From contig CAVPHD010000005.1 of the NCBI GenBank assembly GCA_963704165.1, positions 160,001 to 224,000 of the forward strand: a stretch of 64,000 nucleotides of DNA, written 5' to 3'. Source of the stretch: an uncultured delta proteobacterium. Its GTDB lineage: Bacteria; Myxococcota_A; UBA9160; SZUA-336. Of this stretch, positions 1 through 64,000 are shown in pieces; the first letter of the stretch is position 1; each line of letters begins with the position of its first letter. Both the position numbers and the translations under genes were made by a program. The notes beneath the pieces were generated by a model. That model did not search any database and was not told the origin of the DNA. It saw only the letters and a list, made by a program, of their open reading frames with translations.

Positions 1-1197
1 CACCGAGGGGAAATCGAAGACGCTCGCGAGCACGCCGCCCGCGAGCGGAGCGATCACGCCCATCGCCTCCGTCGCGGAATTCGTGACGGCGATGCGCAGC
101 GGCAGGTCCTCGCGCGCGCCGAACTCGAGTACCAGGTTCTGCTGTCCCATCATGAACCCGCCCGAGCCCGCGCCGAGCGCGACGAAGACGCCGATCAGCG
201 CGCCGAAGCTGTCCGCGCCGAGCAGCACGAACGTGCCCGCAATCCAGATCGCGAGCGATCCGAGGAACACGATCCGGAAGCCGAGACGGTCCGCGATCGT
301 GCCCCAGAACAGGTTCAGGGTCGTGGCCGCGAGCAAGAATGCCGCCGTGAGCAGACCGAGTTCGCGTCCGCCGATCGAGAGCGTCTGGTTGGCGTACAGG
401 ACGTAGTAGGGCATGCCGATCCGCCCGAGCGCTCCGAGAACGCAGGCGAAGAGGAACACGCCGAAGTTCCGATCCGCGCGCAGGAGTCCCGGCAGGTCCG
501 CGAGCCGCGACGCCACGTCGGTGCGTTCGCGCACGGCGGGTGCCTCGGGCTCGCGGATGAAGAGCAGCATCAAGAGTCCTGCCTCGGTCAGCACGAACGC
601 GAGAAGGAACGTGGCCGCGTAGCCGTTGCCGAGCGCGTTCGTATCGACCAGCAAGGTCCCGCCGAGATACGCGACGCCGGCGGCGATCACGCCGGCGAGC
701 GCGTTGCGCAGACCCGAAAGGCGGCCGCGGAACTCGACCGGGATCACCTTCGCGAGCAGCACGTTGAAGATCACGCCCTGCATGCCCATGAAGAACCCGA
801 ACAGGCCGAGGAAGACGCAGACGACCGCCAGGTTCGACTCGACCGGCAGAAAGAACCCCGCAAGCGCGATCCCGAGCACCTGCAAGCGCAGCAGGGAACC
901 CGTCCGCATACCCATCGGGAGCACTTTTCGTCGGTGCTCGATCAGCGTGGCGGAGAAGAGCGGTGAGAGACACTGGCCGAGCGCCTGCGCCGCACGCGCG
1001 AGGCCGACGACGAACTCCGATCCCGAGAGCGAGTAGATGTAGGCCGGCACGAACGTCGGGGCTTGAATCAGGCGAAATCCCGTCTGGCCGAAGATGCCGT
1101 GCCCCAGGTGCGCGGCGTAGTTCCGACGCAGGTTGCGGCGCACGGAATCGTCGAACTCGGCCTCGGCCTGCGCTTCGATCTCCTCCACCGCGGCCAC
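1..1197 (-). CDS. MFS transporter (3' end runs off the window)
   Basis: Not in the ORF track because it has no stop in the window. Read manually from GTG at 1197: MAAVEEIEAQAEAEFDDSVRRNLRRNYAAHLGHGIFGQTGFRLIQAPTFVPAYIY... Many TM helices and MFS-type loops (KVIPVEFRGRLSG; WGTIADRLGFR). Confidence 0.85.
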   Translation of the reverse strand, partial: MAAVEEIEAQAEAEFDDSVRRNLRRNYAAHLGHGIFGQTGFRLIQAPTFVPAYIYSLSGSEFVVGLARAAQALGQCLSPLFSATLIEHRRKVLPMGMRTGSLLRLQVLGIALAGFFLPVESNLAVVCVFLGLFGFFMGMQGVIFNVLLAKVIPVEFRGRLSGLRNALAGVIAAGVAYLGGTLLVDTNALGNGYAATFLLAFVLTEAGLLMLLFIREPEAPAVRERTDVASRLADLPGLLRADRNFGVFLFACVLGALGRIGMPYYVLYANQTLSIGGRELGLLTAAFLLAATTLNLFWGTIADRLGFRIVFLGSLAIWIAGTFVLLGADSFGALIGVFVALGAGSGGFMMGQQNLVLEFGAREDLPLRIAVTNSATEAMGVIAPLAGGVLASVFDFPSV

Positions 1198-2199
1198 CTA
1201 TGTGCCCAGCAACGCCGCGCCGAGCTCGAGCGCGCGTTCCGCGCGAGCCGTCGTGCCGAGGACCGGAAGACGTGCTGCACCGATCGCGCGGCGCAGGATC
1301 TCCACGCCGGCGAAGCCGCGCGCGCGGGCGCCGAGCTCGCGATCCGCTCCGGACTTGCGCGCGTAGCCGGCGAGCAGAGCCGCCTCGCACGAAGCGAGCG
1401 GAGTCGAGTCGCGTGCGTGTGCGCGGTGCAGGTGGATGTGAGCGAAGGCCTGGCCCAGATCGAAAGCCGGGTCACCGACGTGCGAGATCTCGGCATCGAT
1501 CAAGCGCGGACGCGACGCCGACACGAGCACGTTCCCCGCCTGTACGTCCCCGTGAACGAGTGCCTCTCCCTTTCCGTAGTAGCACTCGCGCAGGTCCGCG
1601 ATTCGCGTTCGCAGGCCGGGGCGAGCGAGCACGTCGTCGGCCAGCGCGCGGAGCCGGGGCTCGATCGGGAAGTCGTTGCGTTCGTAGGGCAGGGTGAAGA
1701 TGTGCTCGCCGTGGAGAGCGCGCATCTCGTCGTTGGCGAATCGCGATCGGAGTGACTCCGCGTCCGCGCGCGTCGCGGCGTGGATGTCCGCGAGGAACGC
1801 GCCAAGCCGCTCGAGCGTCGCGGGCACGGCCCGCCCCTCGGAGAGCAGCGTGTCGAGGCGCGGCGCGTCGCCGAGATCCTCCATCACGAGCACACGCTCG
1901 ACCTCGTCGAAGAGAATCTGTTTCGGGGGGATGTCCGCGTGAGCGGGGACTCTCTCTCGCACGATCTCGAAGTAGCGCGCCTCGAAGACCATGCGCACGG
2001 TATCGACCCGGTACTCGGGGAAGCGTTCGAGTGAAGCCCGCGCCTGCTTCACGACGAACGATCGACCGTCGGAAGTGCGAACGCGCCGGACCCAGTTGAC
2101 GTTCCCGTCGCCCGCGGGCGAGACGACGACCCCGCGCGTGTCTTCGAGCACCCCGACGCGCGCCAGATACCCGGGCAGCGTCGAGTCGGTCAGAGACAG
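1198..2199 (-). CDS. 5-methylthioribose kinase-like phosphotransferase (APH/choline kinase fold); start uncertain
   Basis: C-terminal part of ORF 1198..3648: GDGNVNWVRRV, VVKQA, LVMEDL, LVHGDVQAGNV, IDAE..GDPAFDLG, GVEILRR are MtnK-type motifs. The upstream part of that ORF is shadow of other genes. Confidence 0.75.
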   Translation of the reverse strand: MSLTDSTLPGYLARVGVLEDTRGVVVSPAGDGNVNWVRRVRTSDGRSFVVKQARASLERFPEYRVDTVRMVFEARYFEIVRERVPAHADIPPKQILFDEVERVLVMEDLGDAPRLDTLLSEGRAVPATLERLGAFLADIHAATRADAESLRSRFANDEMRALHGEHIFTLPYERNDFPIEPRLRALADDVLARPGLRTRIADLRECYYGKGEALVHGDVQAGNVLVSASRPRLIDAEISHVGDPAFDLGQAFAHIHLHRAHARDSTPLASCEAALLAGYARKSGADRELGARARGFAGVEILRRAIGAARLPVLGTTARAERALELGAALLGT

Positions 2200-2966
2200 G
2201 TGGATGAGCCCCCATCGACGGGGACGATCGTCCCGGTCACGTACGCGGAGGCGCGTGACGCGAGGTAGATCGCGGTTCCCGCCACGTCCTCCGGCTCGCC
2301 GATGCGCCCGCGTGGATTCTGCTTGCGGATCATCTCGCCAAACCGCTCCAGCGTCGCCTTCATCATCTGGCTCTCGAAGGGGCCGGGCGCGATCGCATTC
2401 ACGTTCACGTTCTCGCTCGCGAGCCGTCGCGCGAGGACGCGCGTCAGGTGGTGCAGTCCGGCCTTGGCGGCGGAGTACGCGTAGGTGTCGAGGATCGGCA
2501 CGTGCAGTCCGTCGATCGAGCCGATGTTGATCACGCGCGCGGGGTCCGCTGCCGTCCCGGCCTTGCGCAGGAGCGGCAGCAGGTCGCGCGTCAGGAAGAA
2601 GACCGACTTCAGGTTCAGATCCATGACCTTGTCCCAGCCCGACTCCGGGAACTCGTCGAGCGGCGCACCCCAGTTCGCGCCGGCGTTGTTCACCAGGATG
2701 TGCAGCTCGGACTCGCGTGACGAGAGCTCCGAAACGAGCTTTGCGATTCCTTCGGGATTTCCGAGGTCCGCGGGGATCGCAATGCACGTTCCGGCTTTCG
2801 AGAGCTCGGCTTCGGCCTTCGCGCAGGCTTCGGCCTTTCGCGAGCAGATGTACGTGCGCACGCCGTTCTCGACGAAGCCCCGCGCGATCATCTCCCCGAT
2901 GCCGCGCGTCCCGCCCGTGACCAGCGCGACTTTCCCCTCGACCGAGAACAGCTCCGGCAGCTTCAT
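2190..2966 (-). CDS. Short-chain dehydrogenase/reductase (RhlG-like classical SDR)
   Basis: TGGTRGIG, LVNNAG, YSAAK (YxxxK) and VDGG motifs; ATG at 2966 (MKLPELFSVEGK). Confidence 0.92.
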   Translation of the reverse strand: MKLPELFSVEGKVALVTGGTRGIGEMIARGFVENGVRTYICSRKAEACAKAEAELSKAGTCIAIPADLGNPEGIAKLVSELSSRESELHILVNNAGANWGAPLDEFPESGWDKVMDLNLKSVFFLTRDLLPLLRKAGTAADPARVINIGSIDGLHVPILDTYAYSAAKAGLHHLTRVLARRLASENVNVNAIAPGPFESQMMKATLERFGEMIRKQNPRGRIGEPEDVAGTAIYLASRASAYVTGTIVPVDGGSSTCL

Positions 2967-3025
2967 CGCGGCGCATCGTACCCGATGCAGCCTGTACAAT
3001 GCCGGCCCAACGTCGGGAGGAGCGC

Positions 3026-3805
3026 ATGGCGGACTTCTGCAAGGTCGAGCGAGACGGACGGATCTGGGTCGTGACGATCAACCGCCCGGAAGTGATGAAC
3101 TCGCTCCACCCGCCGGCGAATCGCGAGCTCGCGAAGATCTGGGACGAGTTCGAAGCCGACCCCGAGGCGTGGGTGGGCATCATCACGGGTGCGGGCGATC
3201 GCGCGTTCTCCGCCGGCAACGACCTGAAGTACCAGGCGACGGGCGGCGACATGCGCGGACAGCCCGCGAGCGGATTCGCGGGGCTGACCGCGCGTTTCGG
3301 CCTGACCAAGCCGCTGATCGCGGCGGTGAACGGCGTTGCGATGGGGGGCGGATTCGAGATCGCGCTCTCCTGCGATCTGATCATCGCGTCGGACAAGGCG
3401 CTCTTCGCGCTGCCCGAGCCGCGCGTCGGTCTCGCGGCTCTCGCCGGTGGACTGCAGCGGCTGCCGCGCATGATCCCGCTGAAGCAGGCGATGGGCATGA
3501 TCCTGACCGGTCGCCGCGTCGGCGCGCAGGAGGGCAAGGAGCTCGGCTTCGTCACCGACGTCGCGTCCCACGATGCCCTGATGAAATCCGCGCGCAGTTG
3601 GGCGGAGCAGATTCTCGAGTGCTCGCCGCTGTCGATCCGGGCCAGCAAGCAGACCGTGCTGCAGAGCCTCTCGATCCCGGACCTGGCGGACTCGATGCAG
3701 AACTCGCTCTACCCCGCGATCGCCGACATGGTGCGCAGCGAGGACTTCGTCGAGGGTCCGAGGGCCTTTGCCGAGAAGCGGAAGCCGAAGTGGAAGGGAC
3801 GCTAG
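3026..3805 (+). CDS. Enoyl-CoA hydratase/isomerase (crotonase, CaiD-like)
   Basis: INRPEVMN, AFSAGNDL, KPLIAAVNGVAMGGGFE, ALPEPRVGL, AFAEKRKPKWKGR; GGAGG RBS before ATG 3026. Confidence 0.93.
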   Translation: MADFCKVERDGRIWVVTINRPEVMNSLHPPANRELAKIWDEFEADPEAWVGIITGAGDRAFSAGNDLKYQATGGDMRGQPASGFAGLTARFGLTKPLIAAVNGVAMGGGFEIALSCDLIIASDKALFALPEPRVGLAALAGGLQRLPRMIPLKQAMGMILTGRRVGAQEGKELGFVTDVASHDALMKSARSWAEQILECSPLSIRASKQTVLQSLSIPDLADSMQNSLYPAIADMVRSEDFVEGPRAFAEKRKPKWKGR

Positions 3806-4419
3806 GCCCGCGCCGCAGAGCCAGCTCGGCTCCCCGCAACGACCGGCGACGAGCGCGCATCGTCGCGGCGCTGCGCGATTGCATGCTGGAGCGCGGATAC
3901 GCGGCGACGAGTCTGTCCGACATCGCGCGAAAAGCGGGAATGACGCCGAGCCATCTGCTCTACTACTTCCAGGGCAAGAGCGAGATCCTGAACGCGTACT
4001 GGGAAGCCACGGCCGCGATCGTGCTCGAGCGACTGCGCGAGATCGAGTCCGAGCCGATCGAGCGCCGCCTCGACCTCTTGGGCGACACGTTCTTCTCCGG
4101 CGTGGTGGCTACACACGCGGATGTCGGCGTCGTGCTCGAGTTCTTCGGCCTCGCCGTGCACGACAAGGACCTGTATCGCACGAAGGCGGATTTCGACCGC
4201 GAGATCAAGATCTGGCTCGCGAAGCTGCTCTCGCAGTGTCCGCGCCCGCTCGGCGCGCTGCTCGATGCCGCGGCCGAAGCGGCGTACTCGCTGCTGGTGG
4301 GCCTGTGCACGGCCGCCTACTTCGACGAGCGTCTCGGCTTTCCGGAAGCGCGCGCGATCTTCCTGATGTCGCTGCGCGGCGTCGCGGGTTTCGAAGAGCC
4401 GCCGGTGACCCAGCGCTGA
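3790..4419 (+). CDS. TetR/AcrR family transcriptional regulator
   Basis: RARIVAALRDCMLERGYAATSLSDIARKAGMTPSHLLYYFQGKSE HTH; GTG at 3790 overlaps the upstream gene end (start approximate). Confidence 0.85.
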   Translation: MEGTLGPRRRASSAPRNDRRRARIVAALRDCMLERGYAATSLSDIARKAGMTPSHLLYYFQGKSEILNAYWEATAAIVLERLREIESEPIERRLDLLGDTFFSGVVATHADVGVVLEFFGLAVHDKDLYRTKADFDREIKIWLAKLLSQCPRPLGALLDAAAEAAYSLLVGLCTAAYFDERLGFPEARAIFLMSLRGVAGFEEPPVTQR

Positions 4420-4427
4420 AGCTCTCG

Positions 4428-4470
4428 CTCCCGCTTCACGAGCGGGGGGTGGCTCCACGCATGCGGAGCC
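4428..4470 (+). terminator. Two tandem GC-rich hairpins after the TetR gene (possible terminator)
   Basis: ctcccgct-tcacg-agcggggg (4428-4448) and ggctcc-acgcatgc-ggagcc (4451-4470); no U-tract. Confidence 0.4.
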
Positions 4471-4485
4471 CTATTCTCGGCCGCG

Positions 4486-7314
4486 GTGAGAGGGGTGGGG
4501 GAACTGGCGTTCTCGGCGGGGCCGACTGCGTGCGCAGTTGCGCGCGTAGGTCGTCTCTTCGCAAGCGGCGCCGCATCGCTCTTGCTCGGAATCGCGCCGG
4601 CGACGCTCGTGATCGCCAATACCGACCCGCCGCCGCGAATCGTGAAGTCGGCGGATTCGCGCGACATGCGCGTCGTGCGAGGCAACCTGCACGGCCTCGC
4701 CAAGCGTGCGCGCGACGAGGGTCGGGTCGAGCCGACGCTCGTGCTCGATCGCGTCGCGCTCGTGTTCAGGCCGTCGGAGAGCCAACAGCGCGACCTCGAC
4801 GCGCTCCTGGCCGAGCAGAGGGATCCGGCCTCGCCGGGTTTCGAGAAGTGGTTGACGCCGGACGAGTACGCCGCGCGTTTCGGCATGAGCGACGCCGATC
4901 TCTCCACGGCGACGGAGTGGCTCGAGTCACAGGATCTCACGGTGCAGAGGACCGCGCGGAGCCGGAACGAGATCTCGTTTCGCGGAACCGCCGCGCAGAT
5001 CGAGAACGCGTTTCGAACCGAGATCCATCGCTACCGCATCGGGAGCGAAGTCCACTTCGCCAACGCGACCGAGCCGTCGGTCCCGAGGTCGTTCGGCGAC
5101 TCGGTGCTCGCGATCCGCAATCTCAGCGACTTCCGTCCACAGCCGAGACTTCGACGCGCGGTCCGCGGACCTCGCTTCACGTCGGGGATCACGGGCAATC
5201 ATTTCCTGGCGCCCGACGACTTCGCCACGATCTACGGTGTACAAGCGCTCTACGATGCCGGCTTCGACGGCACGGGCCAGCGCATCGCCGTGGTCGGGCA
5301 GACGGCCCTCGGCGCCGGCAACAGCCCGGCCGACATCGAGGCGTTCCGGGCGGCCGCGGGGCTGCCCGCTGCCAACCTGCAACAGGTTCTCGTCCCCGGG
5401 ACGGGAAGCTCGACGGTTTGCAGCGACGATCTCGTCGAGGCGCATCTCGACGTCGAGTGGTCGGGCGCGATCGCGAAGAACGCGACGATCGTCTACGTGT
5501 ACACGGGCGTGCGATCCGGACGCAGCTGCGAGAACACGACCGCGAACGTCTGGGACGCACTGCACTACGCGATCACGAACAACCTCGCTCCGATCCTCAG
5601 CACGAGCTACGGCGCGTGCGAGGCCGCGAACGGAGCTGGGTTCGCGCGGACGGTTCGGAGCTGGGTGCAGCAGGCCAACGCGCAGGGTCAGACCGTCACC
5701 GCCGCATCCGGGGACCTCGGCGCCGCGGACTGCGAGCCGCGCGACTCGGTCCTCGCGACGTCCGGCCTCGCGGTCGACGTGCCCGCCAGCATTCCCGAGG
5801 TGACGAGCGTCGGCGGTACCGGGTTCTACGGCGACCTGCTCGATCCCAACGCGTACTGGAGCGACACGAACAACTCGCACGGTGGATCCGCCACGCAATA
5901 CATCCCGGAGGTCGCCTGGGACGACACCGAGCTCAGCATCGCGCTCGGCGGTGGATTCGCCGCGAGCGGTGGCGGCGCGAGTCGCTACTTCTCGAAGCCG
6001 AGCTGGCAGACCGGATTCGGTGTGCCCGCCGATGGACGTCGCGACGTGCCCGACGTCTCGCTCGCCGCCTCGGCGAACCACGACGGCTACCTGATCTGCT
6101 CGCAAGGGAGCTGCGTGAACGGCTTCCGGGACGCGAACCTGTTCCTGACCGTGATCGGAGGGACGTCCGCCTCGTCGCCGAGCCTCGCGGGGATTCTCGC
6201 GCTCATCGTTCACGGTACCGGAGCGACCGGGCTCGGGAACATCAATCCCACCTTGTACGCCTTGTCTCTGAGCACACCTTCGGTGTTTCACGACGTCACG
6301 GCCGGGAGCAACGTCGTTCCGTGTAGCCCGGGTACGCCGAACTGTCCGGCGCAGCCGCCTCGCGAATTCGGGTACAGCGCGGGCGCCGGGTACGATCAGG
6401 TGACGGGCCTCGGCTCGATCGACGCGTTCGCGCTCGCGGACAGCTTCGCCGCGAAGGTCGCGACTTCGACGACGCTCTCGTCTTCGAGCGTGGCGATCGC
6501 CCCCGGCGGGAGCGTCAGCTTCACCGCGACCGTCGCGAAGCTCTCGTCCGGCTTCGGTTCGCCCACGGGCGGTGTCGTGCAGTTCTCGATCGACGGGGTC
6601 GAAGCGGGAGATCCCGTGCCCGTCTCCGTGGTCGGTGGAGCCTACCGAGCGTCGTACACGACGGCACCGCTTGCGAGCGGCACGCGCAGCGCGACGGCGG
6701 CGTACCTCGGAAATCTCGTCCATCTCCCGTCGACCTCTTCCGCCGTGAACGTGAACGTCGCGGACTACTCGCTCACGCCGAGCCCCGCGAGCGTCACCCT
6801 CTCGCCGGGTGGAGTCGGAAGTTCCACCATCACCGTCGAGAGCGCCGACGGCTTCGCGGGCACGGTGACGCTCGGCTGCACGCCCCCGGCTTCGAGCGCT
6901 CGGGTCCGTTGCTCGATCCATCCGGCGTCCGTTGCACTGAGCGGCGGATCGCCGAGTCAGACCGCGATGCTCTCGATCACGACGACCACGACGACCACGG
7001 CGGGTACGGCCACCGCGAACCCCGCGGCGGGCCCGACCGGCGGCTCCGATCCCCGCCTCGCCGTCGGCATCGGATGCGCTCTCGTTGCGGCGCTTCTCGC
7101 CTCGCGTCCGCGGCGGCGCCGGCGTCTTTCGTGGGCGCACGCGCTGGCGCTCCTCGTGATCCTCGGCACGGGCGTCAGCTGTGGGGGCGGGGGTGGTGGC
7201 GGCGGCGGTGCCACTTCGAACTCGGGGACGCCGCTCGGTGACTACACGATCGCGGTCACCGGAACGAGCGGCGCCATCGCGCGCGTGACCAGCGTTTCGC
7301 TCGCAGTCCAGTGA
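4486..7314 (+). CDS. Secreted S53 (sedolisin/kumamolisin) serine peptidase with pro-domain, Ig-like domains and C-terminal membrane anchor
   Basis: Pro-domain (QQRDLDALL..QRDPASP.F.KWLTPDEYAARFG), catalytic EAHLDVEW, AASGD, GGTSASSP, Ca-site GYDQVTGLGSID, then Ser/Thr-rich Ig-like repeats. TATTCT lies 8 nt before GTG 4486. Confidence 0.92.
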   Translation: MRGVGELAFSAGPTACAVARVGRLFASGAASLLLGIAPATLVIANTDPPPRIVKSADSRDMRVVRGNLHGLAKRARDEGRVEPTLVLDRVALVFRPSESQQRDLDALLAEQRDPASPGFEKWLTPDEYAARFGMSDADLSTATEWLESQDLTVQRTARSRNEISFRGTAAQIENAFRTEIHRYRIGSEVHFANATEPSVPRSFGDSVLAIRNLSDFRPQPRLRRAVRGPRFTSGITGNHFLAPDDFATIYGVQALYDAGFDGTGQRIAVVGQTALGAGNSPADIEAFRAAAGLPAANLQQVLVPGTGSSTVCSDDLVEAHLDVEWSGAIAKNATIVYVYTGVRSGRSCENTTANVWDALHYAITNNLAPILSTSYGACEAANGAGFARTVRSWVQQANAQGQTVTAASGDLGAADCEPRDSVLATSGLAVDVPASIPEVTSVGGTGFYGDLLDPNAYWSDTNNSHGGSATQYIPEVAWDDTELSIALGGGFAASGGGASRYFSKPSWQTGFGVPADGRRDVPDVSLAASANHDGYLICSQGSCVNGFRDANLFLTVIGGTSASSPSLAGILALIVHGTGATGLGNINPTLYALSLSTPSVFHDVTAGSNVVPCSPGTPNCPAQPPREFGYSAGAGYDQVTGLGSIDAFALADSFAAKVATSTTLSSSSVAIAPGGSVSFTATVAKLSSGFGSPTGGVVQFSIDGVEAGDPVPVSVVGGAYRASYTTAPLASGTRSATAAYLGNLVHLPSTSSAVNVNVADYSLTPSPASVTLSPGGVGSSTITVESADGFAGTVTLGCTPPASSARVRCSIHPASVALSGGSPSQTAMLSITTTTTTTAGTATANPAAGPTGGSDPRLAVGIGCALVAALLASRPRRRRRLSWAHALALLVILGTGVSCGGGGGGGGGATSNSGTPLGDYTIAVTGTSGAIARVTSVSLAVQ

Positions 7315-7376
7315 CCGCTCGCGCTCGAGCGCCGGAGGCTAGCGCGAGCCGGCGAGGTTTCGTACCTGAGCAGCGG

Positions 7377-8921
7377 ATGACGAAACCGCCCGAGAGCGAG
7401 CTGTACGTCGGGCGCGCGCCCGTCAGCGTCGATGATCTGCTCGCATTGGCGCGCTTCGAGCGAACGCCGGTGCTGTGGAGTGATCCGGGGTATCGCGAGC
7501 GCTTGCACAGTGCATTTCATGCCTTCGAGCGGCAGCTGGAACGGGGTCTGCCGGTCTACGGAGTGACCACGGGCGTCGGCGCCGCGGTGACGAACGCCGT
7601 TCCCGCCGAGCACCGGGACGCGATCGCTCCAATCCTCATCGCGTCGCTGGGAGTCGGAACGGGACGGAACCTCGACCCGCGCGAGGCCGCAGCCGTCGTC
7701 GCCGCGCGTCTCGTCTCTCTGGCGTCTGGACACTCGGGAGTGCGTCCACTCGTGCTCGAACGGCTTTGTGATTTCTTGAATGCGCGACTGCTGCCGCGGA
7801 TTCCCGAAGAGGGATCGGTCGGCGCGAGCGGTGACCTCGCGCCGCTCTCCTACCTCGCGGCCGCGCTCATCGGAACGCGCGAGGTCACGCTCGAGGGACG
7901 CACGATTCCGGCGGCCGAGGCGCATGCCGAGCTCGGACTCGAGCCGCTCGTCCTGCTGCCCCGGGAGGCTCTGTCGCTGGTCAACGGAACGAGCGTGATG
8001 ACGGCGCTCGGCTGTCTCGCTCTTCACGACGCTTTTCGCCTCGCTCGACTCGCGTGCGCGTTGACCGCGATTGCGAGCCGCGTCGTACACGGCAACCCCG
8101 CGCATTTCGATGCGCGACTCGCGGCCTGGAAGCCGCACGCGGGTCAAGTACGCGCGACGTCCTTCATCGCGGAGGACCTCGAGTACGATCCGGCCCGGCC
8201 CTTGCCGCGGCCCGCGCGGCTGCAGGATCGCTATTCGATCCGCTGCGCGCCTCACGTGATCGGTGTGCTCTTCGACGCTGCGGAGCTCACGCGTGGGGTG
8301 CTCGAGATCGAGCTGAACTCCGCAAACGACAATCCGCTCGTCGATCCGACGACGGGCGACGTTCTCCACGGCGGGAACTTCTACGGTGGCCACGTCTGCT
8401 TCGCGCTCGACGCGCTCAAGGCCGCCGTGGCGAGCGTCGCGGATCTGCTCGACCGACAGCTCGCGCTGCTGTGCAGTGCCGATGCGACGGATGGGCTGCC
8501 CGCGAACCTGATCGCCGTCGATGGACCCGCGCGGCCGATCCAGAGCGGCTTCAAGGCGATGCAGCTCGCGGCGTCCGCGCTCACGGCCGAGGCTCAGAAG
8601 CTGACACTGCCGGCCGCTGCGTTCAGCCGCAGCACGGAATCGCACAATCAGGACAAAGTGAGTCTGGGCACGATCGCCGCCCGCGACGCGCGCCGAGTGC
8701 TCGAGCTCGCCGAGACCGTCGCCGCGATCCAGCTGATCGCCTGCTGCCAGGCCATCGAGCTGCGACCCGAGGATCGCGCCAGCCGACGCGGGTACGCGTT
8801 GCTCGAGGCTTTGCGAAAGCACGTTCCGATGCTGCGCGAGGACCGACGACAGGATCAGGACATCGCCGGTGTGCTGGGCTTGCTGCGCGGAGATCTTCTC
8901 CCGCTCGGACCGCTCTCCTAG
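7377..8921 (+). CDS. Aromatic amino acid ammonia-lyase (HAL/PAL/TAL, MIO enzyme)
   Basis: VYGVTTG, GSVGASGDLAPL (MIO-forming ASG), LQDRYSIRCAPHV, NDNP, HGGNFYG, HNQDKVS. Confidence 0.93.
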   Translation: MTKPPESELYVGRAPVSVDDLLALARFERTPVLWSDPGYRERLHSAFHAFERQLERGLPVYGVTTGVGAAVTNAVPAEHRDAIAPILIASLGVGTGRNLDPREAAAVVAARLVSLASGHSGVRPLVLERLCDFLNARLLPRIPEEGSVGASGDLAPLSYLAAALIGTREVTLEGRTIPAAEAHAELGLEPLVLLPREALSLVNGTSVMTALGCLALHDAFRLARLACALTAIASRVVHGNPAHFDARLAAWKPHAGQVRATSFIAEDLEYDPARPLPRPARLQDRYSIRCAPHVIGVLFDAAELTRGVLEIELNSANDNPLVDPTTGDVLHGGNFYGGHVCFALDALKAAVASVADLLDRQLALLCSADATDGLPANLIAVDGPARPIQSGFKAMQLAASALTAEAQKLTLPAAAFSRSTESHNQDKVSLGTIAARDARRVLELAETVAAIQLIACCQAIELRPEDRASRRGYALLEALRKHVPMLREDRRQDQDIAGVLGLLRGDLLPLGPLS

Positions 8922-9017
8922 CTGGGAAACGCCGGCAGCACCGCATCGGGGCACTCCGTCCGCTCGTCCGCCGTGTCAGAATCGCCGAGCGCGGTCACGC
9001 GAGACGAGGAGGCGCTC

Positions 9018-10149
9018 ATGCTATCGAAGTTCGACGACTACCCGATCCACCAGACCGCGGAGCCGATCGCGGTCCCGGCATCGACCGACCGCAATGCCTA
9101 CGACCGCTACTGGTTCAATGGCTACACGGACGACGGGGAGTTCTACTTCGGTGTCGGGGCGGCGCTGTATCCGAACCTGGGGATCATGGACTGCGGATTC
9201 AGCATCGTCCGCGACGGCGAGCAGCACGCGTTTCACGCCTCGCGCCGGGCGCCGCGCGAGCCGAGCCGCGTCGAGGTGGGTCCGTTCCGGATCGAGATCA
9301 TCGAGCCGCTCCGGGCGCTGCGCGTCGTGCTCGACGCCAACGAGACCGGGCCTCTCCGCCGATCTGCTCTGGATCCCGCGCACGTCGAGCTTCTCCGAGG
9401 GCCAGCAGCGTCAGCGCCGCCGGCGCGGCACGATGGACGCGACGCGCTTCAACCAGTTCGGGCGCTGGCGCGGCGAGATCCGCTACGCGGGACGCACGCT
9501 CGCGATCGATCCCGCGCGCGTCTACGGAACGAAGGACCGCTCGTGGGGCGTTCGTCCCGGTCGGCGATCCCGGACCCGGGCGGCGCGCCAGCCGTCGCCG
9601 GGCGAGCCGAGCGGGATCTTCTTCCTCTGGGCGCCGCTGCACTGGAAGCATCGCTGCACCCATGCGGGCATCTTCGAGACCAATGCCGGCGTGCGCTGGC
9701 ACTGGAACGGAGCGACCGTGCCCGTCTACGACGATCCGGAGAAGATCCCGCTCGTCGATGACCCGGGACTCGCGGCCGCTGCTCGCGGTCGATCACAAGC
9801 TCGAGTACGTCCCCGGCACGCGCCGCGCGAGCGCGCGCCGTGATCACGAAGGTCGAGCTCGACGGCACACGCAACGAGATCGAGCTGCTCGCCGCTCACC
9901 TGCTTCCGGATGAAGGGCATCGGCTACCAGCATCCCGTCTGGGGCCACGGCAAGTGGCACGGCGAGCTCGCGATCGGCGGCGAGTCGTGGAAGTGCTCCG
10001 ATCTCGACGAGATCGCCCTCGAGAATCAGCACATCCAGCAGGTCATGCGCGCGCGCTGGGGCAACGACATCGGCGTCGGGGTTCTCGAGCAGATCTGCAT
10101 CGGGCCGTATCCGAAGTACGGGCTCAAGGGCTTGCTCGATCCGGCCTGA
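9018..10149 (+). CDS. Conserved hypothetical protein, broken by about 4 frameshifts
   Basis: GAGGAGG RBS plus MLSKFDDYPIHQ..DRNAYDRYWFNG; the coding-like frame continues through ORFs 8869 (RFNQFGRWRG, KDRSWGVRP, FFLWAPLHW) and 9910 (GIGYQHPVWGHGKW..GVLEQICIGP). Confidence 0.7.
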
Positions 10150-10150
10150 G

Positions 10151-11911
10151 TCAGCGCACCGGGCTGTTCAGCCAGAGTCGTTCCGCGATCGCGTTCTGCC
10201 CGGCGATGCTCGGGTGGAAGCAATCGCTTCCGTTGATCTCGTTCGGCCCGAACGCGATCGTGCCGACCGAGGGCAGGGTTTCTCCGCGGTATTCGGCGAC
10301 CACGCGCAGGCCGCGCGGGTTCTGACCGTTCGCGTTCGAGGCGTACGCCTCCGCCGTCTCGACCAGGATCTCGTTGTAGCGTCGCTGCCGCTCCGCGATC
10401 GCGCCGAGTCGGACGGACTGCGTCTCGGAGTTGGGCGTGCCCGGGTCGGTGGCGACGCGGCAGATGTCGAAGACCTCCCAGGCGAGTTCGCAGTCCACGT
10501 TCGACGACAGGCTCTGCTTCGCGAGGCCGGCGGCCGGCAGATCCTGCACGCGCGGGACGCTGCCGAGGTAGATCGTCGCCCCGTCGGGCAATCCGGCGGT
10601 CAGTGCGCTCAGACCCAGCTCGACGGCATCGCGCCACTCCGTGTCCGTGAACAGTGGCTGTGGACAGGCGCCGGGGATCGCGCAGCCGCGGCTGCAGATG
10701 TCGTTCCCGCCGAGCAGCACGATCGCGAAATCCGGAAGCGGGTTCTGCGCGAGGATCCGGTTCGCCTGGATCGCGAAACTGTCGCTGCCGCCGCGCATGC
10801 GCGCGCCGCTCGCGGCGGCGGACCCGACCGCCAGGATCGTGGGATCGAAGAAACGATAGCGGGTGCGAAGGTCGAAGACGCTCGAAGAGCTGCCGTTGAA
10901 GTAGGAGTACTCTGGCTGCTCTGCGCCGCCGAGCGCGCATTCGAGCAGACACGAGAGGCCGAGGTTGCACTCGCAGCTCGCGGCGAATCCGCGCGTGATG
11001 CTGTCGCCCGCCACGGCCATCCGAACGGGCAACTCGCCCGCGCCGACCGACGCCCGGCAGACGGGTTCGAGCGACGCGCTTCCCGCGAGCGCCGCTCGCA
11101 ATCGCGAAGCATCGAGCACGTCGCAGTCCATCGACCCGCCGGCGACGCTGCACTTCGCGGGATCGAAGACCCCCGGAGCGAGCATCGCGAGCGACCGCCG
11201 GAGGACGACCGCGTCCGCGATGTCGATCCGGCCGTCGTTCTGCGTGTCGCCGCACTCGCACGCGTCACCGATCCCGTTCACGGGCAGGCTCGAGTCGAGC
11301 TGGCTCGGGTTCGAGACGAACGGGCAGTTGTCGAAGAGGTTCGCGAGCCCGTCGCCGTCGAAATCCGAGTTCGACTGCGCGTTCGCCGGGTGGACCCCGA
11401 AGAGCGTCAGCGCGAGGGCGAGCAGGAGAACGAGCTTCTTCGTCGCGAACAGGGTCGGCGCGTGCCAGCCGCCGAAGCCGAACTCGCGGTAGAGCTTCTG
11501 CGCGCCGGTGTTCGTCTGGTGAACCTCGAGCGTCATCTTGCAGCAGCCTCGCGCCCGGGCGCGGCGCTCCGCCTCCTCGAGCAGCGCGCGCCCCACGCCG
11601 CGGCCGCGGTGCGCGGGGAGCACGGCGAGGTCGTGCACGTTCAGGAAGTCGCGGCCGGCGAACGTCGAGAAGCCGAAGAAGCAGACCGCGGCACCCACCG
11701 GGGCGTCGTCGAGGAAGGCGAGCAGTACGAACGTCTGCGGGTGGGCGCGCAGTCCCGGCACGAGCGCGTCCCGGACCCCGTCCGCGAGCGCCGCGTTCTG
11801 TCCGCCGGGCTCGCGCGCGTACGCGTCGAGGATCGCGAAGAGCGCGTCGGCGTCGCTCGCGCTTTCGAGGTCGGCGTCGCGGATCGCGACCGCGCTCGGA
11901 GTCGATTTCAT
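10151..11911 (-). CDS. GNAT acetyltransferase fused to signal/TM segment, TSP3 and dockerin-like Ca-binding module, and SGNH/GDSL hydrolase
   Basis: ATG 11911; GNAT motif A HDLAVLPAHRGRGVGRALL, N..AQKLY..FGF; hydrophobic LVLLLALALTLFGVHPANA; DFDGDG..DNCP...NPSQ.D...GIGDAC; GDSIT, GGND, DCFHP. Confidence 0.8.
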   Translation of the reverse strand: MKSTPSAVAIRDADLESASDADALFAILDAYAREPGGQNAALADGVRDALVPGLRAHPQTFVLLAFLDDAPVGAAVCFFGFSTFAGRDFLNVHDLAVLPAHRGRGVGRALLEEAERRARARGCCKMTLEVHQTNTGAQKLYREFGFGGWHAPTLFATKKLVLLLALALTLFGVHPANAQSNSDFDGDGLANLFDNCPFVSNPSQLDSSLPVNGIGDACECGDTQNDGRIDIADAVVLRRSLAMLAPGVFDPAKCSVAGGSMDCDVLDASRLRAALAGSASLEPVCRASVGAGELPVRMAVAGDSITRGFAASCECNLGLSCLLECALGGAEQPEYSYFNGSSSSVFDLRTRYRFFDPTILAVGSAAASGARMRGGSDSFAIQANRILAQNPLPDFAIVLLGGNDICSRGCAIPGACPQPLFTDTEWRDAVELGLSALTAGLPDGATIYLGSVPRVQDLPAAGLAKQSLSSNVDCELAWEVFDICRVATDPGTPNSETQSVRLGAIAERQRRYNEILVETAEAYASNANGQNPRGLRVVAEYRGETLPSVGTIAFGPNEINGSDCFHPSIAGQNAIAERLWLNSPVR

Positions 11912-11992
11912 CTCGGTCTTCCCTTCACTGCTCCGAGCATACGATTCGCAGCGCTGGTCTTCGACGCCGTCGCTGGATAGCATCGATCCGAC

Positions 11993-13174
11993 GTGACTGC
12001 GCACGGGCACGATCACGGTATCGCCGAACCCGAGATCCGGGAGGATCTCCGCACCGCCCATCGGATGGTGCTCGAGTACTTCCGCCGGCCGGGGAACTGG
12101 TTCACCGGCGCGCAGCGCAGCTCCATCGTTGGCGAGGCGAGACTGGCGAAGCGCTGTCCGCTCTGTCGCGCTCGCAAGGCCGGGCCATCGCCGGAGCACG
12201 CGAGTGGCGCCCACGAAACCACGGGTGAGCTTCCCGAGGCGCTCGTCGACCTGGTCCACCGCGTGCGGACGGACCCGGGCCGGCTTTCGCGAACCGTGTT
12301 CGACGCGACGCTCGCGGCCGGTGGCTCGGTCGGCGAGTACGTCGAGGCGGTGGGTATCGTCGCCCTCGCCGCGGGGCTCGACAGCCAGTGCCGCGCGTTG
12401 GGAATCCCGGACTTCCGTCTGCTCGAGCCGCTGCCCGGCGAACCGTCGCGAGTGCTGCCGAGGGGGCTCGAGGCGGGACGAGCCTGGGTGCCGACGCTGC
12501 CGCCCGACGCCGCGACCGGTTCCGAGGCCGACCTCTACGGGGGAGCGAGCTTCGTTCCCAACATCGTGCGCGCGCTCTCCTGCGTGCCGGACCACGTCCG
12601 CGTGCTTCGGACGTGGATCGACGCGCACTACGTCTCGCTCCTGGATCTCGGGGCGAGACGCGCGATCGATCGCATGCAGATCGAGCTCGTCGCCTCGCGC
12701 GTCTCGGCGCTGAACGAGTGTTTCTACTGAACCACCTCGCACGCGACGCTGCTCCGTGCGAGCGGCAAGCTGAATGGGGTCGAGATCGATCTGGCGCAAG
12801 TCAACGATGGAGCGGTGCACGGCGACGGCGGTGTCGCGCACGGCGCGCGATTGACCGCCTTCACGGACGCCGTCATGGCGGACGACGACGAGGAGCTCGT
12901 CGCTCGTCGGAGGGAGCTTTGCGCCGTGCTCTCGGCCGAAGCGTTCGTCGACACCTGCGCGACGATCGGCGCCTTCAACGTCGTCGATCGGATCGCGGAC
13001 GCGACCGGAATCCGGCTCGATGACCGGATGATCGGCATGAGCGCGCAGGTCAGGGACGAGCTCTCGCTCGGACGCTTCGGGTCCTCGGCCAACACGTTCG
13101 GAGCGGACGCCGCTAGCGATACGCGGCGGCCTGAATCCCGTACAGCTCCGAGTAGGTCCCGCGACGGGCCATGA
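11993..13174 (+). CDS. AhpD/alkylhydroperoxidase-related selenoprotein (CxxU; in-frame UGA at 12728-12730)
   Basis: ORF 11993..12730 ends ELVASRVSALNECFY-TGA; the frame stays open (TTSHATLLRAS...) and joins ORF 12815..13174 in the same frame, which has AhpD/CMD-like GAFNVVDRIADATG. Confidence 0.8.
12731..12765 (+). promoter_or_regulatory. Putative bacterial SECIS hairpin immediately 3' of the UGA
   Basis: Perfect 8-bp stem ctcgcacg (12736-12743) / cgtgcgag (12755-12762) around an 11-nt apical region, starting 5 nt after the TGA. Confidence 0.65.
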
Positions 13175-14894
13175 GCTCCTCGTGCGTTCCGGTCTCGACC
13201 ACGCGTGCGCCATCGAGCACGACGATCCGGTCGGCCATGCGCACGGTGCTGAAGCGGTGTGAGACGAGAACCGTGATCTGTTCGCCGCGCGAGGCCTTCG
13301 CGTAACGCTCGAACAGCGCGTGCTCGGTCTCGGCGTCGAGAGCCGCGGTCGGCTCGTCGAGGATCAGCACGAGCGGTTTCTCGCGCATGAAGCCGCGCGC
13401 GAGCGCGAGCTTCTGCCACTGGCCGAACGAGAGCTCGACGCCCTCGGGCCAGCTCGGACCGAGCTGTGTTTCGAGCCCGGCTTCGAGCCGCGCGACGACA
13501 TCGTCCGCTCCGGCCCGGTCGACGGCCGAGTGAACGGCGGGCTCGTCGTCGAGTCGCGGCAGGTCCCCCACGCCGACGCTGTGCCTCGTCCGGAACTCGA
13601 AGCGGAAGAAGTCCTGGAACGCTCCTGCGAGCCGTGCACGCCACGCGTCGGCCGGCATACGCGACAGGTCCACGCCGTCGACGAGGATTCGGCCGCGTGT
13701 CGGAGAGTAGAGGCGGCACAGGAGCTTCACGAGCGTGCTCTTTCCGGCGCCGTTCTCGCCGACGATCGCGACCACCGAGCCCGGCTCGAGCTCGAGATTC
13801 ACGTCGTCGAGAATCAGGCGTTCCGTGCCGGGATACGCGAACGACACGTGCTCGAACCGGAGGCCGCGTTCGATCCGATCGGGAACGCGCTCGTCCGCAT
13901 CTCGCACGAGCGACTCCGCGTAGTCCTCGAGCCACGCCATGCGCACCGAGCCGTCGAGCCAGATCCCGCGCAGGAAACCGATCTCGCCCACCGTCGCGCC
14001 GATGTACGCCGAGAGGCGCGCGCCCGCCGCGAGCACGAGCAGCACGCTCCCGGGCGAGGTCGGTTGCAGGGACGAGACGAACACGATCGAGCCCACGTAC
14101 CCGAAGCCGAAGATCGCCCAGGCGAGCGCGTGCCACGCGGCGCTCTCGAATCGCGCGCGCGCGACCGGTCGATACCAGCGTTCCCACGCCTCGCGCCTTC
14201 GCGTCACCAGTCGCTCGCCGACCCGCATCACCCGCACTTCCTTTCCCGGCGGCGCGGTCGTTGCGGTGTCGAAGAGATGGCGCGCGAGGCGGTTCGCCGA
14301 GGCGCCGCGTTCCTCGGCCACACGCTCGACACCCGGCCGCCAGCTCGCGGTGAGCACGGTCGGCAGCGCCAGCACGGCGAGCAGCGCCAGCGCGGGGTGG
14401 ATCGAGACGAGCAACGCGAGCGTCACGCCGAGGCGCAGCACCCAGCCGCACGTGGTGAAGAGCGACATGTACATGTGGTCGAGCACGAAGACCTGATTGC
14501 GAAGCACCGCGAGCCGGTCGAGGTAGTCGGGTCGCTCGTGGTGCGCGATCGTGGCCACGCTCGCCTGCAGGTTTGCGACGTGGGACTCGAGCGCGATCGT
14601 CACCTGGTCGCGGAAACGCCGCTGCGTCCGGTCGCTGACCACGCGCAGGAACCAGGTCGCCGCGGCCGAGGCGCCGAGTCCGACGGACGCTGCGAGCACG
14701 AGCGTGCGGTCGCCCGCGACCAGACCGTCGGCCAGGAACTTGAACAGCAGCGCAAGCAGCGCGTCGGGCAGCGCCGCGAGCAGCGACAACCCGAACGAGA
14801 CCGAGAGCAGCAACGGCTCGGCCTGGTAGCCACGCTGGAGCGCCCGCCACATCGACGGCAGTGCCGCGGGAAGCGGGATCTCAGTCGAGGACAT
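13113..14894 (-). CDS. ABC exporter, fused permease/ATPase subunit
   Basis: N-terminal TM domain; GENGAGKST, degenerate signature LSFGQWQK, LILDEPT, SHR. Confidence 0.93.
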   Translation of the reverse strand: MSSTEIPLPAALPSMWRALQRGYQAEPLLLSVSFGLSLLAALPDALLALLFKFLADGLVAGDRTLVLAASVGLGASAAATWFLRVVSDRTQRRFRDQVTIALESHVANLQASVATIAHHERPDYLDRLAVLRNQVFVLDHMYMSLFTTCGWVLRLGVTLALLVSIHPALALLAVLALPTVLTASWRPGVERVAEERGASANRLARHLFDTATTAPPGKEVRVMRVGERLVTRRREAWERWYRPVARARFESAAWHALAWAIFGFGYVGSIVFVSSLQPTSPGSVLLVLAAGARLSAYIGATVGEIGFLRGIWLDGSVRMAWLEDYAESLVRDADERVPDRIERGLRFEHVSFAYPGTERLILDDVNLELEPGSVVAIVGENGAGKSTLVKLLCRLYSPTRGRILVDGVDLSRMPADAWRARLAGAFQDFFRFEFRTRHSVGVGDLPRLDDEPAVHSAVDRAGADDVVARLEAGLETQLGPSWPEGVELSFGQWQKLALARGFMREKPLVLILDEPTAALDAETEHALFERYAKASRGEQITVLVSHRFSTVRMADRIVVLDGARVVETGTHEELMARRGTYSELYGIQAAAYR

Positions 14895-16677
14895 CGAGCC
14901 CCGCTTCCGCTTCGTCGTCGCCGAAGCGCGACGCCTGCAGGTCGAACATGGTGCGGTAGCGTCCGCCGCGCGCCATCAGCTCGTCGTGCGTGCCGAGTTC
15001 GACGACGGCGCCACGCTCGAGCACGCAGATCCGATCGGCGTGGCGAACGGTCGAGAAGCGGTGCGAGATGAGGATGGTCGTGGTGTGCCGCGTCTCGGCG
15101 AGGATGCGGTCGAAGATCTCGGCTTCGCCGCGCACGTCGAGCTGGGCGGTCGGCTCGTCGAGCAGCACGACGCCGGCGCCGAGCCGCACCGCGCAGAGCG
15201 CGCGTGCGAGCGCAACGCGCTGCCACTGCCCGCCGGAGAGCTCGGTGCCGCCGAAGTAGCCGCGCGCGAGGATCGTGTCGAGATCGGCGAGCCGCGTGGC
15301 GCCGGCGTCTTCGAGCGAAGCACGGATCACGTCGTCGGACGCACCGGCGGGAGCGACGTTGTCGCGAAGCGGCAGCTCGAAGCGCACGAAGTCCTGGAAG
15401 ACCGCGGCCAGGCGCGAGCGCCAGCCGTCGAGGTCGAGCGTGCGAAGGTCGACGCCGTCGATCTCGATCGCTCCCTGCTGCGGGTCGTAGAGCCGGCACA
15501 GGAGCTTCGCGAGCGTCGTCTTGCCCGCACCGTTCTGTCCGACGATCGCGAGCGACGAGCCCGCCGGAATCGTCAGGTCGAAGCCCTCGAGCACCGGCTC
15601 GCCGGTCGTCGGATACGCGAACGTGACGTCGCGGAACCGGATTTCGCGCGCGGGCAAGCCTTCGGCCGAGCGCTCACCGCGCGAGAGCGCTCCGGCTCGC
15701 GCCATCGTGTCCTGAAGTCGGAGCACGGCCGCGGCCGGCGCGGAGGCACCATCGAGCGCCCACGACAGCCCGCCGAACGCGATCATGCTCGCGCCGACCG
15801 CCGCGCTCGCGTAGGTGACGAGCTCCGCGAGCGAGAGGCGCCCGCTCGACGCGTCCGCACCCATCGCGAAGAGCACGACGACGTTCGCCGCGAGCACGAG
15901 CAACAGGCTCCAAAGCACCGGACGCTCGCGGAGCCGGGTCGCCTGCCAGCGAAGCTCGAAGAGCCGACGGCGGCGCGAGCGAAAGCGCTCGATGGTCCAG
16001 TCGGAGAGCCCGAAGAGGCGCAGCTCCTTCGAGGCGGGCGGGTCCACCGCGATCCGATACGCGTAGTCGGCGTGTCGCTGTGCTTCGCGAACCTCGTCGG
16101 TGTTGCGATCGCGCCAGACACCGCTCTCGCGCAGGAGCCAGTGCGTGCCGAGCCAGGCGCCGCCGAGCACGAACGGCGCCCACCACGCATAGCCGAAGAG
16201 GAGGACTGCCGAGGCGAACCCGGCGAGGAACTCGACGAGTCCGCTCGCGATGAAGTCCATCGAGATCGAGAGCGGCGGTCCGCTGATGCCGAGGTCGAAG
16301 TCCCGCGCCATCGCGAGGTCGTTCGTCAGCTCCGAATCCTCCAGATGCCCCATGCCCGGCGGGCGAACACAGGCGATCGCGAGCCGGTCGTAGAGCCAGG
16401 CGGCCGTGCGACTGCCCAGGTTCGTACCCAGAGCCTGGTGGAGCGGAGCGAGGACCTGGAGCCCCACGAAAACGACACCGACGAGTGTCAGAGGAAGTGC
16501 GAGCGAGGCACCGCTCTGGACGGCTCCGACGAGCGCGCCCATCGCCACCGCGAAGAGCGCCGGCAGGAGCCCCCGCAGCGCGAGCACGAGCCACCAGAGG
16601 TAGGCGAGCGCACGATCGGCGTGCGGAAGGACTCCCGCGAACTTCCACTCGTCGCGCTCGCGCAGTCCTTCGATCAC
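14881..16677 (-). CDS. ABC exporter, fused permease/ATPase subunit (heterodimer partner)
   Basis: GQNGAGKTT, LSGGQWQR, LLDEPT, ISHRFSTV; overlaps the partner gene. Confidence 0.93.
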   Translation of the reverse strand: MIEGLRERDEWKFAGVLPHADRALAYLWWLVLALRGLLPALFAVAMGALVGAVQSGASLALPLTLVGVVFVGLQVLAPLHQALGTNLGSRTAAWLYDRLAIACVRPPGMGHLEDSELTNDLAMARDFDLGISGPPLSISMDFIASGLVEFLAGFASAVLLFGYAWWAPFVLGGAWLGTHWLLRESGVWRDRNTDEVREAQRHADYAYRIAVDPPASKELRLFGLSDWTIERFRSRRRRLFELRWQATRLRERPVLWSLLLVLAANVVVLFAMGADASSGRLSLAELVTYASAAVGASMIAFGGLSWALDGASAPAAAVLRLQDTMARAGALSRGERSAEGLPAREIRFRDVTFAYPTTGEPVLEGFDLTIPAGSSLAIVGQNGAGKTTLAKLLCRLYDPQQGAIEIDGVDLRTLDLDGWRSRLAAVFQDFVRFELPLRDNVAPAGASDDVIRASLEDAGATRLADLDTILARGYFGGTELSGGQWQRVALARALCAVRLGAGVVLLDEPTAQLDVRGEAEIFDRILAETRHTTTILISHRFSTVRHADRICVLERGAVVELGTHDELMARGGRYRTMFDLQASRFGDDEAEAGLDVLD

Positions 16678-16696
16678 TCGTCGAACTCCAGCGCGC

Positions 16697-17311
16697 TCAG
16701 CTTGGAACGGCCATGCCCTTCACGACCGCGGGGCGCGCGGCGATTCGCTCGAGCCAGGCTACCACGCGCGGCAGCTTGATCAGGTCGGGCATCTTCAGCT
16801 GCAGCGGAAACGAGAGCCACGGGTAGTGCATGATGTCGCCGATCGAGTAATCGCCGGCGAGATACGGACGTCCGTCGGCGAGGATCCGATCGAGCACGCC
16901 GTACAGGCGCGCCATCTCGGCGGAGAAGATCTGGATCATCTCGGAGTTCTTCTCGCCTTCCTTCCGGAGCGCCGCGCCGAGACGACCGAGATTCGGACCG
17001 ACGCCCCCGGTCTGGAAGAACGCGAGCTCGATGGCCTGGCTCCGCTTGCGCGCCTCCTTCGGCAAGATCGACCCCTTCGGATCGTGCTTCTCGCCGAGGT
17101 GCAGCAGGATCGCGCCCGATTCCCAGATCGCGAGCCCGTCGTCCTCGAGCACGGGGATCTTGTGGTTCGGATTCAGCGCGAGGAATTCGGGCTTCATCTG
17201 TTCGTTCGCGCCGAGATCGACCTTGCGCACCTCGTAGGCGAGCCCGAGCTCTTCGAGCGCGATCGAGATCTTGCGGCCGTTCGGCGTCATCCAGGTGTGA
17301 AGGCGGAGCAT
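16697..17311 (-). CDS. Glutathione S-transferase (YfcG/YghU-like, TPN motif)
   Basis: MLRLHTWMTPNGRKISIALEELG, LNPNHKIP, WESGAIL, YSIGDI; GAGGAG RBS. Confidence 0.92.
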   Translation of the reverse strand: MLRLHTWMTPNGRKISIALEELGLAYEVRKVDLGANEQMKPEFLALNPNHKIPVLEDDGLAIWESGAILLHLGEKHDPKGSILPKEARKRSQAIELAFFQTGGVGPNLGRLGAALRKEGEKNSEMIQIFSAEMARLYGVLDRILADGRPYLAGDYSIGDIMHYPWLSFPLQLKMPDLIKLPRVVAWLERIAARPAVVKGMAVPS

Positions 17312-17348
17312 CGGATTCTCCTCGGTGGGTTGGCTTATACTGCCGCGC

Positions 17349-18221
17349 GTGAAGCTTGCGACATTCACGCACGCGGGAGCGACGCGAATCGGCGTCGTGG
17401 TTGGGAGCGAAGTGGTCGATCTGGCGGTCGCCGCGCCCGAGCTTCCACGCGAGATGGAGGCCTTCCTCGCCGCAGGCTCGAGCGCGCTCGACCGCGCGCG
17501 GGCGGTGGCGCAAAGCGGAGAGCGAATCGCGCTCGCCGAGGTCCGGCTCGAGGCGCCGTGTCTGCGACCGCGGAAGTTCCTGGCCATCGGGCTCAACTAT
17601 GCCGACCACATCGCTGAGACGGGCCGACCCGCGCCGGAGTTTCCGGTCTTCTTCAACAAGCAGACCTCGTGCGTGAACGGACCCTACGATCCGATCTGGA
17701 TGCCGAGGGTTTCCGACAAGCTCGACTACGAGGGTGAGCTCGCGTTCGTGATCGGGCGGCGTTGTCGCCACGTGCCGAAGAACCGGGCACACGAGGTGAT
17801 CGCCGGCTACCTGATCTGCAACGACGTCTCGGTGCGAGACTGGCAGCACCGGGCGCCGACGATGACGCTCGGCAAGTCCTTCGACACGCACGGGCCGCTC
17901 GGTCCGTTCCTGGTCACTCCCGACGAGCTCGGCGATCCGCACGTCCTCGATCTCGAGACGACGGTCGACGGCGAGCGACGTCAGAAGTCGAACACGCGGC
18001 ACCTCGTCTTCGACTGCTTCGACCAGGTCGAGACGCTCTCGACCGCGTTCACGCTCGAGCCCGGCGACGTGATCAGCACGGGAACCTGCGGGGGGGTCGG
18101 CGTCGCGATGAACCCGCGCGGATACCTGAAGGTCGGTCAACGCGTGCGGGTGACGATCTCTGGCCTCGGTCAGATCGAGAACCAGGTCGTGCCCGAGCCG
18201 GCGGACAGCGCGCGGACATGA
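17349..18221 (+). CDS. Fumarylacetoacetate hydrolase family protein
   Basis: [39 protein letters not shown]. Confidence 0.93.
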
Positions 18222-19764
18222 ACGGCGCCGAGGCTCTGATCCGCAGCGCGATCGCTTCGGGCGTCGAGGTCTGTTTCGCGAACCCCGGCACGACGGAGAT
18301 GCACCTGGTGGCCGCGCTCGACTCGGCGCCCGGGATGCGCGCGGTGCTCGGCCTCTTCGAGGGTGTCGTGACCGGTGCGGCCGACGGCTACGCGCGCATG
18401 GCCGGCAAGCCTGCGCTGACGATCACGCACCTGGGACCCGGCTTCGCGAACGGCATCGCGAACCTTCACAACGCGCGGCGCGCGAATACCCCGGTCGTGA
18501 ACCTGATCGGCGATCAGGCGACCTGGCACCTCGATGCGGACGCGCCACTCACCTCGGATGTCGAGTCACTCGCGAAACCCGTCTCGGTCTGGGTGCGAAA
18601 GACGAAGACGGCGGCCGAGCTCGCCACCGACGTGGTCGAGGCGATCGCGGCGTCGCGGCGTGCGCCTGGCGGAGTGGCCACGCTGATCGTCCCGGCCGAC
18701 TGCGCCTGGGGAGAGGCGCCGGGCATCGCGAGGCCGATCGCCTTCGAAGTCGCACTCGAGGTGCCCCGGCGAGTGGATCGACGAGGCGGCGCGCGCGCTG
18801 CGATCGGGCGAGCCCGCGTCTGATCCTGCTCGGTGCGAACGCGCTCTCGAGGCGTGGATCGCTCGCGGCCGCTCGCGTCGCCGCGAAGTCCGGCGCGCGG
18901 GTCATGTTCGGCACGTTCCCCGCGCGCGTCGAGCGCGGCGCCGGCCTGCCGGCGTTCTCGAAGTTCCCGTATTTCCCGGAGCAGGGCGTCGAGCTGCTTT
19001 CCAAGGTCGGTCGGCTCGTGCTCGCGGGCGCGACGGAGCCGGTCGCATTCTTCGGCTATCCGAACACGCCGAGCCGGCTCACGCCGTCGAGCTGTCGCAT
19101 TTCGGTGTTGGCACGACCGGATCACGATGCGGCGGGCGCGCTCGAAGCGCTGGCCTCCGCGCTCGGTGCGGGGCCGAACGGAGCCGAGCTCGCGACTCGC
19201 GCGTCGATCGAGCCGGCGACCGGCAAGCTCACGCCGGACGCGCTCGGTCGCACGCTCGCCGCGCTTCAGCCCGAGAACGCGATCGTCGTCGACGAAGCCG
19301 CGACCTCGGGTGCGCCGTGGTTCGGCTTCGCGAGCGGCGCGTTGCCGCATTCGTCGCTCGGTCTCACCGGCGGCGCGATCGGTCAGGGGTTGCCGAATGC
19401 CGTCGGCGCCGCGATCGCGTGTCCGGATCGGCGGGTGATCGCGCTTCAGGCCGACGGCAGCGGCATGTACACGCTTCAGGCGCTGTGGACCGCTGCGCGC
19501 GAGTCCCTCGACGTGAAGACGATCATCTGCGCGAATCGCATGTACCGCATCCTGAAGGTCGAGCTCGCACGTGCGGACATCTCGCAGCCCGGCCCCGCCG
19601 CACGCTCGCTCACCGACCTCGGATCGCCGGATCTCGATTGGGTCTCGCTCGCGCGCGGCATGGGTGTTCCCGGGGAGCGCGCCGAAACGGCGGAGGAATT
19701 CGCGGGCGCGCTCGGCCGCGCGTTCGCCGAGCCCGGACCGTATCTCGTCGAAGCGGTGCTCTGA
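18218..19764 (+). CDS. Thiamine diphosphate enzyme (acetolactate synthase large-subunit-like), frameshifted near 18770-18850
   Basis: [32 protein letters not shown] in ORF 17762; [20 protein letters not shown] motif in ORF 18904. Confidence 0.85.
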
Positions 19765-19773
19765 GTCGAACCC

Positions 19774-20488
19774 ATGGCAGGCGTCAAGCTCGACCACGTC
19801 GCGATCGGCCTCCCCACCGCCGGGCTCGCGAAGCCGTTTTTCGAGGACGTGCTCGGCGGCGCTCCGGCGGGTGGGCATTCGGGTGTTCCGTTCGGCTTCA
19901 CGCAGTGGGCGTTCGCGGGTGGCGGAAAGATCGAGGTGATCTACCCGATGGGTCCGCCCGACGGGTTCCTGCACCGCTTCCTCGCGCACGGCGGCCCGCG
20001 CATCCACCACGTGACGTTCAAGGTGCCGAGCCTCGACGAGATCTGCGCGCGCGCGACCGAGCTGGGCTACACCGTCGTGGGTACGGACCGCTCCGACCCG
20101 CACTGGCAGGAGGCGTTCCTGCACCCGAAGCAGGCCCAGGGCATCGTCGTGCAGCTCGTCGAGTCGAAGCCGCGGCCGGGCTGGGACGACGGACCCGCTC
20201 CGAAGCCGCGCGCGGACGCTGCGCGCGTTCGCGGTCTGCGTCTTTCCGCGAAGTCGGCAGACGCTTCGCGAAGGCAGTGGAGCGAGCTGCTCGGCGCAGA
20301 GTGCTCGCGCTCCGGGGAGTCGCTCCGGTTTCGCTGGGCCGACTCGCCGCTCGCGATCTCTCGTCGATGTCGATTCGCGACGCGACGAGGGACCGCTGCA
20401 GATCGAGCTCGACGCCGCGCGGGATCTCGCCTTGCCCGAGGGCCGTCACCCGGAGCTCGGCACGCGCTTCGTGCAGGTGCCCGGGTGA
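19774..20488 (+). CDS. VOC family protein (methylmalonyl-CoA epimerase/glyoxalase-like), frameshift near 20360
   Basis: LDHVAIG, KIEVI, IHHVTF, EAFLHPKQAQGIVVQL; the shifted frame ends ELGTRFVQVPG-TGA at 20488, overlapping the next GTG. Confidence 0.75.
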
Positions 20489-21249
20489 CGCGAAGGGGAA
20501 TCGTCCTTCACCAGTTTCCCTACTCGCACTATGCCGAGAAGGCCCGTTGGGCACTCGACTGGAAGCGAATCCCCCACGAGCGCGTCGACTACCTGCCCGG
20601 TCCGCACGTCCCGCAGATGCTTCGGCTTTCGGGTCAGCAGGAGGTGCCGGTTCTGCAGATCGGCGAACGCGTGATCGCGGGCTCGGCCGCGATCATCGAC
20701 GAGCTCGAGAAGCTCTTTCCCGAGCCCGCGCTCTACCCGGCCGATCCGGAGCAACGCGAGCGCGCGCTCGCGCTCCAGCGGCACTTCGACGTCGAGCTGG
20801 GGCCGCGCATCCGCCGTGCGCTCTTCTCGGTGCTGATCCGCGAGCCGGCCTACATGTGCCGGATCTTCGCCGGGCGTCGCAGCGCGCCGGTGCGCGCCGC
20901 GTACCGCGCGCTCTTTCCAGCGACGAAGCAGGTGATGGGACGCAGCATGGCGCTCTTCGACGCGCGCGCGATCGAGGATTCGTTCCGTGGCACGCGCGAG
21001 GCGCTCGACCGGGTCGCGAAGGAGGTCGCGGGGAGCGGGCAGCTCGTCGGCGATCGCTTCGGCATCGCGGATCTGACGGCCGCCGCGTTCTTCGCGCTGC
21101 TCCTGAAACCCGATCACCCCGACATGGCGCGACCCGAGCCAGTGCCGGAGCGCGTACGAGAGCTGATGTCGGGCTTCGCGCCGCACGCCGGCATGCACTG
21201 GGCTCTCGAGCAGTACCGACTTCACCGCCCGATTCGCACGGGCGGCTGA
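20485..21249 (+). CDS. Glutathione S-transferase family protein
   Basis: VLHQFPYSHYAEKARWALDWK, VPVL, GSAAII, FGIADL; GTGA overlap with the VOC gene. Confidence 0.85.
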   Translation: MTRRGIVLHQFPYSHYAEKARWALDWKRIPHERVDYLPGPHVPQMLRLSGQQEVPVLQIGERVIAGSAAIIDELEKLFPEPALYPADPEQRERALALQRHFDVELGPRIRRALFSVLIREPAYMCRIFAGRRSAPVRAAYRALFPATKQVMGRSMALFDARAIEDSFRGTREALDRVAKEVAGSGQLVGDRFGIADLTAAAFFALLLKPDHPDMARPEPVPERVRELMSGFAPHAGMHWALEQYRLHRPIRTGG

Positions 21250-21252
21250 CGT

Positions 21253-22017
21253 TCAGAACTTCGGCTCGCGCTTGTTCAGGAACGCCTGGGTTCCCTCGAC
21301 CATCTCCGCGGAACCGCAGAGTTCGCTGAAGATCTGCGCTTCCCGTTCCAGACCTTCGGCGAGCGGGAGATCGAGACCCTCGCCGATCGCGCGAAGCGAC
21401 GCCGCGAGCGCGCGCGGTCCGTTCGCAAGGCACGCCACCAACCACTGTTTCGCGCGCGCGAGCAATTGGTCCGGCTCGGCGAGCTCGTTCACGAGTCCGA
21501 TCGCGAGCGCGCGCTCCGCGGAGATGTGTCCCCCGTGAAGGATCAGCTCGGTCGCGACGCCGCGTCCGACCAGGCGTGTGAGCCGCTGCGTGCCGCCGAA
21601 GCCCGGCAGGATGCCGAGCTTCACCTCGGGCTGGCCGAACTTCGCCTTGGTCGAGGCGACCCGCAGATGACACGCGAGGGCGAGCTCCGTTCCGCCACCG
21701 AGCGCGAAGCCGTTCACCGCTGCGACGACCGGCTTCGAGAGTCCTTCGATGCGCGAGAAGACGGCCTGTCCGCGCCGAGCGAACTCGAGACCCGAACGCG
21801 CGTCGAGGCGAGCGATCTCGTCGATCGCCGCGCCGGCGACGAACGCGCGCCCGGCGCCGGTGACGATCGCGGCGCGAATTCCAGCGTCGCTCGCGACGCG
21901 TTCGACCGCGATGTCGAGCTCTCCGAGCAGCTCGCCGGAGAGCGCGTTCAGCGCTTCGGGGCGATTGATCAAGAGCGTCGCGATTCCGTCCTCGACCGAG
22001 ACCTCGACGAGCGCCAT
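21253..22017 (-). CDS. Enoyl-CoA hydratase (crotonase)
   Basis: INRPEALNAL, AFVAGA, KPVVAAVNGFALGGGTEL, FGQPEVKLGILPGFGGTQRL. Confidence 0.93.
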   Translation of the reverse strand: MALVEVSVEDGIATLLINRPEALNALSGELLGELDIAVERVASDAGIRAAIVTGAGRAFVAGAAIDEIARLDARSGLEFARRGQAVFSRIEGLSKPVVAAVNGFALGGGTELALACHLRVASTKAKFGQPEVKLGILPGFGGTQRLTRLVGRGVATELILHGGHISAERALAIGLVNELAEPDQLLARAKQWLVACLANGPRALAASLRAIGEGLDLPLAEGLEREAQIFSELCGSAEMVEGTQAFLNKREPKF

Positions 22018-22022
22018 CGACT

Positions 22023-23795
22023 CTAGACCTCGACGCCGACGAGCGCGCGCAATCGCTCGGGCGATGTCCGATGCAGGAATTCCCCGGCGGGCAGGCGCTC
22101 GGGATTCGACTCCGCGATCGCGCGCAGAAGACCGATCAGAACGGGCACCATCTGCTCCGACGAGATCTTCTCGTACAGCACCTGCGCGACGCGCGTGCCC
22201 TCTCGCGAGCCTCCGACCACGATCATGTGCGCGTTCTTGCCGAACCCGGTGATGCCGATCTCGGCCGACGGGGGCCGCGAGCAGTGATTCGGGCAGCCGG
22301 CCATGCGCAAAACGACGTCGACGTCGCCGAGCCCGGCGGCTTCGATGGCCTCGCACAGCCCGGGAATCGCGCGCTCGGCTTCGGTCATGGCGAGTCCGCA
22401 GGTTGGCAGCGCCGGACAGCCGAACGCCTGCTTCCGGAACATCGAGATCGTCTCGGCCGCCCGCACGCCGTTCGCAGCGAGCGTGGCGTCGACGAGCGCG
22501 CGCTTCGACGCGGGGACGTGCGTGAGGAGCAGGTCCTGATTTCCGGTGATGCGAACGCAGATCTCCGGGATCTCCGCGAGCACCGACGAGATCGCCGAGC
22601 GCATCCGACACGAATCGGTGTCGAGCACACGTCCGCTCTCGACCGGGATGCCGAGGAAGAGCTTTCCGTCGCCCGCTTCCCGGTGCCAGCCGTGCCAGAA
22701 GCGATTCGGCGGCAGCGGCTGCGGATCGGCGTCCTTCAGCTCGAGCCCGAACCGCCCGCGCAGCTCGGACTTCACGTGTTCGACTCCCAGGCGCCGGATC
22801 GTGTGCTTCCAGCGCGCCAGACGGCGGTCCTTGCGTTCGCCGTGGTCGCGTTGGAGCGTCGCGATCGCGCGCGTCGCCGCCACGACCTGATCTCTCGGCA
22901 CGCGGCCGAGGTAGAGAGCGAGCAGTGCGCGCGTCTGCGACTGGCCGTGCGTCGTACCGAGTCCACCGCCGGCGTAGAGGTCGTATTCCTCGGCGACCGC
23001 ACCGCCATCGACCACCGGCAGGAATGCGACGTCGTTGGTCAGAGCGTCGACCGAGTTGTCGTGCGGGTGGGCGATCGCGACCTTGAATTTGCGAGGCAGA
23101 TACTGGCCGCCGTAGATCGGCTCGTCGCTCTGCATCGGCGTTCCGGTCTCGCTCGCGAGATCGGTCAGGAAGATCTGGTAGTACGCCGACGAGCGCGGGG
23201 AGAGCTCCTTCGCGATCCCGTAGGCGAGCTCGCGCGAGCGCAGCGGCAGCTCGGGAATCAGGTCGTCCACGACGGAGCACATCGTGTTGCGGTTCACGTC
23301 GCCGCAGGCCGCGATCGTCGTCATCTCGTAGCCGTTGTTCGGATAGTCCTGATTCAGGAAGCGAACGAGCGGGCCGAGACTTTGCGCGGGAACGTGGTGG
23401 AACTGGATTGCCTGGCGCGTCGTCAACCGGAGGGAGCCATTGGCGAATCGATCGGACGCGTCGCAGAGCGCGCGGAACTGCGCGCCGGTGAGCTCGCCGC
23501 CACCGGGGACACGCATGCGCACCATGAAGATGTAGTCGTGTGTCTTGCGGCCATCGACGCGCGCCTGCTGCTTGTAGATCCCGAAGTGCTTCGAGATCTC
23601 CTTCGCTTCGCCGGAGAGCGTCTCGGCGCGCCCGCCCGAGAGATCGTCGAGCTCGGAGCGGAAGCTGTGCTTCGTCTTTCCAGAGACCCAGAACAGCCCC
23701 TCGCTCTCGAGCTTGAGCCGCTCGTTCTTCGACATCTCGTCGAGCGTCGAGTCGGCGAGCGTGACGACCTTGGGCGGGGAGGTGTCCTTGGGCAT
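22023..23795 (-). CDS. cysI: Siroheme/[4Fe-4S] sulfite reductase hemoprotein (CysI/Sir type)
   Basis: KHFGIYKQ, FMVRMRVPGG, LRLTTRQAIQFH, ACGDVNRN, YLPRKFK, CPALPTCGLAMTEAER, GCPNHCSRP. Confidence 0.85.
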   Translation of the reverse strand: MPKDTSPPKVVTLADSTLDEMSKNERLKLESEGLFWVSGKTKHSFRSELDDLSGGRAETLSGEAKEISKHFGIYKQQARVDGRKTHDYIFMVRMRVPGGGELTGAQFRALCDASDRFANGSLRLTTRQAIQFHHVPAQSLGPLVRFLNQDYPNNGYEMTTIAACGDVNRNTMCSVVDDLIPELPLRSRELAYGIAKELSPRSSAYYQIFLTDLASETGTPMQSDEPIYGGQYLPRKFKVAIAHPHDNSVDALTNDVAFLPVVDGGAVAEEYDLYAGGGLGTTHGQSQTRALLALYLGRVPRDQVVAATRAIATLQRDHGERKDRRLARWKHTIRRLGVEHVKSELRGRFGLELKDADPQPLPPNRFWHGWHREAGDGKLFLGIPVESGRVLDTDSCRMRSAISSVLAEIPEICVRITGNQDLLLTHVPASKRALVDATLAANGVRAAETISMFRKQAFGCPALPTCGLAMTEAERAIPGLCEAIEAAGLGDVDVVLRMAGCPNHCSRPPSAEIGITGFGKNAHMIVVGGSREGTRVAQVLYEKISSEQMVPVLIGLLRAIAESNPERLPAGEFLHRTSPERLRALVGVEV

Positions 23796-23852
23796 GGGCG
23801 CGCAACGGTACCTTGCAGGCCAGCACGAGGCAAAGTCCACGGGCCGATGCTT

Positions 23853-25280
23853 CTAGAACGCGTAGCGGAGCGCGACGAACGATCCGTAGCTCCAGCGGCC
23901 CTGATCGTCGCCCAGGGCGGGACCGGGTTGGAAGGCCGCCACGGCGAATTCGAGCTCGAGCTGCTCCCATTCCTCGAGCGCAAGCACCAGGTCGATCTCG
24001 CGGCCGAGCTTGCGTGAATCGCCGGTCAGCTCGAGCTCGAGCTCCGCGTCCCAGAGCGAATCGGCCGGCTGGTGCAGCCGGAACTCGTGGTAGACGAGAT
24101 CGAGCGAGCTCGAGCGAAGCAGCGAGCAGCCTACGCCCGCAGTCCAGACCTGCAGGTTCGAGAGGTCCGGTTGCAGAAGAAAACCGTACTGACCGAATCG
24201 CTCGACCCCGCCGAAGCCCGCCTCGTTTGCGTGCAGTCCCGTCTGGCGGAAGTGCTCCGACGCGAGCGCGTAGCTGGCGAAGATCCGCGGCTCGATCTCG
24301 AGCGGCGGCAGCCAGCTCGCACCGAGATCGAAGGCCCAGCCGTCCACGTCGCGTCGCTCCACGCTCACGACCTCGCTCCGCGTGTCGGAGATCTGCTCGT
24401 ACTCCGTCCAGTGCTCCCGTCCGCGAAGCGCGGCGGTGTCGATCCAGTAGCCGAGCAGTCCGGCCGAGCCGACGGAAAACACGCCGGTGGCGCGCGCGCC
24501 GAACCAGGTGAGCTTCGAGTCGGGCTCGTCCTCGCGCGCGGTGTCGATCACGCTGCCGACGGCACGCGTCGGCGAGCGGTCGTGTTCGCGCAGCGCGAAG
24601 AGCTGGAAGCCGTGGTCCGGCGCATAGTCCCAGGAGAACTCGGCGATCCCTCGCGACACGCGGTCGTGTTGGGGATCGACGAAGCTGACGTCGGAGCGCT
24701 GCGGCCAGATTTCACGCCCGTAGGCGAGCGCGAGCTCGGTCGTCTCGCGCTCCCAGATCACGCGCACGGCATCGAGCTCCTCGTCCCACCACCAACGGCG
24801 ATCGTCTTCGAAGTCGAGGCGGCCGGCCTCGAGGCTGAAGCCGCTCTCGGCGATGTTCTCGCTCGCGATCCACATTTCACCGCGCTCGACGAACTGGTCC
24901 GAGACCTCGTCACGGCTCTCGGGCAAGAGGTCCTCCTCGAGCGCGACCTGGACCTGCGCGAAGAAGGAGAGCGCCTTTCCGATGCTGTAGAACGCCTCGA
25001 GCTCGAGCGCTTGAGAGAGCAATCGCCGGTCCGGCTCGTCGACCTGCTCGCCCGAGATCCAGCGCCGGAGCTCGAGCAGCTCGAATTCCAGCTCGCCGCC
25101 GAGAACGAGGTCGTGGCCGCGGATCTCGATACTGAATGGCCGCGTCGGACGACGCTTGTCCTCGCGCTCCGTCAGTCGCTGCCGGAGCCCTTCGTCGTCC
25201 TCGTCCTCCTCGGCCGGATCCGACGCGAACGACATCGACGCAGCGCTCCCCACGAGAAGCGCGATCGCGAGCCAGAACAC
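23853..25280 (-). CDS. Outer-membrane beta-barrel, alginate export (AlgE-like) family; start may lie up to 24 nt further upstream
   Basis: Signal peptide, GRLDFEDDRRWWWDEELDAVR, FRQTGLHAN, LSNL, LGREIDL, C-terminal YAF barrel signature. Confidence 0.7.
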   Translation of the reverse strand: MFWLAIALLVGSAASMSFASDPAEEDEDDEGLRQRLTEREDKRRPTRPFSIEIRGHDLVLGGELEFELLELRRWISGEQVDEPDRRLLSQALELEAFYSIGKALSFFAQVQVALEEDLLPESRDEVSDQFVERGEMWIASENIAESGFSLEAGRLDFEDDRRWWWDEELDAVRVIWERETTELALAYGREIWPQRSDVSFVDPQHDRVSRGIAEFSWDYAPDHGFQLFALREHDRSPTRAVGSVIDTAREDEPDSKLTWFGARATGVFSVGSAGLLGYWIDTAALRGREHWTEYEQISDTRSEVVSVERRDVDGWAFDLGASWLPPLEIEPRIFASYALASEHFRQTGLHANEAGFGGVERFGQYGFLLQPDLSNLQVWTAGVGCSLLRSSSLDLVYHEFRLHQPADSLWDAELELELTGDSRKLGREIDLVLALEEWEQLELEFAVAAFQPGPALGDDQGRWSYGSFVALRYAF

Positions 25281-25304
25281 GAGCCTCGCAGCCGCCAGAG
25301 CCAG

Positions 25305-25841
25305 CTACTCCAGGCCTTCGATCGGAGCGAGCAGGTCTTCGAGGAAGAACGCGGACAGGGCCGCGCGTCCCGTCAGGCCCGCCTTCGTGTAGATCGAGCG
25401 AGCTTGCTCGCGGACGGTGCGCTCGCTGACCGCGCGCACCGTCGCGACTTCCTTGTGCGTGAGACCCTTCAGCAGCAAGAGCGCGACCTCGCGCTCCGCC
25501 TCGGTCAGGTTCCAGCGCGAGAACTGGACTTCGATCGCATCGCCCAGACCGTTCAGGAGCGCACGCGACTCGGTGCGCCAACGCTGGCCCTGCACGCGCG
25601 CGAGCTCCAGATCCCGGATCACCCGCAAGTGCTCGTCGCGCTGCCGCTCCGACACGCGGAACAGCAGCGCGACGCCGACGCTCGCGGCGACGACGGGCAC
25701 GATCTCGATCAGCTCGAGGAGAAGCTCGCCGATCGTCAGGTCGGGCTCTTCGATCTTCTCGAGCGCGATGAAGAGCCCGACCCCGCCGATCAGCGCCGCC
25801 AGCGCCCACTTTCTCACTCTGGGTTCGATCAGGTCCGTCAT
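25305..25841 (-). CDS. Membrane-anchored LuxR-type HTH regulator
   Basis: Two TM helices, a coiled coil, then WNLTEAEREVALLLLKGLTHKEVA..R..SERTVREQARSIYTK. Confidence 0.88.
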   Translation of the reverse strand: MTDLIEPRVRKWALAALIGGVGLFIALEKIEEPDLTIGELLLELIEIVPVVAASVGVALLFRVSERQRDEHLRVIRDLELARVQGQRWRTESRALLNGLGDAIEVQFSRWNLTEAEREVALLLLKGLTHKEVATVRAVSERTVREQARSIYTKAGLTGRAALSAFFLEDLLAPIEGLE

Positions 25842-25880
25842 GTTCGGCTCCCAATCCGGTGGCGGCGGCTTCGGACCTGC

Positions 25881-26903
25881 TCAGTCCAGGTCGTCACAGA
25901 CCGCGGCGAAGTTGCACTCGGTCAGCGTAACGACTTCTCCGTCCTCCGGATTGACTTCGAGGAAGAGCCCCACGCCGCGAGCGTAGTACTTTCGCTCGTA
26001 GCCGTCCGGGGAGATCGGCGTGAACTCGCCCGTGACGATGCAGTCGCCGTCCGCGCAGAGCGCCTGGGCGAGTGCCGCGGGAACGAACTCGTCGAGCGCG
26101 GGATCGCTTCCGTACGCGTAGGTCGTCGAGAGCACCTCGGCCGCGTCCTCGGCATCGCCGCGTGCGAGCTCCTGGCGATAGACGTCGCCGACCACCGGCG
26201 TGCCCAGGAACACCAGACCCGGAAGCGCGTCGTCCCGACCCGCCTTCCACGAGCCCTCGACGTCCACGAGCTCCGCCTCGAGCGGGTCGTCGCCGGGAAA
26301 CAGCTCGAAGTTCTTCGAGATCTCGCCGCAGTACGCGACGCTGCCATCGGTCCGCTGCGCGAACCAATCGTCGGTGTCTTCCACTTCCTGGCCATCGCTG
26401 GTGACCACGTCGCGAACGACCACGCAGGTCACGCCTTCGATCTGCTTCGTCTTGGGCAGGACCTCGATCGAGAGCGCCTCGTCGGGCCCTTCGTACGTCC
26501 ACGTGTTCCCGATCGCGAGCGGGAAGTACGGATTGGCATGCTGCAGGTTCGAGAAATCGGTCTCGTAGGTCTCGGGGTCGAAGTCCGGCTCGTAGAGGTC
26601 CTCGCCGAGTGCCGTGCACAGATCTCGCCGTGCGGTGAGCTGTTCCCGACAGAGCGAAGCGGCGTCGCGGCTCTCCTCGCGGGCCTCCGAGGCGCACTCC
26701 GAGCGCTCGCCGGACTCCGCGAGATTCAAGCAGTTCGCCTTGGCGCTGAGATAGTCGTCGACCGTCTCGGCGGTACACGCGGCGAGCTGCACCTTCGCGA
26801 TCTTCTGACAGGTCGTCTCTCTGCCCCGGGCAGACGCGGAGCCGCCGATCAGAAAGCTTGCGGCGAATACGATCGCCAACAGGAGTCGTCGATGGTGCCT
26901 CAT
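25881..26903 (-). CDS. Secreted acidic hypothetical protein with Cys-rich helical N-domain
   Basis: GAGGAG RBS, signal peptide MRHHRRLLLAIVFAASFLIGGSASA, repeated Cys helices, NPYFPL..EDTDDWFAQ..GSWKAG..KYYARGVG. Confidence 0.75.
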   Translation of the reverse strand: MRHHRRLLLAIVFAASFLIGGSASARGRETTCQKIAKVQLAACTAETVDDYLSAKANCLNLAESGERSECASEAREESRDAASLCREQLTARRDLCTALGEDLYEPDFDPETYETDFSNLQHANPYFPLAIGNTWTYEGPDEALSIEVLPKTKQIEGVTCVVVRDVVTSDGQEVEDTDDWFAQRTDGSVAYCGEISKNFELFPGDDPLEAELVDVEGSWKAGRDDALPGLVFLGTPVVGDVYRQELARGDAEDAAEVLSTTYAYGSDPALDEFVPAALAQALCADGDCIVTGEFTPISPDGYERKYYARGVGLFLEVNPEDGEVVTLTECNFAAVCDDLD

Positions 26904-27047
26904 TGCATTCTCCTCACTTTCGCGCCGGTTCCGTGTCACCCCGACTTCGAGGTCCGCGGCCCGGCTTCATGAGGACGAATGCACCCCGCGCGAGGTCGTT
27001 TCCATTGTCGGAATGACGTACGCGGCTTCTCGCGGCCGGAGAGCGCG

Positions 27048-28478
27048 TTAGCGCGGGTCGGTGTCCCACTCGGCGGCATCGGCGACGCGCACGAGCTTCA
27101 TCCAGGGCACACGCCGCTGATCGCCGGCGATGTGGCCGACGAGAAGCAGGAAGTCCGTACCCGAGAGGCGACCGATCTCGAGTTCGAGTTGGGCGAGGCT
27201 CATCTTGCCGCGAGGACAGAGCACGGGGCGCACGCCGTAGGGCAGCGCGAGCTTGCGCCAGGTTTCCTCGGAGCGAGTCGGCGCGACGATCGGTACGCCC
27301 GGCCGTTGGCGCGAGAGCAGCCGCGCCGCGATCCCTCCCCGCGACCACGTGACGATGGCTCGTGCGCTGCACTCGCGCGCGGTGCGCACGGCCGCCTGCG
27401 AGAAGACCACGAGTTCGCGGAGCTCACCCGAGACCCCCTCGATCGGCGTCTCGACCCGACTCGGGTAGGCGTCCTCGGTCGCATCGATGATCCGGCTCAT
27501 CGCGCGGCACGCGCGGACGGGATCGGCGCCGATCGCGGTCTCGTCGGAGAGCATCACGGCATCGGTGCCGTCGAGTACGGCGTTCGCGACGTCGGTGATC
27601 TCGGCGCGCGTCGGCCGCGACGCGGTCACCATCGATTGCAGCATCTGCGTCGCGGTGATCGTCGGCCGACCCGCGCGGATCGCCGCAAGCACGATCCGCT
27701 TCTGCTCGATCGGTACGCGTTCGTAGGGGATCTCGAGCGAGAGATCGCCTCGCGCGATCATCACCGCGTCGGCGCGCGCGAGGATCGCATCGAGGTTCTC
27801 GAGCGCGAGCTTCGTCTCGATCTTCGCGACCAGCGGCGTCGGCCGCCCGAGGCTCTTGAGCACGCGACGCACGGCCGAGAGGTCGTCCTCGGTGCGCACG
27901 TACGAGACGCCGACGAGGTCGATGCCGAGCTCGACGCCGAGCTCGAGATCGCGCAGGTCCTTCTCCGCCAGGATCGGTCGCGCCGACAATCCGCCCGGTG
28001 CGTTCACACCCTTGCCGCTCGTGATCGTACCGCCCACGACGACGCGGCAGTGGATCTCGCTGCCGTCTACGTCGAGAACCTCGAGCTCGACGGCACCGTC
28101 GCCGAGCAGGATCGGCCCGCCCGGCCGCGCCTCCTGCGCGAGGTACTCGTCCGGCACCGGCAGCGTGCGCGCATCGCCCTTCGACAGGCCGCAACCGAGC
28201 GTGACGAGCGCTCCGGTCTCGAGCACGAGCGTGGAGGGCTCGAGCTCTCCGAGCCGGATCTTCGGACCGGACAGGTCCTGCAAAACCGCCACGGGCTTGC
28301 CGGCTGCGAGCGACGCCTCGCGCAGCCTCGATACGGCCTCGCGATGCTCCGCCTCGGTCCCGTGCGCGAAGTTGATCCTCGCGACGTTCATTCCGGCGTC
28401 GATCAGGCCCCGCAGGGTCGCGTTCGAGCGAGAAGCCGGCCCGATGGTGCATACGATCCGAACGGCACGCGTGCGCAT
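27048..28478 (-). CDS. pyk: Pyruvate kinase
   Basis: IVCTIGPAS, ARINFAHG, DLSGPKIR, KGVN, AKIE, MIARGDL, ATQMLQSM, DAVMLS. Confidence 0.95.
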   Translation of the reverse strand: MRTRAVRIVCTIGPASRSNATLRGLIDAGMNVARINFAHGTEAEHREAVSRLREASLAAGKPVAVLQDLSGPKIRLGELEPSTLVLETGALVTLGCGLSKGDARTLPVPDEYLAQEARPGGPILLGDGAVELEVLDVDGSEIHCRVVVGGTITSGKGVNAPGGLSARPILAEKDLRDLELGVELGIDLVGVSYVRTEDDLSAVRRVLKSLGRPTPLVAKIETKLALENLDAILARADAVMIARGDLSLEIPYERVPIEQKRIVLAAIRAGRPTITATQMLQSMVTASRPTRAEITDVANAVLDGTDAVMLSDETAIGADPVRACRAMSRIIDATEDAYPSRVETPIEGVSGELRELVVFSQAAVRTARECSARAIVTWSRGGIAARLLSRQRPGVPIVAPTRSEETWRKLALPYGVRPVLCPRGKMSLAQLELEIGRLSGTDFLLLVGHIAGDQRRVPWMKLVRVADAAEWDTDPR

Positions 28479-28614
28479 CTATTTCCCGCTACGGCACGGC
28501 ATGGGCTTTGCTTGACCATTTGCAGAGCGGCGGCCGCATCTGACTTGATGAGATAACATCTCCGAATCCTTCCGGGCGCGAGCCGTGAAGGGATAGGCAA
28601 TTGGAGGCAGAATC

Positions 28615-29537
28615 GTGACGACCAAGCGTGTGAAGGAAATCCTCTCCTGGTACAGCGCCGACAACGCGGGTACCAAGGCGAACCTGGCACGGATGCTGAA
28701 CCACGGACGGCTCGCGGGCACCGGCAAGATGGTGATCCTGCCCGTGGATCAGGGCTTCGAGCACGGCCCCGCGCGAAGCTTCGCGCCCAACTCCGCGGGC
28801 TACGACCCGCGTTACCACTTCGAGCTCGCGATCGACGCCGGCTGCAACGCCTACGCGGCGCCCCTCGGATTCCTCGAGGCGGGCGCCGCTGAATTCGCGG
28901 GCGACGTCCCGATGATCCTGAAGCTGAACAACAACGAGTCGCTCGCGAAGGGCGGCGAGCCGATTCCCGGCGATCACGGGGTCGGTGAACGAGGCGCTTC
29001 GCCTCGGCTGTGCGGCGATCGGCTTCACGATCTACCCGGGCTCGGGCGAGGCCAAGACGATGTACCAGCAGATCGCCGAGCTCACCGAGGAAGCCAAAGC
29101 GCTCGGGCCTTGCGGTCGTCGTCTGGTCCTATCCGCGCGGTGCTGGCGTCTCGAAGGAGGGCGAGACCGCGATCGACGTCGTCGCCTACGCGGCGCAGAT
29201 CGCCTGCCAGCTCGGCGCGCACGTCATCAAGGTGAAGCCGCCGACGGCTCACATCGAGCAGGCCGAGGCGAAGAAGGTCTACGAGAAGGAGAAGATCCCC
29301 GTTGGAACGCTCGCCGAGCGCGTGCGCCACGTGGTGCAGAGCGCCTTCGGCGGCCGACGCATCGTGATCTTCTCGGGCGGTCCCGCGAAGGGAAAGAAGG
29401 AAATCCTCGACGAGATCCGCGGCCTCGCCGACGGCGGCGCATTCGGCTCGATCATGGGCCGGAACTCGTTCCAGCGCCCGAAGACCGAGGCGATCGAGCT
29501 CCTGCACGAGGTGATGGACATCTACGCGAACGCTTGA
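28615..29537 (+). CDS. fbaB: Class I fructose-bisphosphate aldolase (DhnA/FbaB type), frameshifts near 28965 and 29100
   Basis: GKMVILPVDQGFEHGPARSF, EALRLGCAAIGFTIYPGS, WSYPRG, LGAHVIKVK, GSIMGRNSFQR, spread over three ORF-track frames. Confidence 0.88.
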
Positions 29538-29562
29538 GGCTTTCCGGCCGTATAATCGGCCG

Positions 29563-30973
29563 ATGAACGACCCCATCCGGCTCTCGCTGGTCGAACTCAC
29601 CGGCGCCCTCCGGGCGCGCAAGCTCTCTCCCGTCGAGCTGATGACGGCGGTCTTCCGCCGCCTCGACGAGCGCAACTCGGAGCTGAACGCGGTCGTCGCC
29701 ATGTACGACCGCGAAGCGCTGCTCGCGCAGGCACGCGACGCCGAGGCGCGAATTGCGCGGGGCACGGCGCGGCCGCTCGAGGGTGTGCCACTCGGTGTGA
29801 AGGACCTCGAGGACTGCGCGGGGTTGATCACCTCGCACGGATCGATCCCGTACCGGGAGAACCTGGCCTCGCACGATTCGGTGCAGGTCTCGCGGCTTCG
29901 CTCGGCCGGCGCGATCCCGATCGGGAAGACGAATGCTCCGGAGTTCGGTCACACCGCGATCACGAAGAACCTGATCTTCGGCGTGACGCGAAACCCGTGG
30001 AATCCCGCGCTCACCCCCGGCGGATCGAGCGGGGGATCGTCGGCCGCGCTCTCGGCCTGCATGCTTCCGCTGGTCACCGCGAGCGACGGCGGCGGCTCGA
30101 CGCGAATTCCCGCGAGCTTCGTGGGTGCGTTCGGCATGAAGCCGACCTACGGCCGGATTCCGAACGAGTCGAAGAACCTCTGGTACTACGGCGACACGGC
30201 GGTGCAGGGACCGCTGACGAAGACCGTCGCCGACAACGCGCTGTATCTCGACGTCACCTCCGGCTACGCGCCGGAGGATCCGAGCTCGCTCCCGCACCCG
30301 GGCTTCTCCTATCTGTCGAAGCTCGCCGACGGTGTGCCGCGCAAGCTCCGAATCGCCTACTCACCGGATCTCGCCTATGCGGTCGTGCAGTCCGACATCG
30401 CGCAGGCCGTGTACGACGCTGCGCGGCTCTTCGAGAAGCTCGGCCACGAGGTCTGCGAGATCAAAGGCGGCCCGCCGAAGATGGGGCAGGCTTGGGGCAT
30501 GTGGGGCGCGTTCGAGATGGCCGCCGCGAACCTCCAGCACCTGCCGGCGCGCGAGGCGGACTTCAGCCGATCGGTGCTCGCCTCGATGAAGCTCGCCTGG
30601 AAGATGACACCGGAGTGGTTCAGGGAGCAGGCGACACGCAGGCTCGAGCTCTCGCGCTGGTGTCAGTCGATCTTCGCCGACTACGACCTCTTGATCACGC
30701 CGACCGTTCCCGTACGATCCGCCGCCCGCCAAAGGACCGTTCCCGCTCGAGACCGAGGGCCGGGAGCAGCTCGACTGGGGCGTGGCCTCGTTCACGATCC
30801 CGTTCAACCTGTCGCTTCACCCGGCCGCGTCGCTGCGCGTCGGGCTGTCGCGCGCGGGGCTTCCGATCGGCATGCAGATCGTCGCCGAGCGCCACCGCGA
30901 CGAGCTCGTCCTGCAGGCTGCGCACGCATTCGAGCGCGAGCGACCGTGGCACCCGCACTGGCCCGTGGCATAG
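29563..30973 (+). CDS. Amidase-signature family enzyme, frameshift near 30715
   Basis: GVPLGVKD, GKTNAPEFG, TRNPWN..PGGSSGGS, SDGGGSTRIPAS; C-terminus FTIPFNL..GLPIGMQIV in ORF 30782. Confidence 0.88.
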
Positions 30974-30983
30974 TCCGCCAACC

Positions 30984-31424
30984 ATGAGGATCGCGCTCGC
31001 CTCCGACCACGCGGGTTTCGAGTTCAAGACGCGACTCGCCCGCGAGCTCGGCGAGCTCGGCCACGACGTGAGCGACTACGGCACCGATTCGCGGGAGTCG
31101 TGCGACTACCCGGACTTCGCGATCCCCGCTTCGCGCGCGGTGGCCGAGGGCAAGGCCGACCGCGCGATCCTGGCCTGCACCAACGGGATCGGCATGTCGA
31201 TGACCGCGAACCGGATTCCCGGGATTCGTGCCGCGCTCGTGTACAGCGCACGCGGAGCGACGATGACGCGGCAGCACCACGACTCGAACGTGCTCTGCCT
31301 GGGCGCGGGCGAGTTCCCCGCCGACGAGCTGATCGCCTGGGTGAAGCTCTGGCTCGAGACGAAGTTCGAGGGCGGGCGGCACGCGCGCCGAGTCGGCAAA
31401 TTCGAGGCGCTGGACAAGCCTTGA
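30984..31424 (+). CDS. rpiB: Ribose-5-phosphate isomerase B
   Basis: MRIALASDHAG, DYPDFA, CTNGIGMSMTAN, RQHHDSNVLCLG, FEGGRHARRV. Confidence 0.93.
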   Translation: MRIALASDHAGFEFKTRLARELGELGHDVSDYGTDSRESCDYPDFAIPASRAVAEGKADRAILACTNGIGMSMTANRIPGIRAALVYSARGATMTRQHHDSNVLCLGAGEFPADELIAWVKLWLETKFEGGRHARRVGKFEALDKP

Positions 31425-32386
31425 TCGCGGCGCTCGAGGCCGCGGCTTCGCTCGTCCACGAGACCCTTCAGCCGACGCCGCAGCTCGAGTGGCCATTGCT
31501 CTCGGCGCGCTGCTTCGCGCGCGTGATCGTGAAGCACGAGAACCACCTGCCGACCGGCGCCTTCAAGCTCCGCGGCGGGCTCGTGTACATGCACGAGCTC
31601 CGGGCGAGCGAGCCCGGCCTGCGCGGCGTGATCGCGGCCACGCGCGGGAATCACGGCCAGAGCGTCGCTTCGGCCGCGCGCCGTTTCGGGCTGAATGCGA
31701 CGATCGTCGTGCCGCACGGGAACAGCCGCGAGAAGAATGCGGCGATGCGCGCGCAGGGTGCGAACCTGATCGAGCACGGGACGGACTTCCAGGACGCGTT
31801 CGAGCATGCGCAGGCGCTCGCCGCGCGCGACCGGCTTCACTTCGTCGGGTCGTTCCACCCGACGCTGGTTCGCGGCGTGGCCTCGTGCGCGCTCGAGCTC
31901 TTCGCGGCGGTTCCGGATCTGGACCTGCTCTATGTGCCGGTCGGGCTCGGGTCGGGCATCTGCGCGGCGCTCGAGGTGCGCGACGCGCTCGGGCTGCGCA
32001 CACAGATCGTCGGCGTCGTCGCGGAGCGCGCGCCGACCTACGCGCTCTCGTTCGCCGCCGGGCGTGCCGTCCCGACCGATTCGGCGGATACGCTCGCCGA
32101 CGGTCTCGCGGTTCGCGTGCCCGATGCGAATGCGCTCGCGCGGATCCGCGCCGGCGTCGAGCGGATCGTCGCGGTTTCGGAAGCGGAGATCCGCTCGGCG
32201 ATCCGCGCCTACTTCAGCGACACCCACAACGTCGCGGAGGGAGCGGCCGCGGCTGCGCTCGCCGCCTGCCTGCGCGAACGTCCGGCCGTCTCGGGCAAGC
32301 GCGTTGGACTCGTGCTCACGGGCGGAAACATCGACCGCGCGCTCTACCGCGCGATTCTCGACGAGGAGGATTCCACGTGCGACTGA
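31421..32386 (+). CDS. PLP-dependent threonine/serine dehydratase family protein (no ACT domain)
   Basis: KHENHLPTGAFKLRGG, ATRGNHGQS, VPVGLGSG, TLADG, GGNID; TTGA overlap with rpiB. Confidence 0.88.
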   Translation: MIAALEAAASLVHETLQPTPQLEWPLLSARCFARVIVKHENHLPTGAFKLRGGLVYMHELRASEPGLRGVIAATRGNHGQSVASAARRFGLNATIVVPHGNSREKNAAMRAQGANLIEHGTDFQDAFEHAQALAARDRLHFVGSFHPTLVRGVASCALELFAAVPDLDLLYVPVGLGSGICAALEVRDALGLRTQIVGVVAERAPTYALSFAAGRAVPTDSADTLADGLAVRVPDANALARIRAGVERIVAVSEAEIRSAIRAYFSDTHNVAEGAAAAALAACLRERPAVSGKRVGLVLTGGNIDRALYRAILDEEDSTCD

Positions 32387-33951
32387 CTCGTTCGCTGGCT
32401 CAGGTCGTTCTGCTCGTGCTGCTCGGCTCCGGCGTCGCGCGCTCCGCTGACGTCGCGAGCGATGCATCGTTTCGCGACGGCCGAGCGCAGGTGTCTCGCG
32501 CGCGCGCCGAGGTCGGCCCGACCCGACCGGCGACGAACGTGATCCTCTTCGTCGGGGACGGAATGGGCATCGCCACCGTCACGGCAGCCCGCATTCGCGA
32601 CGGACAGCTTCGCGGCGAGATGGGGGAAGAGAATTTGCTCGAGTTCGAGAAGCTCCCCTTCACGGCGCTCTCGAAGACCTGGAACACCGACTTCCAGGTG
32701 CCCGATTCGGCCGGCACGATGACGGCGATCATTTCGGGAGTGAAGACGCGTGCGGGCGTGCTCGGCGTCGATGCGAGCGTCGCGCGCGGCGATTTCGCAG
32801 CCGCCGCGAAGGGGAGCGTGCCGACGCTGCTCGAGCAGGCAGAGGACCGCGGACTCTGGACCGGCGTCGTCACCACCACCACGATCACGCACGCGACGCC
32901 CGGCGCATGCTATGCGCACACGCCCGATCGGAATTGGGAGGTCGATGCGGCCCTGCCCGCGGCGGCGCGAGAGGCGGGCTTTCCCGACATCGCGCGCCAG
33001 CTCGTCGAGTTCGCGCACGGCGACGGGATCGAGGTGGCGCTCGGCGGCGGGCGCGCGTTCTTTCTTCCCTCGACCGAAACCGATCCGGAGTATCCGCAGG
33101 CGAAGGGCGCGCGTGCGGACGGACGCGATCTCGTCGCCGAGTGGAAGAAGCGAAATCCCGGAGGCACGTATGCGTGGAACGCGGAGCAACTGAAGACGAT
33201 TGACGCGGCGAAAACGTCGCGGGTTCTCGGGCTCTTCGAGCCGAGTCACATGAAGTTCGAGACGGATCGCGCGAGCGATCCCGCGGGCGAGCCTTCGCTG
33301 GCCGAGATGACCGCGAAGGCGATCGAGCTGCTCGAGCGCGCGCCGAAGGGATACGTGTTGGTGGTCGAAGGCGGGCGGATCGATCACGCGCACCACGCGG
33401 GCAACGCCTACCGGGCCCTCGGCGAGACGATCGAGCTCTCGAACGCCGTCCGCGTCGCGCGCGAGCGCACCGACCCGGCGAAGACGCTGATCGTGGTCAC
33501 CGCGGATCACAGTCACACGCTGACGATCGCCGGCTATCCGAAGCGCGGGAATCCGATCCTCGGATTGGTCGTGGGCTCGTCGGGAGAGTCCCCGCTCGGT
33601 ACGTCGCCCGCGCCGGATCTGGCCGGTCATCCATACACGACGCTCGGCTACGCGAACGGACCGGGCTACGTAGGCGCGAGCGACGTCCAGCCCGAGGGGC
33701 CGAAGCGCCTGCCGCATTTCGCCAAGAGCTCGACGGCGCCAAAGCTCGGCCGTCCCCAGTTGGCGAGCGTGGACACGGAAGCGGCATCGTACCTGCAGGA
33801 GGCCACGCTGCCGCTCGCCTCGGAAACACACGCCGGAGAAGACGTTCCGATCTACGCGGGCGGACCGGGAGCTGCGCTCTTCCACGGCACCCGGGAACAG
33901 AACTTCATCTATCACGCGCTGGCCTCGGCGCTCGGGATCTCGTCCCCGTAG
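32377..33951 (+). CDS. Alkaline phosphatase (PhoA family)
   Basis: Signal peptide, NVILFVGDGMG, PDSAGT, THATP, EGGRIDHAHH, TADHSH, THAGEDV. Confidence 0.93.
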   Translation: MRLTRSLAQVVLLVLLGSGVARSADVASDASFRDGRAQVSRARAEVGPTRPATNVILFVGDGMGIATVTAARIRDGQLRGEMGEENLLEFEKLPFTALSKTWNTDFQVPDSAGTMTAIISGVKTRAGVLGVDASVARGDFAAAAKGSVPTLLEQAEDRGLWTGVVTTTTITHATPGACYAHTPDRNWEVDAALPAAAREAGFPDIARQLVEFAHGDGIEVALGGGRAFFLPSTETDPEYPQAKGARADGRDLVAEWKKRNPGGTYAWNAEQLKTIDAAKTSRVLGLFEPSHMKFETDRASDPAGEPSLAEMTAKAIELLERAPKGYVLVVEGGRIDHAHHAGNAYRALGETIELSNAVRVARERTDPAKTLIVVTADHSHTLTIAGYPKRGNPILGLVVGSSGESPLGTSPAPDLAGHPYTTLGYANGPGYVGASDVQPEGPKRLPHFAKSSTAPKLGRPQLASVDTEAASYLQEATLPLASETHAGEDVPIYAGGPGAALFHGTREQNFIYHALASALGISSP

Positions 33952-33963
33952 CATGGTGCGCGC

Positions 33964-35214
33964 ATGAGTGAACCCGTGGATGCGATCGTGATCGGCGGCG
34001 GAATCATCGGCACCGCGAGCGCGTACTACCTGGCCGAACGCGGCGCGCGTGTCGTCCTGCTCGAGCGTGGCGAGATCTGCTCCGGCGCCTCGTACGGAAA
34101 CGCGGGATGGATCTTTCCCAGTCACGGCTCGCCACTGCCGGCGCCCGGTGTCATCGGCCAGGCGCTTCGCTGGCTCTTCGATCCAGAGAGCCCCTTCTAC
34201 GTCGAGCCGCGCTTCGATCTCGAGCTCGCGCGCTGGCTGTTCGGCTTCTTGCGCGCGTCCACGGCCTCTCGCGCGCTGGAGACGCTTCGATTGAGCCGGG
34301 AGCTCTCGCTGGCGAGCCTTTCGCTCTGCGCCGAGCTGGCGGCGCGACCGGGCATCGACTTCGGCTTCGCCCGGCGCGGGCTGCTCGTCCTCTGTGAGAG
34401 CGACGCCGGCATCGAAGCTGCGCACCACGAGCTCGAGACGCTGCGCGGACTCGGCGGCGACGGCCGCGCGCTCTCACCCGACGACGTTCGGAAGCTCGAG
34501 CCTCGTGTCGCGGGGAGGATCACGGGCGGCGTGCTCTTTCCCGTCGATGCCCACGTGCAGCCCGCGCGACTGGTGCAAGCGCTCGCGGGCCTCGCATCGT
34601 CCCACGGAGCCCGCATCCTCACGGGCCACGAGGTGCTCGCGCTCGAGAGCGAAGGGCGGCGCATCGTTCGCGTGCGCACGACTCGGGGCGACTTCGACTC
34701 GCGTGAAGTCGTGATCGCCGGCGGTGCGTGGTCGCCCGGGATCGCACGTCAGCTCGGCCTTCGGCTTCCGGTCCAGGGCGCGAAGGGTTACAGCGTCACC
34801 GTTCGGTGTCCCCAGGGCTTCGGTGAGATCCCGATCATGCTGTCCGAGTCGAAGGTGTTCATCACACCGATGGGCGAGCAGCTTCGCTTCGGCGGCACGC
34901 TCGAGCTCGCGGGGCTCGATCTGTCGGTGAACCTGCGCCGCGTGCGCGCGGTCCAGCGCGCCGTCGCGCGCGTCCTGCCCGGTGTCGAGCGTGAGCCGCA
35001 CGTCGAGACCTGGCGCGGTCTTCGACCGCTCACGCCCGACGACCGACCGATTCTCGGCCGCACGCGGGCATTCGAGAATCTCGTCGTCGCGACCGGTCAC
35101 GGCATGAGCGGGATCTCGCAAGGCGTGATCACCGGCAAGCTCGTCGCGGAGACGATCGCCGGCGACCGGCCGAGCCTCGACATCACGCCGTTCTCACCCG
35201 ATCGCTTCCGGTAG
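33964..35214 (+). CDS. D-amino acid dehydrogenase (DadA-like FAD oxidoreductase)
   Basis: IVIGGGIIG, GASYGNAG, KGYS, WRGLRPLTPD, ATGHGMSG, FSPDRF. Confidence 0.88.
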   Translation: MSEPVDAIVIGGGIIGTASAYYLAERGARVVLLERGEICSGASYGNAGWIFPSHGSPLPAPGVIGQALRWLFDPESPFYVEPRFDLELARWLFGFLRASTASRALETLRLSRELSLASLSLCAELAARPGIDFGFARRGLLVLCESDAGIEAAHHELETLRGLGGDGRALSPDDVRKLEPRVAGRITGGVLFPVDAHVQPARLVQALAGLASSHGARILTGHEVLALESEGRRIVRVRTTRGDFDSREVVIAGGAWSPGIARQLGLRLPVQGAKGYSVTVRCPQGFGEIPIMLSESKVFITPMGEQLRFGGTLELAGLDLSVNLRRVRAVQRAVARVLPGVEREPHVETWRGLRPLTPDDRPILGRTRAFENLVVATGHGMSGISQGVITGKLVAETIAGDRPSLDITPFSPDRFR

Positions 35215-35382
35215 GTCATGGAGATCCCAAGCGTCGGTCACTCGGCGCTCGCGACTGGCGACAATGTCACCGGCCCATCCTCTACGATCCTCCGCTCTAC
35301 TGAGTCGCGCCTCGCGCGGGGCGGTTCACGCGGCGATCGCGTCTAAAGCCGGAGTCCGCGACTCGTCGATGAGAGGCGCAGC

Positions 35383-35844
35383 ATGCGCGTCCTCGTCGCC
35401 TCGCTCGTACTCCTGCTCGCGGGCCCGCCCGCGAAGCCGGTCGAGGCGTGGCCGCATGCGATCGAGAAGACGTCGTTCACCGGCGTCCTCGTCACCGTTC
35501 GCACGATCGCGATCGACGGGCTCGAGGGTCTGGAAGTCGACGAGAACGCGCTGCTCGAGCAGAGCGTGGATCTGGCCTGGGACGACGATCAGATCCCGCC
35601 GGGCTGGGTGGCGCCGCGGACCCGGTACGCCGCGCGGCCGGTTCCCCTCTGGGAGCTCGGCGGCGCCGACCGCGGTGGCCGCGTCTTTCACGGCTCCGCG
35701 CTGACCGCGTTGCTCGGCGAGCTGGAGCGGACCCTGCGCGAGCGAGGCCTATCGGACGCGCGCGTCGCGCTGGATGCGAAGGCGCTCTCCCGTCTGTCTA
35801 CACCGGGAAGCGACGGCCTGCTGCTGCTCCGCGTCCTGCGCTAG
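35383..35844 (+). CDS. Hypothetical secreted protein
   Basis: Signal-like N-terminus, GAGAGG RBS, codon usage like neighbouring genes. Confidence 0.55.
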   Translation: MRVLVASLVLLLAGPPAKPVEAWPHAIEKTSFTGVLVTVRTIAIDGLEGLEVDENALLEQSVDLAWDDDQIPPGWVAPRTRYAARPVPLWELGGADRGGRVFHGSALTALLGELERTLRERGLSDARVALDAKALSRLSTPGSDGLLLLRVLR

Positions 35845-35895
35845 CAAGGGCTCGATCGGCGGGGTACGCTCGGCAGCTCTCTCACGGAGGAAGTG

Positions 35896-36428
35896 ATGCG
35901 GCCGATCCTCGGCTCCCTGGTGGTGTTGGCGCTGGCGGTGGGCGCGGGCTGCGGCGAGCCCGCCGAGACCCCGGCCAGCCCGTCCAGCGAAGGCGCGCCG
36001 ATCGCGCGCGCGAGCTATCCGTCGATCTGGGTCGACATCCTGGAGCAGCGCGATCGCGTCCACGCCGCCGTCTCGAAGGGCACCGACATGTGGCACCCGG
36101 AGTGCAAAGAGGTCTCCGCGGGCTCGGCTGCGATCGGTGCGCTCGCGATCGAGATGAGCCAGCGCGTCGATCAGCAGCTTCCCGAAGACGTGCGACGCCG
36201 CGGGGTCACCGACGATCTCGGCTATCTCCAGCAGAACATGTCGGGCGATGCGCGGTCATGCGATCGAGGAGGTCGTCGGTGGCCTGCCGCCGTACATGAT
36301 CGCTCTCGACGCGATCCTCCAGAGCATCGAGAAGCGACTGACGACGCGAAGAGATCGGGACCGAGAGCGTCGTGACGCGTCCCGGCTTCAACCCGTTCCA
36401 TCCGCCTCCGCCGCCCTCGCCGATCTGA
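35896..36428 (+). CDS. Hypothetical lipoprotein, about 2 frameshifts
   Basis: GGAGG RBS, lipobox LAVGAG-C; the coding frame continues via IEEVVGGLPPYMIALDAILQSIE and ends RPGFNPFHPPPPPSPI-TGA at 36428. Confidence 0.5.
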
Positions 36429-36860
36429 GAGCGAGGCGCCGGGGCAGGCGGGTGCGACCGAGCTCGAGCAGCCGTTCGAACTGACGCTTCTCGACCGGCA
36501 TCACCGAGAGCCGGGACTGCGTGACGAGCTTGAGCTTCGCGAGCGAGCGATCCGCGCGGATCGGGCGAGCGACACCGGCCGCTCGAACGCTCGCAGAGCT
36601 TCGATCTCGACGGCGACCCAGCGAGGGTCTTCGCTGGTCGGGTCCGGGCGCGCCGGTCCGCTGACGCGCGCGATCCCCACGACCTCGGCCTCGTGCGAGT
36701 GATAGAAGAGCACGAGGTCGGACTTCGCCATCGCCGCCAGGTTCTTGCGCGCCTCGTGGTTGCGCACTCCGTCCCAGAGCGTTCGCCCGTCCGCCACGAG
36801 CTGCGCGAAGGGATAGACCTCGGGTTCCGACTTGAGCAGCCAGAAAGCGCGCGCGGCCAT
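36388..36860 (-). CDS. EVE domain protein, frameshift near 36562
   Basis: FWLLKSEP, WDGVRNHEAR, LFYHS, RWVAV, RPVSL; the shifted frame gives LVTQSRLSVMPV. Confidence 0.88.
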
Positions 36861-38017
36861 CAGACGATCTTTCGGACGGACTCCGGCATCGTCTTGGCCA
36901 CGCGAATGATCGGAATTCCGGTCTGTCGCGCGTCGTACATCTCGCGCATCGCGCGCGGGAGATCCTCGAAGGCGTAGATCTCCTTGTGAACGGTGGGCTT
37001 GAAGACGACGCCGTAGAGCTCCGTCGCCGCCGCGCAGCCCTCGATCGTCTCGTAGTGGGTGTGATCGATCGTCACCTGCTTGACCGACTGAAGCGTCGAG
37101 TTGTAGGTGACCTGCTGCGAGAGCTGCCAACCCGAAGAGACGTTCACGCCGCAGCGCGCCGCGACCGCGAGCCCGGCGTCGAAGACCGGCCCGCGCAGCA
37201 TGTCGCAGACGATGTGCATGTTGACCGAGTTCGTGAGCTTCCGGACCTCGCCCTGGAACGCCTTCACGTCGTCACGCGAGGCAAAGCGATTGAAGACCTT
37301 CTGATCGATCCCCCGGATGCCCTGACGTTCAAGCGCTTCGCGGCGGTCGGGAGAGCCCGAACAGAACCAGGCGTGGTGCCCTTCGGACTTCGCGAGCATG
37401 AGGAAGCACTCGCCGACGCCGCCGCCGAACGACATCACGTTCAGGCGTCGCAATTTGGTGTCGGAAACCTTCAGACGGAAGATGCCGATCGCCCGCCGCC
37501 ACATGTGATAGGCCGTCGGTGCGCGCAGCGGCAGCGCCGCCATTTCCCAGAGGCTCAGTCCGCAGTCGAGCGGCGCGGGCACGAGCTGCCACTCGCCGAC
37601 CACCGCTTCGTCGGCGTACCACCCGATCGAGTCGGGCTGATCGTAAGCCCAGATGCGCAGCGCGTAGCCGTAGGTGTCGGGCTGGCCGTTGCAGTGGGTC
37701 AGCGCGATGTCACCGACCTTGAAGCGCTTGACGTCGTCGCCGACCGCGAGCACCTCGCCGACGGCCGAGTTCCCGGGATAGATCTTTCCGCCGCGCGTGG
37801 CGGCGATGCTGTCGGTATCGGCGAGGATGGCGTGATCGATGTTGTGCTCGCCCGAGACGGCGAGGATGCGCAGGTGCACGTCGGCCGGCCCCATCTTTCG
37901 CAGCTCGAGCTGATCGAGCTTGATCGCGTTGGCGAACTCGAACTTCGCGACGTCGCCCTTGACGCGTTCCTTCTCCTTGACGATGTCGGCGGCGCTGATC
38001 GAGTAGGCTTTGACCAT
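36860..38017 (-). CDS. Medium-chain dehydrogenase/reductase, divergent enoyl-CoA carboxylase/reductase (Ccr)-like
   Basis: GroES-like GEVLAVGDDVKRFKVGD; no Zn-ADH GHE or Cys4 motif; Ccr-like segments THC, RIWAYD, QLVPAP..LSLWEMAA..TAY, THY. Confidence 0.7.
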   Translation of the reverse strand: MVKAYSISAADIVKEKERVKGDVAKFEFANAIKLDQLELRKMGPADVHLRILAVSGEHNIDHAILADTDSIAATRGGKIYPGNSAVGEVLAVGDDVKRFKVGDIALTHCNGQPDTYGYALRIWAYDQPDSIGWYADEAVVGEWQLVPAPLDCGLSLWEMAALPLRAPTAYHMWRRAIGIFRLKVSDTKLRRLNVMSFGGGVGECFLMLAKSEGHHAWFCSGSPDRREALERQGIRGIDQKVFNRFASRDDVKAFQGEVRKLTNSVNMHIVCDMLRGPVFDAGLAVAARCGVNVSSGWQLSQQVTYNSTLQSVKQVTIDHTHYETIEGCAAATELYGVVFKPTVHKEIYAFEDLPRAMREMYDARQTGIPIIRVAKTMPESVRKIV

Positions 38018-38086
38018 GCCGACGATGATGAACGGGGCGCACCGCGGAGATCAAGCCGACGACGATCCGGAAACGGTAGGAAGCGC

Positions 38087-38800
38087 GTGCCCACTTCGAC
38101 CCGCCCCCGGATTCCGCTGCCCGACGAAGTCGTGTCGATGATCCGACGGAAGATCCTCGACGGATCGTTCGCCCCGGGCGAGCGCCTGCCGGCGGAGCGC
38201 GATCTGGCGGCGAGCCTGCGTGTGAATCGAAGCTCGGTTCGCGAGGCACTGAGGAAGCTCGAGGAGCTGCGCCTCGTCGAGATCCAGCGGGGTTCGGGCG
38301 CGCGCGTGCGGGACGCGGAGCACGCGAGCTTCGAGATCGTCTCGCCGCTGCTGCTCGAAGGCGGCGAACGCGGCCTCGCGCGGATTCGCGAGCTGCACGA
38401 GCTTCGCGAGGTTCTGCTTCCCGGCTTGCTGCAGCTCGCTCTGCGACGCGCGAGCGATGCCGAGCTCGAATCCTGCGTCGCGAGTCTACGCGACCTGACT
38501 CGGCCGGAACGGTCCGACGGCGAATTCCTCGAGTCGCTGCTCGAGCTACAGGTCTTGTTCGCGCGACTGACTCACAATCGTGTACTTCGGATCCTCGCGA
38601 ATTCCGTGACGCGGTTTCTCGGAGAGCACGGCCCGCTTCCCGATTCGGGTGAGATCGTGGCCGAGCGGCGAAAGCTGCGGTCGCTCCTCGAGCGTCTCGG
38701 AGTCGCGATCCTGGCGCGCGATTCGGAGACGGCCGACCGCGTCGGGCGGGAGCTGCTGCGGCGATCGACGGAGGCATTCGTGGGCGGAGCCCGGCCGTGA
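38087..38800 (+). CDS. GntR/FadR family transcriptional regulator
   Basis: FAPGERLPAERDLAASLRVNRSSVREALRKL..IQRGSG; FCD-like C-terminus; divergent from the MDR gene. Confidence 0.88.
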   Translation: MPTSTRPRIPLPDEVVSMIRRKILDGSFAPGERLPAERDLAASLRVNRSSVREALRKLEELRLVEIQRGSGARVRDAEHASFEIVSPLLLEGGERGLARIRELHELREVLLPGLLQLALRRASDAELESCVASLRDLTRPERSDGEFLESLLELQVLFARLTHNRVLRILANSVTRFLGEHGPLPDSGEIVAERRKLRSLLERLGVAILARDSETADRVGRELLRRSTEAFVGGARP

Positions 38801-38872
38801 CGGTTGACCCTGTGCACGCGGCGCGATAAAACCCGTCGGGCCCGGTGCTTTGCCGCCTAGGAGCAGGTGTCG

Positions 38873-39481
38873 ATGAAAACCCCCGTGCGTCCACGCCCCT
38901 CGACCGCGCGCCAGTCGCTCGAGTTCTTCAAGGGCTTTCTGAAGAACCCCCGCGAGGTCGGCTCGGTGATTCCGAGCTCGCGCTTTCTCACGCGCCGGAC
39001 ACTCGAGTGTGGCGACATCGCGCAGGCGCGCGTGATCGTCGAGCTCGGACCGGGTACGGGCGTGTTGACCCGTCGTGCGCTCGAACGGATGCGGCCGGAC
39101 GCGAAGCTCGTGGCGATCGAGATCAGCTCCGCGTTCGTCGATGTGCTGCGCAAGGAGCTCCCCGACCCGCGCCTTCACATCCACCACGGCAGCGCGACCG
39201 AGATCGAGGCCGCGCTCGCGAAGGTGGGTGAATCGAAGGCCGATCTGGTCATGTCCGGGATTCCGTTCTCGACGCTCGAGCACGGCGTTGGATTCGCGAC
39301 GCTACAGGCGGCCAAGCGGGTTCTCGGCGACGAGGGGCGTTTTGTCGCCTACCAGTTCCGCAGCCGGGTGAAGGATCTCGGCGAGCCGGTCTTCGGCGCC
39401 CGACCGGAGACCCACAGCGGCTTCTGGAACGTGCCCCCGATGAAGATCTACGTGTGGAGGCAGAGCGGGGCGCTCGCGTGA
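38873..39481 (+). CDS. Class I SAM methyltransferase, phospholipid N-methyltransferase (PmtA)-like
   Basis: FLKNPREVGSVIPSSRFL, VIVELGPGTGVLT, VMSGIPF, FVAYQF, NVPP. Confidence 0.85.
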   Translation: MKTPVRPRPSTARQSLEFFKGFLKNPREVGSVIPSSRFLTRRTLECGDIAQARVIVELGPGTGVLTRRALERMRPDAKLVAIEISSAFVDVLRKELPDPRLHIHHGSATEIEAALAKVGESKADLVMSGIPFSTLEHGVGFATLQAAKRVLGDEGRFVAYQFRSRVKDLGEPVFGARPETHSGFWNVPPMKIYVWRQSGALA

Positions 39482-40218
39482 ACGTCGAGTTCGCGAGCGG
39501 GGGCGATCGACTCCGCGCCGCGCTCTACCTGCCCGAGGCCGCAGCGGAGAGTTCGAGGACCCGCCCGCCACGGCCGGCCGTGGTGGTCATCCCCGACGTC
39601 TGGGGCCTCCACGATCCGTACCACCGGGTCGCTCGACGACTGGCGGACGCGGGCTTCGTCGCGTTGGCGCTCGATCTCTACTCGCGCGGCGAGAACCCGG
39701 GAACCCCCGCGGACATGCCGGCGGTGATGCGGTTCCTGCACCGCCTTCCGGATCGCCGTGTGCTCGCCGACATCCAGGCCGCCGTCGAGTTCCTGCGTGC
39801 GCGGCCCGAGGTCGGGGGCCGAAAGATCGGGCTGACCGGCTTCTGCATGGGCGGGAAGTACGCGTGTCTGGCCGCTGTTCACTGCACCGGCCTGTCCGCG
39901 GTCGTCTCCTGGTACGGCATGCTTCGCGCCGACACGATCGACGACGCGAATCCCGAGCACGCGATCGACGCCCTCGGGAATCTGTCGATTCCGCTGCTGG
40001 CGTTCTTCGGCGCCGAGGACGTGCTGATCCCGCAATCCGACGTCGAGAAGCTGCGCGAGCGGGCGAAGGCTAGCGGGTTGCCGATCGAGGCGGTGGTCTA
40101 CATCGGGGCAGGGCACGCCTTCGCGAACGATTCACGCCCCGAGAGTTTCCGCGCCGAGGCGGCGGAGGACGCGTGGACGCGCGCGCTCGCCTTCTTCTCC
40201 AGGCAGCTCGAGGTCTGA
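39478..40218 (+). CDS. Dienelactone hydrolase family protein
   Basis: GFCMGG nucleophile, FFGAED, AGHAFAN. Confidence 0.92.
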   Translation: MNVEFASGGDRLRAALYLPEAAAESSRTRPPRPAVVVIPDVWGLHDPYHRVARRLADAGFVALALDLYSRGENPGTPADMPAVMRFLHRLPDRRVLADIQAAVEFLRARPEVGGRKIGLTGFCMGGKYACLAAVHCTGLSAVVSWYGMLRADTIDDANPEHAIDALGNLSIPLLAFFGAEDVLIPQSDVEKLRERAKASGLPIEAVVYIGAGHAFANDSRPESFRAEAAEDAWTRALAFFSRQLEV

Positions 40219-40220
40219 TC

Positions 40221-40604
40221 GTGGATCGGCCGACGAAGCACGAGCTGATCGCCGCGGTCCGCAGCTTCCTCGAGAAGGAACTCCTGCCCGAGCTCGAGGG
40301 CGTTCGCCGCTTCCACGCTCGCGTCTCGGTCAATGCACTCTCGATCGTGCTTCGAGAGCTCGAGCTCGAGGGTGAGCACCGAAGCGCGCAGCACGCGCGG
40401 CTCTCTGCGCTTCTCGGTCGAAACGACGCGAGGCCGTCCGACCCGCGCGAGCTCGATCAGGCGGTCGAGGAGCTGGAGCGCGCGCTCTGCGCCGCGATTC
40501 GCGGCGGCTTCGGCGCAGGTGGAGACGAACGCACGCGTCTGCTCGCACACCTTCGAGCGACGTCCAGCGAGCGCCTCGCCATATCGAACCCGACCTATTC
40601 GTGA
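40221..40604 (+). CDS. Small conserved hypothetical protein (DUF6285-like)
   Basis: DRPTKHELIAAVRSFL..FHARVSVNAL.IVLREL..LCAAIR..LAISNP.Y. Confidence 0.7.
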   Translation: MDRPTKHELIAAVRSFLEKELLPELEGVRRFHARVSVNALSIVLRELELEGEHRSAQHARLSALLGRNDARPSDPRELDQAVEELERALCAAIRGGFGAGGDERTRLLAHLRATSSERLAISNPTYS

Positions 40605-40637
40605 GCTAAGCTCGCCGCCGCCAACGCGGAGGGGTGG

Positions 40638-41891
40638 GTGAGAGAGGCCATCGCATCGGTGGCGCAGCTGCGCGCGTCCTCGACGAGCGTGGACGACGTC
40701 GATTTCTCCGACCTGCACACGCGGGAAGAGATCAGCGTTCGTACCGAGGACGGCTGGGTGCTCGCGCTCACGCGCTACCGCCCGCGTCCGCAGGCCTTTC
40801 CGCAGCCGCTGCTGGGTGTGCCGCTCCTGCTGGTGCATGGCTACACGCAGAACCGCCGTGCGTGGAGCTCCGGCGAGTTCGTGAAGAGCATGCTCTACTT
40901 CGGCGCCGATCTGTTCCTGCTCGAGCTGCGCGGCCACGGCAAGAGCGGAATCGACCAACAGAAGCGCGACGCTCGAGCGAGAGGCGTCGAGCCACCCGCA
41001 GATCTCGACTATCTCTGGGATCTGGACTCACACCTTCTGTTCGATCTGCCCGCGGCCATCGCCGAGGTCAAACGAGTCTCCGGTCGCGAACGCATCTTCT
41101 ACTGCGGTCACAGCCTCGGCGGAATTCTCGGCTACGCCTACGCGACGCTCTTCGACGACCTGCAGGGTTTGATCACGATCGGTTCGCCGTCCGACTTCGC
41201 GCGCCTGCCCGTGTGGCTGCGCCTGCTCGCGTGGGGCCCGGTGCTCGGATTTCCCGCGATCGACGCCGCGCTAGCCGCGGCGAACCTCGCGCGCATCGGT
41301 GCTCGTGCCCTGCAGCGCCTGCCCGGCCTGCGGCCACCGAAGCGCGGCTTCACTCCGTGGCGATTCCGGCGTCTGCCGTTTCGCGCCGCATTCCGCTGGT
41401 TCGAGGGGAATCTTCGCAACGGCGTACACGCGCCCCTGACGGGGCGTCTGCCGTTCAGTCGGCCGCTCTTGTATCAGCCTCGAAACGTCGCGCTCGGAGC
41501 ACTCCGGCCGCTGCTGCGCGAGGGTGGAAACGACGAGCCTCGCGCCACGCTCGAGCAGCTGGCGCGCTGGGCGCGCCGCGGCGAGCTCACGAGTCCGCGA
41601 CTGCGGCACGACATCGCCGCTGCATTCCCGCGCATCGGAATTCCGCTCGCGATCTTCTTCGGCGACGAAGATCCGCTCGCTTCCGTCCGCACCACGCGAA
41701 ACGTCTATCGAGCCGCCTCGAGCGAGTATCTGCTCTGGCGGCCGGTGCGGGGGAACAGTCACCTCGATCTGACGATGGGTTATGACATCCGGCAGATCTG
41801 TTACGACGTGAAGAACCTGATGAGCTACGCGCTCGACCACGAGAGCGGAGGCAATTCGCTCCCGCGCCGCCGTCGCGTTCGCGCGAACTGA
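40638..41891 (+). CDS. Alpha/beta hydrolase (lipase/PHA-synthase-like)
   Basis: TEDGWVLAL, LLVHG, ELRGHG, GHSLGG, GDEDPL, SHLDL. Confidence 0.82.
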   Translation: MREAIASVAQLRASSTSVDDVDFSDLHTREEISVRTEDGWVLALTRYRPRPQAFPQPLLGVPLLLVHGYTQNRRAWSSGEFVKSMLYFGADLFLLELRGHGKSGIDQQKRDARARGVEPPADLDYLWDLDSHLLFDLPAAIAEVKRVSGRERIFYCGHSLGGILGYAYATLFDDLQGLITIGSPSDFARLPVWLRLLAWGPVLGFPAIDAALAAANLARIGARALQRLPGLRPPKRGFTPWRFRRLPFRAAFRWFEGNLRNGVHAPLTGRLPFSRPLLYQPRNVALGALRPLLREGGNDEPRATLEQLARWARRGELTSPRLRHDIAAAFPRIGIPLAIFFGDEDPLASVRTTRNVYRAASSEYLLWRPVRGNSHLDLTMGYDIRQICYDVKNLMSYALDHESGGNSLPRRRRVRAN

Positions 41892-41899
41892 ACTGGGCC

Positions 41900-42535
41900 T
41901 TGGAAATCCTTCTCGTCCGACACGGAGAAGTGGAGGCCGAGGCCGCCCTGACGCGCGGCGACCCGCCGCTTTCCGACGCGGGGCGCGAACAGGCGCGGGA
42001 GCTCGCTCTACGTCTCTCGGACGTCCGCATCGATACCTGCCTCGTGTCGCCGCTGGTGCGTGCGCAAGAGACCGCGCGGCTGCTCGTCGAGGGACGCGGG
42101 ATTCCGCTCGAGACGCATGCGTGCCTGGCCGAGGGTGCCTGGGGAGACCTCGAGGGGATCGAGCCCGCAGAGGCACGACGCCGCTTCCCGGAGTTCTACC
42201 GACGGGGCCGCACCGTCCTGGCTCGGCTCGCGGCTTCCGGACGAACCGCGCCGGGCGGAGAGACGCGTGCGGAGTTCCTGGCGCGAGCGAGATCGGCACA
42301 GGCCCTCGTGTCCGCGCCGCTCTTCCACCCGACCTCGCGTGCGCTCGTGGTCTCGCACGGCGGTCTGCTCGCGTACCTGGTGCAGCTGCTTGTGGGGCAT
42401 GAACCCCGCGATGACGCTTCGATCGGCTTCGATTTCTGCGCGGTCGCGCGCGTGATCGCGTATCGCGAGGATCCTTCGTTCGGTCCATTCGCGATGCTGC
42501 GCTTCGGCTCCGACGGAGCTCCTCGCACCTCGTGA
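41900..42535 (+). CDS. Histidine phosphatase (phosphoglycerate mutase family)
   Basis: LVRHGE, SPLVRAQET, PGGE, VVSHGG. Confidence 0.9.
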   Translation: MEILLVRHGEVEAEAALTRGDPPLSDAGREQARELALRLSDVRIDTCLVSPLVRAQETARLLVEGRGIPLETHACLAEGAWGDLEGIEPAEARRRFPEFYRRGRTVLARLAASGRTAPGGETRAEFLARARSAQALVSAPLFHPTSRALVVSHGGLLAYLVQLLVGHEPRDDASIGFDFCAVARVIAYREDPSFGPFAMLRFGSDGAPRTS

Positions 42536-42620
42536 TGCAGCGATTCGCTGCACTGGACGGCTGGGGTGCGCGAGTCGCCTTGACCCGCCTACGCGCCACG
42601 GGTAACTATCCGCCCGCACC

Positions 42621-43217
42621 ATGCAACCGCGGAAGAGAACTGCCATCGGGCTCTGTGTCCTCGCCGTCTGCGCGTCGGTTCTGACGGCGACGGCTGCGAG
42701 CATGTACGAGTACACGCCCGACGAGCTCGCCGGTCCCGAGCAGCCGATCGCGTTCAGCCACGAGATCCATGCGGGTACGGCAGAGGCCGGAAATCTCGGC
42801 ATCCCGTGTCTGTACTGCCATGGGCCCGCCGAGCGCGGTCCGAACGCCACCGTGCCGCCGGTTTCGACTTGCCTGGGTTGCCACAACTACGTGAAGGCCG
42901 GCCGCACCGAGGGTTCGGCGGAAGAGATCGCGAAGATCCACGAGTACGCGGCGAAGGGCGAGTCGATTCCCTGGGTCCGGATCCACCACGTTCCCGATCA
43001 CGTGCAGTTCAAGCACATGCGCCACGTGAACGCGGGCGTGCAGTGCCAGGAGTGCCACGGCGAGGTCCAGGACATGAAGCGCGTCTACCTGGTTCCGCAC
43101 ACTCAGTTCACCAGACGAAGTCTCTTCACGCCATCGCAGAAGCTCGAGATGGGCTGGTGCATGGAGTGCCACCTGCAACGCGGCGCATCCGACGACTGCG
43201 CGGCCTGCCACCACTAG
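42621..43217 (+). CDS. actA: Alternative complex III pentaheme cytochrome c subunit
   Basis: N-terminal TM, QPIAFSHEIH, five CxxCH motifs (CLYCH, CLGCH, CQECH, CMECH, CAACH). Confidence 0.9.
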   Translation: MQPRKRTAIGLCVLAVCASVLTATAASMYEYTPDELAGPEQPIAFSHEIHAGTAEAGNLGIPCLYCHGPAERGPNATVPPVSTCLGCHNYVKAGRTEGSAEEIAKIHEYAAKGESIPWVRIHHVPDHVQFKHMRHVNAGVQCQECHGEVQDMKRVYLVPHTQFTRRSLFTPSQKLEMGWCMECHLQRGASDDCAACHH

Positions 43218-43241
43218 AAGAGCCGGGGACCCGAACACACG

Positions 43242-46235
43242 ATGCCGGAGATCGATCGCCGAGACTTCCTGAAGATCGTGGGCATGACCGCGGGCGCGGC
43301 GGCAACCGTCGCGTGCAAGGAACCGGTCCACAAGATCATCCCGTACCTGAATCAGCCCGCCGAGGTGATTCCGGGCATCGCGACGCACTACAACAGCACG
43401 TGTAGGGCGTGCCCCGCCTCTTGCTCGGTGCGCGTCAAGACGCGCGAAGGCCGGCCGATCAAGATCGAGGGAAATCCGGACGACTCCCTCTCCCGCGGTC
43501 GCGTCTGCGTGCGCGGTGAGTTAGACCTGATGCGCACCTACGACCACGCGCGCTTCAGGCGCCCGATGAAGCGCGTCACCCGTCCGGACGGCTCGATCGC
43601 CTACGACCCGACCACCTGGGAAGCCGCCATGGCGCAGCTGGTCGACGCGCTGCGCGCGAACCCCGGCAAGGCGTTCTTCCTGGGCGGACACGAGACCGGC
43701 ACACGCGATGCGCTGATCGATCAAGCGCTCGCCGCGATCGGCTCCCCCGGTCAGCGGTTGCGTTTCGAGCCCTTTGCGTACGAGGCGCTCCGTCGCGCCG
43801 ACGACCTGGTGTTTGGAACGCGCGCCGTGCCGCAGTTCCGGATCGCCGAAGCCGACGTGCTCGTCGCCTTTGGAACTGATTTCCTGGAGACCTGGCTCTC
43901 TCCGCTCGCGAACCAGATCGGATTCTCCGACGCCCGCCGTGATGCGAAGGGATACGGGATCTTCGTCGGTCCGCGACTCGGCCTTTCGGGCGGCAACATG
44001 GATCAGTGGCTCGCTCCGACGCCGGGCACCGAGGTTCTCGTGGCGATCGCGCTCGCGAGCGAGGTCGCTCGGCGCAAGGGCTCCGCTCCGGACGCGCTGC
44101 GCGGGGTGTTCTCGAAGTACACCGCAGCGTCCGTTGCCGAGCGCACGGGGATCCCGGCTTCCCTTCTCGAGAAGGTCGCGGATCGAATCGCGCAAGCCGC
44201 GGCGCCGCTCGCGCTTCCGCCGGGCGTCGAGGTTCAGGGCATGAACGCCGCGCGCTTCGCAGCGGCGGTGCAGATCCTGAACGTCGTCTCCGGAGCCGTC
44301 GGCAAGACGGTGGCCTTCGGCGCGGATCACAACGTCGGCAAGCTCGCGCGCTTCCAGGATCTGAAGGAGCTCGCCGGGAGGATGCGCGGCGGCGAGGTTG
44401 GCGTCCTGCTCGTGCACGATACGAATCCCGCGCTCACCGCGCCTCAGGTCGGGATCGCCGACGCGATCGTCTCCGGCAAGGTCTTCACGATCAGCTTCGC
44501 GAGCGCGCCGAACGAAACCTCGAACCTCGCCGATCTCGTCCTTCCCGACCACACGCCGAACGAGTCGTGGGGAGACGCGGAGCCGGTGCGCGGCGTGAAG
44601 CAGGTTCAGCAGCCGACGCTGCGCCCGCTCTTCGACACGCGCGCGACCGTCGAAGTCCTGCTCGATGCCGCACGCGCGCTCGGCGGGACGGTTCCCGAGG
44701 GCAGCCTGCGCGATCAGCTCCGCTCCGCTTGGGGCGGGCAATCGAGCTTCGACGCCGCGCTCGCACGGGGAGGCGAGAGGCAGAGCGTCGCTGCGGTCTC
44801 CGTCGGGCTCGCGCCCGGCGTCGGCTCGATCGACTTCGAGCCTGCGCCGCTGGCTGGCGACGCCGCGAATCCGGTCCTCGTCGTGTATCCGTCGCACCAT
44901 CTCTTCGACGGGCGACTCGCTCGGATCCAGGCGCTGCACGAGATCCCGGACCCGGTCACGAAGACGATGTGGGGCAGCTACGCGGAGCTGCATCCCGAGA
45001 CCGCGACCGCACTCGGCGTCGAGCTCGGCGACGTACTCACCGTCACGACCGAGGGCGGGGAAGTCCAGATCACCGCTTTCCCGCACACGGCGATCCGCCC
45101 CGGCGTGATCGCGATCCAGGTCGGTCGAGGCACCGTCGCACGCGATTCCGAAGCGCCGCTTTCCGGTCAGGGTATGTGGGGACGCGACGTCGTCGGTGTG
45201 AACGCGTTCGAGCTGATTCCCGGCCGACTCGATGCCGAGAGCGGCGCGCTCGCCTGGCTCTCGACTCGCGCAGCGGTCAAGAACACGAAGGTTCGCGCCA
45301 CCGTCACGCGCGCACAGATCACCTTCGATCAGGAAGATCGCGGATTCGGAAAGGCGGTCGGAATCGCGGCTCTTCCGCATCTCGAGCCGTGGGGCAAGAA
45401 AGCCCACGGTGGGGGGCACGAGAAGAAGTCCGACGGCGAGCACGCGGTGGTCACGCCGTGGCAGGGGGACGCCGAGCACCTCGTGATCCAGGAATACGAC
45501 GTCGCCGCGGACGCGGGCGCAGACAGCCCGTACCGCTGGGGAATGTCGATCGATCAGGACGCCTGCACGGGATGCAATGCCTGCATCGCGGCCTGCGTCA
45601 CCGAGAACAACATCCCGGTCGTCGGCCCGACGAACGCGCGCGTCGGCCGCGAGATGCACTGGATCCGGATCGCACGGTTCGTCGAGACGGTCGGCGAGAA
45701 CGAGATCGACGTCCGTCACATACCTTCGCTCTGCCAGCATTGCGGCGCAGCGCCGTGCGAGAGCGTCTGTCCCGCCATCGCGACCTATCACAGCGCCGAA
45801 GGGCTGAACGTGATGGTGCCCAACCGCTGCATCGGAACGCGGTTCTGCGCCAACAACTGCCCCTACAAGGCGCGGCGCTTCAATCACTGGGCGTACGATT
45901 GGTACGTCCCGGAACCGGAACATCTCGCGCTCAATCCCGACGTGATGGTGCGTTCGAAGGGCGTGATGGAGAAGTGCACGTTCTGCGTCCAGCGCATCAA
46001 CGGCGCGAAGGACACGGCGCGGCGCGAGAACCGGACCGTTCGCGACGGCGAGTTCACCGTCGCCTGCGCTCAGGCGTGCCCGTCGAACGCGATCACCTTC
46101 GGCAACCTGCGCGACGCGGAGTCGGCCGTCGCGAAGGTGCGGACGATCCCGCGCGCCTATCGGCTCCTGGAACACTTGTATACGCGGCCCGCGGTCTCCT
46201 ACCTGATGTCGATCCGGCGCGTGGAAGAGGCGTAA
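43242..46235 (+). CDS. actB: Alternative complex III subunit B (molybdopterin-oxidoreductase-like domain fused to Fe-S ferredoxin domain)
   Basis: Tat signal RRDFLK, REGRPIKIEGNP, C-terminal CTGCNACIAAC, CQHC..APCE.VCP, CIGTRFCANNCPY, MEKCTFC, ACAQACP. Confidence 0.92.
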   Translation: MPEIDRRDFLKIVGMTAGAAATVACKEPVHKIIPYLNQPAEVIPGIATHYNSTCRACPASCSVRVKTREGRPIKIEGNPDDSLSRGRVCVRGELDLMRTYDHARFRRPMKRVTRPDGSIAYDPTTWEAAMAQLVDALRANPGKAFFLGGHETGTRDALIDQALAAIGSPGQRLRFEPFAYEALRRADDLVFGTRAVPQFRIAEADVLVAFGTDFLETWLSPLANQIGFSDARRDAKGYGIFVGPRLGLSGGNMDQWLAPTPGTEVLVAIALASEVARRKGSAPDALRGVFSKYTAASVAERTGIPASLLEKVADRIAQAAAPLALPPGVEVQGMNAARFAAAVQILNVVSGAVGKTVAFGADHNVGKLARFQDLKELAGRMRGGEVGVLLVHDTNPALTAPQVGIADAIVSGKVFTISFASAPNETSNLADLVLPDHTPNESWGDAEPVRGVKQVQQPTLRPLFDTRATVEVLLDAARALGGTVPEGSLRDQLRSAWGGQSSFDAALARGGERQSVAAVSVGLAPGVGSIDFEPAPLAGDAANPVLVVYPSHHLFDGRLARIQALHEIPDPVTKTMWGSYAELHPETATALGVELGDVLTVTTEGGEVQITAFPHTAIRPGVIAIQVGRGTVARDSEAPLSGQGMWGRDVVGVNAFELIPGRLDAESGALAWLSTRAAVKNTKVRATVTRAQITFDQEDRGFGKAVGIAALPHLEPWGKKAHGGGHEKKSDGEHAVVTPWQGDAEHLVIQEYDVAADAGADSPYRWGMSIDQDACTGCNACIAACVTENNIPVVGPTNARVGREMHWIRIARFVETVGENEIDVRHIPSLCQHCGAAPCESVCPAIATYHSAEGLNVMVPNRCIGTRFCANNCPYKARRFNHWAYDWYVPEPEHLALNPDVMVRSKGVMEKCTFCVQRINGAKDTARRENRTVRDGEFTVACAQACPSNAITFGNLRDAESAVAKVRTIPRAYRLLEHLYTRPAVSYLMSIRRVEEA

Positions 46236-46241
46236 GCACCC

Positions 46242-47582
46242 ATGGCGGCGATCACCGAACCCGTTCCACAGAGCCCGGATCAGATCAACGACGACATCCT
46301 GCGCGTTCTGGAGCCACCCACGCCCCTCTACGTGCTCGGCGTGCTCTTCTGCGCGACGCTCTTCGCCTTCGGTCTGATCGCGTTCCTCTACCAGACCTAC
46401 TGGGGCATGGGGCCGACCGGACTGACGCATCCCGTGATGTGGGGCGTGTACATCACGACCTTCGTGTTCTGGGTCGGTATCGCGCACGCGGGCACGCTGA
46501 TCTCGGCGATCCTCTTCTTGTTCCGCGCGAAGTGGCGCAACGCGGTGAATCGCGGCGCGGAGTCGATGACGGTCTTCGCCGTGCTGATCGCGGCGATGTT
46601 CCCGCTGATCCACATCGGCCGTGTCTACAAGTTCTATTTCATGATGCCCTACCCGAATCAGCGCGGGCTCTGGGTCAACTTCAAGTCGCCGCTGGTCTGG
46701 GATCTGTTCGCGATCAACACGTACATGCTCGTCTCGATCATGTTCTTCTTCGTCGGGCTCGTCCCCGACCTCGCCGCGGCCCGCGACCGCGTCCGCGACT
46801 GGCGCCGGCACCTCTACCGCGTGCTCGCGCTCGGGTGGCGCGGCTCGTCCGAGCAGTGGCGCCACTGGTCGCGTGCCGTCTTGCACCTTTCGGGGCTGGC
46901 GACGCCGCTGGTCCTGTCGGTGCACAGCGTCGTGTCCTGGGACTTCGCCACGTCGCTGGTGCCGGGCTGGCACACCACGATCTTCGCGCCGTACTTCGTC
47001 GCCGGCGCGATCTTCTCCGGCGTCGCGATGGTCATCACCGTGCTCGTGCCGGTGCGCAAGGCGTTCGGACTCGAAGCGTATCTGCGCAAAGAGCACTTCG
47101 ACAACATGGGCAAGTTGATCCTGCTCACGTCGTCGATCGTCGGGTACTCCTACGGCTTGGAGTACTTCATGGCGTGGTACAGCGCGAACCCGTACGAGCA
47201 GATGTCGTTCTGGTTCCGCGGATTCGGTTACCACTGGACCTCGACCTGGATCATGATCAGCTGCAACGTGCTCTCGCCGCTGCCGCTCTGGTTCAAGTGG
47301 TGCCGCACGAACGTCGCCTGGATGTGGGTCACGTCGATCTTCATCAACATCGGCATGTGGTTCGAGCGCTACGTGATCATCATGACGGGCCTCTCGCACG
47401 AGTACGATCCCGCCGCCTGGGGCTACTACGTGCCGAGCATCACCGAGCTCACGGTTCTCGTCGCGAGCTTCGGGCTCTTCCTCACCATGTTCCTCGTCTT
47501 CCTGCGTCTTGCACCGGTGATCGCGATCCAGGAAGTGAAGGAGCTCTGGTTCGAAGCCCGAAGCGAGAAGGGGCATCACTGA
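46242..47582 (+). CDS. actC: Alternative complex III quinol-binding NrfD/PsrC-type subunit
   Basis: WGVYITTFVFWVGIAHAGTLISAIL, HIGR, NFKSPLVWD, SVHSVVSWDF, GMWFERY. Confidence 0.93.
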   Translation: MAAITEPVPQSPDQINDDILRVLEPPTPLYVLGVLFCATLFAFGLIAFLYQTYWGMGPTGLTHPVMWGVYITTFVFWVGIAHAGTLISAILFLFRAKWRNAVNRGAESMTVFAVLIAAMFPLIHIGRVYKFYFMMPYPNQRGLWVNFKSPLVWDLFAINTYMLVSIMFFFVGLVPDLAAARDRVRDWRRHLYRVLALGWRGSSEQWRHWSRAVLHLSGLATPLVLSVHSVVSWDFATSLVPGWHTTIFAPYFVAGAIFSGVAMVITVLVPVRKAFGLEAYLRKEHFDNMGKLILLTSSIVGYSYGLEYFMAWYSANPYEQMSFWFRGFGYHWTSTWIMISCNVLSPLPLWFKWCRTNVAWMWVTSIFINIGMWFERYVIIMTGLSHEYDPAAWGYYVPSITELTVLVASFGLFLTMFLVFLRLAPVIAIQEVKELWFEARSEKGHH

Positions 47583-48085
47583 TGGCGCAGGTGCTCGGCA
47601 TCCTGAAGACGCCGGACGAGATGGTCTCGGCGATCCAATCGCTGAAGTCCGCGGGCTTCGACAAGCTCGAGGTCTACTCGCCGGTTCCGAGTCACGGGAT
47701 CGAAGAAGCGCTCGATCGCGGTCCGTCGCTGGTGCGTCTGTTCACGCTGATCGGCAGCCTCACGGGCGTGACGTTCGGTTACTTCCTCCAGATCTGGGTC
47801 GCGTACGAGTGGCCCGTCGTGATCGGTGGCAAGCCGTTCGCGTCGATCCCCGCGTACACCATCGTCGGCTTCGAGCTGAACATCCTGCTCGGCGCCCTCT
47901 TCACGGTCCTCTCTCTGATGTTCCTGGGCATGTGGAAGACGCGGAAGGGACACGACGCGTACCAACCCAGTTTCTCGGGCGATCAGTTCGGCTGCGTGGT
48001 CTCTTGCCATGGCGATCAGATCGCGCGCGCGCAGGATCTGCTGAAGCGCAGCGGCTCCACGGAGGTGCGAGTTGTCGAGAGCTAA
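47582..48085 (+). CDS. actD: Alternative complex III subunit D (DUF3341-type)
   Basis: End of ORF 44006: MAQVLGIL..EVYSPVPSHGIEEAL, WPVVIGGKP, FELNILL; TGATG coupling to actC. Confidence 0.88.
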   Translation: MAQVLGILKTPDEMVSAIQSLKSAGFDKLEVYSPVPSHGIEEALDRGPSLVRLFTLIGSLTGVTFGYFLQIWVAYEWPVVIGGKPFASIPAYTIVGFELNILLGALFTVLSLMFLGMWKTRKGHDAYQPSFSGDQFGCVVSCHGDQIARAQDLLKRSGSTEVRVVES

Positions 48086-48617
48086 GACCCTCGCGACGCT
48101 GCTCGCGGTCCTCCTGACGTCCGGATGTTGGGAGCAGGTCGACAAGCACTGGTTCTCCCAGATGAAGAACGGCCCCGCGGTGCAGGCGCTCGCCCAGCCG
48201 CCACGCGTTCCGCCCGAGGGCACGATCCCGGCCGGAGGCATGGCGCCGCGTCTTCCCGCGGACTACCCGATGCCGCTTCAGGCCCCCGAGGGACGCGCGC
48301 TCGCGAACCCGATCGCGCCGACGCCCGAGTCGATCGCGCGAGGCAAGGCGCAGTACGAGACGGGCTGCGCGGTGTGTCACGGCGCCGACGGACTCTCGGT
48401 GCCCGGCCCGCAGAACCCGGTCGCCCTGAAGTTGATTCAGAACGGCGCGGTGGTCTTCCCGCTCGCCGGCATTCCCGCGTACACCGACGGGATGATCTTC
48501 TACAAGATCTGGTACGGGAAGCCGAACATGCCCGGCTACCCGCAGATCCCTGAAGCGGACCGCTGGCACATCATCAATTACCTGCGCACGCTGTTCAAAG
48601 GGGCCCCCCAGCCGTGA
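48072..48617 (+). CDS. actE: Alternative complex III monoheme cytochrome c lipoprotein
   Basis: Lipobox LTSG-C, PPEGTIP, CAVCHG, MPGY, DRWHII. Confidence 0.88.
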   Translation: MSRAKTLATLLAVLLTSGCWEQVDKHWFSQMKNGPAVQALAQPPRVPPEGTIPAGGMAPRLPADYPMPLQAPEGRALANPIAPTPESIARGKAQYETGCAVCHGADGLSVPGPQNPVALKLIQNGAVVFPLAGIPAYTDGMIFYKIWYGKPNMPGYPQIPEADRWHIINYLRTLFKGAPQP

Positions 48618-49909
48618 GTCACGACACAGCGTCTCCCGGATCCCTGCCGAAGGTCCCCGCCGCCGTCTTCGGCGCGCTCGTCGCTGTCGGGGCGGTCACG
48701 TTGATCTTCGGCGCGGCGAGCTCCGACGTCGAGCTCGCCAACCGCACATATCGCGTGTTCCTGCACAACTGGCTGCTCTGGGCCGTGCTCTCGAACGGCG
48801 CCTTGGTGTTTTCGGCGGCCATGCGGCTCACGAACGCGAACTGGCAGGGACCGATCCAGCGCGTGGCTGATTCGATGGGCGCGTACGTTCCGGCGTCGCT
48901 CCTGCTCTTCTCGGTGATCTACTTCGGCCGCCACCATCTCTTCGAGTGGGTCGAGCATCCGATCCACGGCAAGGAGTTCTGGTTCGAGCCGACGTTCACG
49001 TTCACCCGCGACCTGATTGCGCTGGTCTGGATCACCTTCATTTCCGTGTTCTACCAATACCTGTCGATCCGGCCGATGCTGGGCCGCGCGCGAGAGACCG
49101 CGACCGGACTGCGCGGCGCGATCTACGCGCGCTGGACCGCGGGTTGGCGTGGCGAAGAGCGCGAGCGAGATCTCGCTTCGAGGCGCGCCCGCAAGCTCGC
49201 CGCCGTCCTCGCGCTGTCGTATGCCATCTGTTACTCGCTGATCGGCATCGACATGATCATGTCACTCGCCGCCGAGTGGGTGAGCACGATGTTCCCGGCC
49301 TACTACGCCTGGGGAGGATTTCTTTCCGCGATCTCGATGACGACGCTGATCTGTCTCGTCATGCGAAACTCGAAGGAGCTGTCGGGCCAGATCACCACGA
49401 GCCGCATGCACGACCTTGGCAAGATGGTTTTCGCGTTCTCGATCTTCTGGATGTACTTGTTCTGGTCGCAGTACTTCGTGATCTGGTACGCGAACATCCC
49501 CGAAGAGACCGGGTTCATCCTGAACCGGCTCGGCACCGAGTTCGTGCAGGACACCTGGTACTTCGCCGGGTACTTCACGCGATTGGCCGAACCGTACGTG
49601 CACCTGACGCTCGCGGCCTGGTTCCTGATCTGGGTGATCCCCTTCTGGGTTCTGCTCGGAGCGAAGCCGAAGAAGACACCCGCAATCCTCGGAACGGTCA
49701 CCGTCGGTTCTCTGCTCGGCTTCTATCTCGAGCGCTACATCCTGGTGACGCCATCGCTGATCCCGCCGAAGGCCGTGCTCGAGGGCGCTGCGGTCACCCC
49801 GTTCGGAGTGGTCGAGCTGGGGATCGCCGTCGGCTTCATCGGCCTTTTCTTCATCTGCTTCCTCGGCTTCGCCAAAGTCTTCCCGGGAACGCTTCCGGCC
49901 AAGAGCTGA
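48614..49909 (+). CDS. actF: Alternative complex III membrane subunit F
   Basis: Polytopic; DMIMSL..EWVSTMF, HDLGKMVFAFSIFWMYLFWSQYFVIWYANIPEE. Confidence 0.92.
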   Translation: MSHDTASPGSLPKVPAAVFGALVAVGAVTLIFGAASSDVELANRTYRVFLHNWLLWAVLSNGALVFSAAMRLTNANWQGPIQRVADSMGAYVPASLLLFSVIYFGRHHLFEWVEHPIHGKEFWFEPTFTFTRDLIALVWITFISVFYQYLSIRPMLGRARETATGLRGAIYARWTAGWRGEERERDLASRRARKLAAVLALSYAICYSLIGIDMIMSLAAEWVSTMFPAYYAWGGFLSAISMTTLICLVMRNSKELSGQITTSRMHDLGKMVFAFSIFWMYLFWSQYFVIWYANIPEETGFILNRLGTEFVQDTWYFAGYFTRLAEPYVHLTLAAWFLIWVIPFWVLLGAKPKKTPAILGTVTVGSLLGFYLERYILVTPSLIPPKAVLEGAAVTPFGVVELGIAVGFIGLFFICFLGFAKVFPGTLPAKS

Positions 49910-49966
49910 CGGTCGTCCGCTCACCGCGGATGTCCTCTGCTACCATCGCGACAGCGAGTATGGCCG

Positions 49967-52900
49967 TTGGGTAGTGAGATTCGGCGAATAGCGATCCTGA
50001 ATCGCGGCGAGGCCGCGACTCGTGCGCTGCGTGCGATTCGCGAGCTCCGCGTCGAGGAAGGCAGCGACCTCGTCGGTATCGCGCTCTACACCGAGCCCGA
50101 CGCTTCCGCTCCGTTCGTTCGCGAGGCAGACGAATCGCTTTCGCTCGGCCCCGCGTTGCGCGCCGCCGGAAGCGGAGCCATGCGGCCGGCCTATCTCGAT
50201 CACGATCGAGTCCTCGCGGCGCTGCGCGCGACTCGCGCCGATGCGGTCTGGCCGGGCTGGGGATTCTTGGCCGAGGATCCGAGCTTCGTCGAGAAGCTCG
50301 AGGCCGCGGGGGTTCATTTTCTCGGACCGTCCTCGCAGACGATGCGCCGGCTCGGCGACAAGATCACGAGCAAGCGCATCGCCGAGGCCGCGCCGTGTTC
50401 CCGTGTCGCCGTGGAGCGGCGGAGCCGTGCAGCGACTCGAGCTGCCGGATCTCGCCAAGCGCATCGGTTTCCCCGTCATGCTGAAGGCGACCGCGGGCGG
50501 CGGCGGTCGCGGCATCCGGATGCTTCGCGAGGGCGACGACCTGTCCACCGCATTCGACAGCGCGCAATCCGAGGCTGCGAATGCCTTCGGCGACGGCACG
50601 CTCTTCGTCGAGAAGGCGATTTCGGGTGCGCGCCACGTCGAGGTGCAGATGGCGGCCGACCGCCACGGAACGGTGCTCGCGCTCGGACTGCGCGACTGCT
50701 CGGTGCAGCGCAAGCACCAGAAGGTGGTCGAAGAGGGACCGCCTCCGGGGCTCTCGCAGACGCTCATGCACCAGCTTCGCGAAGCGTCGATCCGCCTGCT
50801 TCGCGAGGCCGAATACCGAGGAGTGGCGACCTGCGAGTATCTCGTGATCGCGGCGGGCGGTGACGAGTCGTTCTACTTTCTCGAGGTCAATCCGCGTCTG
50901 CAGGTCGAGCACGGAGTCACCGAGCTTCTCACCGACTTCGATCTCGTGAAGGCGCAGATCCGCATCGCGCGCGGCGAACGCCTGCCCGACGACGCCCCCG
51001 GAGGAGAGCGGCTGCGCGATCGAGGTCCGGCTCTGCGCCGAGGATCCCGCGGCGTCGTTCGCACCGAGTCCCGGGCGGATCGCGCTTCTCGATCTGCCCG
51101 CTGGACCGGGCGTTCGCGTCGATGCGGGCATCGCTGCGGGCGGAACGATCCCGTCCGAGTTCGATTCGATGATCGCGAAGATCCTCGCGCGAGGCGCGAC
51201 GCGCGAAGAGGCGCGCGCGCGCCTGGTTCGCGCGGTCGCCGACGCACGCGTCGTCGTCGAGGGCGGGATGACGAACAAGGGATTCCTGCTCGACGTGCTC
51301 GAGCATCCCGAAGTTCCGAAGCGGCGGAGTCACCACCAACTGGCTCGACGGAACGAGCCTCGCTGCCGCACCCGAGCCGACGATCGAGGCGCTGATCGTG
51401 GCCGCGATCGAGACGTATCAGCTCGAGCGCGTGAAGGTGCGGGCGAATTTCTTCGCCGCTGCCGCGCCGCGGTCGGCCGCGCGAGATCCCGCCGTCGTCG
51501 GGAGCGGAGATCGATCTCGTCTACGCCGGCCAGACGTATCGACTTCGCGTGTTCGCGATCGGCGGCTGGGCGTACCGGGTTCATTCCGGAGACAGCGTCG
51601 CACAGGTCTCGCTGCTCGAGCGCGGCCCGTACTCGAGCCTGTTGGTGATCGGCGACCGCCGATCGCAAGTGCTCGTCTCGGGCTCCGAGGTCGAGATGCG
51701 GGTCGAGATCAACGGCCGGCTGCACCGCGTTCTTTGCGACGTCGGCGGAAAGGTTCGCGCGCCGTCGCCGGCGCTCCTGATCGAAGTCGCGGTGAAGCCG
51801 GGAGATCCCGTCGAGGTCGGCACGCGACTCGGGATCTTCGAGGCGATGAAGACGGAGACGGCGTTCTTCGCGCCGGTTGCCGGTGTCGTGCGCGAAGTTG
51901 CTCGTGCGCCCGGGCGAGCGCGTCTCCGCGGGCGACGTGATCCTGGTGATCGAGCCCGTCTCCGACGCCGTGACCGCGCCCCGAGCGTGCAGGTGCGCTC
52001 GAGCTTCCGGTCGAGGACGAGCCGCTCGAGCTGTTCTACACCGAGGACGGCGGCGCCGACTTCGAGCGCGCGAGCGCGGAGCCGGCGTCGGTGCGCGCGG
52101 CGGCGGTCGCGGCGCTGCGCGGTGAGATCCGCCGCGATCCTGATGGGCTACGACGTCAATCCGGAGCGCGCGGACCGGCTCGTCGAGATCCTCGAGGCAC
52201 CGGTCGCCAAGCTCTCCGACGCGCTGCGCGCGGATCTCGCGCAGCTCGCCGGCGCGGTCGAGATCTTCTCGGACGTCGAGACGCTCTTCTCGCGCTCGCC
52301 GACGCGGCTCGCCGGAGACGAGCTCGGACCGTCCAACGACGCGCGCATGGCGATGTACCTGCGGCGCATCGCCGTCCTCGGTGCGGGAATCGACCCGGCG
52401 TTCCTGGAACTGTTGAAGAAGGCGCTCTCCCACTACGGGATCAACTCGCTCGCCCACTCCGACACGCTCGAGCGCGCGGTGCTCCGTCTCTACGCGACGC
52501 GCACCACGCTGGCGCTGCGCAGCCGCCTGATCGGCGCGCTCCTGCACCTGTTGATCGGGCTCGGCGAACGGGGCGAGATGTTCGCCCGACGGCCCGAGCT
52601 CGCGCTCGCGCTCGACGCGCTCTCGCTCCTGCGCGGGACGGTGGCGCCGAGCGTCGCGGACCTGGGCGCACAGGCGAGATTCCTGCTCTACGACCGACCG
52701 CGACACGCCGAGACCGAGGCGCGGCCGAAGCCGCGCTGCAGATCTCGGGTTCACCAGCGTCGATGCGCCCGATCCGTCGGTCCTGAAACGGATCGCGGAG
52801 TCGGTCGACATGGACGTCGCGGATGCGCGTCGCCTCGAACTCTGGCGGCTCGAGCTCTTCGAGCTCACCCGTCTCGACGCTTCCGGCTGGAGCGGGATCG

Positions 52901-55069
52901 ATGCCTTCTACGGCGTCTCGCGCGACGACTATCGCGACGAGCGCATCATCTGTTTCGCCGAGGTCGATGACGTCGGCCCCGCAGCGCCGCACGCACCGGA
53001 CCTCGCGCTCTTCGAGGAGCGCTTCCACGAGGCGATCGAGGCGATGCGGTCGATCCAGGGACAACGCGATCCGGAGCATCGGCTCCAGTGGAACCGGCTC
53101 TATCTGTTCGTGCGTCAACCGATCGCACTCACGAATCAGCTCCTCACCGAAGCGCTGCGCAGACTCGCTCCCGAGACCGGTCACCTCGGGCTCGAGAAGG
53201 TCATCGTCCGAATCGCGAATCACATCGGAGATGCGCCGAGCTCGGCACCCCGCCTGATCGAGCTACTCGCTGGGAATCCGACCGGGAGTCGCATCGAGTG
53301 GACCATCCGCGATTCCACACGATCGTCCGCTCGAACCCGCGACGCCGTACGCGCAGCGAGTCGCATCGGCGCGCGCTCGCGGGCTGACCTATCCGTACGA
53401 GGTCGTGCGTTTGTTCACCGCTCCACCGGAAGGCGCCAGGCGAGGGGGTGGGTTCGCCGACGGGTGCGGGAAGCTTCCAGGAGCACGACCTCGTCGGTGG
53501 CCGTGCAGAGTCCGTGACGCGACCGCCCGGTTTGAACCGCGCGGGTGTCGTGTTCGGCGTCGTGTCCACACCCACGCGCAAGCACCCGGAGGGCATGCGT
53601 CGTGTGCTCATCGCGGGTGACGCGACGCGCGACATGGGTGCACTGACGGCGGACGAGTGCGATCGGATCGTCGCGGCGCTGGATCTGGCGGAGCGGGAAC
53701 GCCTGCCGGTGGAGTGGGTGGCGGTCTCGGCCGGCGCGCGAATCGCGATGGACAGCGGCACGGAGAACCTCGATGCCACGGCGCGAGTCGTGCGGCGCCT
53801 GGTCACGTTCACCGACGCGGGCGGCGAGGTGAATCTGGTGCTGCCGGGAATCAACGTCGGTGCGCAGAGCTACTTCGACGCGCTCGCGACCATGGAGATG
53901 CGCTCGCGCGGAATCCTGATCATGCTCGCGAACGCATCGATGGTGCTCACCGGCCGTGCGGCGCTCGAGTTCTCGGGCGGCGTCGCGGCGGAGGACGAGA
54001 TCGGCGATCGGCGGGTACGAGCGAATCATGGGGCCGAACGGCGAGGCGTCACACCAGGCGCGCGACCTCGCCGACGCCTATTCGATCCTGCTCGAGCACT
54101 ACGCGTGCAGCTACGTCGTACCGGGCGAGACGGCCCCGCGGCGGCTCGACACCGTCCGATCCGATCGATCGCGACATCTCGCTCTCGCCCTACGAGGGCG
54201 ACGAGGGCTTCACGACCATCGGGGAGGTCTTCTCGGCCGAGGCGAATCCCGGGCGCAAGCGCCCGTTCGCGATGCGACCGCTGATGCGCGCGGTGATCGA
54301 CGACGACGCCGGCTGGCTGGAGCGCGGCCGTGACTGGTCCGCTGCCGAGACGGCGATCATCTGGGACGCACACCTCGGCGGCTGGCCGGTGACCCTGATC
54401 GGGATCGAGAGCCGCCAGATACCGCGCATCGGCTACGTGCCGAACGATGGACCGGATGTCTGGACGGCGGCGACGCTCTTTCCGCAGTCCTCGAAGAAGG
54501 TCGCGCGCGCGATCAACTCGGCCAGCGGAAATCGCCCGGTCGTGATCCTCGCGAACCTCTCCGGATTCGACGGATCGCCGGAATCGATGCGCCGCGGCGT
54601 ACTCGAGTACGGCGCCGAGATCGCGCGCGCCATCGTGCGGTTCCGCGGCCGGATCATCTTTACCGTCGTGACCCGCTATCACGGCGGCGCGTACGTCGTG
54701 TTCTCCCGCGAGCTCAACGACTCGATTCGTGCGATTGCGCTCGAGGGTAGCTACGCATCGGTGATCGGCGGGCCCGCCGCCGCGGCGGTCGTCTTCGCGC
54801 GCGACGTGCGCAGGCGAACTCAAGTAGATCCGCGCGTCTCGAGCGCGCGGAGCGCCGTCGACTCGGCGACGGATCCGGCGATTCGTCTCGCGCGCCGCGC
54901 GCGACACGACCAGATCGTCGAGGACGTGATTCTCGAAAAGCAGGCCGAGGTGGCGGCCGAGTTCGACGCGATCCACACGGTCGAGCGCGCGAAGAACGTC
55001 GGCTCGATCGAGGAGATCCTCGGACCGCGCCAGCTGCGACGATCGCTGATCCGCTACCTGTCCGACTAG
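49967..55069 (+). CDS. Single-chain multidomain acyl-CoA carboxylase (BC-BCCP-central-CT), about 10 or more frameshifts
   Basis: ILNRGE, WPGWGFLAED, KATAGGGGRG, RDCSVQRKHQK, FLEVNPRLQVEH (BC); EAMKTE (biotin Lys); SAGARIAMDSG, ANLSGFDGSPESM, RYHGGAYVV (CT), distributed over successive frames. Confidence 0.85.
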
Positions 55070-55476
55070 CTCCGACCGAGGTGCTCGAGCTCGGTGCCGT
55101 CACGCAGAACGCGGTAGTAGCACTGGCGCCGGGCGCTTCCCGTCGCGTCCTTCGTATGGCAGACCCCCGCGCGTGGACGGACGCGGTAGAGCAGCGAGTT
55201 CTGCTCGCAGTTGACGCGAACGTCCACCAGATCGAGCCAGTCTCCCGACGTCGCGCCCTTGTGCCAGAGCTCGTTGCGCGAGGTGGACCAGAGCACGGCC
55301 TGACGCAGTCGGAGCGTCTCTCGGAGCGCGAGCTCGTTCGCGTAGCCGATGAAGAGCACTTCATCGGAGTCGGCGTGCTGCAAGACGACCGGCAACACGT
55401 CCTGTCCGGTCTCGGCGACCTTCCGCAGCTTCGCGAAGTCGAGCTTCGCACGCGTTCCCTCTTCGAGCTCATTCAT
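55066..55476 (-). CDS. hisI: Phosphoribosyl-AMP cyclohydrolase
   Basis: WSTSRNELWHKGATSG, NCEQNSL, VCHT..CYYR. Confidence 0.9.
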   Translation of the reverse strand: MNELEEGTRAKLDFAKLRKVAETGQDVLPVVLQHADSDEVLFIGYANELALRETLRLRQAVLWSTSRNELWHKGATSGDWLDLVDVRVNCEQNSLLYRVRPRAGVCHTKDATGSARRQCYYRVLRDGTELEHLGRS

Positions 55477-55508
55477 GGGATCGGGAGAGTACGCTACGCT
55501 CGCCTCCC

Positions 55509-55838
55509 GTGCGAACAGCAGAAGCAGTCATCGCAGTCCTCGGAATCCTCGGTCTGGCCTGTCAGCCGTCAGGGGAGAAGAGCCCGATCGAGGTCGGCCG
55601 GCGCGCCTACGTCGCGAACTGCACCGCCTGTCACGCGCCCGACCCGTCCAGGGAGGGAACGCTCGGGCCCGCGATCGCGGGGAGCTCGCTCGCGCTCGTC
55701 GAGGCCCGCGTGCTGCGCGCCGAGTATCCGCCGGGCTACACGCCCAAACGAGACTCGAACCTGATGCCGGCTCAGCCGTTCCTGAAGCGCGAGATCCCGA
55801 ACCTCGTCGCCTATCTCGAGTCGATCGCGCCGAAGTGA
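55509..55838 (+). CDS. Monoheme cytochrome c lipoprotein
   Basis: Lipobox LGLA-C, CTACH, GP, distal LMP. Confidence 0.85.
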   Translation: MRTAEAVIAVLGILGLACQPSGEKSPIEVGRRAYVANCTACHAPDPSREGTLGPAIAGSSLALVEARVLRAEYPPGYTPKRDSNLMPAQPFLKREIPNLVAYLESIAPK

Positions 55839-55845
55839 GCGAGCT

Positions 55846-56544
55846 CTAGAGCAGAAGCTCCGCTGCGGCGTAGAGAGCGACGGTGAGGCCGAGTCCAGCG
55901 TGGATCGTGCCGGAGACGCTCCCGAGCGGCTTCTGCGTCGCGGCCGTGCCCTTGAAGATGTTCGCTTGGAAGAGGATCACGAGGATCGTCATGACGGCGA
56001 AGTAGAGGCCGTACTTGGGCGTTTCGGCGTTGACGACCGTGAGGTGCCGGGCCGCGCCCATGAAGAAGAGCATCGGGATCGAGAAGAGCGTGTTCGTGCG
56101 CGAGGCTCGGCCGGCGATCGGCGCCTGCTTGGCGGCCTCCGGGTTCGCTTGACCGCCCGCCGCGACGGCTTCTGCGGAGGCGATCGCGAGCCGTTGCCGC
56201 GGCATGATCACGAACCAGACGTTGAACCACATGAACGTGCCCATCGTGCCGCCGGTCAGGATCATCGTGTAGTAGGGCATCGATCCGGTGCCGGTCATCA
56301 TGTGCATGATCACGATCGTCCAGCCCGTCAGGAACGTGAACATCGCGCCCCAGCGGAACCACCACAGCGCGTTCGGAACCAGACCGCGCATCATCGCGCT
56401 GCGTGCCTGTCCGCCGAGATCGGTCCCGAAGTACGGGGTCTGGATGAAGTTGAAGTAGTAGAGAACACCGATCCAGGTGATGCCCGCCAGGAAGTGCAGC
56501 CAGCGCAGCAGGAAGAAACAGCCCTCGAGCGTGAATAGCGACAT
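55846..56544 (-). CDS. Membrane protein of the urate hydroxylase PuuD N-terminal family (no cytochrome domain)
   Basis: LRWLHFLAGITWIGVLYYFNF, ALWWFRWGAMFT, GTFMWFNVWFVIMPRQ, ASRTNTLFSIPMLFFM. Confidence 0.78.
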   Translation of the reverse strand: MSLFTLEGCFFLLRWLHFLAGITWIGVLYYFNFIQTPYFGTDLGGQARSAMMRGLVPNALWWFRWGAMFTFLTGWTIVIMHMMTGTGSMPYYTMILTGGTMGTFMWFNVWFVIMPRQRLAIASAEAVAAGGQANPEAAKQAPIAGRASRTNTLFSIPMLFFMGAARHLTVVNAETPKYGLYFAVMTILVILFQANIFKGTAATQKPLGSVSGTIHAGLGLTVALYAAAELLL

Positions 56545-56684
56545 GGCTCTCGCTCCCTCTTGGTTGGTCTCGACCCGCGCGTATTCGAACGAAGCGCCGG
56601 GGCCTTGTCAACCAATTTTGCCGATGGTGAGTCGGCTCGCCTTCGGCCGGATCATCATCGACGCCCGGATTCCTCGCTGACTCG

Positions 56685-56978
56685 TCAGCGTCCGCGGTGC
56701 TTGTCGGAGAAGGGAAACGCTCGCTGCCGATCGGCCTCGTCACCTGCATTCAGCCAATCGGGTGTTCGCGCCGCGAACATCCTTCGTGTCGGCACGTAGA
56801 CGTCGCCGACCGGCTCCGCCGCGTACTCGGGCTTGCACCCGCACGAGCAGCGGTCGCTCCCGGCGCAGGCCCCACAGCAGAACCAGGCCTCGTCCTTCCG
56901 GGTCGAGGCGTAGCCGAGGGCGCAGCCGCAGTGCGTACACGTTCCGCTCACGGGTGCTTGATGTCCGATGTCGCTCAT
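56685..56978 (-). CDS. Small Cys-rich, bacterial metallothionein-like protein with C-terminal tail
   Basis: CTHCGC..KDEAWFCCGAC..CSCGC (9 Cys in 35 aa); AGGAG RBS upstream. Confidence 0.6.
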   Translation of the reverse strand: MSDIGHQAPVSGTCTHCGCALGYASTRKDEAWFCCGACAGSDRCSCGCKPEYAAEPVGDVYVPTRRMFAARTPDWLNAGDEADRQRAFPFSDKHRGR

Positions 56979-57000
56979 CGCGCTCCTACTCTCTCCTATC

Positions 57001-57020
57001 GATCGGGAAAATTCCCGATC
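57001..57020. promoter_or_regulatory. Perfect 9-2-9 inverted repeat, candidate operator
   Basis: gatcgggaa-aa-ttcccgatc between the divergent Cys-rich and pduO genes. Confidence 0.6.
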
Positions 57021-57118
57021 TCCACAAGTGGGGCGGGGCCGGGCCGACGTGTTCCCGGGTCCCCGCCGGAGGACCTTCGACCCGCCCGTCGAGGACGAGT
57101 GAAGTAGAATCGAGCCCG

Positions 57119-57682
57119 ATGAAGATCTACACGAAGGGCGGGGATACCGGGCAGACCTCCCTGTTTGGCGGGGAACGGGTCAGCAAGAGCGCTCCACGCG
57201 TTCGTGCGTACGGCGAGGTCGACGAGCTGAACTCGGTGCTCGGCGTCGCCGCGACCGAGATCGCACACGACGACCTGATGGCGATGCTGCGCGTGATCCA
57301 GTCGTCGCTTTTCGATCTCGGCGGCGAGCTGGCCACGCGCGCCGGCGATGCGAAGGGGGAGCGAGGCCGCGGGGCGGCACGCGTCAGCGATCGCGACGTA
57401 GCCGAACTCGAGGGCTGGATCGACGCGCTCGAAGCCGAGCTCGAGCCGCTGCGGAACTTCATCCTGCCCGGAGGCATCAAGGGCGCGGCACTGCTTCATC
57501 TGGCGCGGACGGTCTGTCGTAGGGCGGAGCGCGAGCTGATCGCGCTTCGCGAAGTCGAAGACATCGATGCGGTACTCGTTCGATACCTGAATCGCCTCTC
57601 GGATCTGATCTTCGTGATGGCGCGCGCGATGAACCGGCGAGCCGACGTCGCGGAGCCGCAGTGGATCGGACGCGAGCGTTGA
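57119..57682 (+). CDS. pduO: ATP:cob(I)alamin adenosyltransferase (PduO type)
   Basis: MKIYTKGGDTGQTSLFGGERVSK, AYGEVDELNS, LFDLG, FILPGG, RTVCRRAER, YLNRLSD. Confidence 0.95.
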   Translation: MKIYTKGGDTGQTSLFGGERVSKSAPRVRAYGEVDELNSVLGVAATEIAHDDLMAMLRVIQSSLFDLGGELATRAGDAKGERGRGAARVSDRDVAELEGWIDALEAELEPLRNFILPGGIKGAALLHLARTVCRRAERELIALREVEDIDAVLVRYLNRLSDLIFVMARAMNRRADVAEPQWIGRER

Positions 57683-58281
57683 CCGAGGTGGAGTACGCGA
57701 AGCTGCTCGTCTCGATCGGTGCGGTCGAGCTCCGGACCGATCCGGCGACGTGGTTCACCTGGGCTTCCGGTGAGCGGGCACCCATCTACTGCGACAATCG
57801 GATCGTGATGTCCCATCCGTCGGTGCGCAAGCAGATCGCCGATGGTCTCAGCTCCGCGATCCGCCGCACCCATCCCGATGCCGAGGTGATCGCGGGTACG
57901 GCCACGGCCGGCATTCCGCACGCGGCCTGGGTCGCCGAGCGACTCGACCTGCCGATGGTCTACGTCCGCGGTAGCGCGAAGGAGCACGGCAAGGGGAAGC
58001 GCGTCGAAGGGAAGGCGCTTCGCGGCGAGCGCGTGGTGCTGATCGAGGATCTGGTTTCGTTCGGCGGCAGCGCGCTGGCGGCGGTCGAGGCGCTGGAGGA
58101 CGAAGGCGGGAAAGTGGTCGGGGTGCAGGCGATCTTCAGCTACGGATTTCCGAAGGCGGCGGAGCGCTTCGCGTCGGCCGGAAAGCCCGTGCATTCGCTG
58201 ACCGGATACGACGCGCTGCTCCAGACGATGACACTCGACGAGGTCACGAAGCGAGCGCTGCTCGCTTGGCGAGCGCGCTGA
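57679..58281 (+). CDS. pyrE: Orotate phosphoribosyltransferase
   Basis: FTWASG..APIYCDNR, GTATAGIP, YVR..KEHG, LIEDLVSFGGS. Confidence 0.93.
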   Translation: MTEVEYAKLLVSIGAVELRTDPATWFTWASGERAPIYCDNRIVMSHPSVRKQIADGLSSAIRRTHPDAEVIAGTATAGIPHAAWVAERLDLPMVYVRGSAKEHGKGKRVEGKALRGERVVLIEDLVSFGGSALAAVEALEDEGGKVVGVQAIFSYGFPKAAERFASAGKPVHSLTGYDALLQTMTLDEVTKRALLAWRAR

Positions 58282-59215
58282 AGCCGTCGAGCGCCGAGCC
58301 CGGACTCGCGACGACGAGCGCCTCGGCGGCCGCTCTTCCGCCGACGCGCTCGAGCCCGAAGCTCCCGTAGCGGCGCACGAAGAGCTCGAGCGCCCAGGCG
58401 AGACGCGCGCGGGCGCGGCGTGTCTCGAGCTCGCCGTGCAGGAGATGCGCGCGGTGGCTCGCAATCGCGGCGGCGACCTCGCCGATTCCGACTCCCGTCT
58501 GACTGCTCGCGCCGATCACGGGCGGCCGCCAGGCGCCAGGCGCGAGCGTCGAGAGACCGAGCCAGCTCTCGAGGTCCGCGCGCGTTCGCGTGGCCTGCGT
58601 GCCGAGATCCCACTTGTGGACCACGAACACGTCGGGAATCTCGAGGATGCCCGCCTTCATGAACTGAAGGGTGTCGCCAGAGCCGGGCTGCAAGACGAGG
58701 ACGACCGTCTCCGCGACGGTCTCGACGTCGATCTCGCTCTGCCCGACGCCGACCGTTTCGACGAGCACCGTCCCGAAGGCCGCGCGAAGCACGACGACGG
58801 CGGCGCGTGTCGCCGGCGCGAGACCGCCGAGCTGGTCACGCGCGGCCATCGAACGGACGAAGACGCGCTCGTCCGGACGAAATCGCAGACGTGCGCGATC
58901 GCCGAGCAGGGCTCCGCCGGATCGACGGCTCGTCGGGTCGACCGCGACCATGCCCACGCCCTCTCCGCGGGCCAACCACTCGCCGATCAGCGCGCCGGCG
59001 AGCGTCGACTTGCCCGCGCCCGGCGGGCCGGTCAGCCCGACGACGGCGTGCGCGCGTGGTGTCTCGAGATCGAGTCGGCCGATGAGCGTGCGAATGGTTT
59101 CGAGTGACTCGGGGCGCGTATCCTCGACGCGCTCGAGCGCGGAGGCAATCGCTGCAGCGTCCCCCGAGCGCACGTCGCGCACGAGCGCGTCGAGGTTCGC
59201 GTCAGCCGACGCCAT
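58244..59215 (-). CDS. meaB: MeaB/ArgK GTPase chaperone of B12 mutases
   Basis: GLTGPPGAGKST, VDPTS..SGGALLGDR, RSMA, ETVGVGQSE, GDTLQFMKAGILE. Confidence 0.93.
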   Translation of the reverse strand: MASADANLDALVRDVRSGDAAAIASALERVEDTRPESLETIRTLIGRLDLETPRAHAVVGLTGPPGAGKSTLAGALIGEWLARGEGVGMVAVDPTSRRSGGALLGDRARLRFRPDERVFVRSMAARDQLGGLAPATRAAVVVLRAAFGTVLVETVGVGQSEIDVETVAETVVLVLQPGSGDTLQFMKAGILEIPDVFVVHKWDLGTQATRTRADLESWLGLSTLAPGAWRPPVIGASSQTGVGIGEVAAAIASHRAHLLHGELETRRARARLAWALELFVRRYGSFGLERVGGRAAAEALVVASPGSALDGFSALAKRAALAS

Positions 59216-61142
59216 GTGCCGAGGCGGCGATTTCGACCATCTCGCTCAGGATGCGCAGCACGTCGTAGTCGCGAGGCGTGTAGACGGCGGCGACTCCTTC
59301 GGAGCACAGCTTCGCGGCGTCCGCCTCGGGGATGATTCCACCGACGATCACCGGCACCGATGCGCGGCGCGCGATCTCGGGCGCGAGCGCGAGGTGCGAG
59401 CCCGAGAGGATCGAGAGCCCGATCAGGTGCACCCCTTCCTGCAGCGCGGCCGTCACGATCTCGTCGGTGGTCATGCGGATTCCCTGGTACACCACCTCGA
59501 GTCCGGCGTCGCGCGCGAAGATCGCGATCTGCTCTGCGCCGCTCGAGTGGCCGTCGAGCCCGGGCTTTCCGACGAGCAGCTTGAGCCGCCGGCCGAGCTT
59601 CGCGCTGACCTCGTCCACACGCTTGCGCAGCGTGCCGAGCCGCGCGGCGTCGGAGCGCGGCGCGACGGCTGCATCGACTCCCGTGGGCGCGCGAAACTCT
59701 CCGAACACGGTGCGGAGCGCATCGGCCCACTCGCCCGTCGTCACGCCGGCGTGCGCGCAGCGCACCGAAGGCTCCATCACATTCGAGCCCGAAGCGAGCG
59801 CGTCGCGCAATCCGCGCAGCGCCGATTCGACCTCGGACGAGCTCCGATTCGCGCGGTGTGCGCGCAGGCGCTCGACCTGTTCGCGGCCCTGCGATTCGTC
59901 GACCGACAGGATGGAGTTGGCGCCCTGAAGCAGCGGCGAGGGCTCGGCCTCGCTGAATCGATTCACGCCGACCACGATGCGCTCCCCTGCCTCGATCGAA
60001 GCGACGCGCCTCGCGTTCGCCTCGACGAGCGCTCGCTTCATGTAGCCCGATTCGACCGCGGCGATCGCGCCGCCCTGCTCGTCGATTCGCGCGATCTCGG
60101 CCCACGCGGCCTTTTCGATCTCGGCGGTCTTCTTCTCGATCACGACCGAGCCCTCGAAGATGTCGGGGTACTCGAGGATGTCCGTCTCGTAGGCGAGGAT
60201 CTGCTGGATTCGCAGCGACCACTGCTGATCCCACGGCCTCGGTAGCCCGAGGGCTTCGTTCCAGGCGGGAAGCTGGAGCGCGCGGCAGCGTGCGTCGCGC
60301 GAGAGCGTCACGCCGAGTGCCTCGAGTGCGATTCGCGGCACGTTGTTCTCGGGTTGCGCCTCGGTGAGGCCGAGCGAGTTCACCTGCACGCCGTAGCGGA
60401 AGCGGCGCTGGGTCTCGTCCGTCACGCCGTAGCGCTCGAGCCCGATCCGCTCCCACATGCGGGTGAACGCGCGCAGCTTGCAGATCTCCTCGATGAAACG
60501 GATTCCGGCGTTGCAGAAGAACGAGATCCGTCCGAAGACCGGTCCGAGCTTCTCGCGCGGAACGCGCACCGAGTCGAGCACGGCCATCGCGTTGGCGAGC
60601 GAGAACGCGATCTCCTGCACCGGCGTCGCGCCGACCTCCTGCAAGTGATACGAGCAGATGTTGATCGGGTTCCACTTCGGCACCCGCTCGACGGTCCACT
60701 CGATCATCTGGCGCGTCAGGTCGAGGGACGGCCGGGGCGGGAACACGTAGGTCCCGCGCGACAGGTACTCCTTCACGATGTCGTTCTGCGTCGTGCCCTG
60801 GAGCACTTCGCGCGCGACGCCGCGCCGCTCCGCCACCGCGACGTACAGCGCGAGCAACCACGCGGCCGTCGCGTTGATCGTCATCGACGTGTTCATGCGG
60901 TCGAGCGGGATGCCTTCGAAGAGCTGCTCCATGTCGGCGATCGAGCCGACCGGAACTCCGACCTTGCCGACTTCGCCGGCCGCGAGCGGATGGTCCGCGT
61001 CGTAGCCGGTCTGCGTCGGCAGGTCGAACGCGATGGAGAGGCCCGTCTGCCCCTTGGCGAGGTTCTGCCGGTAGAGTTCGTTCGACGCGCGGGCGTTCGA
61101 GTGACCCGAGTAGGTGCGGAAGATCCAGGGTCGATCAGTCAC
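59202..61142 (-). CDS. ecm: Ethylmalonyl-CoA mutase (MeaA/Ecm)
   Basis: PWIFRTYSGHS..SNELYRQNLAKGQTGLSIAFDLPTQTGYD; B12 motif LDGHSSGAEQIA is Ecm-type, not the DGHDRG of Mcm. Confidence 0.88.
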   Translation of the reverse strand: MTDRPWIFRTYSGHSNARASNELYRQNLAKGQTGLSIAFDLPTQTGYDADHPLAAGEVGKVGVPVGSIADMEQLFEGIPLDRMNTSMTINATAAWLLALYVAVAERRGVAREVLQGTTQNDIVKEYLSRGTYVFPPRPSLDLTRQMIEWTVERVPKWNPINICSYHLQEVGATPVQEIAFSLANAMAVLDSVRVPREKLGPVFGRISFFCNAGIRFIEEICKLRAFTRMWERIGLERYGVTDETQRRFRYGVQVNSLGLTEAQPENNVPRIALEALGVTLSRDARCRALQLPAWNEALGLPRPWDQQWSLRIQQILAYETDILEYPDIFEGSVVIEKKTAEIEKAAWAEIARIDEQGGAIAAVESGYMKRALVEANARRVASIEAGERIVVGVNRFSEAEPSPLLQGANSILSVDESQGREQVERLRAHRANRSSSEVESALRGLRDALASGSNVMEPSVRCAHAGVTTGEWADALRTVFGEFRAPTGVDAAVAPRSDAARLGTLRKRVDEVSAKLGRRLKLLVGKPGLDGHSSGAEQIAIFARDAGLEVVYQGIRMTTDEIVTAALQEGVHLIGLSILSGSHLALAPEIARRASVPVIVGGIIPEADAAKLCSEGVAAVYTPRDYDVLRILSEMVEIAASAHGVG

Positions 61143-61154
61143 GGGAGCGGACTC

Positions 61155-62099
61155 CTAGCTCCCGAACACGGATCGCGCGAAGCGGCAGATCGAGGCGATC
61201 GCGCGCTCGCCCGCATCGATTCCCGGGAAGAGCATGAAATCGTGCGGCATGCCGGGGTGCGACTGGAGCTCCACCTTTCGTCCCGCCTGCTCGAGCTTGC
61301 GTGCGAACTTGACGCCGTCGTCGAGCAGCGGATCGATCTCACCCACGACGACGAGCGTCGGGGGAAATCCCGACACGTCGCCTCGCAACGGACTTGCGAA
61401 TGGGTCGCTCCAGTTCTCGGGGCGCACGTAGCAGTCGCGAAACCACGTCATGATCTCCGTGTCGAGCACGCCGTCCTCGGGTCCGAACGTGCGCATCGAA
61501 TCGGAGTCGAGCGCCATGTCGGTCCAGGGACAGAGCAGAAGGATCGCAGCGGGTGGTGCTTCGCGCGCCGCGATCAGCCGCAAGCACACCGAGGCCGATG
61601 CGTTCCCACCGGCCGAGTCGCCCGCGACCGCGATGCGCGCGGGATCGCCGCCGAGCTCGCGTGCGTTCGCGCGAACCCAGCGAAACGCGGCCAGGCAGTC
61701 TTCGAGCGGTGCGGGGTAGCGGTTTTCGGGCGCCAGCCGGTACTCGACGCTGACGACGATCGCGTCCGCCCCGACGCAGAGCTGCTTGGTCAGCTTCTCG
61801 TGGGTTTCGGGGCTCATCACGACGTAGCCGCCGCCGTGGAAGTAGACGATCACGGGAGGCGCGGCGCCTGCTCGATCGCGCGGCGCGAATACGCGCGCGC
61901 GCAGCGGCCCCGCGGGACCGGGAATCCGGATCTCGCTCTCCGCCGCGACCGCGGGTGCGCCAGCGACGAGCAGCGGCGCGAGTGCCCCGAGACCTTCGCG
62001 CATCGGGCCGGGCTCGAGCACGCGCTCGGCGCGGTTCGCTCCCATGAGGTCGAACAAGACCTTCACCTGCGGGTCGAGCGGGGCGCGGGGGTCGGGCAA
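61155..62099 (-). CDS. Alpha/beta hydrolase (hormone-sensitive lipase family esterase)
   Basis: YFHGGG, YRLAPE, GDSAGG, DPL, HDF. Confidence 0.92.
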   Translation of the reverse strand: MPDPRAPLDPQVKVLFDLMGANRAERVLEPGPMREGLGALAPLLVAGAPAVAAESEIRIPGPAGPLRARVFAPRDRAGAAPPVIVYFHGGGYVVMSPETHEKLTKQLCVGADAIVVSVEYRLAPENRYPAPLEDCLAAFRWVRANARELGGDPARIAVAGDSAGGNASASVCLRLIAAREAPPAAILLLCPWTDMALDSDSMRTFGPEDGVLDTEIMTWFRDCYVRPENWSDPFASPLRGDVSGFPPTLVVVGEIDPLLDDGVKFARKLEQAGRKVELQSHPGMPHDFMLFPGIDAGERAIASICRFARSVFGS

Positions 62100-62136
62100 C
62101 TCGGGTCTCCGGGTCGGTTGGAGCCCTACACTACCA

Positions 62137-62529
62137 TCAGTCCGGGCGGATGCGATCCGCCAGCAGCGCGCCGATCTTCACCTGCAGCTGCTCGGGCGTG
62201 AAGGGCTTGCGCAGATAGTCGGTCGCGCCCACCGAGATCGCCTCCTCCACCTTCTCGAGGCCGCCCTCGGTCGTGATGATCAGGATCGGCACCTCGGCCG
62301 AGACGGTCGGGTCCAGGCGAGCGCAGCGGACCAACGACAGCCCGTCCATTCCCGGCATGTTGATGTCCGAGAGCACGAGATCGAACTCGCCTCCGCGCAA
62401 GGCTCCGAGCGCGCTCTCGCCGTCACCCGCCTCGATCACGTCCCAGTCGCCAAAACCCGCGTCTGCGAGGGCCTTGCCCATGATCTTGCGCATCGTCGCG
62501 GAGTCGTCCACGACCAGAACTCTCGGCAT
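62137..62529 (-). CDS. CheY-like single-domain response regulator
   Basis: VLVVDDSATMR, SDINMPGMDG, ITTE, KPF. Confidence 0.9.
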   Translation of the reverse strand: MPRVLVVDDSATMRKIMGKALADAGFGDWDVIEAGDGESALGALRGGEFDLVLSDINMPGMDGLSLVRCARLDPTVSAEVPILIITTEGGLEKVEEAISVGATDYLRKPFTPEQLQVKIGALLADRIRPD

Positions 62530-62568
62530 CGAAACCTCGTCTGTGGGGCGCCCGTGGGCGTCGATCGC

Positions 62569-62637
62569 TTGTCGGCCCTGGCAAGCGCGGGCTGAAGCCA
62601 AGGGCGCGCTACAGGCCGCCTCGCACAGGGTCGAGAA
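62569..62637. promoter_or_regulatory. Back-to-back sigma28(FliA)-like promoters for cheY (-) and cheX (+)
   Basis: Minus strand TTCAG-N15-GCCGACAA (62596-62569); plus strand TACAG-N15-GTCGAGAA (62610-62637). Confidence 0.4.
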
Positions 62638-62645
62638 GAGCGAGG

Positions 62646-63128
62646 ATGGCACCGCACGAGCTGGCCGAGATCATCCAGAAGTCCACGCACAGCGTGTTCT
62701 CGACCATGCTCGGCACGGAGCTCTCCCCGCTCGAGGCACTCGACGATCCCAAACCCTTCATGTCGAGCGAGGTGATCGGCTTCATCGGCATGGCCGGTGA
62801 TTTCGCCGGCTACGTATCGATCCACCTCTCGCGAAGGCAAGCGACGGATTTCACCGCGCGTCTGGTCGGCGTGGACGTCGCCGAGGTGACGTCGGAGGAC
62901 GAGATCCGCGACGCGGTGGGCGAGATCACGAACATGATCGCCGGAAACGTCAAGACGGCGCTCTCGCCGCTCGGCATCGTCGAGATCGCGCTCCCGACGG
63001 TCGTGATGACCCCGAAAGCCGATCTTCGCGTCCAGGGCGCGCGGGGTGTGGCCGTGCCATTCGAGGATTACACGGGCGTGTTTCACGTCGACCTGATCCT
63101 CAGCAGCGGCACAGCCCCGATCCACTAG
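62646..63128 (+). CDS. cheX: Chemotaxis phosphatase CheX
   Basis: VIGFIGMAG, DAVGEITNMIAGNVK (E-x2-N motif), IALPTVV. Confidence 0.88.
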   Translation: MAPHELAEIIQKSTHSVFSTMLGTELSPLEALDDPKPFMSSEVIGFIGMAGDFAGYVSIHLSRRQATDFTARLVGVDVAEVTSEDEIRDAVGEITNMIAGNVKTALSPLGIVEIALPTVVMTPKADLRVQGARGVAVPFEDYTGVFHVDLILSSGTAPIH

Positions 63129-63185
63129 CCCCGAGCCGAGATTCCGCTTCGCGACTCGAGCGTTGCTGAGAGCTATGCTCTGGGC

Positions 63186-63626
63186 ATGAAGCGCATGTCA
63201 CTCGCGCTCGCATTCGTGCTGTTCGCGGCGAGCGCGCTCGCGCAGGACGAGGTCGAACTCGATCGCGCTCGCGTGGCGCACGAGCTCTCGCGCGAGCTCA
63301 TGAGCCCGTACTGCCCGGGTCGCACGTTGGCCGACTGTCCGAGCCCCGATGCCGGAGTGGTGCGCGAGGAGATTCGCGAGGCGCTCCGCGCCGGCGAGTC
63401 CAGTGACGCGATTCGCGCGCGCATCGAAGCGCGCTTCGGTGGAAGCGTGATCGGCGTGCCCACCACCACCCTCGGGTGGCTGATTCCCATACTCATGCTC
63501 GCGGCGGGCGCCGTCGTGCTCGTGTTCGCGCTTCGTCGCGCTCTCGCACCTCCCGCGATCGCGCCGCGGGTCTCCCCCGAAATGGTGACTCGGCTCACAA
63601 GAGAGCTGCGCGACCTCGAACGCTGA
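63186..63626 (+). CDS. Cytochrome c biogenesis protein CcmH-like
   Basis: Signal peptide, LMSPYCPGRTLADCPSPDA, IREALRAGES, RFG, WLIP TM. Confidence 0.8.
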   Translation: MKRMSLALAFVLFAASALAQDEVELDRARVAHELSRELMSPYCPGRTLADCPSPDAGVVREEIREALRAGESSDAIRARIEARFGGSVIGVPTTTLGWLIPILMLAAGAVVLVFALRRALAPPAIAPRVSPEMVTRLTRELRDLER

Positions 63627-63763
63627 GTTCACGCGCGTCGGAGACGCATCTCCGGGCGCAATCTCCGGCGGCATCCGCACTTCTCGCATGTGCAACGCGC
63701 CGCGCGCACCGCGCGTGAGAGTCGTCACGCTGTTCGGTTTTCGCGCGCCGATCCATACAGGCG

Positions 63764-64000
63764 ATGAAGAAGCGCTTCGCTCTGCATGTGCTGTCGACGG
63801 TGATCGTGCTTTTCGGACTCGCCGCGTCCACTCCGGCGCAAGCCCAGCTTCGCAGTCACGAGCTGCGATTCGTTCCGCCGAGCGATGCGCGCGTCGTAGG
63901 ATTTCACGTCTATGTGAGCTCGGACTCCATGTCGTTCGCGGACTGGCGAGACGACGTGAACTTCGTGCCTCCGGTCGACGCGAGCGGATCCGCCGCGTTC
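63764..64000 (+). CDS. Secreted protein, N-terminal fragment (runs off the window)
   Basis: Read manually: MKKRFALHVLSTVIVLFGLAASTPAQA-QLRSHELRFVPPSDARVVGFHVYVS (signal peptide, FN3-like strand). Confidence 0.65.
   Translation, partial: MKKRFALHVLSTVIVLFGLAASTPAQAQLRSHELRFVPPSDARVVGFHVYVSSDSMSFADWRDDVNFVPPVDASGSAAF

Follow-up and report, generated by a model that had tools for sequence, protein, structure and literature searches.

The window, i.e. the whole stretch of 64,000 nucleotides analysed, carries on its forward strand a gene (4486..7314) for an S53 serine protease of the sedolisin/kumamolisin type, encoding 942 amino acids from a GTG at 4486; the start given in the database differs (4495, giving 939 amino acids). 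The N-terminus (4495..4617), inspected by eye, resembles a signal peptide with two Arg and a hydrophobic stretch and is devoid of a lipobox, and this segment is predicted to direct Sec export. It is followed by a Pro-kumamolisin activation domain (PF09286, 4708..5133; E 7.6e-27, 94.8 bits against a cut-off of 23.5) and by the S53 catalytic region (5437..6414), which was placed by motif positions and for which related sequences match PF00082. The motifs present are EAHLD at residue 318 (E318-x3-D322), SGD at 408 (D410) and GTSAS at 559 (S561), corresponding to Glu-x3-Asp, SGD and GTSxS, the S53 catalytic motifs; the motifs of the C-terminal calcium site also occur in the region. A complete Ig-like domain of the Big_3_5 type (PF16640, E 3.1e-10) occupies 6475..6762.

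The remaining C-terminal tail consists of an Ig domain split by a membrane hairpin. The N-terminal part of this domain (6763..6984; DYSLTPSP...AMLSITT, about 75 amino acids with two Cys), as delimited by AlphaFold and by unsplit copies, is succeeded by a disordered Thr/Ala/Gly/Pro linker (6985..7050, pLDDT ~50). Then follow a first predicted membrane helix, running from outside to inside (7051..7101; AlphaFold helix 98-114, best 17-residue hydropathy 1.97), an RPRRRRR basic loop, predicted to be cytoplasmic and to constitute the n-region of an internal signal (7105..7125), and a second predicted membrane helix, the h-region (7126..7179; AlphaFold helix 118-137, hydropathy 1.82), which ends in LGTGVS with the relaxed lipobox G-V-S; the confidence in these helices is only ~70 pLDDT, AlphaFold modelling them without a membrane. 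The invariant Cys899 (7180..7182), the predicted lipidation and LspA +1 site, is trailed by nine Gly (7183-7209) that form a tether with a spacer (together 7183..7224), and by the final two beta-strands of the split domain (7225..7311, placed by AlphaFold and superposition), which reach the C-terminus; the stop codon is at 7312-7314. This is element by element the layout given in the preliminary description. In relatives the spacer after the Cys is an insertion site for whole domains (FnIII, Big_3_5 and Fn3-associated), and in three sister species the last strands are separated from the Cys by an entire FnIII domain.

The tail matches the NCBIfam model NF058595 (6961..7311, residues 826-942) at 71.9 and 76.4 bits against a cut-off of 37, covering model positions 2-113 of 113 and ending at residue 942. 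Such a near-full-length match (E 2e-21) argues that the tail is not a chance arrangement. The family is named ‘invert_tail, lipo-invert putative C-terminal anchoring domain’, and the tail is thus already catalogued by NCBI as a sequence feature to which the S53 protease, as a member, adds host range and nested-domain variants. The mechanistic idea can therefore not be regarded as wholly new, since the curated name itself implies a C-terminal anchor of the lipoprotein type. All aligned homologues (67/67) also match the model at E<=0.1. The first model positions correspond to the strand that immediately precedes the hairpin, which leaves the N-terminal part of the Ig domain outside the model, and the FnIII-carrying sister species are matched in pieces only. 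A literature search revealed no description or test of a lipo-invert mechanism, and subscription journals, preprint supplements and NCBI's comment on NF058595 may hold the idea; the terms Acidobacteri, lipoprotein, invert and Lgt are all absent from the myxosortase preprint.

At E<=0.001 the 184-residue tail piece is matched by 4605 representative proteins, unsplit Ig repeats among them. The passengers of the tail include S53 and S8 proteases, FG-GAP and SBBP propellers and glycoside hydrolases, the hosts being soil and peat bacteria, and the connection to Acidobacteriota, named in the preliminary description, was recovered. The N-terminal part of the Ig domain is retained in 11/11 non-self matches even when the query consisted of the hairpin and strands only. 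Foldseek returned no structural match at E<=0.001. A scan of the species genome yielded a single match, to the last strands only, and a plasmid search gave none; neither result carries evidential weight.

Within its class the gene is limited to one genus (7/121 genomes), which is consistent with an old acquisition and renders the horizontal transfer first raised as a possibility probable. In a FastTree phylogeny of 56 S53 domains the five sequences of the genus group together (support 99), and the nearest S53 sequences outside the genus share 50-57% identity. The GC3 of the gene (0.85) is intermediate between those of its neighbours (0.90 and 0.79) and hence gives no sign of a recent transfer.

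Both homology and structure prediction show the strands after the Cys and the N-terminal part to form one Ig domain, in support of the beta-strand complementation proposed earlier. In the AlphaFold model these strands (model residues 160-183) reach pLDDT 97-98, and the tail model 1-184 superposes on a solved 99-residue Ig domain (sialidase residues 404-502) with 98 aligned residues, rmsd 1.9 and Z 12.4. As 98 aligned residues exceed what the 75-residue N-terminal part can supply, the strands are predicted to belong to the fold. The FnIII-inserted tail superposes likewise (Z 12.7, rmsd 1.8, 98 aligned). Unsplit copies of the Ig domain number 340, in 109/268 proteins, and 83 of these copies sit within 56 hairpin-bearing proteins; the gap lengths in the Ig copies are bimodal, with none of 10-50 residues. 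The two Cys of the N-terminal part are also present in 73/83 unsplit copies and thus do not need the third Cys; likely they pair with each other. Predicted as two chains, the N-terminal part and the strands scored 0.54, against 0.01 for the best control, with contacts agreeing to at least 96% and a partner pLDDT of at least 66, while the N-terminal part itself had a pLDDT of 76 with the true peptide versus 59-62 beside unrelated partners. The mark used was reached by 116/157 solved and 2/215 mismatched pairs, at 0.60 or below by only 18 of the 157. This prediction weakly supports strand pairing; halves of a known fold may pass through likeness.

The preliminary description had named two outcomes that would refute it, an unconserved Cys in homologues and an Ig domain complete in the absence of the C-terminal strands, and neither was obtained. 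The Cys is kept in 211/214, 66/69 and 54/54 automatically called hairpins of three homologue sets, counts in which some ascertainment bias remains because the queries mostly contained this Cys. For the set of 54, Ig repeat number was the main ranking criterion, and one further set was seeded on the post-Cys strand, but the scoring of both used queries that included the Cys. When the misses were looked at by eye, either the Cys was present after all or there was no hairpin, and the Cys is present in 8/8 Myxococcota-side copies inspected. The residue at -1 is small in 205/211, the last basic residue precedes the Cys by a median of 19 residues, and Asp at +2 is absent in 54/54. Due to the Gly three residues before the Cys, the site GVSC conforms to the relaxed pattern only and not to the strict lipobox [LVI][ASTVI][GAS]C; across the family the strict form is found in 52/211 and the relaxed form in 187/211. 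In sequence terms GVSC is relaxed but inside the host's own range, G or S occupying -3 in 15/117 of its N-terminal lipoprotein candidates. The signal is not N-terminal, the Cys being residue 899 of 942. Of the internal lipoprotein signal originally suggested, the lipoprotein-like geometry, the invariant Cys, the basic n-region and the uncharged h-region stand, but not a strict lipobox.

The reading we favour, and to which we give about an even chance, is that the tail represents a portable C-terminal anchor. Lgt would attach a lipid to a helix-Arg loop-helix-Cys cassette placed before the last two Ig strands and LspA would cleave there, so that the protease would be retained without a covalent bond, through a lipopeptide of 44 residues that completes the Ig domain. 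The protease would be exported via its N-terminal signal; helix 1 would stop the transfer, the Arg run would stay inside according to the positive-inside rule, and helix 2 would re-export the tail, bringing the Cys to the outer face of the inner membrane. The post-Cys strands, as shown above, pair with the N-terminal part into one Ig domain, and the Cys may be processed by housekeeping Lgt, LspA and Lnt. The genome encodes two Lgt, one LspA, two Lnt, LolA, GspD and three rhomboid genes (one split); lspA is broken by a one-base frameshift in the host assembly and intact in 11/11 other genomes of the genus. No dedicated enzyme was seen near the tail genes in 38 metagenome loci, each 8 kb or longer, where 240 neighbour ORFs form 204 clusters, none in more than three loci. 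Of these clusters 181 are singletons; the scan covered 22 of the 23 multi-locus ones and gave housekeeping families or nothing recognizable, and within the genus the neighbours vary between genomes (42 proteins scanned, 38 of them from 84 called ORFs). The lack of a recurrent neighbour enzyme fits housekeeping processing. An apparent neighbour cluster of 19 loci disappeared after removal of opposite-strand shadow ORFs.

After the LspA cut the protease would still hang on helix 1, the Arg loop and helix 2, so tethering by the lipopeptide needs a second cut. The preliminary description, which envisaged a sorting device with a lipidated and cleaved peptide tethering the protease, was on this point incomplete, its strand complementation being upheld. 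The second cut is the weakest step: it may be made in or just before helix 1 by a rhomboid or a periplasmic protease, with the linker (6985-7050) as candidate region, and would remove the hairpin. No conserved motif for it was found, as the top of helix 1 is Gly-rich in only 115/211 and the linker is variable. With the hairpin lost, the lipid would be the sole anchor and the complex would be free for the outer membrane or surface via Lol and/or type II secretion. The full route, in which the two cuts (by LspA after lipidation and by a rhomboid-type or periplasmic protease) excise the hairpin, after which a fold-completing lipopeptide alone retains large enzymes and adhesins on the outer membrane, is plausible but falls somewhat short of an even chance. 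Anchoring by a lipid at the C-terminus would be fitting for a zymogen whose N-terminus is lost upon activation.

Should the hairpin be retained and the Cys lipidated, with or without the LspA cut, the protease would face the periplasm from the inner membrane, the strands completing the fold and the lipid acting as a second anchor. The lack of both a second cleavage motif and a dedicated enzyme would agree with this unlikely but serious alternative, as would a helix 1 hydrophobic enough to serve as anchor (median 1.94) and the existence of lipidated polytopic proteins such as CyoA and QoxA. However, an invariant Cys and its placement inside a domain would then be redundant, relatives with unsplit repeats (P0013, P0014 and P0033) use one C-terminal helix, Asp is absent at +2, and the passengers are polymer-degrading and adhesin-like proteins. 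It is improbable that the hairpin is an uncleaved anchor whose Cys serves a disulfide, S-acylation or, as for MYXO-CTERM, a dedicated enzyme. The scarcity of strict lipoboxes leaves room for this, as do the C-terminal sorting tags reported in PMC11980579, which contain a Cys but no defined lipobox, but the small -1 residue and the signal-II-like spacing speak against it, there is no partner Cys (one lies near helix 1 in only 65/211), and the gene, in a genus distant from Acidobacteriota, works as a single copy with no enzyme encoded alongside it. Complementation in trans, with chains that are domain-swapped or passengers that can be exchanged in the manner of pilus donor-strand exchange, would find some agreement in the two-chain prediction and in the pilus-system Ig domains among the fold matches (Z ~10), yet is very improbable, given that in unsplit copies these strands are paired within one chain and both single-chain models show cis pairing. 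Hardly credible is internal in-frame initiation that yields the Arg-helix-Cys segment as a small lipoprotein of its own, rejected because ATG, GTG or TTG codons at most eight codons upstream of the Arg run (37/70 metagenome copies) are as frequent as the background within helix 2 (37/70; ATG 12 versus 13), hold no conserved position and are missing from residues 850-881 of the S53 protease gene.

If the two-cut sorting route is true, housekeeping enzymes would suffice, which would explain the transfer into the genus; the lipidated side can bear extra domains, as FnIII in the three sister species, and force or unfolding could release the passenger, a behaviour proposed for MAIN domains. Lgt and LspA would then act naturally on a lipobox close to the C-terminus, and the splitting of a fold would yield a lipid tether that is not covalent, a route different from those of sortase, exosortase, rhombosortase and myxosortase. 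With housekeeping enzymes sufficing, it would be directly testable in E. coli and might offer a C-terminal display tag.

Compared to bacterial lipoproteins (Lgt/LspA/Lnt, signal peptide II), the tail is alike in its basic n-region, h-region of ~18 residues, small -1 residue, invariant Cys and Gly-rich tether, but its signal comes after another helix, ~880 residues into the protein, has Gly at -3, and would give a lipidated piece of only the final 44 residues. Engineered internalized prolipoprotein signals were reportedly processed in work by Hayashi et al. in 1985. The MYXO-CTERM/myxosortase (PMC11980579) and GlyGly-CTERM/rhombosortase systems likewise use a portable C-terminal helix and Arg-cluster tag on diverse exported proteins, for which lipid anchoring followed by type II secretion has been proposed. 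In those systems a Cys or GlyGly motif precedes one helix, the chain stops after the Arg cluster and the lipid is covalently bound to the passenger, whereas in invert_tail the Cys comes after the second helix and the passenger would be attached without a covalent link. The MYXO-CTERM layout is not found, as a Cys lies upstream of the Arg run in only 65/211 and the chain runs 62 residues beyond it; TIGR03901 gave no match in the genome, the control likewise matching nowhere. Nor is that of GlyGly-CTERM, as the chain goes on with a second helix and a further 44 residues and the top of helix 1 is Gly-rich in only about half of the copies. MAIN/GAIN and SEAL/RsgI proteins (bioRxiv 10.64898/2026.05.12.724683; PMC10556640) are similar in having a signal peptide, enzyme or adhesion domains and then a domain that is cut but stays joined, its beta-strands pairing with a C-terminal piece that is anchored in the envelope. 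They cut themselves in a beta-turn and are anchored by sortase, wall binding or the membrane, whereas the fold in invert_tail is that of an Ig sandwich, a membrane hairpin sits at the break, and cutting would fall to membrane enzymes. The top fold matches of the tail model are Ig sandwiches, the closest solved folds being the Ig linker of the Micromonospora viridifaciens sialidase (PDB 2ber, 1eut) and the C-terminal domain of Vpr (8jmw), with rmsd 1.9-2.1 over 98-102 residues; both are uninterrupted, without a membrane segment, and share 16-20% identity with the tail.

The S53 protease is encoded on the forward strand at positions 4486-7314 as an ORF of 942 aa, which comprises a signal-peptide-like segment at the N-terminus, a Pro-kumamolisin domain (residues 75-216), the S53 catalytic motifs, an intact Big_3_5 domain (residues 664-759) and, as its final 184 aa, the tail. 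The preliminary description of this tail was correct: inspection of the sequence located all the named elements at their places in the ORF, that is a split Ig domain, a linker, helix 1, an Arg run, helix 2, a Cys, nine Gly and two further strands. A Pfam search names no domain in the tail. In NCBIfam, residues 826-942 score 71.9-76.4 bits (cut-off 37 bits) against the family NF058595 ('invert_tail, lipo-invert putative C-terminal anchoring domain'). The tail is a real feature and a member of this curated family of putative anchors. It occurs as a single copy in the source genome (84% complete). The invert_tail is already catalogued by NCBIfam, and no paper describing it was found in the literature searched. 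By eye, an enoyl-CoA hydratase (2999-3805) and a TetR-like regulator (about 3800-4419) lie upstream of the protease gene, and an aromatic amino acid lyase (PF00221; 7311-8921) is found directly 3' of it. The neighbours differ across the genus and are not conserved.

The Ig domain is truly split by the hairpin formed by helix 1, the Arg loop and helix 2. Separate profiles of the part preceding the hairpin (the N-part, about 75 aa) and of the last two strands, run over 268 homologues, recovered 340 unsplit copies in 109 proteins, with the strands directly after the N-part; separations of 10-50 residues between the two do not occur. Of the unsplit copies, 83 belong to 56 proteins whose C-terminus carries the hairpin form as well. 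The N-part is found just upstream in 210 of 211 hairpin tails and the strands, by profile, in 196, the other 15 having divergent strands (14) or an apparent frameshift (one) when inspected by eye. A search with just the hairpin and strands retrieved 11 proteins besides the query itself, and the N-part is present in every one. An AlphaFold model of the tail, built with 67 sequences, has a pLDDT of 89-98 over residues 1-80 and 97-98 over the strands (160-183), about 70 in the two helices and about 50 in the linkers. Residues 1-184 of the model align with residues 404-502 of a sialidase (98 aligned, rmsd 1.9, Z 12.4), and as the 75-residue N-part is too short to supply 98 aligned residues, the strands contribute to the fold. 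The strand confidence, this alignment and the unsplit copies bear out the earlier proposal that the strands beyond the Cys complete the Ig fold. N-part and strands given as separate chains scored 0.54 versus 0.01 for the best control, which lends weak support and may reflect likeness to solved Ig folds. In large proteins the unsplit domain forms long tandem arrays of up to about 20 copies (P0004, P0013, P0014, P0033, P0045 and P0174, among others), and the C-terminus of such proteins is often one helix with a basic tail.

In three sister species (G002, G006 and G011) the Gly tether is separated from the last strands by an FnIII domain (orthologues at L067:8613-9365 (-), L068:8832-9617 (+) and L069:1852-2622 (-)); the Pfam match in G011 spans positions 2-83 of 84, and NF058595 matches these orthologues in two pieces only. 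At this point other relatives (P0100, P0118, P0372, P0378) carry a Big_3_5 domain, an Fn3-associated domain or a different Ig-like one. In the G011 model the FnIII part is poor (pLDDT 40-53, few aligned rows), and the terminal strands (96-98) complete the same fold (98 aligned, rmsd 1.8, Z 12.7). The post-Cys segment thus behaves as the mature portion of an exported lipoprotein would, its last strands belonging to the upstream domain.

The Cys is conserved in the homologues. With hairpins called from hydropathy and basic residues, the Cys not being a criterion, it is kept in 211 of 214 hairpins (one of the three misses has it by eye, two are not hairpins), in 66 of the 69 distinct split copies, each of them C-terminal, from 79 metagenome loci (by eye the remaining three have it as well) and in 54/54 hairpins among 105 new proteins, sets which may overlap and were collected with Cys-containing queries. 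A further 54 proteins without a hairpin call are mostly unsplit-repeat proteins. In 205/211 hairpins the Cys is preceded by G, S or A at -1. The median distance from the last basic residue to the Cys is 19 residues, and the median length after the Cys is 44 residues. The strict lipobox (PMC3850990) is matched by only 52 of the 211 tails, and not by the GVSC of the protease itself; a relaxed form is matched by 187. Among 135 N-terminal hydrophobic-Cys candidates of the source genome, a crude control chosen blind to -1 and including some false calls, 117 have G, A or S at -1, 15 of these also G or S at -3. The two Cys of the N-part recur in 73 of 83 unsplit copies, leaving the third without an evident disulfide partner. 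Of 120 full-length carriers, 96 have a hydrophobic segment at the N-terminus, in no case bearing a lipobox, and a further helix-like stretch in the protein body is seen in only 2. This fits a predicted topology in which the chain enters helix 1 from the outside, with the Arg loop inside and the Cys, beyond helix 2, outside. A protein of G034 (contig C23; L008:1045-2631 (-)) has a helix, basic loop, helix, Cys and Gly-rich segment and no split Ig domain; Leu precedes its Cys, so this is not a lipobox, and by eye it terminates in a PEP-CTERM-like tag.

The source genome (G000) encodes two Lgt (C4:149496-150320, C5:92393-93124) and two Lnt (C3:98630-99814, C7:47328-48536), all above cut-off, one LspA, three rhomboids (one split), LolA and GspD. 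A one-base frameshift splits the lspA gene (L049; C1:518326-518758 (-)). This is probably an assembly error: the gene is intact in 11/11 other genomes of the genus, and similar splits affect a rhomboid (C1:431773-432187) as well as the second EF-Tu (C9:117167-118355); together these suggest indel errors in the assembly. No recurring processing enzyme was found beside tail genes in the genus genomes and metagenome loci, and internal start codons ahead of the Arg run are no more frequent than background, which points to housekeeping enzymes that would lipidate the Cys and to LspA, which would cleave there. Internalized signals can be processed. Such processing is the topic of Hayashi (1985; PMID 2985611). 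The earlier model of a lipidated, cleaved peptide tethering the protease lacked one step: the LspA cut alone would leave both helices on the protease, so that tethering needs a second cut at helix 1, which would free the protease of the hairpin. Such a cut is proposed on indirect grounds: without it there would be no need for the invariant Cys, the cassette lies within a fold, Asp at +2 is absent (54/54 hairpins) and helix 1 is rich in Gly/Ala in its outer third; no conserved motif for the cut site was found among the hairpin tails. The chances are about even that Lgt and LspA act at the Cys and a second cut occurs at helix 1. Lipidation with the hairpin staying on the protease, which would render the Cys redundant, is possible and distinctly less probable. 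That Lgt and LspA play no role at this Cys is improbable.

Among the Atlas clusters closest to the tail, Acidobacteriota are the commonest source (few members with a taxon), and named carriers include Acidobacteriaceae, Acidiferrales and Terracidiphilus, in agreement with the link to Acidobacteria made at the outset. Among 41 relatives, NF058595 exceeds its cut-off in 6, which all share the genus of the source genome. Across the phylum it does so in 4 of 301 genomes, where the many weaker matches are uninformative as 6/14 control genomes also match. The protease occurs in 7 of 121 class genomes, representing one of 63 genera, and in 7/12 genomes of that genus (two of the five lacking it are >90% complete). 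This distribution, the single group formed by the genus sequences in a tree and the host-like composition of the gene are consistent with an old acquisition followed by losses, in keeping with the possible horizontal acquisition suggested previously. G270, of another class of the phylum, encodes a second, distant S53 protease at L070:7729-10134 (-). It shares 35% identity, ends in the same kind of tail with a canonical IASC box, and is possibly an independent acquisition. In the G010 orthologue (L064:6542-9355; G010:C19:76736-79355) a frameshift inside the catalytic region, either real or an assembly error, splits the gene.

Among comparable systems, the available text on MYXO-CTERM (PMC11980579) places the Cys before one helix, shows cleavage by MrtX and predicts lipidation with Lgt as candidate. 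SEAL domains (PMC10556640) are a further comparison, and in MAIN domains the cleavage products remain bound and anchored, according to the available part of a source that mentions there neither lipoproteins nor Acidobacteria (10.64898/2026.05.12.724683). Without the defining features of either group, the tail resembles lipoproteins in its putative signal and the MAIN/GAIN domains in its putative non-covalent tether.

Follow-up and report, generated by a model that had tools for sequence, protein, structure and literature searches.

An MDR protein (P0001) encoded in the genome of an uncultured delta proteobacterium is part of a distinct, strongly conserved lineage whose sister group is the enoyl-CoA carboxylases/reductases (ECRs), and its family probably serves as the Ccr of the ethylmalonyl-CoA pathway in bacteria without canonical Ccr. 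The family follows ecm in its distribution, and it and canonical ccr nearly exclude each other; it occupies the slot of ccr, with which it has been exchanged in two phyla. ECRs rank with the fastest CO2-fixing enzymes and form the core of synthetic fixation cycles. The gene lies in a stretch of 64,000 nucleotides, here called the window, whose relevant features are collected in Table 1. An initial annotation of these letters had predicted an unrecognised ECR branch that feeds ethylmalonyl-CoA to the ethylmalonyl-CoA mutase Ecm, a reading supported here by the sister position in the tree, the tracking with ecm, the exclusion of ccr and the swaps within the gene slot.

Table 1 Features of the window and residues of P0001 discussed in the text
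Feature	Position	Strand	Basis or remark
Zn-free MDR, divergent ECR-like enzyme (P0001)	36860..38017	-	Intact ORF, 385 aa; putative Ccr stand-in
His321	37055..37057	-	Aligned with His365 (ordered water, nicotinamide); 4GI2 alignment and hhalign
Tyr125-Asp126	37640..37645	-	Aligned with Phe170 (water shield) and Glu171
Asn59	37841..37843	-	Aligned with K. setae ECR Asn81 (CO2 anchor)
GntR/FCD (FadR-type) regulator	38087..38800	+	Divergent from the MDR gene, 69-bp gap
Cob(I)alamin adenosyltransferase (B12 cofactor supply)	56762..57682	+	PF01923 at residues 122-289; TIGR00636 over cut-off
MeaB GTPase chaperone	58244..59215	-	PF03308, E 4.5e-68; directly after ecm
B12 acyl-CoA mutase, Ecm type (ethylmalonyl-CoA mutase)	59202..61142	-	Predicted from orthology

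Kinship with enoyl-CoA carboxylases/reductases

P0001 is assigned to the MDR superfamily by its matches to Pfam ADH_N and ADH_zinc_N. The initial annotation had noticed that it lacks the Zn-ADH ligands; it has neither the catalytic Zn ligands nor the structural Zn cysteines of the Zn-dependent alcohol dehydrogenases. In an alignment to cinnamyl alcohol dehydrogenase (2CF5) the GHE motif reads GNS and the Cys-rich lobe for the structural Zn is missing; all 200 of 200 homologues have Asn at position 83. Identity to known ECRs is about 21%, which bears out the low overall similarity described earlier. The best NCBIfam match is TIGR01751, the Ccr equivalog (E 1.2e-19), but its 70.3 bits fall far below the curated cut-off of 378.55 bits. 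The similarity to ECRs exceeds chance, as shown by this E value and by hhalign, with a probability of 99.9 over 349 columns. When the family profile is searched against the PDB, ECRs take all of the first ten places. A single-sequence search with P0001 gives cinnamyl alcohol dehydrogenase as the best PDB match.

The AlphaFold2 model of P0001 (pLDDT 94.5) places ECRs at the head of the Foldseek matches and in all of the top ten from VIA-align. When superposed globally, it fits best on the K. setae enzyme 6OWE (Z 40.0, rmsd 2.4 Å, 364 residues). Profile, model and structure searches thus agree on an ECR-type, Zn-free MDR fold. In the tree, the family and its sister clade together form the sister group of the canonical ECRs (support 100/98). 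The initial annotation had proposed an HMM search, a phylogeny and a superposition; profile, tree and structure all put ECRs nearest. The family falls outside the clade of eight canonical ECRs and is not nested within it, on a long branch and relative to an outgroup of eight MDR paralogues from the same genome. The resolving trees hold 30 rows, with 41 of 71 omitted, including the longest outgroup branch (L097); propionyl-CoA synthase (Pcs) and the archaeal reductases are not among them.

The closest structures to the model are the ECRs of primary metabolism (6OWE/6NA3, 4GI2, 3HZZ, 3KRT; TIGR01751), with Z of 37-40 and rmsd of 2.4-3.1 Å. They too have the MDR fold without Zn ligands and carry an Asn, an aromatic residue, an acidic residue and a His at the four CO2-pocket positions, and they share genomic partners and gene slot with the P0001 family. 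They differ in length (443-467 residues in the PDB chains versus 385) and in several residues: P0001 and its homologues have Asp for Glu171, E-H-N for N-Y-N, I/V/L for Thr82, Asn for Ser119 and an FGGGV Rossmann loop, the last recognised as atypical in the initial annotation. The ECRs of secondary metabolism, AntE (4Y0K) and CinF (4A0S), share fold and pocket with P0001, and AntE also has the Tyr of the P0001 family at the Phe170 position; in contrast to them, the family is single-copy, near-core and has neighbors from central metabolism. The Zn-dependent alcohol dehydrogenases and quinone oxidoreductases (2CF5, 2EIH, the PIG3 family) have the superfamily fold (Z up to 36.5) but rank below the ECRs by profile, structure and tree, and differ from P0001 in the Zn sites noted above. 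The reductase domain of propionyl-CoA synthase (6EQO) lies outside the best 60 profile matches and outside the structural matches listed.

Database names of P0001 relatives are mostly generic, and a search of the ESM Atlas returned solely unnamed or generic MDR clusters. No viral copies of the family matched the search patterns, and our literature search found no paper describing it.

The predicted CO2 pocket and its surroundings

Alignments by phmmer and hhalign pair N59, Y125, D126 and H321 of P0001 with N81, F170, E171 and H365 of the K. setae enzyme (numbered from the 6NA3 chain, in agreement with T82 after N81 in PMC6628652), confirming all the motif pairings that had previously been made by eye. 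Each of the four residues is invariant in 200 of 200 homologues. Equivalents of Asn81, Phe/Tyr170 and His365 are thus all present, and Asp in place of Glu171 is a conservative change. In K. setae Ccr, the F170Y variant retains 100% carboxylation and E171A 97% with a 17-fold lower kcat, while N81L and F170A fall to 19% and 17%, respectively (PMC6628652). Since F170Y carboxylates fully and N81L and F170A do so poorly, both positions critical for selectivity are kept in the P0001 family. Glu-to-Asp at 171 does not appear among the K. setae variants in the accessible part of that paper's tables.

Around these positions the family diverges further. The second-shell residue T82 is replaced by I/V/L and S119 by Asn; in K. 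setae Ccr, T82D and S119A each slow the enzyme more than 50-fold (PMC6628652). The CoA-pocket residues K296 and R303 correspond to K252 and R259, with K or R in 178 of 200 and 187 of 200 homologues, respectively. Elsewhere in the adenine-pocket and coupling set (K296, R303, Y328, K332, R352/Y353), R288 of P0001 is invariant among 25 aligned sequences, the Y328 position is mostly Ala and never Tyr in the family, and R352/Y353 are not conserved in P0001 itself. After the second Rossmann strand the family reads S/A-G-S-P-x-R-R, without an acidic residue, and pntAB adjoin the gene in some relatives; from these two features we infer that NADPH is the cofactor.

Distribution, gene slot and pathway partners

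Among 38 genomes of the same class, 34 have the family, 34 have ecm and 32 have both. This co-occurrence where ccr is absent had been put forward as a check by the initial annotation, and the family is indeed present in 32 of the 34 ecm-bearers. The other two (G051 and G072) have canonical ccr, situated in the very slot that the family uses in this class. Canonical ccr is present in 29 of 34 ecm-bearers in the remaining phylum sample and in 76 of 79 in the Acidimicrobiia-class sample without the family, compared to 1 of 26 among the actinobacterial family carriers. An ECR over the TIGR01751 cut-off occurs in the source genome, in two further carriers of the class's 34 and, among 29 carriers from Actinobacteria, in one, together with a single partial match; canonical ccr is missing from 30 genomes of the class and 25 from Actinobacteria that have the family. 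Isocitrate lyase was found in none of the 71 family carriers searched, including none of the 34 in the class, and seven ecm-bearing genomes have neither the family nor ccr. As the genomes are mutually related, these counts do not represent independent events.

In 23 of 30 loci from Actinobacteria the family gene has the epimerase gene as its direct neighbor (TIGR03081 over cut-off), and in 23 of 30 a thiolase gene is close by. The same two flanks are found in five of the six canonical ccr loci examined. In Acidimicrobiia mostly just one gene is swapped, the one that thiolase and epimerase flank, and no carboxylase gene comes to lie beside it. A gene in the usual place of ccr, in genomes of uncultured bacteria mostly without ccr, is likely to do the job of Ccr in acetate assimilation. 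The FadR-type regulator (GntR plus FCD), correctly described earlier as divergent from the MDR gene, was considered as a conserved partner and rejected, since no more than 8 of 80 related loci have it close by. No convincing operator repeat was found in five intergenic regions. The link between the two genes is restricted to close relatives, and the regulator counts as a local neighbor.

Another genome (G017) has a canonical mcd-ccr-meaB-ecm cluster; the Ecm-type mutase shares 62.5% identity with the mutase encoded there, compared to 38.5% for the other mutase of the source genome. The initial annotation had placed ecm about 21 kb downstream; the distance holds (21.2 kb), but with the two genes encoded on the minus strand, ecm is upstream of the MDR gene in the sense of transcription. 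Translation of the adenosyltransferase probably starts about 120 codons inside the annotated frame. The source genome also encodes Mch and an Mcl-like lyase, and for Mcd it has a candidate (42% identity in a one-way comparison). Neither isocitrate lyase nor malate synthase was found in it; a partial isocitrate lyase match proved to be a PEP-mutase-family protein. The host thus combines these pathway enzymes with the lack of a glyoxylate shunt. No epimerase exceeds the TIGR03081 cut-off in this 84% complete genome, in which a tandem-glyoxalase gene is a candidate. Full-length Mch (PF19315) is present in at least 27 of the 34 class carriers, a lower bound because the threshold is too strict and misses the Mch of G072; half-length PF19315 matches in Actinobacteria are uninformative.

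Proposed role and alternatives

We consider it very likely that the P0001 family replaces the step of Ccr, and probable, by analogy with known ECRs, that it carboxylates directly. As in K. setae Ccr, NADPH would deliver a hydride to C3 of crotonyl-CoA and the resulting enolate would attack CO2. Asn59 would hold this CO2 from one side and a water bound to His321 and Asp126 from the other, with Tyr125 excluding bulk water. The (2S)-ethylmalonyl-CoA formed would pass through the epimerase, Ecm, the Mcd-like dehydrogenase, Mch and the Mcl-like lyase to yield glyoxylate and propionyl-CoA, in place of the missing glyoxylate shunt.

The co-occurrence and slot data would be accounted for equally well if the enzyme only reduced crotonyl-CoA to butyryl-CoA and a biotin-dependent carboxylase of the propionyl-CoA type then made ethylmalonyl-CoA at the cost of ATP. 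The source genome has several carboxyltransferase paralogues, with biotin-carboxylase genes near 50-55 kb of the window, and carboxylation of butyryl-CoA by PCC is described for Streptomyces as a minor route (10.1101/2024.10.29.620908). A review presents propionyl-CoA synthase and the Nitrosopumilus acrylyl-CoA reductase as enoyl-CoA reductases with latent carboxylase activity that show almost no natural carboxylation; on that account, related MDR reductases scarcely carboxylate and an ECR-like site need not do so. The altered second shell points the same way. We nevertheless regard reduction alone as unlikely, as the Asn and the aromatic residue that decide carboxylation are invariant in 200 of 200 homologues despite about 21% identity to ECRs, and no carboxylase gene arrives with the swapped gene in Acidimicrobiia. 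A different main substrate, such as acrylyl-CoA converted to methylmalonyl-CoA or propionyl-CoA, would keep the gene near pathway genes through a shared epimerase and mutase. The epimerase also acts for methylmalonyl-CoA, the CoA pocket is partly different, and the neighbors of the sister clade (below) suggest varied substrates. Under this reading, however, nothing would supply ethylmalonyl-CoA to Ecm, Mch and Mcd in the 30 class and 25 actinobacterial genomes without canonical ccr, and the mutual exclusion with ccr would go unexplained; we hold it to be quite improbable.

The least probable reading, which we hardly credit, is an ordinary MDR of the quinone-reductase or alcohol dehydrogenase type under FadR control, linked to ecm by shared ancestry, with the pathway fed by another ECR. 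Generic names and the single-sequence PDB match would suit it, and an over-cut-off ECR does exist in the source genome: the only TIGR01751 match of that rank lies on another contig (C10), so that the window is free of canonical ccr, as first reported. The initial annotation had counted against itself a canonical ccr elsewhere in the genome together with homologues that do not follow ecm; such an ECR is there, but the homologues do follow ecm. The C10 protein is AntE-like, groups with the canonical ECRs and not with the P0001 family, adjoins a type I PKS and is absent from the five same-family genomes sampled and from 31 of the 33 other class carriers; on PKS context and distribution we reject it as the Ccr of the pathway. 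Moreover, the link to ecm repeats in a second phylum with replacement in the slot, and ECRs are nearest by profile, structure and tree.

If this lineage does the job of Ccr, it would provide a direct test of whether four residues suffice for carboxylation, show how carboxylation originated within the MDR superfamily, offer a smaller scaffold for engineering and correct metabolic reconstructions. Because the ccr HMM misses the family, the ethylmalonyl-CoA pathway of many soil, freshwater and marine MAGs would be scored as broken and their glyoxylate shunt as missing. Should the enzyme be a reductase only, the family would mark a natural ATP-dependent variant of the pathway.

Genes of the sister clade adjoin PKS, KS III, ACP and CoA-transferase/lyase genes, a setting that resembles that of the AntE and CinF ECRs, and such varied neighbors make varied substrates probable. 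On balance we lean slightly towards the view that reductive carboxylases have a second branch of ancient origin, which has all known ECRs as its sister group, an N/Y/D/H pocket and two arms. One arm would perform the CO2 step of the ethylmalonyl-CoA pathway in nearly the whole class and be swapped with ccr in Acidimicrobiia; the other would have spread to PKS/ACP clusters, where it might supply extender units in a way so far unrecognised, and would also be found in G065. In that genome, where canonical ccr was not found, an intact sister-clade gene lies directly before mcd- and mch-like genes.

Fold, pocket-aligned residues and phylogeny of the MDR

In the window's MDR the GHE motif of Zn alcohol dehydrogenases is replaced by GNS and the structural-Zn lobe is missing, as expected from the initial annotation, which had described an MDR without Zn-ADH ligands, divergent from a FadR-type regulator and of low overall similarity to Ccr. 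Its top NCBIfam match is the Ccr model TIGR01751, with an E-value of 1.2e-19 and a score of 70.3 bits where the cut-off stands at 378.55. Searched against PDB sequences, the MDR family profile retrieves ten ECR structures first (E 1e-34 to 5e-22; next match 1e-18). With the AlphaFold2 model (mean pLDDT 94.5), only ECRs appear among the Foldseek matches listed down to rank 19. VIA-align also places ten ECRs on top, and 6OWE of the K. setae ECR, the enzyme proposed earlier for superposition, is the best (Z 40.0, rmsd 2.4 Å, 364 residues), by a modest margin since the best non-ECR reaches Z 36.5.

Profile–profile alignment of the MDR family with 16 canonical ECRs (probability 99.9, 349 columns) and phmmer both align N59, Y125, D126 and H321 with the CO2-pocket residues N81, F170, E171 and H365, which reproduces the pairing first made by eye. 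The four positions are invariant in 200/200 family sequences, comprising 120 proteins from the protein search and 80 loci, two sets that may overlap. According to the accessible text of Stoffel et al. (PMC6628652), carboxylation by K. setae Ccr is down to 19% in N81L and 17% in F170A, and is 100% in F170Y, 97% in E171A and 93% in H365N; on that account, both residues that decide between carboxylation and reduction are kept in the MDR family. The family differs from the K. setae ECR in having I/V/L at T82 and Asn at S119. Of the residues that the accessible part of DeMirci et al. (PMC9413435) assigns to CoA binding and coupling (K296, R303, Y328, K332, R352/Y353), the positions mapped to K296 and R303 are mostly basic (178/200 and 187/200), K332 maps to R288 of the window's MDR, and Y328 and R352/Y353 are not kept, counted along the phmmer alignment.

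In a 30-row maximum-likelihood tree the MDR family and a more distant sister clade form one group (100/100), sister (100/98) to eight canonical ECRs (99/98). This tree omits Pcs and archaeal reductases, has a narrow outgroup of eight MDR paralogues from the window's genome and has a long stem (1.3), and a larger quick tree left the node joining the family and the ECRs open; the sister relationship is therefore likely but unproven. HMM search and phylogeny, the checks named by the initial annotation for an unrecognised ECR branch, find TIGR01751 best and the family outside the canonical ECRs. Being below the Ccr cut-off and outside the canonical clade, it is not part of the Ccr family as defined, though it probably works like Ccr. 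Bernhardsgrutter et al. (2019) are said to have screened MDRs for the CO2 motif. Our literature search, with most subscription papers outside its reach, found no description of the family, including in the accessible parts of PMC8262859, its preprint and PMC10576062; a Binatota preprint, as far as its text was accessible, reports ccr in several orders.

Co-occurrence with ecm and probable replacement of ccr

The window's B12 mutase can be called Ecm because it is 62.5% identical to the mutase of a canonical mcd-ccr-meaB-ecm cluster (genome G017), which shares 38.5% identity with the other mutase of the window's genome. With the window's MDR as query, 2,158 of 6,966 candidate proteins passed E ≤ 0.001. 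The best 119 of these are 70–90% identical to it; 12 carry the automatic JGI name crotonyl-CoA (carboxylase/)reductase and the remainder are generic or unnamed. Genome contigs contained 94 relatives, of which 80 loci were kept, with record titles mostly of Myxococcota/Deltaproteobacteria and Actinomycetota MAGs. Searching cluster representatives at 50% identity with a profile returned 378 matches, including the sister clade at about 22–32% identity. Of the flanking genes, the FadR-type regulator is found again at just 8/80 loci, and the EVE gene likewise at 8/80.

Among 201 genomes of the phylum, the MDR family occurs in 34/38 of the window genome's class and 0/163 elsewhere, where the sole weak match (G090) is a sister-clade gene. 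The proposed tracking with ecm where canonical ccr is absent holds in the class: 32 of its 34 ecm-bearers carry the family and the other two (G051, G072) carry canonical ccr. Two carriers lack an ecm match (G027, G087; fragmented assemblies, both with full-length Mch), and two class genomes lack the family, ecm and ccr (G062, and G008, which has isocitrate lyase). Of the 32 genomes with both the MDR gene and ecm, 12 have them ≤23 kb apart on one contig. Canonical-type ECRs, all of one AntE-like clade, are found in 3/34 class carriers (G000, the window's genome; G087; G177); a type I PKS gene is ~2.7 kb away from the G000 copy, which sits amid glycosyltransferases, a PPTase and AurF in an uncharacterised biosynthetic cluster. 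In G177 a similar ECR is accompanied by glycosyltransferases. Outside the class, canonical ccr is present in 29/34 ecm-bearers. Seven genomes have ecm with neither canonical ccr nor a full MDR family profile match (G020, G111, G032, G176, G225, G264, G295), which could be due to contigs absent from the assemblies or to a different source of ethylmalonyl-CoA.

In a typical relative, the genes transcribed divergently from the MDR gene encode a succinyl-CoA-synthetase-like pair, a small ferredoxin-like protein and, in many cases, an Mcl-like lyase; nadA, ecm and meaB follow further out, and mch and pntAB are frequently in the vicinity. In G072 canonical ccr occupies the MDR gene's position, one small ORF separating it from the synthetase-like pair; in G051 ccr (704 bits to the K. 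setae ECR) has matching distance and orientation from nadA-ecm-meaB, and the pair is absent. The family is rare in the Acidimicrobiia class (0/150 sampled genomes, centre genome aside), where ecm occurs in 79/150 and canonical ccr in 76 of those 79. Matches to ecm occur in 26 of the 29 actinobacterial carriers (four of them partial, at 64–66% identity), and just one of these 26 has full canonical ccr; a partial ccr occurs in one carrier without an ecm match. At 30 actinobacterial loci an epimerase gene adjoins in 23 and a thiolase gene is near in 23, and the order thiolase-ccr-epimerase is common to 5/6 canonical loci examined. Among 50 of the 80 locus genomes, a set sharing at least two genomes with the own-class sample, 44 have ecm and two an over-cut-off ECR. 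Isocitrate lyase was found in 0/71 carriers searched. As related genomes are not independent, we place weight on the recurrence in two phyla with in-place swaps. G366 (L036, L126) has a family gene between thiolase and epimerase genes plus canonical ccr beside a second thiolase gene at a contig end, which would fit either a genome in transition or a bin of mixed origin.

Predicted reaction and pathway context

We consider it probable that the window's MDR would reductively carboxylate crotonyl-CoA directly, with NADPH as reductant. The genomic data fit equally well with a two-step route, mentioned in the accessible text of 10.1101/2024.10.29.620908, in which crotonyl-CoA is reduced to butyryl-CoA and a biotin-dependent enzyme then carboxylates the product; we regard this route as rather unlikely, given that the Asn and aromatic residue deciding between carboxylation and reduction are kept throughout the family (200/200). 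Caution in inferring activity from motifs is warranted, since Pcs and the Nitrosopumilus acrylyl-CoA reductase show almost no natural carboxylation according to the accessible parts of two reviews (PMC7918591, PMC10176493). A different main substrate fits worse and appears improbable, and an unrelated oxidoreductase, which also fits worse, is very improbable.

The window's genome encodes Mch (PF19315), an Mcl-like lyase, the synthetase-like pair, pntAB and a candidate Mcd (42% identity), these pathway genes being dispersed. In this 84% complete genome, searches found no isocitrate lyase, malate synthase or over-cut-off epimerase. A tandem glyoxalase-domain gene, with similar genes near ecm in several class relatives, is a candidate for the missing ethylmalonyl-CoA epimerase. 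The synthetase-like pair is linked to mcl and the MDR gene in relatives, whose copies score under the cut-offs for SucCD and for malate-CoA ligase; its product may be a CoA ligase acting on malate or another dicarboxylate.

Coordinates of the MDR gene, its neighbours and related features
Feature	Location	Strand	Remarks
MDR gene (P0001), 385 aa	window 36860-38017	-	intact ORF; Pfam ADH_N + ADH_zinc_N
FadR-type (GntR+FCD) regulator	window 38087-38800		divergent from MDR gene
EVE-domain gene	window 36501-36860	-	start overlaps MDR stop; matches only 112/145 profile positions
Amidase gene	window near 29.6-31 kb		apparent frameshift
Carboxylase genes	window 50-55 kb		apparent frameshifts
Multiheme cytochrome c3-like, molybdopterin-oxidoreductase/FeS-type and NrfD-like membrane genes	window 42621 to about 49900	+	
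B12 mutase, MeaB and adenosyltransferase genes	window about 56.8-61.1 kb		profile matches
Type I PKS (KS-AT-KR-DH-ACP-TE), PPTase, AntE-like ECR, AurF N-oxygenase, M55 peptidase, glycosyltransferases	G000:C10:24000-43000 (L119)		
Tandem glyoxalase-domain gene	G000:C1:92108-92980 (L140:6109-6981)		
Succinyl-CoA-synthetase-like alpha/beta pair, small cysteine-containing ferredoxin-like gene	G000:C12 about 52400-54700 (L143:4381-6730)		divergent pair
Sister-clade MDR, Embleya	L135:9001-10167		PKS/PKS-NRPS-linked
Sister-clade MDR, Azospirillum	L136:7983-9077		PKS/PKS-NRPS-linked
Sister-clade MDR, Burkholderia	L134:8977-10161		CoA-transferase/lyase-linked
Sister-clade member	G065:C111 (L152:1665-5707)		30% identical to window's MDR
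Sister-clade member	G090:C104 (L122:1531-2700)		30% identical to window's MDR

The sister clade and other window genes

Sister-clade members retain Asn, Tyr/Phe-Asp and mostly His at the CO2-pocket-aligned positions. Of three plasmid-collection loci examined, two have the gene immediately following one for a PKS or a PKS-NRPS, and the remaining one has it before CoA-transferase and CitE-like lyase genes. One PKS-linked locus has KS III, ACP and an adenylation enzyme, and the protein P0205 is fused to a DltC-like carrier-protein domain; such MDRs could possibly be extender-unit enzymes or trans-acting enoyl reductases. In G065 an intact sister-clade gene is directly upstream of mcd-like and mch-like genes, and since that genome has ecm and a search gave no canonical ccr match, its product may be a further Ccr stand-in. 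The G090 gene precedes a CitE-like lyase gene.

In the window, the EVE-domain gene is seemingly frameshifted near its 3' end, probably through assembly error. Judged by eye from their translations, the cytochrome and oxidoreductase genes resemble an operon for alternative complex III (Act).
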